Virus record (IMG/VR): IMGVR_UViG_2657244971_000002
DNA length: 6,220 nucleotides
Source of the DNA: a virus
Lineage: Duplodnaviria; Heunggongvirae; Uroviricota; Caudoviricetes
Reading direction: 5' to 3' (one strand)
The position numbers were made by a program, and so were the translations under genes. Shown here one piece after another: positions 1 through 6,220 of this stretch (positions are counted from its first letter, which is position 1; every line of letters starts with the position of its first letter). The notes beneath the pieces were generated by a model, which made no database searches, had not been told where the DNA came from, and saw only the letters and a program-made list of their open reading frames with translations.

Positions 1-1305
1 CTGAGACAATACGGCCCGACCACTGGCAGGTTTGCCCTTAATCGTCCAGCCACGCATATCAGGGATCACGCCTGACGGATAAGCCGCTGCAAGTTTCGGG
101 TATGCAGATTTGTCAAAAGCCTGCCCCTGCATCAGGGCATAACCAGACGGAACGGTATCTGATGGCCACGGGATTGGTGCGCCGACTGGGTAGCTTTCTG
201 GTGGAAGATTTTTCGAGGTATAAACTTCTGCCCAGTCTTCCTCAAAACCATAGCCATCTCTTGAGGAACGGTAGAACAGACCTCCATTTCTGTAATGTGC
301 CTTCATCTGCAAGGTCCGGCAACTTCCGACTCCGGTATAGAAGTTAACCAGAATATAGGTGTCGCCAGAGCGGGTGACATTGTAAGCGCCTGATTCGGCA
401 TTCCAGGGAACGCCACCATCCGCATCGGCATATGTATCCGTTGCCCTTCTGGCAAAAGCAGCCACATGCGCGGCGGTTAAAGTAATATCTTTGGAACCAT
501 CAAACTCAACACCAGAAACCCGTCTTGGCGTTTGCAGCTTTGTTGCTGTTAATGCATTACCGTTCAGACTTGCGGACAGTTTGGTTCCAATAACCAGTTC
601 GCCGGTTGCGTTATCAATAGAAAACGGTCTTAATGTATTCCAGCCACCATAAACATCACCTTGATTGGTAAGCAGCAGGTGAGTTTTAGCGCCATCATTA
701 CGCCATAATGCACCATACTCCCCACCTATCATTCGAATCTGATTACCACCACGCGCTACAATTTCGTCTGTGGCAAAAAGTTTTTTGCACGACAAGTTAT
801 CGTTAACGATTAACGAATTAGACTCATAAAAACCACGCCCACTCTTAAAATCAAGGATAACGTCCGCCGCGATACATTCAGTCGCCGGATTTGTTGCCCC
901 AAACTTATAGATCGTATCATTAACAACGAGATCAGCACCAGGTGCGGATATTGACAGGCCATCTTCGATAAACGCAAAAACAGGGAAAGCTGCGCCATCA
1001 ACATAGAACACAGAGCGCAAATCATCGCCCTTATTACTCATCATTATTGAGTGGATGGCTCGTTCATTGTTTTGATATTGCCAGAACATTCCATAAGCAT
1101 AACGCCCCCTGTCAGTCCAGCCGCCAGGCATAACAAATCCGTTAAACTCGCAGTTATTCATCGGATCGCCTGCGGTTCGCGTTGCCGTGGTGATAATGAC
1201 CCTTGATGCCAGTTCGCTTACTGAGCCAGCAGAACGCATAACAACAACAGGGTAATATTTTCCAGATGTTGCACCTGCAGGAGCGTTAACCCGCACATAA
1301 CGCAT
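1..1305 (-). CDS. stf: Side tail fiber protein (lambda Stf family), partial; 3' end continues beyond window position 1
   Basis: Manual translation of the minus strand gives one uninterrupted frame from ATG at 1305..1303 to position 1 (435 codons: [28 protein letters not shown] ... [64 protein letters not shown]). The C-terminal stretch matches my recollection of lambda/E. coli prophage Stf proteins. Not in the ORF track because there is no stop in the window. No clear Shine-Dalgarno before the ATG. Confidence 0.8.
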
Positions 1306-1549
1306 AACCGACACGGGCAGACTTCACCACATTCACCTCACGGATGTAGTCGCTGCCCATCGCATTCATGATGGCCCGCTGAAAGGGCAGTGTTTCCCAG
1401 CGCCCTTCCTGGTATGCGGATTCTTTCGGGAGATAGTAATTGGCATCCGCCCATTCAACGGCGGTCTGTGGCTCCGGCCTGAACAGTGAGCGAAGCCCGG
1501 CGCGGACAAAATGCCGCAGCCTGTTAACCTGACTGTTCGATATATTCAC
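1286..1549 (-). pseudogene. A: Terminase large subunit gpA, N-terminal fragment only (87 codons; intact gpA is several hundred residues longer)
   Basis: Translation [82 protein letters not shown] matches the lambda gpA N-terminus as I recall it, then diverges (ALCAG, stop). GTG start overlaps the Nu1 3' end as in lambda. Confidence 0.8.
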
Positions 1550-2069
1550 TCAGCAACCCCGGTATCAGTTCATCCAGCGCGGCTGCTTTGTTCATGGCTT
1601 TGATGATATCCCGTTTCAGGAAATCAACATGTCGGTTTTCCAGTTCCGGAAAACGCCGCTGCACCGACAGGGGGATCCCGTCGAGAATACTGGCAATTTC
1701 ACCTGCGATCCGCGACAGCACGAAAGTACAGAATGCGGTTTCCACCACTTCAGCTGAGTCTCTGGCATTCTTCAGTTCCTGTGCGTCGGCCTGCGCACGC
1801 GTAAGTCGATGGCGTTCGTACTCAATAGTCCCTGGCTGGAGATCTGCCTCGCTGGCCTGGCGCAGTTCTTCAACCTCCCGGCGCAGCTTTTCGTTCTCAA
1901 TTTCAGCATCCCTTTCGGCATACCATTTTATAACGGCGGCAGAGTCATAAAGCACCTCATTACCCTTGCCACCGCCTCGCAGAACGGGCATTCCCTGTTC
2001 CTGCCAGTTCTGAATGGTACGGATACTCGCACCGAAAATGTCAGCCAGCTGCTTTTTGTTGACTTCCAT
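1524..2069 (-). CDS. nohA: Terminase small subunit Nu1 (DNA-packaging protein), 181 aa
   Basis: Full-length translation MEVNKKQLADIFGASIRTIQNWQEQGMPVLRGGGKGNEVLYDSAAV ... SEYIEQSG corresponds to lambda Nu1 (N-terminal winged HTH) from memory. ATG at 2069, TAA at 1526..1524, 26-nt overlap with the A start. Confidence 0.93.
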   Translation of the reverse strand: MEVNKKQLADIFGASIRTIQNWQEQGMPVLRGGGKGNEVLYDSAAVIKWYAERDAEIENEKLRREVEELRQASEADLQPGTIEYERHRLTRAQADAQELKNARDSAEVVETAFCTFVLSRIAGEIASILDGIPLSVQRRFPELENRHVDFLKRDIIKAMNKAAALDELIPGLLSEYIEQSG

Positions 2070-2093
2070 TGTTCATTCCACGGCCAAAAACAG

Positions 2094-2215
2094 AGAAAGG
2101 AAACGACAAAGGCCCAAAAGCTCGTTTTCAGCACCTGTCGTTTCCTTTCTTTTCAGGGGGTATTTTAAATAAAAACATTAAGTTACAACGAAGAAGAACG
2201 GAAATGCCTTAAACC
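2094..2215 (-). other. cosB-like terminase-binding region (R-element repeats, probable IHF site) between cosN and Nu1
   Basis: Perfect 15-bp inverted repeat agaaaggaaacgaca (2094..2108) / tgtcgtttcctttct (2136..2150), 27 bp apart, plus a related tttccgttcttcttcg-type element near 2196..2211 on the minus strand. Position and sequence resemble lambda cosB R-sites (recalled). Confidence 0.6.
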
Positions 2216-2246
2216 GGAAAATTTTCATAAATAGCGAAAACCCGCG

Positions 2247-2258
2247 AGGTCGCCGCCC
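2247..2258 (-). other. cosN: 12-nt cohesive-end sequence (terminase nicking site)
   Basis: Plus strand 2247..2258 is aggtcgccgccc, whose reverse complement GGGCGGCGACCT is the lambda left cohesive end. Adjacent 2259..2274 cgtaacctgtcggatc is the reverse complement of the lambda right-end sequence GATCCGACAGGTTACG. Confidence 0.8.
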
Positions 2259-2457
2259 CGTAACCTGTCGGATCGCCGGAAAGGACCCGCAAAATGATAA
2301 TAATTATCATCTGCATGTCACAACGTGCATCTACGCCATCAAACCACGTCAAATAATCAATTATGACGCAGATATCGTATTAATTGATCTGCATCAACTT
2401 AACGTAAAAACAACTTCAGACAATACAAATCAGCGACACTGAATACGGGACAACCTC

Positions 2458-2643
2458 ATGTCAACGAAGAACAGAACCCGCAGAACAACAACCCGCAACA
2501 TCCGCTTTCCTAACCAAATGATTGAACAAATTAACATCGCTCTTGAGCAAAAAGGGTCCGGGAATTTCTCAGCCTGGGTCATTGAAGCCTGCCGCCGGAG
2601 ACTGTGCTCAGAAAACAGGTCAGACCAGATTGAAGCAATTTAG
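2458..2643 (+). CDS. ynfO: Small ribbon-helix-helix (Arc/MetJ-like) DNA-binding protein, 61 aa, YnfO-like
   Basis: ORF with ATG at 2458 and weak SD ggga 7 nt upstream. Arg/Thr-rich N-terminal arm ([11 protein letters not shown]), predicted beta-strand NIRFP, then helix / G-S-G-N-F-S turn / helix ([11 protein letters not shown]), typical of RHH folds. Position next to cos matches the Qin ynfO context (recalled). Confidence 0.78.
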
Positions 2644-2690
2644 ATAATCGTGCAGACTACGCCCCCTCATATCACATGGAAGGTTTATCT

Positions 2691-3101
2691 ATGGATCAGG
2701 TAGTCATTTTTAAACAAATATTTGATAAAGTTCGAAACGATTTAAACTATCAATGGTTTTATTCTGAGCTAAAACGTCACAATGTCTCACATTACATTTA
2801 CTATTTAGCCACAGAGAATGTTCATATTGTATTAAAAAATGATAATACAGTGTTATTAAAGGGCCTAAAAAACATTGTGTCTGTCAAATTTTCAAAGGAT
2901 AGGCATCTTATAGAAACGACCTCTAATAAGCTGAAATCCAGAGAGATCACATTTCAGGAATACAGAAGAAACCTTGCTAAAGCAGGAGTTTTTCGGTGGG
3001 TTACAAATATCCACGAACAAAAAAGATATTACTATACCTTTGATAATTCATTACTATTTACTGAAAGCATCCAGAAAACTACACAGATCTTACCACGCTA
3101 A
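2691..3101 (+). CDS. ydfO: DUF1398-family protein of unknown function, 136 aa, YdfO/YbcV-like
   Basis: Track ORF is 2676..3101. The internal ATG at 2691 is preferred because the SD-like ggaagg at 2678..2683 sits 7 nt upstream; the 2676 ATG has no SD. Family assignment from recalled similarity to Qin YdfO / DLP12 YbcV. Confidence 0.82.
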
Positions 3102-3109
3102 ACCATAAC

Positions 3110-3138
3110 GTCCGGCTTCTCTCACTCCTGAGCCGGAC
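3110..3138 (+). terminator. Possible stem-loop downstream of ydfO (8-bp GC-rich stem, 13-nt loop); weak or atypical terminator
   Basis: gtccggct (3110..3117) pairs perfectly with agccggac (3131..3138). Followed by tgcattggtttaataaaaa rather than a clean U-tract. Confidence 0.3.
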
Positions 3139-3200
3139 TGCATTGGTTTAATAAAAACCATCAACAATTGTGATTTAGATATTCGGAACCATTCAAATAT

Positions 3201-3223
3201 AACAAAACCCCGTAAAAACGAGG
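3201..3223 (-). terminator. Putative intrinsic terminator for gnsB
   Basis: Minus-strand RNA cctcg-uuuuua-cgggg followed by uuuuguuauauuu, about 30 nt downstream of the gnsB stop. Confidence 0.4.
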
Positions 3224-3252
3224 TTTATGGATAAATTTTATTATTGAATACA

Positions 3253-3426
3253 TCAGATTAAATTAATCTTGACATCATAGCTTTCAAGACCCGTCATTTT
3301 TTCCCGTGCGGTAAACTGAATACTGGTAACTTCTTTCCCGGTCTTTTTCTTAAGTTCAATAATTTTTTTTGTTATATATTCAGAAATATCTGCTTCTGCT
3401 TTTGTTTTTAAGTTTTCAATATTCAT
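3253..3426 (-). CDS. gnsB: GnsA/GnsB-family small protein, 57 aa
   Basis: Not in the ORF track (too short); found by translation: MNIENLKTKAEADISEYITKKIIELKKKTGKEVTSIQFTAREKMTGLESYDVKINLI. The FTAREKMTGLESYDVKI motif matches my recollection of E. coli GnsA/GnsB. SD gaggaa at 3435..3430; tandem ATGs at 3429 and 3426 (second chosen); TGA at 3255..3253. Confidence 0.8.
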   Translation of the reverse strand: MNIENLKTKAEADISEYITKKIIELKKKTGKEVTSIQFTAREKMTGLESYDVKINLI

Positions 3427-3474
3427 CATTTCCTCTTTTAGTCTGTTATGACTTTCCAGTTACACAGTAAGTCG

Positions 3475-3503
3475 ATTATATGGTGCAAACGTGTAAAAGA
3501 TAA
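3475..3503 (-). promoter_or_regulatory. Candidate sigma70 promoter for gnsB (perfect -10 TATAAT, weak -35)
   Basis: Minus-strand TATAAT at 3480..3475; weak -35 TTATCT at 3503..3498 with a 17-bp spacer; about 45 nt upstream of the gnsB start. Confidence 0.3.
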
Positions 3504-3597
3504 GATGAAACATCGCAATAATCAACATACGATAGTCTAAATTTTACACAAACAGACAAAGAGAATTTTCCTGAATTATCAATGCAATAGCATCAAA

Positions 3598-3828
3598 TCA
3601 ACTCAAGAGCCTTATTGCTGCTTCCAGAATTTCTTCTGAAGTAACATGTCGATCCGCGGCTACATAAATGACTTTATGATCTCCGGTCAGAGATGGAAAC
3701 CCTGCGGCCATTACAGTAAGGTGTGTTTTTTCGCCATTTGGATATTCACGCATGATGGTGTTAACTCCAGTCATCGCTGGCACTACCACTGCTGGTTCAG
3801 AGTTAAAAAAAACTATGATTTTTTTCAT
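3598..3828 (-). CDS. ynfN: Small protein of unknown function, 76 aa, YnfN-like (cold-shock-associated in Qin)
   Basis: Track ORF 3598..3870 begins at a TTG immediately after a terminator U-tract; the first ATG at 3828 (MKKIIVFFNSEPAVVVPAMTG ...) is preferred. Symbol inferred from position between cspI and gnsB (recalled Qin gene order). SD weak. Confidence 0.7.
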   Translation of the reverse strand: MKKIIVFFNSEPAVVVPAMTGVNTIMREYPNGEKTHLTVMAAGFPSLTGDHKVIYVAADRHVTSEEILEAAIRLLS

Positions 3829-3872
3829 GATGTTACCGTAGTATGTGAGTATCCATCGAATAGACACCAAGC

Positions 3873-3894
3873 AAAAAAGCTCCCGAAGGAGCCT
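3873..3894 (-). terminator. Intrinsic terminator between cspI and ynfN (UUCG tetraloop hairpin plus U6)
   Basis: Minus-strand RNA aggcucc-uucg-ggagcuu followed by uuuuuugc. Plus strand: a-tract 3873..3878, gctcc 3879..3883, cgaa 3884..3887, ggagc 3888..3892. The flanking A-tract could make it bidirectional. Confidence 0.6.
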
Positions 3895-4099
3895 TCATTT
3901 TCACTTTTTTAAATCCAACGACAGACGGCTGGCATTTAAGTATTGTGAAATATTATCAAATGTAATCATCATTGATTTACAAAAGATACATTTTGCCCCG
4001 AAAGGATTCATGTCAGAAACATCAAAAGATGATGTTCTATACTGGGAACCATGACAACACGGGCATCTAAAGTGAATATGGTTTGTAATATTGTCTACC

Positions 4100-4312
4100 T
4101 CAAAGCGCCACTACATGAACAGCGGCAGGACCTTTAGGTCCGTTCTCAATACCAAATTCAACTTCCTGATTCTCAGTTAATGTTTTGAAATCGTTGCTCT
4201 GAATTGCTGAGAAATGGACAAACACATCTTTGCTGCCATCTTTCGGCGTGATGAAACCAAAACCTTTTTCAGGGTTAAACCATTTCACTAAACCAGTCAT
4301 TTTGTTAGACAT
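4100..4312 (-). CDS. cspI: CspA-family cold-shock protein, 70 aa
   Basis: Translation [70 protein letters not shown] carries the RNP1-like KGFGFI and RNP2-like VFVHF motifs. cspA-like context aaaggtaataatt before the ATG and aatgactggt downstream-box-like sequence inside the ORF. Confidence 0.93.
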
Positions 4313-4460
4313 AATTATTACCTTTTGAAGAAATTAGCCCTTGGGCAGAATGGTCCGAAAAAAATATCAGAGAGAAAAACCAACAAGGAAATCTCAAGAG
4401 GTACAAATAATAAAATTATAACAATGACTGCTTCAGATAAATTTGTAACAAACCAGAACA

Positions 4461-4490
4461 CCATTAACGCATGATTAACCACCCATAGCA
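4461..4490 (-). promoter_or_regulatory. Candidate cspI promoter (cspA-like -35/-10), giving a 5'UTR of roughly 140-150 nt
   Basis: Minus-strand TTGCTA (4490..4485), 17-bp spacer, GTTAAT (4467..4462); compare recalled cspA TTGCAT-17-CTTAAT. The predicted long 5'UTR is typical of cold-shock csp genes and contains a gcccaagggc element resembling the cspA upstream box gccgaaaggc. Confidence 0.45.
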
Positions 4491-4673
4491 AGGATTACTT
4501 TTGTAAAGAAAAACACAGCAATGAAAGAATAGCTTTATTTATTAATAAAACGTGTCATTCTGATTAAGACCTTTTATCTTACCCTTAAGATTTCAGGAAT
4601 TTTGGCTCATGGAAGAGTCCTTTTTATTTAAATTTTACATTCCGCGATGTAAATGTTCCGATTTAATATTACC

Positions 4674-5697
<1,024 letters not shown>

Positions 5698-5701
<4 letters not shown>

Positions 5702-5985
5702 ATATATTTATGATGAGGACGCTCGTGCTTATTGGCAGGATTTTCAATCTTAAAGGAGTACTGATGCTGCAGATAAGACTCAACTTTTTCTGACAATTTT
5801 TCTGCTACTTCCAGGAAGACTTGCCGGACGCTCCTTCTGGCTGCTGCCTCATAAAACTCCAGCGCAGCTCCTTCAACACGGTCCATGGCGACATCCAGGT
5901 CAAAAATTTCACCGTCAAAGCGTTCTTTGTCCTGTAAGGCTACAGTTACCGTAACTTTATTCTCAAAATTACGGACTCCTTTCAC
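5698..5985 (-). CDS. ydfR: DUF1327-like protein of unknown function between holin and endolysin, 95 aa; start uncertain
   Basis: ORF with GTG start at 5985. No in-frame ATG exists between the upstream in-frame stop (6072..6070) and 5985, and no clear SD. Family and symbol assigned from recalled Qin gene order essQ-ydfR-rrrQ. Confidence 0.68.
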
Positions 5986-6013
5986 AACCAGTTCATAGTC
6001 TTGAGTCGTTGGA

Positions 6014-6220
6014 TTACTCTCCTCTCGCAGCCTTACGCCTGTCTTCTTTAATCTTGAAATAAAGATTTGTCAGATACGTCAGCAGGCCAAAAACCAGGCT
6101 ACCCAGCACACCGATTGCAGCCCACTGTGACGGAGTTACTTTATCGAGTAACTGCAATGCCCAGAAACCAGCATTACCCGCCGATGTGCCATAGGCAACA
6201 CCTGTTGTTAACTTATCCAT
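6014..6220 (-). CDS. essQ: Class II holin, phage 21 S-type pinholin, 68-aa form; start codon abuts the window edge
   Basis: [68 protein letters not shown]: two TMDs (the first Gly/Ala-rich, SAR-like) and a charged C-terminus, as in S21 (recalled). The ATG is the last three bases of the window, so any upstream antiholin start cannot be seen. Confidence 0.9.

Follow-up and report, generated by a model that had tools for sequence, protein, structure and literature searches.

The stretch of DNA analysed here (the window, 6,220 bases) represents the late region of a cryptic E. coli prophage of the lambdoid, Qin-like type and makes up the terminal 6.2 kb of contig LLYN01000066.1 from the draft assembly GCA_001484405.1. 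The contig ends within the side tail fibre gene stf, one base past window position 1; on its far side it carries ynfB, ynfA and a remnant of rspA, and the ydfJ side of the prophage lies beyond the contig end in stf. The genes essQ, ydfR, rrrQ, rzpQ, cspI, gnsB and nohA are read from the minus strand and ynfO and ydfO from the plus strand. In BLAST comparisons with the Qin prophage of K-12 MG1655, window positions 6220..2605 were 99.8% identical and positions 2618..1541 were 98.0% identical, and this near identity, together with the late-region order essQ-ydfR-rrrQ-rzpQ-cspI-gnsB-ydfO-ynfO-nohA, identifies the element as Qin-like. That the window could be K-12 Qin itself was considered and rejected, as K-12 joins nohA directly to stfQ. 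Rfam detected a cspA thermoregulator upstream of cspI and nothing else in the window.

Downstream of these genes, a 5' fragment of the terminase gene A (A') is followed by a fragment of stf (stf'), as shown in Table 1. The A reading frame (MNISNSQ...VKSARVGY) starts with the GTG at 1549..1547, a start codon that lambda A uses too, and nohA overlaps this start by 26 nt, the same as in lambda. The frame keeps 82 gpA codons down to position 1304 and then continues with ALCAG, five stf-derived codons read out of frame, before the TAA at 1288..1286; it ends after these five foreign codons because the joint is out of frame. The protein is deposited in GenBank as KUH18767.1, 'hypothetical protein', and an exact search with it led to the source contig. 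The weak match to PF05876 covers residues 47-83 only, equivalent to profile positions 3-41 of 247, and of a functional gpA, which has ATPase and nuclease domains in a protein of about 641 aa, only codons 1-82 remain.

The stf' frame contains no stops in 435 codons and runs off the end of both the window and the contig. Compared to 2H10, it shows 98.5% nucleotide identity, 11 codons differing synonymously and 8 non-synonymously; the open frame and these counts fit either a recent deletion or continued constraint. Regarding its domains, the C-terminal features of a functional Stf/StfR protein (Gp34_trimer, gp37_C and Collar in Pfam, within an open frame) are kept, with about 150 last codons lying beyond the window. 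At the N-terminal side, by contrast, neither PF08400 (residues 1-134 of intact Stf) nor an own start with a Shine-Dalgarno sequence (SD) was found. The lost PF08400 (phage_tail_N) domain is the hallmark of full-length prophage side tail fibres and would act in their attachment to the tail.

Table 1. Features of the window around the joint between A and stf.
Feature	Position	Strand	Basis
stf', codons 533-967 of a 2H10/StfR-type side tail fibre (1117 aa)	1..1305	-	alignment, Pfam
A' chimeric pseudogene ORF, 87 codons	1286..1549	-	weak PF05876 GpA_ATPase match, alignment
ATG, internal Met533 codon native to stf and first ATG remaining in the truncated frame; no SD upstream	1303..1305	-	alignment
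Deletion joint, TAT microhomology	1304..1306	-	BLAST end points and base-by-base alignment
In-frame GTG, A-derived, three codons upstream of the ATG	1312..1314	-	SD weak (-2.8 kcal/mol)
TGA closing the stf frame upstream, in A sequence out of frame	1324..1326	-	reading frame
Block collinear with lambda nt 1-956 (left cohesive end, nu1, 5' end of A)	1304..2258	-	98.4% identical
nohA, complete 181-aa homologue of lambda Nu1 (terminase small subunit)	1524..2069	-	PF07471 Phage_Nu1, orthologue annotation

The joint between A and stf

The closest intact relatives of the two halves of the window are the phages 2H10, ev099, Kati and PhiR34_1, which have the stf allele of the window, and the prophage of isolate F467 (NZ_OY754409), with 98-100% identity in Nu1/A and 98.5-99.7% in stf. 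Unlike in the window, the two halves are separated in them by head and tail genes amounting to about 20 kb, and their Stf has its own start, SD and PF08400. F467 is an apparently intact Qin-like prophage at the same locus, in which the head and tail genes from nohA to stf are all present, and it shows what an undeleted relative looks like. As an intact parent for both sides of the joint, F467 was rejected for stf, its central stf being a different mosaic allele without MRYVRV; phage 2H10 and ET979 replaced it as the stf-side references.

A preliminary description of this DNA had claimed that a deletion joint fuses the A fragment to a tail fibre frame, and had proposed an alignment against lambda A and intact stf genes to place the breakpoint. 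This alignment was run with six comparators (lambda, 2H10 and four Qin-like loci, including ETEC1748, ET979 and 2020CK-00188 from closed genomes). A homology stops at 1304 and stf homology begins at 1306, and BLAST end points and base alignment agreed in setting the joint of the 82-codon A fragment with stf to the TAT at 1306..1304. The same end points were obtained when stretches of 311 nt and 601 nt across the joint were used as queries against 5,426 complete E. coli genomes and 50,697 phage records, as all A alignments ended at 1304 and all tail fibre alignments started at 1306.

At the base level, lambda and the Qin-like A genes read ...GTGTCGGTTAT before the breakpoint and TCCAAAATG after it, intact stf reads ...GATAAGCGTGGTAT followed by GCGTTATGTGCGG, and the window reads ...GTGTCGGTTATGCGTTATGTGCGG. 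The lambda sequence given for this point in the preliminary description, cggttat followed by tcc, is the one found in the alignment. The TAT corresponds to codon Tyr82 in the A parent, whereas in the stf parent it is made up of the final base of Gly532 and the AT of Met533. These are the sole bases common to both parents, as the remaining similarity between the flanks is at chance level, and the two flanks, each of them collinear with an intact reference, abut exactly without an insert. Because the TAT is common to both parents, the crossover can be placed only within or at the edges of 1306..1304, that is, between 1307/1306 and 1304/1303, and a finer placement is impossible.

The joint is a true breakpoint and not a chance divergence. 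Two observations had been put forward beforehand as arguments against a deletion, namely a divergence of A at this same point in related intact phages and a natural start of stf homologues at MRYVRV. Neither was found: A is collinear past the joint in lambda, 2H10, F467 and four other Qin-like loci, and intact stf genes do not start at MRYVRV, Met533 being internal. All the coordinates given in the preliminary description hold on the minus strand.

The size of the deletion was calculated on phage 2H10, which shares both A and the stf allele with the window. Because its equivalent TATs are at 1698-1700 (A) and 21959-21961 (stf), the deletion amounts to 20,261 bp in 2H10 coordinates. What is missing is A from codon 83 to codon 641, the entire set of head and tail genes, lom, and stf up to codon 532.

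No joint-spanning match was detected in the 5,426 complete E. coli genomes (megablast, 311 nt), and an exact 35-nt pattern spanning the joint was absent from the GTDB species-representative genomes and from the JGI metagenome contigs. These absences, and the nearness of the joint to a contig end, 1.3 kb away in a repeated gene, are what could be expected from a chimeric contig end in a short-read draft, i.e. an assembly artefact. However, in the Logan assembly of an independent run (ERR9882103), the identical joint is crossed by a contig of 995 nt, which reaches window position 1277, with differences at 5 of its 995 positions, all of them in nohA or upstream. The chimeric 87-aa A' protein is also present in the NCBI assembly (KUH18767.1), many analogous real joints exist in closed genomes, and a 3-nt overlap is far too short for a graph mis-join, so we consider an artefact extremely unlikely. 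Therefore, on the basis of the independent contig and of an overlap unable to produce such a mis-join, the joint was taken as real and as a rare, lineage-specific allele. No description of this joint was found in the literature.

Start codons and translation of the stf fragment

The preliminary description had the stf frame closed by a TGA and reopened by the ATG, and both codons are present where they had been placed. The TGA sits in A-derived sequence, GTGGTGAAG, seven codons upstream of the ATG. It had also been proposed that the ATG was formed across the breakpoint, giving rise to a new, N-terminally novel tail fibre protein. The A and the T of this codon do fall in the 3-nt common stretch and could formally come from the A side, but a complete in-frame ATG was found in every intact stf examined (2H10, ET979, ETEC1748 and 2020CK-00188), all four reading GATAAGCGTGGTATGCGTTATGTGCGG, i.e. 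...DKRG-M533-RYVRV.... Because intact stf already has this in-frame Met533 codon, the ATG was not created by the joint; it is the ordinary Met533 codon, which happens to be the first ATG left after the deletion.

Regarding the product, translation from ATG 1305 would yield Stf from residue 533 to its end, an N-terminal truncation with zero novel residues. The GTG at 1314..1312, overlooked in the preliminary description, is the only start that adds novel residues, three in number (M-S-V), and its SD is weak. The formation of a start codon across the breakpoint, leading to a novel tail fibre protein, is accordingly rejected as extremely unlikely. What remains of the original proposal on this side is that the fusion affects an internal point of the gene (codon 532/533), but not that a new start arose there.

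The putative ribosome binding sites were compared by the duplex energy of the 3' end of 16S rRNA with the 17 nt upstream of each start. The energy for ATG 1305 was -0.5 kcal/mol, at the 66th percentile among all ATG/GTG sites of the window, whose median was -2.2 kcal/mol; GTG 1314 and the in-frame GTG 1296 reached -2.8 and -2.4 kcal/mol, respectively. As the native stf start in 2H10 showed -6.0 kcal/mol, the earlier remark that no SD is evident before the ATG was borne out. A consensus scan revealed nothing promoter-like from nohA to the joint, and in a promoter and terminator scan of positions 1..2500 the counts were at shuffle expectation, with nothing near the joint. Transcription of stf' would depend on the silent late operon of the prophage.

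Termination-reinitiation over short distances occurs in bacteria. ATG 1305 and GTG 1296 precede the TAA of A' by 17 nt and 8 nt, respectively, and backward reinitiation after this stop is possible insofar as it would fit the geometry, which in itself is no evidence for coupling. In the databases, some comparable truncated fragments (VREC0864, XJ34) are annotated by PGAP as ordinary CDS, and K-12 stfQ is listed as a protein.

Other deletions at the Qin-like locus

Two joints of K-12 resemble that of the window. The nohA-stfQ joint of Qin (b1548/b1547) belongs to the same prophage family, has also lost the morphogenetic region between the terminase genes and stf, and is followed by a C-terminal stf fragment and then by tfaQ-pinQ. 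Its breakpoint, however, falls at the end of nu1 and the very start of A (Table 2) and its stf is much more distal (StfQ, 320 aa), whereas in the window 82 codons of A are left and stf is retained from codon 533 on; the two joints are independent events. In the aaaD-tfaD joint of DLP12 (b4634/b0561), the 5' part of a terminase large-subunit gene has likewise become joined to the tail fibre region with a 3-nt overlap, and the annotation lets the next ORF begin at an internal start, overlapping with the A' pseudogene. This joint (lambda 1018/22119) has its left end 62 nt further into A than that of the window, but it belongs to another prophage and locus, and its right end lies in tfa (lambda nt 22119), with no stf left.

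The size of Qin differs widely among strains, from 11 to 97 kb (PMC6379469). Other Qin-like alleles share with the window the locus, the flanking genes, a left end in nu1/A and a right end in lom/stf. Ten of them, taken from the best full-window matches in closed genomes, were mapped onto lambda and 2H10; all these best matches have extra DNA between A' and stf'. As the survey found its alleles through their match to this window, it is tilted to those that keep stf. As shown in Table 2, left ends span lambda nt 347-2197 and right ends 3110-5088 in L006 coordinates, each allele having its own end points, and in some alleles parts of L or J, or an internal segment of A, are left.

Table 2. Joints in other alleles of the locus. 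Right ends are in 2H10-locus (L006) coordinates unless said otherwise.
Allele	Left end (lambda nt)	Right end	Remarks
K-12	719	distal stf	
ETEC1748	2197	stf 4938	
ET979	2160	lom 3110	stf intact
2020CK-00188	1893	stf 4468	in-frame A-Stf fusion ORF, 1,172 aa
GmM062	1879	3603	
G4/9	698	3550	
YPE10	648	5088	
VREC0864	625	4442	
XJ34	1756	4482	
LZHX12	347	4936	via L and J pieces
GCA_017721875.1 and GCA_014816085.1	A nt ~956	stf	via A 1335-1564, then J

In total, at least eleven other joints from Nu1/A to lom/stf were found at the same Qin-like locus, with alignment overlaps of 2-5 nt and no inserted DNA, as is also true of the DLP12 joint. By our own calculation, two or more common bases would be present in about 16% of random joints, and three or more in about 5%. 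The consistency of the 2-5 nt overlaps therefore points to microhomology-mediated illegitimate recombination, and the 3-nt overlap of the window would agree with RecA-independent slippage or end joining. Literature searches on microhomology and prophage domestication returned nothing specific.

That the deletion was the work of a transposable element, or of the Pin-family invertase nearby, was also considered, given that the pin gene lies just past tfa in related loci and that IS elements are present in some Qin-like alleles. We give almost no credence to this possibility, as the parents abut to the base, with neither an IS end nor a target duplication nor an inverted-repeat crossover site, but only the TAT between them. 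A search for repeats around the joint detected only short ones at chance level, without any IS-like or inverted-repeat structure, and no end of a mobile element was seen at any of the joints.

Beyond the joint, the source element shows three further deletions with respect to F467: one from rspA to ydfA (about 7 kb, 3-nt overlap), another from cro to ydfU (about 9.2 kb, 6-nt overlap), and a third of 58 nt in ynfO, between TGCTCAGAAAA(A/C)AG repeats (14-nt overlap).

Some breakpoints lie near one another across alleles (lambda nt ~956 twice; stf 4936 and 4938; stf 4442, 4468 and 4482). As evidence for hotspots this clustering was set aside, as it concerns about a dozen alleles that were ascertained by their similarity to the window, and it counts as no more than a lead.

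All the other surveyed deletion alleles keep an open C-terminal stf plus tfa. Along with the frame of at least 435 codons in the window and the distances from the A' stop to ATG 1305 and GTG 1296, this would be compatible with a Stf' protein (533 to the end) made by reinitiation after A' and kept as a useful free receptor-binding fragment, for instance one that blocks the receptor used in superinfection. Such a role is unlikely, given that there is neither an SD nor a nearby promoter-like site, that transcription would rely on the silent late operon, that the survey favours alleles with stf, these having been found by their match to the window, and that the stf breakpoints are spread over at least 2 kb, without a fixed module boundary. 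A further elaboration, in which reinitiation at Met533 or GTG 1296 yields a Stf fragment that together with Tfa benefits the host (e.g. by masking a phage receptor), and in which the deletions were shaped by selection or by hotspots, appears very unlikely. The hints given for this last reading were the near-coincident breakpoints (lambda nt ~956 in two alleles that are unrelated, L006 4936/4938 and 4442-4482).

Origin of the joint and its meaning

Taken together, the joint is very probably an ordinary microhomology-mediated deletion scar in a Qin-like cryptic prophage, with a native ATG and with A' and stf' as pseudogene fragments. In the proposed course of events, a crossover in the common TAT would have joined A after codon 82 to stf at codon 532/533. 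About 20.3 kb would have been lost with it, comprising the rest of A, W, B, C/nu3, D, E, FI, FII, Z, U, V, G/T, H, M, L, K, I, J, lom and the first 532 codons of stf. As the joint is out of frame, A' ends early; the A-derived TGA closes the stf frame upstream. Having no promoter, SD or N-terminal domain of its own, stf' would be left as a pseudogene fragment, most likely without a protein role, and its value would be that of DNA for homologous recombination with infecting lambdoid phages.

The deletion may have been produced in one 20-kb step or may be the last of several. In the second case, an element already shortened in the manner of ET979, 2020CK-00188 or ETEC1748 would have lost a further 1.3-3.1 kb, and the older joint would have been erased. 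This is a possibility to be reckoned with, though a rather doubtful one. It is favoured by the existence at the same locus of intermediates that hold A past codon 82 and stf upstream of codon 533, and by the stepwise decay that at least three other deletions reveal in the source element. Against it, nothing in the window tells one step from several, and no single parent is picked out among the candidate intermediates, with identities of 97.6-99.0% in A and 98.5-98.7% in stf.

In terms of annotation, A' and stf' are best described as pseudogene fragments and not as a new tail fibre protein. The joint is a new allele of the well-known decay of lambdoid prophages, its exact form being absent from the complete genomes searched, and on its own it matters little. 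The locus as a whole, with at least a dozen independent deletions and the apparently intact prophage of F467, provides a natural series in which the mode and pace of prophage decay can be followed. The pieces that persist are the lysis genes, the cold-shock genes, nohA and the C-terminal stf-tfa-pin block.

Recombination of lambda with the stf-tfa region of Qin was measured by De Paepe et al. at about 2x10^-6, and exchange with the nu1-A region of DLP12 was about a hundred-fold higher (PMC3945230). The nu1/A' and stf' blocks retained in the window belong to a type of sequence for which recombination with incoming lambda has been demonstrated experimentally (PMC3945230), and a role of such retained blocks as a reservoir for infecting phages is plausible.

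Deletions in the source element

A Qin-like prophage was located between rspB and ydfJ in isolate F467 (NZ_OY754409.1, 2306905-2358500). Since an integrase and the whole head and tail module are present, as are J, lom, stf and tfa, this prophage is apparently a complete Qin-like element resembling 'intact Qin', although the central segment of its stf differs from that of the stf allele in the window. When the element in LLYN01000066.1, the contig from which the window derives, was compared to the F467 prophage, two more large deletions were detected, which are included in the table below together with the features annotated in the window.

Features of the window and large deletions of its source element
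Feature	Coordinates	Strand	Size	Genes lost	Overlap at junction	Basis and remarks
cspA thermoregulator (RF01766)	window 4073-4457	-				Rfam, 114 bits; spans the cspI 5' leader and gene start
ynfO	window 2458-2643	+				
Deletion rspA (host gene) to ydfA	L016 (LLYN01000066.1) 1772-1774		~7 kb	int, xis, exo, dicB	3 nt	LLYN01000066.1 vs. F467
Deletion cro to ydfU	L016 (LLYN01000066.1) 2558-2563		~9.2 kb	relBE, hokD, rem, flxA	6 nt	LLYN01000066.1 vs. F467

A small deletion was also found within ynfO, where 58 nt present in K-12 and in all the other Qin-like loci examined are missing from the window (2605-2618). This deletion is flanked by the imperfect direct repeats TGCTCAGAAAA(A/C)AG and shifts the reading frame, thus yielding a product of 61 aa compared to the 77 aa encoded without the deletion. 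The presence of a cspA thermoregulator at cspI is unsurprising for a cold-shock gene carried as a moron in Qin.

Comparison with the independent contig

Five positions differ between the window (1755, 1770, 1776, 1927 and 2205) and the Logan contig from the independent run ERR9882103, which spans the same A-stf joint, all of them in nohA or upstream of it and none in the terminase A fragment or the joint, and these differences may result from gene conversion with paralogous noh copies of other prophages. Both the NCBI contig (ending at window position 1) and the Logan contig (ending at 1277) break inside stf soon past the joint, a pattern consistent with these genomes carrying stf as a repeat in several copies (Rac stfR and others); therefore, the tfa-pin side of the source element is out of view.

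Terminase A and stf breakpoints in other strains

A deletion from A to stf was also detected in strain 2020CK-00188 (NZ_ABACVG020000001.1, L004 2500-6018), in this case in frame. In the resulting fusion ORF of 1,172 aa, which PGAP labels as 'terminase gpA endonuclease subunit', about 394 N-terminal residues from terminase gpA are followed by Stf from about residue 355.

Another Qin-like allele, found in GCA_017721875.1 (L019 4240-4250) and GCA_014816085.1 (L020 613-623), has its A breakpoint at most 5 nt from that of the window (lambda nt ~956-960). In this allele A ~956-960 is joined to A nt 1335, whereas in the window A is joined to stf; neither of the two alleles can be the ancestor of the other. 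In stf, the right-hand breakpoints of other strains likewise fall almost together, at 4936/4938 and at 4442/4468/4482 (coordinates of the phage 2H10 locus, L006). Such near-coincidence of breakpoints in A and in stf could reflect either a hotspot or chance.

Follow-up and report, generated by a model that had tools for sequence, protein, structure and literature searches.

The window analyzed here, a stretch of 6,220 nucleotides, very probably carries the cosQ-cosN-cosB site and the small-terminase gene of a Qin-family defective lambdoid prophage, left behind by a single deletion. That one event took away gene A (large terminase) from its codon 83 onward, together with everything as far as midway through the side-tail-fibre gene, and we assign the cos site and the small-terminase gene nohA to a rare deletion variant of the defective Qin prophage of E. 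coli. Draft contig LLYN01000066.1 (assembly GCA_001484405.1) ends in 6.2 kb that are 100% identical to the window. Its gene order, based on megablast against complete E. coli genomes, RefSeq annotation (K-12 and strain 2020CK-00188), pairwise BLAST, and Pfam domains, consists of a tail-fibre fragment, an A stub, nohA (Nu1), cos, ynfO, ydfO, gnsB, ynfN, cspI, rzpQ, rrrQ, ydfR, and essQ. The late-region synteny of Qin, essQ-ydfR-rrrQ-rzpQ-cspI-ynfN-gnsB-ydfO-ynfO-cos-nohA-stfQ, was recovered, and the window is 98–99.8% identical to Qin of K-12 and other strains; gene order and identity together bear out the proposal of an earlier sequence-only reading that the element is of the Qin type. At the far end of the remnant on the source contig, the Pfam families DUF1283 and UPF0060 were identified, while the tail-fibre side leaves the contig. 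We take DUF1283 to be the YnfB family and UPF0060 to be the YnfA family; the expected Qin flank is presumably ynfA/ynfB on one side and ydfJ on the other.

Upstream of the window, the Qin remnant on the source contig (locus L012, positions 1-3417) is more reduced than that of K-12. A dicA-like HTH gene stands directly before a 32-aa fragment of DUF968 (ydfU), followed by the Q antiterminator; the rem-hokD-relBE-flxA block is apparently missing, and no integrase was called. The part of the source contig that was read, 11.5 kb, gave no call of an integrase or a replication gene, and the window has none. Within the window, positions 4073-4457 on the minus strand match the Rfam cspA thermoregulator (RF01766) with 114 bits, against a gathering score of 78, and the match spans the 5' leader and the coding start of the prophage cold-shock gene cspI.

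For the comparison with lambda, the ends of the lambda reference were joined and aligned to the minus strand of the window. Positions 2612 to 1304 of the window (minus strand) are collinear with lambda 48150-48502 and then 1-956. Sub-site positions were taken from PMC4669245 (Feiss et al. 2015) and PMC9026076 (Murialdo and Feiss 2022), with the exception of cosQ and the I1 core. The sub-sites are located in the window as follows:

2282 to 2288, minus strand: cosQ, GGGTCCT, the termination sub-site; lambda bp 48473-48479, identical in sequence and position.
2247 to 2258, minus strand: cohesive end of cosN, GGGCGGCGACCT; lambda bp 1-12, flanked by the nick sites.
2194 to 2209, minus strand: R3 of cosB, the critical TerS site; lambda bp 50-65, with one change, G54A, at window position 2205.
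2173 to 2185, no strand assigned: putative core of IHF site I1, between R3 and R2; lambda bp 74-86, identical to lambda.
2135 to 2150, plus strand: R2 of cosB; lambda bp 109-124, 16 of 16 bases identical, inverted relative to R3 and R1.
2094 to 2109, minus strand: R1 of cosB, the accessory TerS site; lambda bp 151-166, 15 of 16 bases identical, the outermost base being changed (C151T, window position 2109).

The lambda coordinates given for cosQ coincide with GGGTCCT in our lambda reference. The placement of the I1 core, which comes from a consensus match, is provisional: the core fits WATCAANNNNTTR with two mismatches, and an overlapping site fits it with one. Since the IHF consensus scan was statistically uninformative, with 103 matches found against 88 expected, I1 was assessed by its identity to lambda. 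Two changes flank the core, at lambda bp 72 and 73 (window positions 2187 and 2186), and bp 74-101 are identical.

Analysis of cosN revealed a single match to GGGCGGCGACCT in the window, on the minus strand and with no mismatches, against a chance expectation of 0.01. Identity to lambda is complete from 48487 to bp 53 (window positions 2206-2274), which covers the 16-bp cosN, the flanking bases, and the spacing between cosN and R3, so that the exact 12-nt lambda cohesive end with lambda-like flanks, as described earlier, is upheld. The interval from cosN to R3 contains no indel relative to lambda, and this unaltered spacing matters because even a 3-bp change in it has been reported to be severe (PMC9026076). 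In R3, the critical site, TerS contacts bp 55-63, with bp 56, 58, and 59 functionally mapped (PMC9026076); bases 55-65 are identical to lambda in the window, including the whole contact and these three key positions. Within cos, cosQ is the packaging-termination sub-site, and R1 is accessory and non-essential (PMC4669245). The perfect 15-bp inverted repeat that had been noticed in the position of cosB (2094-2108 and 2136-2150) is real and corresponds to R1 and R2; the repeat in lambda is 16 bp long, and it is 15 bp here because C151T alters the outermost base of R1. Nine differences from lambda, including one 1-bp deletion, fall between lambda bp 54 and 176, and only two of them lie inside sub-sites, at the edges of R3 (bp 54) and R1 (bp 151). 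The alignment to the joined lambda ends, which had been suggested as a check, shows no mismatch in the 12-nt site and the presence of R3, R2, R1, and the I1 core. The elements that packaging requires at its start (cosN and cosB) and at its end (cosQ and cosN) are all there, and the site is predicted to have the packaging specificity of lambda. On every sequence criterion tested, the segment appears as a member of the lambda-type cos family.

The R2/R1 repeat also has a predicted RNA fold. On the minus strand, which is the late-transcript strand, window positions 2075-2165 form a long hairpin of -33.6 kcal/mol (z = -4.75), and 0 of 200 shuffles were as stable. With CUCUGUUUUUGG on its 3' side, the hairpin has the look of a terminator placed shortly before the start of Nu1. 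A simple terminator scan did not report the R2/R1 hairpin.

On the cosB side, the terminase genes and the tail-fibre gene are arranged as follows:

1524 to 2069, minus strand: nohA, that is Nu1, the small terminase subunit; full length, 181 aa, with its start at the lambda position, bp 191.
1286 to 1549, minus strand: remnant of A, the large terminase subunit; its 82 lambda codons are followed by five from the junction (ALCAG) before the stop.
1303 to 1306, no strand assigned: deletion junction, from A codon 82 to an internal point of stf, with 3 bp of microhomology at 1304-1306.
1 to 1305, minus strand: C-terminal part of the side tail fibre, stfQ-like, with its frame still open where the window and the source contig end.

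The claim of a full-length Nu1 held: 180 of its 181 residues are identical to lambda (the change is L132I), and the protein matches Pfam Phage_Nu1 with E = 9e-101. The name nohA is that used by RefSeq for the Nu1 orthologue; a literature text search on nohA/Nu1 found nothing relevant. In the A remnant, the homology to lambda stops at window position 1304, equivalent to lambda bp 956, and a weak match to Pfam GpA_ATPase was obtained. The large terminase had been described as cut to 87 codons, which is correct for the length of the open reading frame, but genuine gpA codons number only 82 and the other five belong to the junction. TerL is absent beyond residue 82, and no head or tail gene remains between A and stf, in line with the earlier reading, as the junction joins the A stub directly to the tail-fibre fragment. 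An ATG at 1305-1303 (minus strand), made by the junction, starts the fibre frame within the final codons of the A' open reading frame, and the N-terminally truncated fibre could be translated by coupling to A'. The tail-fibre fragment contains the Pfam domains Gp34_trimer, Collar, and gp37_C, and RefSeq calls the matching region tail fibre.

A further deletion lies in ynfO (2458-2643, plus strand), where 58 bp are missing compared with K-12 and 2020CK-00188. An 11-bp direct repeat bounds the deleted stretch, with a single copy left at window positions 2605-2615, and the resulting frameshift gives a product of 61 aa against 77 aa. Among the top-ranked matches in 5426 complete E. coli genomes, none has the ynfO deletion, and all keep the 58 bp.

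Survey of complete E. coli genomes revealed the 231-bp cos segment in 4591 of 5426 (85%), with a median of two copies each, and the segment also occurs in 87 phage records. The compared loci differ in how far the lambda homology continues beyond cos:

K-12 Qin: lambda homology ends at bp 719.
Present window: lambda homology ends at bp 956.
K-12 DLP12: lambda homology ends at bp 1018.
Strain 2020CK-00188: lambda homology ends at bp 1893.
Strain MEW: gene A interrupted by IS100 near bp 1260.
Strain PEC389: operon complete.

In strain MEW (locus L011, positions 9762-13646), the rest of the head operon is intact beyond the IS100 that splits A at about lambda bp 1260. In strain PEC389 (locus L010, positions 7110-7807), an IS1 stands in place of the lysis and cold-shock block, and the head operon is intact.

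The cos allele of PEC389 is 100% identical to that of the window, including C72T, and it lies beside the full operon Nu1-A-W-B-C-D-E-FI and onwards; the PEC389 locus and the source contig differ at 2 of 1315 bases. Because this near-identical locus shows recent descent from a prophage with a complete operon, the intactness of cos requires no selection. On these sequence comparisons, cos and Nu1 appear to be intact by recent descent, and the deletion appears to be recent, leaving no time for decay.

The present site would very likely be cut by a terminase of lambda specificity, and its use in cis by a helper terminase, as had been proposed, may soundly and reasonably be expected. With the exception of C72T, every departure of cos from lambda recurs in complete lambda-like phage genomes (PhiR42_1, PhiR26_1, 2H10, and Kati). 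It is improbable that cos only looks intact and is in fact an inert relic, in which the changes at bp 54 (R3) or 72/73 (beside I1), or the chromosomal setting, block the assembly of terminase. What speaks for such a failure is that G54A falls within the nominal R3 (bp 50-65), the critical site, and that C72T, common only to four E. coli genomes including PEC389, was found in prophages only and in no phage genome compared. Against it, G54A lies outside the TerS contact at 55-63 and away from bp 56, 58, and 59, and it is carried by PhiR42_1, which, with other PhiR phages, is one of a set of temperate phages related to lambda that served in plaquing assays (PMC13190303). Position 54 is polymorphic even within the lineage, since Logan contig L013, with the same A'-stf junction, carries the lambda base there. 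C72T lies two bases outside the I1 core, which is unchanged, and the full allele including C72T stands beside a complete, uninterrupted head operon in PEC389. Moreover, IHF is dispensable for the wild-type lambda cos, which we also count against a failure at I1.

Two other explanations concern the deletion and the survival of the segment. The A'-stf junction could be an artefact of draft assembly, the contig ending inside a repeated tail-fibre gene, in which case the loss of the head genes would be unreal. The window is indeed the terminal 6.2 kb of a draft contig, and the junction is absent from the 5426 complete E. coli genomes searched; a 30-nt sequence across it also has no exact match in a one-genome-per-species collection, in which E. 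coli is represented by a single genome. The same junction DNA and the same 87-aa junction protein were nevertheless found on an independently assembled Logan contig from another sample, which differs from the source contig at 5 of 995 bases (99.5% identity), and 3 bp of microhomology is too little for an assembler to join. We rejected an assembly artefact on the independent Logan contig, and it keeps next to no probability. It is also quite unlikely, though less so than an artefact, that cos, a full TerS, and the TerS-binding N-terminus of TerL have been selected as a unit, either as a terminase decoy against lambdoid phages or as the satellite-like start of a one-directional, helper-driven transfer of the chromosome. 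Independent deletions do leave the same trio (the window at bp 956, DLP12 at bp 1018, and 2020CK-00188 at bp 1893), and the frequency of the cos segment among complete E. coli genomes points the same way, as does the binding of Nu1 by roughly the first 48 residues of gpA. The trio is not kept in every case, however, as the deletion in K-12 Qin cuts Nu1 itself (lambda bp 719); the source contig is so close to a prophage with an intact operon that there was no time for decay, and selection is not needed; no rpp-like redirecting gene is present, Nu1 itself adjoining cos; and the 11.5 kb of the source contig yielded no call of an integrase or replication gene. A recent, real deletion in a Qin-family prophage with an intact cos is the reading that we prefer.

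For such a recently truncated prophage, a mechanism can be outlined from established lambda biology (PMC4669245). Lacking TerL, prohead, and tail, the element would be unable to package itself and would depend on a terminase of lambda specificity coming in trans, either from a superinfecting phage or from an induced prophage in the same cell. TerS, bound to R3 and R2 with the IHF bend between them, would place TerL so that it nicks cosN, and the cutting of cosN would leave a double-strand break in the chromosome. The end on the ynfO side, not being held by terminase, would be recombinogenic and may lead to hybrid phages or gene conversion. The terminase-bound end on the cosB side would be fed in one direction into a helper prohead, beginning with Nu1, A', and stf and continuing into the host flank beyond window position 1. 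Unless a second cosQ-cosN lies at genome distance, within about 50 kb, packaging could not end properly, and the transfer of host DNA would be rare.

In lambda, a chromosome is completed only when a cosQ-cosN lies downstream (PMC4669245), so a lone chromosomal cos would be expected to give unfinished particles. For unexcised or excision-defective lambda prophages, packaging in situ and immature particles are described in passages of PMC8008629 that cite Sternberg and Weisberg (1975). The suggested mobilisation of adjacent DNA is therefore plausible at low efficiency and was overstated beyond that; efficient transfer of flanking DNA without a second cos is unlikely. The suggested formation of hybrid phages finds its support in an analogy with DLP12 only, where junctions adjoin cos and nu1 works (PMC3945230), as the literature on cos-stimulated exchange concerns DLP12 and not Qin. 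Of 19 junctions in lambda-DLP12 recombinants, 10 adjoin cos, and recombinants with the nu1 of DLP12 are viable (PMC3945230); recombination with DLP12 in the cos region is also described in PMC545071.

Comparison of the window with Qin of K-12 revealed the same locus and gene order (stfQ, nohA, cos, ynfO ... essQ) and, to the right of cosN, cosB alleles of the window's type. In K-12 Qin, the deletion starts from lambda bp 719, so that nohA is without its last codons and there is no A stub, whereas the window has a complete Nu1 and 82 codons of A. The window has the 58-bp deletion in ynfO in addition, and it is without the lambda-identical patch that K-12 Qin has to the left of cosN. Lambda hybrids reportedly use the cos of Qin, a point associated with work of Espion et al. 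in 1983 on lambda qin111 and Qin. Terminase is also said, in work of Murialdo from 1988, to be lethal in recombination-deficient cells through the cutting of chromosomal cos sites, which we do not count as evidence here.

The region of K-12 Qin in question (locus L001, positions about 8507-8750) takes in the patch and the bases from lambda bp 54 on. From lambda 48311 to 48486, the patch carries the lambda base at each of the 13 polymorphic sites. For the majority of the 13, all other compared sequences differ from lambda, and K-12 Qin turns to the Qin type from bp 54 on. The pattern places the end-point of a past exchange in the 69-bp interval of K-12 Qin that contains cosN, on the side expected for cos-stimulated recombination. 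We rejected the patch as proof of an exchange with lambda in the K-12 lineage, the allele being 100% identical in porcine UMNK88 and hence not confined to that lineage.

DLP12 of K-12 has the same architecture as the window, with a lambda-type cos, a full-length 546-bp Nu1 homologue (nohD), an A stub, and tail-fibre genes. Its A stub is the pseudogene aaaD, in which lambda homology reaches bp 1018 and is followed by tfaD. DLP12 is, however, another prophage, located elsewhere on the chromosome; upstream it has lambda-like R-Rz-bor and not the Qin lysis and cold-shock genes, and its cos alleles differ from those of the window, for example at lambda bp 53, 85, 187, and 188. With the cos of lambda itself, the window shares all sub-sites in equal order, orientation, and spacing; unlike in lambda, the cos of the window lies in a non-excising, non-replicating remnant without TerL. 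The window also resembles cos-type PICIs (PMC9026076) as a chromosomal element without morphogenesis genes whose cos would be cuttable by a lambda-like helper terminase. PICIs carry rpp beside cos and their own cosB, excise, replicate, and are packaged as unit genomes, whereas the window has Nu1 beside cos, a lambda-type cosB, and no redirecting function. A cos-type PICI or phage satellite was accordingly rejected as an identity for the segment, there being no rpp and a cosB of the lambda type. In the in situ packaging of an unexcised lambda prophage, as outlined in passages of PMC8008629, the chromosomal cos is cut and proheads take up the DNA lying on the Nu1 side, host sequences among it. 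The terminase and heads are in that case the prophage's own, while the window would need both from a helper phage.

An intact lambda-type cos in a defective prophage is common and well understood, and this biology is already known from the annotation of K-12 (nohA, nohD, and aaaD) and from the recombination literature. What is new here are alleles of minor interest, namely the exact deletion junction and the 58-bp ynfO deletion only. The window adds one rare deletion allele of Qin, which matters little beyond correct annotation. Together, the truncation end-points (lambda bp 719, 956, 1018, and 1893, and the IS100 at about 1260) form a small natural series of prophage decay. A chromosomal cos is a practical concern for lambda-packaged cosmid or phagemid particles, as it can compete for terminase or be cut. 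In the wider family, intact cos sites in defective prophages are recognised places of recombination between lambdoid phages and the chromosome.

What the first reader, a model, noticed from the sequence alone, without database searches (positions are those of the whole stretch)
2458..3101. ynfO-ydfO: an RHH DNA-binding protein followed by a DUF1398 protein, oriented against the late operon next to cos
This is a two-gene moron on the plus strand, antisense to late transcription, and AT-rich compared with the flanking terminase DNA. ynfO (61 aa) has a basic arm plus a predicted ribbon-helix-helix; ydfO (136 aa) is basic and Tyr-rich with no recognisable catalytic motif. A small RHH gene immediately followed by a larger gene resembles type II toxin-antitoxin or autoregulated superinfection-exclusion modules, but nothing in the sequence proves this. 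I recall a similar RHH plus DUF1398 pair beside cos in DLP12 (ylcI-ybcV), suggesting a conserved unit.
Basis: inference. Interest (0 to 1): 0.55.

Follow-up and report, generated by a model that had tools for sequence, protein, structure and literature searches.

The report
Two independent lambdoid prophage accessory genes
The two small genes next to the cos site of this E. coli Qin-like prophage are real, but they are two separate accessory modules rather than a toxin-antitoxin pair: a small ribbon-helix-helix DNA-binding protein, and a DUF1398 protein of unknown function that has its own promoter.

Summary
Both ORFs exist as described. ynfO (2458-2643, +) is DUF3950/YlcI-YnfO. ydfO (2691-3101, +) is DUF1398 and matches PDB 2HH8 at 135 of 136 residues. 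Both lie antisense to the lysis and terminase genes, about 200 bp from cosN, in lower-GC DNA.

The 61-aa YnfO is a known 58-bp deletion allele of the usual 77-aa protein. The conserved core (residues 1-49) is intact.

The RHH call is supported by a profile hit and by fold searches. All individual scores are weak, but they agree.

The "conserved two-gene, TA-like unit" is not supported:
- 155 phage records encode the YnfO core; only 43 encode DUF1398.
- YnfO stands alone in Stx-type phages and in PICI-like satellites.
- lambda and DLP12 have ybcW, on the opposite strand, between the two genes.
- YnfO C-terminal tails are hypervariable.
- The DUF1398 gene carries its own conserved ~80-bp upstream cassette, with a PdhR-type box and a GATAAT, in both arrangements.
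- The lambda homologue is dispensable for lytic growth.

The function of both proteins remains untested. The locus is ordinary and already catalogued. The one more interesting lead is that YnfO-family genes sit beside palindrome arrays at satellite control junctions.

The parts
2247..2258 (.). cosN cohesive-end sequence (AGGTCGCCGCCC, the complement of lambda bases 1-12). It marks the boundary between the accessory region and the packaging genes.
   Evidence: The lambda J02459 match ends at record base 48502, which equals window 2259. Sequence read.
2294..2310 (.). Perfect 8-1-8 palindrome ATGATAAT-A-ATTATCAT between cos and ynfO. It is a candidate operator (inferred only). It overlaps the -10 of a minus-strand promoter-like site (10 of 12 matches) that points toward cos and nohA.
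   Evidence: the repeat finder I5; promoter scan. In lambda the arms are kept and the centre base differs.
2458..2643 (+). ynfO, the 61-aa deletion allele of the YlcI/YnfO (DUF3950) protein.
   Evidence: The exact protein is on 20 E. coli contigs.
2458..2604 (+). Conserved YnfO core, codons 1-49: basic arm [13 protein letters not shown], putative beta-strand NIRFP, helix 19-32, helix from residue 37. This is the predicted ribbon-helix-helix domain.
2605..2615 (+). The surviving TGCTCAGAAAA repeat at the 58-bp deletion junction. The deletion shifts the frame of the YnfO tail.
   Evidence: Alignment with the 77-aa alleles. The junction is absent from the 122 loci held at that point.
2614..2630 (.). 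PdhR-type box AACAGGTCAGACCAGAT, centred 69 bp upstream of the ydfO ATG. It is the 5' edge of the conserved DUF1398 upstream cassette.
   Evidence: Located. Reported as a gSELEX PdhR site between ynfO and ydfO in K-12 (PMC7660256). Conserved at 67-70 bp upstream in lambda, DLP12-type and Qin-type loci.
2643..2648 (+). -10-like hexamer GATAAT of a candidate ydfO promoter. The -35 region overlaps the PdhR box.
   Evidence: Permissive promoter scan. The hexamer is conserved in lambda and DLP12-type loci. No transcription start site data were examined.
2678..2683 (+). Shine-Dalgarno GGAAGG for ydfO.
   Evidence: Sequence; conserved.
2691..3101 (+). ydfO, a 136-aa DUF1398 protein: cytoplasmic, basic, Tyr-rich.
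3205..3226 (.). G+C-containing hairpin with T-rich flanks between the convergent genes ydfO and gnsB. It is a candidate bidirectional terminator.
   Evidence: Terminator scan, called on the minus strand.

Best explanation
The interval holds two independent single-gene accessory modules of lambdoid phages. In the Qin lineage they happen to lie side by side.

(1) ynfO. It encodes a small ribbon-helix-helix DNA-binding protein. Only residues 1-49 are conserved: a basic arm, the strand NIRFP and two helices. It most likely dimerises and binds DNA as a transcriptional regulator. The C-terminal tail is simply whatever the neighbouring mosaic segment encodes. The window's 58-bp deletion allele should therefore still be functional. 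The family's typical place is as a lone gene on the opposite strand to a long operon. In lambdoid phages that is the lysis/packaging junction. In PICI-like satellites it is the control junction, directly beside arrays of palindromes. The DNA target in this window is unknown.

(2) ydfO. It is a self-contained cassette: a PdhR-type box, a GATAAT -10, an SD and the gene. It encodes a cytoplasmic basic DUF1398 protein. It is expressed in the lysogen under host and prophage-switch control, not from the late operon. It is dispensable for lytic growth. Its biochemical activity is unknown. I take it to be a lysogen-expressed host-modulating moron, like its neighbours bor, gnsB and cspI.

Shown here: family memberships, fold-level RHH similarity, purifying selection on the core, unlinked distribution, and the conserved upstream cassette.
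Inferred: DNA binding, regulator role, promoter use, and any physiological effect.
For: Identity.

RHH:
- Profile against the PDB: the best hit is the CopG-family RHH 9kkd, aligned in register.
- AF2 model: two helices after an extended N-terminus, pLDDT 71.
- Foldseek list: NikR, MazE9, ParD2, Arc, VapB, NikA, ORF56, CopG.
- Weak HicB-like PHROG hit.

Real protein-coding gene: window against JLK-2012 has substitutions at codon positions 4/1/22, with 19 synonymous and 5 non-synonymous codon changes. Homologues of 36-60% identity keep the K-x-I-R-F-P...N-F-S-A-W-V pattern.

Modularity:
- Homology to Stx phages covers only codons 1-49.
- Tails differ completely between alleles.
- 155 against 43 phage records.
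- Solo YnfO in BP-4795 and JLK-2012.
- Solo YnfO in nine divergent protein families looked up plus the Pmp7 satellite, none with DUF1398.
- ybcW intervenes in lambda.

Regulator-like setting: three or four copies of a GTGTTTAAACAC-type palindrome at 23-24 bp spacing lie immediately upstream of the ynfO-like gene in Morganella, Klebsiella and Dickeya elements. Salmonella has GTGCGGCCACAC-type palindromes.

ydfO autonomy:
- The ~80 bp from the GGTCAGACC box to the ATG is conserved in Qin, lambda and DLP12 arrangements, although the sequence upstream of it differs.
- PdhR gSELEX site; ybcV mRNA falls 10-fold in a pdhR mutant (PMC7660256).
- ydfO, but not ynfO, is among the four Qin genes changed by DicC induction (PMC11430063).
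- ydfO is induced 116-fold by an ionic liquid (PMC4077768).
- lambdap78 is non-essential, EOP 1.9 (PMC10695390).
Against: - The AF2 monomer does not form the beta-strand. This is expected for a fold that only forms as a dimer, but it is still not shown.
- No convincing sigma-70 promoter was found upstream of ynfO. In BP-4795 the upstream DNA is the coding sequence of an HNH gene with no inverted repeats. Neither a target nor a promoter for the lambdoid YnfO is identified.
- In the Qin arrangement there is no terminator between the genes. In the common allele they are even in the same frame, separated by one TGA. Co-transcription and some coupling cannot be excluded.
- In the phage collection every DUF1398 record appears to be a lambda-type phage that also has YnfO, so the association is one-sided rather than absent.
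- The wider DUF1398 family outside E. coli phages could not be sampled.
- The YdfO model was too poor (pLDDT 57) for fold-based inference.
Confidence: 0.6

Rival explanations
1. ynfO-ydfO is a type II toxin-antitoxin or autoregulated exclusion module. YnfO is an RHH antitoxin and repressor, and YdfO is the toxin or effector.
For: - A small RHH gene lies directly upstream of a larger co-directional gene, 47 bp apart in the window.
- RHH folds are common in antitoxins, and several fold hits are antitoxins: VapB12, CopA_SO, MazE9, ParD2.
- No terminator lies between the genes.
- In the phage collection, DUF1398 records appear to be a subset of the records that have YnfO.
Against: - YnfO occurs without DUF1398, and without any co-directional partner, in most phages and in all satellites examined.
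- The genes are about 530 bp apart with ybcW between them in lambda and DLP12.
- The YnfO C-terminal tail is not conserved, and it is frameshifted here while YdfO is unchanged.
- ydfO has its own conserved upstream cassette.
- No PADLOC match.
- The ASKA ybcV overexpression clone was recovered with a glycogen-excess phenotype (PMC2853380).
- lambdap78 knock-down has no effect.
Confidence: 0.07
2. YnfO is an accessory DNA-binding factor for cos recognition or packaging, not a transcription regulator.
For: - It always sits just outside the packaging module: divergent from Nu1 across cos here and in lambda, and divergent from HNH-TerS-TerL in BP-4795 and JLK-2012.
- Three related 129-aa proteins join the YnfO domain to a TerS-like HTH (PF03592, weak hit).
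- cf-PICIs with their own TerS and TerL carry the gene (PMC13612085).
Against: - It is transcribed antisense to the late operon, so it would be poorly expressed when packaging occurs.
- From general knowledge of the lambda system, in vitro packaging works with terminase, IHF and gpFI and needs no such factor.
- In satellites the gene sits at the int/alpA-primase junction, far from the packaging genes.
- In Rouxiella and Pantoea the homologues lie in chromosomal operons.
Confidence: 0.1
3. The ynfO 'ORF' is conserved as a DNA element, either a cos-proximal cis site or a recombination linker between mosaic modules, rather than as a protein.
For: - The 147-bp core is an island of identity flanked by unrelated DNA in different phage lineages.
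- It is nearly identical between the window and lambda: 2 differences in 147 bp.
- Module boundaries fall at its 3' end.
- The lambda RefSeq record does not annotate it.
Against: - Substitutions are concentrated at third codon positions: 22 of 27 against JLK-2012.
- Homologues down to 36% identity keep the reading frame, the start codon and a hydrophobic helix pattern in unrelated genomic settings.
Confidence: 0.05
4. YdfO is a structural ('head') or envelope protein, as some database labels say.
For: PHROG 413 is labelled 'head protein'. RefSeq lambda calls lambdap78 'head protein', and GenBank-derived records call it 'putative envelope protein'.
Against: - Non-essential in lambda, EOP 1.9.
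- Antisense to the late operon.
- No signal peptide or transmembrane segment; maximum KD19 of 0.48.
- Retained and regulated in cryptic prophages that make no virions.
Confidence: 0.03

Closest known systems
E. coli K-12 Qin prophage genes ynfO and ydfO (YdfO structure PDB 2HH8)
   Same: Same genes, same order and same neighbours (nohA, gnsB, ynfN, cspI, rzpQ, rrrQ, ydfR, essQ). YdfO is 135/136 identical to 2HH8.
   Different: The window carries a 58-bp deletion in ynfO (61 aa against 77 aa) and one YdfO substitution (L134 against F). No complete RefSeq E. coli genome matches the whole window as one contiguous stretch.
lambda right end and the DLP12 genes ylcI-ybcW-ybcV-bor
   Same: The YnfO core is identical at protein level. 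The DUF1398 protein is 79% identical. The orientation relative to the lysis genes and cos is the same. The PdhR-box/GATAAT cassette upstream of the DUF1398 gene is the same.
   Different: ybcW (opposite strand) and about 530 bp separate the two genes. The YnfO tail differs. bor follows instead of gnsB and cspI. The ORF is not annotated in NC_001416.
Ribbon-helix-helix regulators (Arc, Mnt, CopG, NikR and PutA N-domains; RHH antitoxins)
   Same: Size; predicted strand-helix-helix order; a basic N-terminal arm; a G-x-x-F-S motif at the start of helix 2; fold-search hits. In satellites the gene is divergent and adjacent to palindrome arrays.
   Different: No significant sequence match to any RHH Pfam family, even at E up to 10. 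DNA binding, dimerisation and target are untested. There is no conserved C-terminal partner-binding region.
Lambdoid morons at the lysis-cos junction (bor in lambda; gnsB and cspI in Qin)
   Same: Small, low-GC, non-essential genes between Rz and cos. ydfO has its own upstream signals and is expressed outside the late programme.
   Different: bor has a demonstrated phenotype, as indicated by its annotation as a serum-resistance lipoprotein. No phenotype is on record for ydfO. The cited oxidative-stress effect belongs to yfdO of CPS-53.

Membership tests
YlcI/YnfO family (Pfam PF13132 DUF3950; NCBIfam NF041551) | Score above the curated cut-offs of the family models | tested here: met
   PF13132: 75.5 bits against 25. 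NF041551: 37.7 against 30.
DUF1398 (Pfam PF07166; YdfO/YbcV) | Full-length match above the gathering score, and identity to the solved member | tested here: met
   157.7 bits against 22, profile positions 1-119 of 119. 135/136 identity to 2HH8.
Ribbon-helix-helix superfamily | Strand-helix-helix topology in about 45 residues | tested here: inconclusive
   AF2 gives helices 19-32 and 37-59 after an extended segment, but no strand forms in the monomer; pLDDT 71.
Ribbon-helix-helix superfamily | Structural similarity to solved RHH domains | tested here: met
Ribbon-helix-helix superfamily | Significant sequence or profile match to an RHH family | tested here: inconclusive
   The best PDB profile hit is the CopG RHH 9kkd at E 0.12. 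No RHH Pfam family matches at E up to 10.
Ribbon-helix-helix superfamily | Dimerisation and sequence-specific DNA binding through the paired strands | not testable with these tools
   Needs biochemistry or a multimer prediction.
Type II toxin-antitoxin module | The antitoxin and toxin genes are adjacent and inherited together | tested here: not met
   155 phage records have YnfO and 43 have DUF1398. YnfO is solo in Stx phages and satellites. ybcW intervenes in lambda and DLP12.
Type II toxin-antitoxin module | The antitoxin has a conserved toxin-binding region, which is C-terminal in RHH antitoxins | tested here: not met
   Tails after residue 49 are unrelated between alleles, and the tail is frameshifted here with YdfO unchanged.
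Type II toxin-antitoxin module | The partner protein is toxic or belongs to a known toxin or defence family | tested here: not met
   No PADLOC or Pfam toxin match. Literature: the ybcV overexpression clone was recovered in the ASKA screen, and lambdap78 is dispensable. Toxicity itself was not assayed.
Phage moron (autonomous accessory gene) | Own promoter and terminator, independent of the phage operons | tested here: inconclusive
   For ydfO: a conserved box plus GATAAT cassette, a published PdhR site and regulation of the paralogue, and a downstream hairpin. No start-site data were examined. For ynfO: no clear promoter.
Phage moron (autonomous accessory gene) | Composition differs from the flanking phage genes, and the gene is dispensable for lytic growth | tested here: met
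   GC is 0.32-0.38 against 0.52-0.55. lambdap78 has EOP 1.9.
Virion head protein (PHROG 413 label) | Expressed with the late genes and required for, or present in, particles | tested here: not met
   Antisense to the late operon. Non-essential. Presence in particles was not tested.

The most novel reading that the evidence does not exclude
The YlcI/YnfO RHH family may be an unrecognised repressor class of mobile-element control junctions. In a widespread group of Enterobacterales and Pasteurella PICI-like satellites it would be the divergently transcribed regulator that binds the GTGTTTAAACAC-type palindrome arrays in front of the replication operon. Lambda, Qin, DLP12 and Stx phages would carry a homologue, unannotated in the lambda reference record, facing their packaging operon. 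Such a homologue could act in the lysogen on a cos-proximal site such as the ATGATAAT-A-ATTATCAT palindrome, or could cross-talk with satellites.
Probability: 0.2. Interest if true: 0.6.

Novelty: already known. Interest (0 to 1): 0.3.

Why it matters
As posed, the finding matters little. ynfO and ydfO are catalogued y-genes of the Qin prophage, both belong to curated families, and one has a solved structure. The toxin-antitoxin idea does not survive comparison with related elements.

What this work adds:
- The RHH assignment for DUF3950 is placed on tool evidence.
- The conserved functional unit of YnfO is only its first 49 codons.
- The DUF1398 gene travels with its own PdhR-box promoter cassette.
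- Some database labels are misleading: the 'head protein' and 'envelope protein' names, and the oxidative-stress phenotype that actually belongs to yfdO.

If the RHH proves to be a regulator at satellite control junctions, and of something near cos in lambda, it would add a new regulatory player in very well studied elements.

Tried and rejected

3. The YnfO-YdfO fusion P0122 (233 aa) as Rosetta-stone evidence. Rejected: it is only the longest representative of a cluster of ordinary YdfO proteins, it is seen on 6 short contigs, and all 164 Qin-type spacers in my loci keep the TGA stop.

4. Reaching distant DUF1398 relatives. The locus and homologue searches return only the closest hits, all at least 68% identical. 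DUF1398 outside E. coli phages therefore stayed unsampled.

5. Many 'genome' hits in unrelated taxa are lambda control-DNA contamination (3.5-kb or 48.5-kb contigs) and were ignored.

6. A consensus promoter upstream of ynfO: none found.

7. Rfam found only the cspA thermoregulator, which is unrelated to the finding.

8. Reported phenotypes. The oxidative-stress claim for YdfO traces to Wang et al. 2010, which mentions yfdO and not ydfO. The 'ydfO' in PMC9181523 is the same confusion.

9. The PICI regulator described in PMC11773190 is PerC/ANR-like, not YnfO.

Full report
**What the window is.** The window is the right end of a Qin-like lambdoid prophage of E. coli. On the minus strand lie a tail-fibre fragment, a truncated terminase large subunit (1286-1549), nohA/Nu1 (1524-2069), gnsB, ynfN, cspI, rzpQ, rrrQ, ydfR and essQ. 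The lambda record ends at window base 2259. The 12-nt cohesive end therefore lies at 2247-2258. On the plus strand are ynfO (2458-2643) and ydfO (2691-3101).

**Checking the observation.** Both ORFs are real and belong to curated families.
- ynfO is DUF3950/YlcI-YnfO (Pfam E 2.9e-21; NCBIfam above its cut-off).
- ydfO is DUF1398 (E 1.5e-46) and is 135/136 identical to the NMR structure 2HH8 of E. coli YdfO.
- A GGAAGG 7 nt before the ATG at 2691, together with the RefSeq annotation, favours the 136-aa start.
- GC falls from 0.52-0.55 over the terminase genes to 0.43-0.46 over ynfO and 0.32-0.38 over ydfO.
- YdfO has pI 9.75, 9 Tyr and no hydrophobic segment.
- The orientation is antisense to the lysis and packaging genes.

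In close relatives ynfO is 234 nt (77 aa). The window lacks 58 bp between two copies of TGCTCAGAAAA, which shifts the frame after residue 52 and gives the tail [12 protein letters not shown]. None of the 122 loci held at that point carries the junction. No complete RefSeq genome matches the whole window as one contiguous stretch. The exact 61-aa protein is nevertheless recorded on 20 E. coli contigs, so it is a real circulating allele.

**Is ynfO a gene, and is its product an RHH?**
- Residues 1-49 are nearly invariant among E. coli alleles, while the tails after residue 49 are unrelated.
- An exhaustive search found 117 representatives. The genuinely divergent ones (36-60% identity) keep K-x-I-R-F-P-x-x-L-I-E-x-I, a variable loop, then N-F-S-A-W-V-x-x-A-C.
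- Against the Stx-type phage JLK-2012, 22 of 27 nucleotide differences in the core are at third codon positions, with 19 synonymous and 5 non-synonymous codon changes. That is protein-level purifying selection.
- A profile of the family has a CopG-family RHH (9kkd) as its best PDB hit, aligned in register, at E 0.12.
- The AF2 model (pLDDT 71) has two helices, 19-32 and 37-59, after an extended N-terminus.
- The Foldseek list is again mostly RHH proteins, though no E-value is below 1.

No single score is significant, but they agree. I accept the RHH assignment at about 75% confidence.

**Are ynfO and ydfO a unit?** They are not.
- Among 50,697 phage records, 155 encode the YnfO core and only 43 encode a DUF1398 protein. 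All 43 are lambda-like.
- In BP-4795 and JLK-2012 the packaging module is different (HNH, TerS, TerL). ynfO stands alone between Rz and the HNH gene, on the opposite strand and with no co-directional neighbour.
- DNA homology between those phages and the window starts at the ATG and stops at codon 49.
- In lambda and DLP12-type loci, ybcW (opposite strand) and about 530 bp separate the two genes.
- Nine divergent homologue families were looked up. Five lie in PICI-like satellites (Morganella, Klebsiella, Dickeya, Salmonella and a metagenomic contig). Three lie in chromosomal or integrative-element settings in Rouxiella, Pantoea and K. oxytoca.
- An unannotated 59-aa homologue lies in the Pasteurella Pmp7 satellite.
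- None of these loci has a DUF1398 gene.

In RHH antitoxins the C-terminal part binds the toxin. Here that part is hypervariable, and it is frameshifted while YdfO is unchanged. PADLOC has no match.

**ydfO has its own control region.**
- PdhR gSELEX reported a site, AAcaGGTcagACCAgaT, between ynfO and ydfO in K-12. ybcV mRNA falls 10-fold in a pdhR mutant (PMC7660256).
- That box is at window 2614-2630.
- The ~80 bp from the box to the ATG, including a GATAAT at 2643-2648 and the SD, is conserved in Qin-type, lambda and DLP12-type loci, with the box centred 67-70 bp before the ATG. The sequence upstream of the box is different in each arrangement.
- In the 77-aa allele the last YnfO codons (KQVRPD) are simply a translation of this box. 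This explains why the tails vary: the mosaic boundary lies at about codon 50.
- ydfO, but not ynfO, is among the four Qin genes that change on DicC induction (PMC11430063).
- ydfO is induced 116-fold by an ionic liquid (PMC4077768).
- The lambda homologue lambdap78 is non-essential, with EOP 1.9. The apparent essentiality of lambdap79 is probably a polar effect on late transcription; that is my inference (PMC10695390).

**Database labels and phenotypes.**
- PHROG 413 and RefSeq call the DUF1398 protein 'head protein', and GenBank-derived records call it 'envelope protein'. Neither label fits its orientation, its dispensability or its hydropathy.
- The statement that YdfO overexpression raises oxidative-stress resistance cites Wang et al. 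2010. That paper mentions yfdO (CPS-53) and never ydfO.
- No phenotype for ydfO is on record in the library. The ybcV ASKA clone was recovered with a glycogen-excess phenotype.

**What YnfO may do.**
- In the satellites it is the only gene on the opposite strand. It lies about 200 bp from, and divergent to, the small-ORF/primase operon.
- That spacer holds three or four copies of a GTGTTTAAACAC-type palindrome at 23-24 bp spacing. The last copy is about 20-30 bp before the ATG. The array is shared by Morganella, Klebsiella and Dickeya. Salmonella has GTGCGGCCACAC-type palindromes at similar positions.
- This is the layout of a divergently transcribed repressor with operators. No paper in the library that discusses PICIs together with AlpA mentions a ribbon-helix-helix protein.
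- In the window the cos-ynfO spacer has other palindromes, notably ATGATAAT-A-ATTATCAT at 2294-2310. That palindrome overlaps a minus-strand promoter-like site pointing at cos and nohA. This is not statistically notable, and BP-4795 has nothing comparable.
- The target of the lambdoid YnfO is therefore unknown.

**Verdict.** The RHH and moron parts of the interpretation hold. The TA-like, conserved two-gene unit does not hold. The locus is already catalogued and its function is still unknown. The satellite operator arrays are the only lead of wider interest.

Noticed in passing
L286:4870-4990, L289:4875-4985, L292:4875-4940, L300:4896-4987: Arrays of a near-perfect palindrome (GTGTTTAAACAC-type; GTGCGGCCACAC-type in Salmonella) at 23-24 bp and about 46 bp spacing. 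They lie directly upstream of the lone opposite-strand ynfO-like gene in PICI-like satellites of four genera, and they look like operators at a divergent promoter.
   Followed up: partly
lambda NC_001416 48157-48303 (equivalent to window 2458-2604): The YnfO core ORF is identical at protein level in phage lambda, but it has no annotated feature in the RefSeq or J02459 records.
   Followed up: partly
P0308, P0354, P0358; locus L285:4714-5103: Three related 129-aa proteins join a YnfO-type domain to a TerS-like HTH (PF03592, weak hit). L285 places one of them in a PICI-like element next to the integrase.
   Followed up: partly
window 2605-2615: A 58-bp deletion between TGCTCAGAAAA direct repeats, probably from replication slippage, creates the 61-aa ynfO allele. 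In the common allele ynfO and ydfO are in the same frame, separated by a single TGA and 19 sense codons. The deletion breaks that frame relation.
   Followed up: yes
window 4073-4457 (-): A cspA-type thermoregulator 5' UTR (Rfam RF01766, 114 bits) spans the 5' region of cspI.
   Followed up: no
window 1-1549 (-): Only the first ~87 codons of the terminase large subunit remain. They run into tail-fibre-like sequence, so the head and tail genes have been deleted and the prophage is defective.
   Followed up: no
window 2094-2150: A 26-nt inverted repeat (81% complementary) between the nohA start and cosN. By position it probably corresponds to the cosB Nu1-binding repeats of lambda.
   Followed up: no
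window 2294-2321 (-): A sigma-70-like site (GTGACA, 16 nt, TATCAT; 10 of 12 matches) pointing toward cos and nohA. Its -10 lies inside the 2294-2310 palindrome. It is not above the chance expectation for this region.
   Followed up: no
L009-L039 (genome-contig hits): Lambda right-end sequence appears in assemblies of unrelated taxa (Kitasatospora, Brevibacillus, Arcanobacterium 'plasmid', Pedobacter and others), mostly as contigs of about 3.5 kb or 48.5 kb. This looks like sequencing control-DNA contamination.
   Followed up: no
literature: PMC4077768 ref. 32; PMC9181523: ydfO (Qin) and yfdO (CPS-53) are confused in two papers. The oxidative-stress phenotype attributed to YdfO belongs to yfdO.
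   Followed up: yes
L298/L299:2155-5852 and L295:1921-5476: In Pantoea a YnfO homologue is co-directional within a DUF2946 - TonB-dependent receptor - CopC cluster. In Rouxiella one lies after cytochrome bd-type genes that are also preceded by DUF2946. The family is therefore not restricted to mobile elements.
   Followed up: no

Follow-up and report, generated by a model that had tools for sequence, protein, structure and literature searches.

Lambda bor and DLP12 borD are morons located in the interval between Rz and cos. In a 6,220-nucleotide stretch of viral DNA (referred to here as the window), a first-pass annotation placed a cold-shock-type moron in the corresponding interval, and proposed that two of its genes, ynfN and gnsB, form a two-component module by analogy with the chromosomal ymcE-gnsA pair. 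The question raised by this locus is whether the two genes constitute such a toxin-antitoxin-like module or belong to a genetic arrangement of a different kind. We find it likely that the moron comprises two adjacent cold-adaptation transcription units, and not a toxin-antitoxin pair.

Identity, position and distribution of the locus

The window corresponds to the part of the Escherichia coli Qin prophage that runs from the lysis genes to cos, and its cold-shock cassette, with 99.8% nucleotide identity to Qin of K-12 MG1655, is the already known and annotated locus cspI-ynfQ-ynfR-ynfN-gnsB. Every K-12 record of E. coli already has this cassette annotated, and finding it is nothing new. The elements of the cassette and its flanks are as follows:

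2247-2258, minus strand: exact lambda cosN GGGCGGCGACCT, just upstream of nohA/Nu1
3201-3226, minus strand: intrinsic terminator after gnsB, with a 9-bp stem and a T-run (terminator scan)
3253-3426, minus strand: gnsB, 57-aa GnsA/GnsB-family protein (PF08178, E 3.1e-35, full length)
3427-3597, minus strand: ynfN-gnsB spacer of 171 nt, the gns leader, with conserved blocks
3598-3828, minus strand: ynfN, 76-aa soluble protein of unknown function, predicted to contain five strands and a C-terminal helix
3833-3898, minus strand: ynfR, 21-aa ORF reading through the hairpin, annotated in K-12
3873-3895, minus strand: intrinsic terminator-like hairpin, AAGGCUCC-UUCG-GGAGCUUUUUU, that closes the cspI-ynfQ unit
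3901-4089, minus strand: ynfQ, 62-aa CxxC...CxxC small protein with an ATT start (PF23641 YmcF-like, E 1.7e-32)
4100-4312, minus strand: cspI, 70-aa CspA-family cold-shock protein (PF00313 CSD, E 1.6e-31)
4313-4457, minus strand: cspI 5' untranslated leader of about 145 nt, a cspA-type thermoregulator (Rfam RF01766)
4463-4491, minus strand: putative cspI promoter, with -35 TTGCTA at 4491-4486, a 17-nt spacer and -10 GTTAAT at 4468-4463
4674-5171: rzpQ, on the lysis side of the cassette

The first-pass annotation had described three minus-strand genes, cspI, ynfN and gnsB. All three are real and lie on that strand, but RefSeq places five genes in the cassette, all in the same orientation, ynfQ and ynfR having been overlooked. 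Gene order and strand are identical to those of the K-12 Qin locus (cspI b1552, ynfQ b4724, ynfR b4749, ynfN b1551 and gnsB b1550), and between window positions 3150 and 4700 the only differences from MG1655 are two single-base indels, one in a T-run of ynfN (T8 here, T7 in MG1655) and one in an A-run of the cspI leader (one base, around 4357).

The placement of the cassette between the lysis genes and cos is borne out by rzpQ on one side and cosN on the other, and all five genes are co-oriented with S-R-Rz and lie directly downstream of Rz. Of 5426 complete E. coli genomes, 2095 (~39%) contain the cassette as a unit, and within the phage collection the whole cassette occurs in seven phage records corresponding to six distinct lambdoid phages. 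Isolated, viable lambdoid phages hold it in the same slot. Its Rz-cos location, its own leader and terminators and this variable presence identify it as a lambdoid moron, as had been proposed. Like lambda-type bor morons, it is an accessory element that brings its own promoter (here a putative one) and terminators and sits in the interval from the lysis genes to cos; unlike them, it is co-oriented with the late operon and contains cold-shock and lipid genes instead of a serum-resistance lipoprotein. At least 80% of the cassette is covered in 2096 of the 2153 matching E. coli records, so that the five genes are inherited together and the linkage of ynfN with gnsB within this species is complete. 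A defence-system search with PADLOC returned a generic CSD match for CspI and nothing else, and the Rfam search of the window yielded no RNA family apart from the cspA leader.

The probable cspI-ynfQ transcription unit

CspI is 100% identical to K-12 CspI and carries that name in RefSeq. It scores 128-138 bits against the NCBIfam CspG and CspA models, which falls just short of the equivalog cut-offs and is what a paralogue should give. The cspA-like promoter and long 5' untranslated region attributed to this gene in the first-pass annotation hold up well. The RF01766 match spans 4457-4073 on the minus strand and covers the full length of the model (positions 1-428), with 114.2 bits against a gathering score of 78 and an E-value of 1.8e-29. 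It begins about 6 nt 3' of the putative -10 element, the promoter is preceded by an AT-rich stretch, and DNA alignment reveals a ATCATGCGTTAAT block at the promoter that the cspI and cspG loci share without change. Because a consensus promoter scan did not call this promoter, its assignment is made on homology and position.

The ATT start of ynfQ lies 10 nt past the cspI stop codon, with the same spacing as in the cspG-ymcF cassette. YnfQ is 65% identical to YmcF, making ynfQ a paralogue of ymcF, and its PF23641 profile match, its CxxC...CxxC arrangement and its place directly after a csp gene are those of a YmcF-like zinc-ribbon protein. The ATT start is retained in 15 of 15 translated ynfQ/ymcF loci, and the database annotation for both genes is 'cold shock small protein'. 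The unit ends in the hairpin at 3873-3895 (fold of -14.9 kcal/mol, z = -3.0), which the cspG-ymcF and Citrobacter cassettes have also conserved.

Published expression data bear on several of these genes. A review table lists cspI under cold stress response (PMC12360218), and a YnfR-SPA fusion is strongly induced by cold shock (PMC6001520), so that the cold response proposed in the first-pass annotation is not contradicted. A further study gives induction by AZT of 6.5-fold for cspI, 5.9-fold for ynfQ and 5.8-fold for ynfN, LexA dependence of this induction of 4.3-, 4.0- and 9.9-fold, and a strong SspA dependence of 38-, 42- and 51-fold, respectively (PMC11228462). Since cspI, ynfQ and ynfN are co-induced and YnfR is cold-induced, the hairpin terminator is probably leaky.

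gnsB and its leader

GnsB had been assigned to the GnsA/GnsB family, and the alignment of the two proteins (67% identity, E 4e-27) substantiates this; GnsB also matches the solved GnsA structures PDB 4XO1 and 4XO2 with an E-value of about 5e-20. The terminator that follows the gene folds with -11 kcal/mol (z = -2.4). Upstream, the spacer separating gnsB from ynfN contains conserved blocks, comprising TTGATTATTG at 3525-3516, TATAAT at 3480-3475 and ACAGACTAAAAGAGG ahead of the gnsB start. In DNA alignments the same blocks precede gnsA (where they fall inside the 'ymcE' ORF), the Citrobacter gns genes and a locus (L028) that lacks an upstream ORF. The gnsA-type leader reads TTGAAT-17-TATAAC and the Qin version is degenerate (TTGCGA-17-TACACG). 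The consensus promoter scan called no promoter in the ynfN-gnsB spacer; judged from its sequence, the leader block is a candidate gnsB promoter. A search of the gns leader with RNAalifold for a conserved RNA structure or thermometer returned three pairs and no covariation.

Among GTDB species genomes, csp and ymcF-like sequences lie upstream of 27 of 27 gns loci, degraded in a few, and the segment between them and gns contains ynfN, 'ymcE', a remnant (L025) or nothing (L028). A general rule that every gns gene follows csp-ymcF was considered and rejected, as it is true for these 27 close relatives but not for the distant gns gene of the stress island described below (L043-46).

Plasmids carrying gnsA and gnsB rescue cold-sensitive strains defective in membrane fluidity, and gnsA expression has been measured to raise 16:1/18:1 (bioRxiv 10.1101/2024.03.27.586906; PMC10607373). 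The same reports cite Sugai 2001 for an increase in unsaturated fatty acids when gnsB is overexpressed, and for suppression of fabA6(Ts) and secG-null cold sensitivity by that overexpression.

The chromosomal paralogue and the ymcE reading frame

The cspG-ymcE-gnsA arrangement named in the first-pass annotation does exist, and it also contains ymcF, the counterpart of ynfQ. The chromosomal cspG-ymcF-ymcE-gnsA cassette of Escherichia is a DNA-level paralogue of the Qin cassette, sharing with it the promoter, the cspA-type leader, the csp gene, the 10-nt gap, the ATT-initiated ymcF/ynfQ, the hairpin terminator, the gns leader and gns. The middle segments are non-homologous, consisting in Qin of ynfN plus about 60 nt and in the chromosomal cassette of about 190 nt annotated as ymcE. 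DNA homology ends at the terminator and restarts about 110 nt before gns, skipping ynfN.

The ymcE ORF overlaps ymcF, the terminator, the gns leader and gnsA. In the alignment its residues ~10-20 correspond to the terminator and ynfR, with YnfR MKAPSGAFLLG aligning with YmcE IRLPRGAFFIS over the common hairpin in K-12, and its 3' part corresponds to the gns leader. The ynfR ATG is missing from the Citrobacter-type cassette. In six of eight Escherichia lineages the ymcE ORF is broken or lacks an ATG while gnsA stays intact, and a search for a coding signature in ymcE yielded substitutions without codon-position bias, which weakens any analogy of ynfN-gnsB to ymcE-gnsA. The ymcE ORF continues to be cited as an antitoxin and has even been presented as a fold-switching protein.

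ynfN and its family

The 76-residue length given for YnfN in the first-pass annotation is correct for the window, where the gene is intact. In MG1655, the T7 run at the position of T8 (within 3802-3814) causes a frameshift at codons 6-8, and the gene is annotated there as a 51-aa product starting at Met26; the frameshift removes two of the five predicted strands, and gnsB is intact in that genome. The AlphaFold2 model of YnfN has a pLDDT of 87.7. The protein falls in phrog_3425 (unknown function), has no Pfam or NCBIfam family and produced no structural match among the solved PDB structures or the predicted viral structures searched. Its family, made up of proteins of about 75 aa, is tiny: a search of 1.84 billion representative proteins gave 45 matches at E<=0.001. 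The family shares a conserved N-terminus, MKKxxVFFN. With dN/dS values of 0.02-0.04 for cspI (against Citrobacter-type cassettes), 0.05-0.07 for gnsB and 0.09-0.20 for ynfN, and of 0.02-0.2 overall, the csp, ymcF-like, ynfN and gns proteins are under purifying selection.

Across its family, ynfN mostly follows a csp gene. Homologues adjoin csp without any gns in phage PHB10 and in loci L012/13 and L047-49; L012 has csp-ymcF'-ynfN followed by a terminator, and L014 shows the same csp-ynfN order on a contig that ends 67 nt after ynfN. One homologue adjoins a cold-shock gene of the ynaE/ydfK type, and in L042 and L051-53, where csp is absent, the homologues occupy the lysis-terminase junction. 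In all, ynfN occurs without gns within ~3 kb in PHB10, L012/13, L042, L047-49, L050, L051-53 and L054, and eight of ten YnfN-family neighbourhood types lack gns in the DNA available (~3 kb, the L014 contig ending just past ynfN).

The two genes are adjacent in Qin and in many Citrobacter prophage cassettes. They also co-occur in an unrelated stress island of another enterobacterial lineage (L043-46), which consists of hsp20, a ynfN-like gene, two unknown genes, a Mn catalase gene and gns. There the YnfN homologue (46% identical) and Gns (63% identical) are encoded 2.6 kb apart, with three genes between them and each with its own terminator, a co-location that hints at some functional association between YnfN and Gns.

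Members of the YnfN family recur beside csp and ynaE/ydfK cold-shock genes and in two cases lie near gns.

Alternative explanations

The reading of ynfN-gnsB as a toxin-antitoxin-like module, in which YnfN would play towards GnsB the role proposed for YmcE towards GnsA, draws on labels that do exist, as the first-pass annotation had indicated. In Pfam, PF08178 carries the name 'GnsA/GnsB toxin' and PF15939 that of 'YmcE putative antitoxin', gnsB is described in RefSeq as an 'addiction module toxin', and PMC8484670 places ymcE-gnsA among listed E. coli type II systems, citing Wei et al. 2015. Persister levels also rise on gnsB overexpression (bioRxiv 10.1101/310961), and ynfN, lying immediately upstream of gnsB, encodes 76 aa, as does the YmcE ORF, and always accompanies gnsB in E. 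coli, as it does in many Citrobacter prophages. However, YnfN shows no similarity to YmcE: BLASTP yields no alignment even at E<=100, and YnfN does not match PF15939, which YmcE itself matches with an E-value of 1.6e-56. The first-pass annotation had itself named the absence of such a relationship as one of the grounds for abandoning the idea. Nor does ynfN occupy the homologous position, since it lies outside the DNA homology of the two cassettes. Instead of tight bicistronic coupling there is a 171-nt spacer, which is the leader common to all gns genes, including loci without an upstream ORF. Each gene occurs without the other (gns without ynfN in all gnsA loci, L025 and L028; ynfN without gns in the DNA available for the eight neighbourhood types noted above), and MG1655 keeps gnsB intact next to a frameshifted ynfN. 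The model pair is itself doubtful, the proposed GnsA-YmcE partnership being poorly supported by conservation, and in several screens gnsA/gnsB plasmids rescued growth and did not block it (bioRxiv 10.1101/2024.03.27.586906; PMC10607373). Type II modules and the Qin pair have in common two small adjacent genes, one of them from a family labelled 'toxin' in databases, but the Qin pair has no overlap or tight coupling, no conserved partnership and no recognisable antitoxin fold. Given the lack of relationship between YnfN and YmcE and the occurrence of each gene without the other, the proposed pairing is unsupported, and we regard it as very improbable.

A functional connection of YnfN and GnsB without toxin-antitoxin behaviour, for instance through a common part in membrane or lipid adaptation to stress, would fit their adjacency in the Qin and Citrobacter cassettes and the presence of both in one stress island of another lineage, given how small the YnfN family is. 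The island genes are nevertheless three genes apart and separately terminated, and most neighbourhood types with ynfN lack gns in the available DNA, which leaves this connection rather improbable. The cassette could instead serve mainly the phage, with late read-through supplying an RNA chaperone and lipid remodelling for lytic growth or lysis at low temperature. The orientation of the five genes directly downstream of Rz, their carriage by viable phages in the same slot and the occurrence of other YnfN homologues at lysis-terminase junctions without csp agree with such a role; against it stand the cassette's own cold-shock promoter, leader and terminators, its retention in the defective Qin prophage in ~39% of complete E. 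coli genomes, and the chromosomal location of the equivalent cspG-ymcF-gnsA cassette. As the main role of the cassette we consider this unlikely, although roles in the phage and in the lysogen are compatible and not mutually exclusive.

Two probable cold-adaptation units

In the reading that we favor, the cassette would operate as two units. The first would be driven by the cspA-type promoter and thermosensing leader and would yield the RNA chaperone CspI and the zinc-ribbon protein YnfQ, with leaky read-through of the hairpin terminator presumably extending expression to YnfR and YnfN. The second would be gnsB, with its own conserved leader bearing a promoter-like block and its own terminator. 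The cassette has the orientation of the lysis genes, and in lytic growth it should therefore also be traversed by Q-antiterminated late transcription; its benefit would accrue to the lysogen in the cold. The middle segment of the cassette is modular, and ynfN and gns occur independently.

Our best guess is that YnfN is a cold-shock accessory protein tied to the expression of csp and not to GnsB. More speculatively, and with low probability, YnfN might be an unrecognised cold-shock effector whose partners are chaperones of the CspA type or the lipid remodelling mediated by Gns. Alongside this, the textbook 'GnsA-YmcE toxin-antitoxin pair' might be an annotation artefact and 'ymcE' in reality the gnsA leader.

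Implications

These results remove the tempting but mistaken analogy that would make YnfN a YmcE-like antitoxin. The ymcE ORF is not conserved in the manner of a coding gene and covers the leader whose sequence is conserved ahead of every gns gene. Because the K-12 reference ynfN is frameshifted, any study of 'YnfN' in an MG1655 or BW25113 background would be examining a truncated protein. If confirmed, the arrangement described here would make GnsA and GnsB cold-adaptive lipid regulators with their own expression signals, and not addiction-module toxins.

Genomic context and gene content of the cassette

The window (6220 bp) corresponds to the end of the late region in Qin, a cryptic prophage of E. 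coli, with a match of at least 99% to complete E. coli genomes and, from position 2605 onward, 99.8% identity to K-12 MG1655. The first-pass annotation had correctly located a minus-strand cassette between the lysis genes and cos, as the gene map and an exact lambda cosN confirm. The three genes it listed (cspI, ynfN and gnsB) are present, but the interval is annotated with five, and the cassette is already known.

Features of the window
essQ, minus strand, gene start only, first in minus-strand order
5698-5985, minus strand, ydfR
5168-5701, minus strand, rrrQ
4674-5171, minus strand, rzpQ/rzoQ
4100-4312, minus strand, cspI
3901-4089, minus strand, ynfQ
3833-3898, minus strand, ynfR
3598-3828, minus strand, ynfN
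3253-3426, minus strand, gnsB
2676-3101, plus strand, ydfO (DUF1398)
ynfO, plus strand (DUF3950)
2247-2258, minus strand, exact lambda cosN, GGGCGGCGACCT
1524-2069, minus strand, nohA/Nu1

Between gnsB and cos, ynfO and ydfO (2458-3101, plus strand) form a second accessory unit of opposite orientation in the same slot. The terminase large-subunit gene is cut off after 87 codons (1286-1549), K-12 Qin has no match to positions 190-1540, and the ORF listing, which omits ORFs running off the window end, contains no long ORF in 1-1285. The deletion/fusion junction in 1-1549 differs from the nohA/stfQ junction of K-12.

Comparison with the chromosomal cspG locus

The cspG-ymcE-gnsA arrangement cited in the first-pass annotation is real, K-12 carrying cspG, ymcF, ymcE and gnsA, and its relationship to the Qin cassette is closer than was supposed, since the two align at the DNA level. 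Promoter, leader, csp, ymcF/ynfQ and terminator hairpin are common to both; homology ends after the hairpin, restarts in a leader some 110 nt ahead of gns and extends through that gene. This shared modular architecture is a side result of modest value. The ynfN gene lies wholly inside the non-homologous middle, BLASTP yields no YnfN-YmcE alignment even at E≤100, and YmcE matches PF15939 (YmcE family) whereas YnfN does not. Therefore ynfN is not the Qin counterpart of ymcE, contrary to the kinship proposed earlier. YmcE residues ~10-20 (IRLPRGAFFIS) instead match YnfR (MKAPSGAFLLG), because both frames pass through the same hairpin, and towards its 3′ end the ymcE ORF lies over the conserved leader of gns.

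CspI (70 aa) has a cold-shock domain. Its anticipated cspA-like promoter and leader are borne out by a full-length leader match to the Rfam cspA thermoregulator (114 bits; gathering score 78) and a promoter region, TTGCTA-17-GTTAAT, common to cspG. One base differs from MG1655 in an A-run of this leader (about 4357). YnfQ is a YmcF-like protein with a CxxC...CxxC motif, starting at an ATT codon (4087-4089) 10 nt past the cspI stop; the ATT start is kept in all 15 ynfQ/ymcF loci translated (3185-3187 in the K-12 cspG locus, L003). A strong hairpin with a U-run (3873-3895) follows ynfQ and is crossed by the 21-aa ynfR ORF. YnfR is reported to be strongly cold-induced (PMC6001520); as the Citrobacter-type cassette lacks the ynfR ATG, this ORF may be a hairpin by-product confined to particular lineages.

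Coding status of ynfN, gnsB and ymcE

In the window ynfN is an intact 76-aa ORF. The 51-aa annotation in MG1655 results from loss of one T, with frameshift, from a T8 run in codons 6-8 (window 3802-3814, T8 also in most relatives; T7 at about 6130 of the MG1655 Qin locus, L002), and the reference protein is what remains after an N-terminal truncation that removes two predicted strands. As the N-terminus MKKxxVFFN is kept throughout the family, the 76-aa form is the real protein. The family is tiny (a search of 1.84 billion representative proteins gives 45 matches at E≤0.001), and YnfN matches no Pfam or NCBIfam model.

GnsB is, as recognized earlier, a GnsA/GnsB-family protein, matching PF08178 and solved GnsA structures, with 67% identity to GnsA. 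Comparison of E. coli-type with Citrobacter-type cassettes gives dN/dS values of 0.02-0.04 (csp), 0.07-0.15 (ymcF-like genes), 0.09-0.20 (ynfN) and 0.05-0.07 (gns), so each of the four encodes a genuine protein under constraint. The functional literature on gnsA/gnsB mostly describes growth rescue and a raised content of unsaturated fatty acids, especially in the cold (bioRxiv 10.1101/2024.03.27.586906; PMC10607373), and one preprint reports more persisters on gnsB overexpression (bioRxiv 10.1101/310961).

The ymcE ORF (L003 3348-3578 in K-12) was compared across eight Escherichia lineages (loci L030, L031 and L034-L038 besides K-12). Four of them lack the annotated ATG (E1V33, MOD1, E. albertii and an E. 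coli strain), and in four a frameshift or stop interrupts the frame (E1V33, that E. coli strain, E. whittamii and E. ruysiae), so that six of the eight have at least one of the two defects; ymcF and gnsA remain intact throughout. Counted by codon position (1/2/3), substitutions separating K-12 from E. albertii number 4/5/4 in ymcE, whereas ymcF has 2/0/8 and gnsA 2/0/11. Lacking third-position bias, the region is conserved as nucleotides rather than codons, a pattern that fits a putative gns leader or promoter. Judged from these alignments, the GnsA-YmcE toxin-antitoxin label, which is repeated by Pfam, RefSeq and recent papers (e.g. PMC8484670), appears weakened. The non-coding signature of ymcE and the frameshifted K-12 ynfN are likewise modest side results.

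Organization of the cassette

In every one of the 27 gns loci taken from GTDB species genomes, gns is preceded by csp and ymcF-like sequence, degraded in a few, and the middle segment varies. Cassettes of the prophage type in Escherichia and Citrobacter have ynfN there, and chromosomal gnsA loci have the 'ymcE' sequence; L025 shows a remnant, and L028 a 297-nt stretch devoid of ORFs. The E. coli cassettes also turn up, at protein identities of 98-100%, on contigs (L016, L032) whose labels name Veillonella parvula and Mucilaginibacter metagenome-assembled genomes, probably through bin contamination. YnfN homologues were sampled in ten neighbourhood types.

Neighbourhood types of YnfN homologues
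1, Qin and Citrobacter cassette: gns adjoins
2, phage PHB10: csp followed by ynfN; lacks gns
3, L012/13: csp-ymcF′-ynfN, terminator directly after; second ynfN paralogue
4, L014: as type 3; contig stops just past ynfN
5, L042: phage lysis-terminase junction, no csp or gns
6, L043-46: chromosomal stress island, gns 2.6 kb off
7, L047-49: csp gene alongside, in divergent orientation
8, L050: ynaE/ydfK-type cold-shock gene alongside, likewise divergent
9, L051-53: lysis-terminase junction, tandem ynfN paralogues
10, L054: none of these neighbours

The enterobacterial stress island (L043 2201-5979, also L044-L046) comprises hsp20, a ynfN-like gene (46% identical protein), two unknown genes, Mn catalase and a standalone gns (63%), without csp or ymcF. 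The divergent partner in L050 (2950-3728) is of the YnaE/YdfK family, 63% identical to YdfK of Qin. Further, diverged YnfN paralogues within the same locus (L012 2037-2279; L014 725-952; L051 4220-4450, in tandem) indicate a tendency toward local duplication.

A cold-shock gene adjoins ynfN in six of the ten types, and gns is nearby in two. The 171-nt ynfN-gnsB spacer carries blocks (TTGATTATTG... then ...ACAGACCAGAAGAGG) present upstream of every gns gene, which in the gnsA type read as a good sigma-70 promoter, TTGAAT-17-TATAAC. In the main text of an RNA-seq study of AZT induction (PMC11228462), cspI, ynfQ and ynfN show 6.5-, 5.9- and 5.8-fold induction, 4.3-, 4.0- and 9.9-fold LexA dependence and strong SspA dependence (38-, 42- and 51-fold), in parallel, as expected for one transcript; that main text does not mention gnsB. 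K-12 tolerates an intact gnsB alongside its frameshifted ynfN. Together, the neighbourhoods, shared gns leader, RNA-seq data and K-12 allele place ynfN with the csp unit and gnsB in a separate one.

The cassette seen by the first-pass annotation is thus real, and its specific new proposal, that ynfN and gnsB form a cold-responsive partner module, is not supported. The two genes do adjoin in the Qin and Citrobacter cassette, but gns lies near a YnfN-family gene in only two of the ten types sampled (that cassette and the L043-46 island), occurs also without ynfN, and stays intact in K-12 beside a broken ynfN; a toxin-antitoxin pair is accordingly very improbable. Some looser functional link between YnfN and Gns is a little easier to entertain, though still unlikely.

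We consider it likely that the cassette is a cold-inducible moron built of two units, in which cspI-ynfQ would carry ynfN on the csp transcript and gnsB would stand apart. Being co-oriented with S-R-Rz, it should also be crossed by late transcripts. For YnfN itself, the sole functional lead would be its recurrent siting next to cold-shock genes and at the lysis-terminase position of phages.
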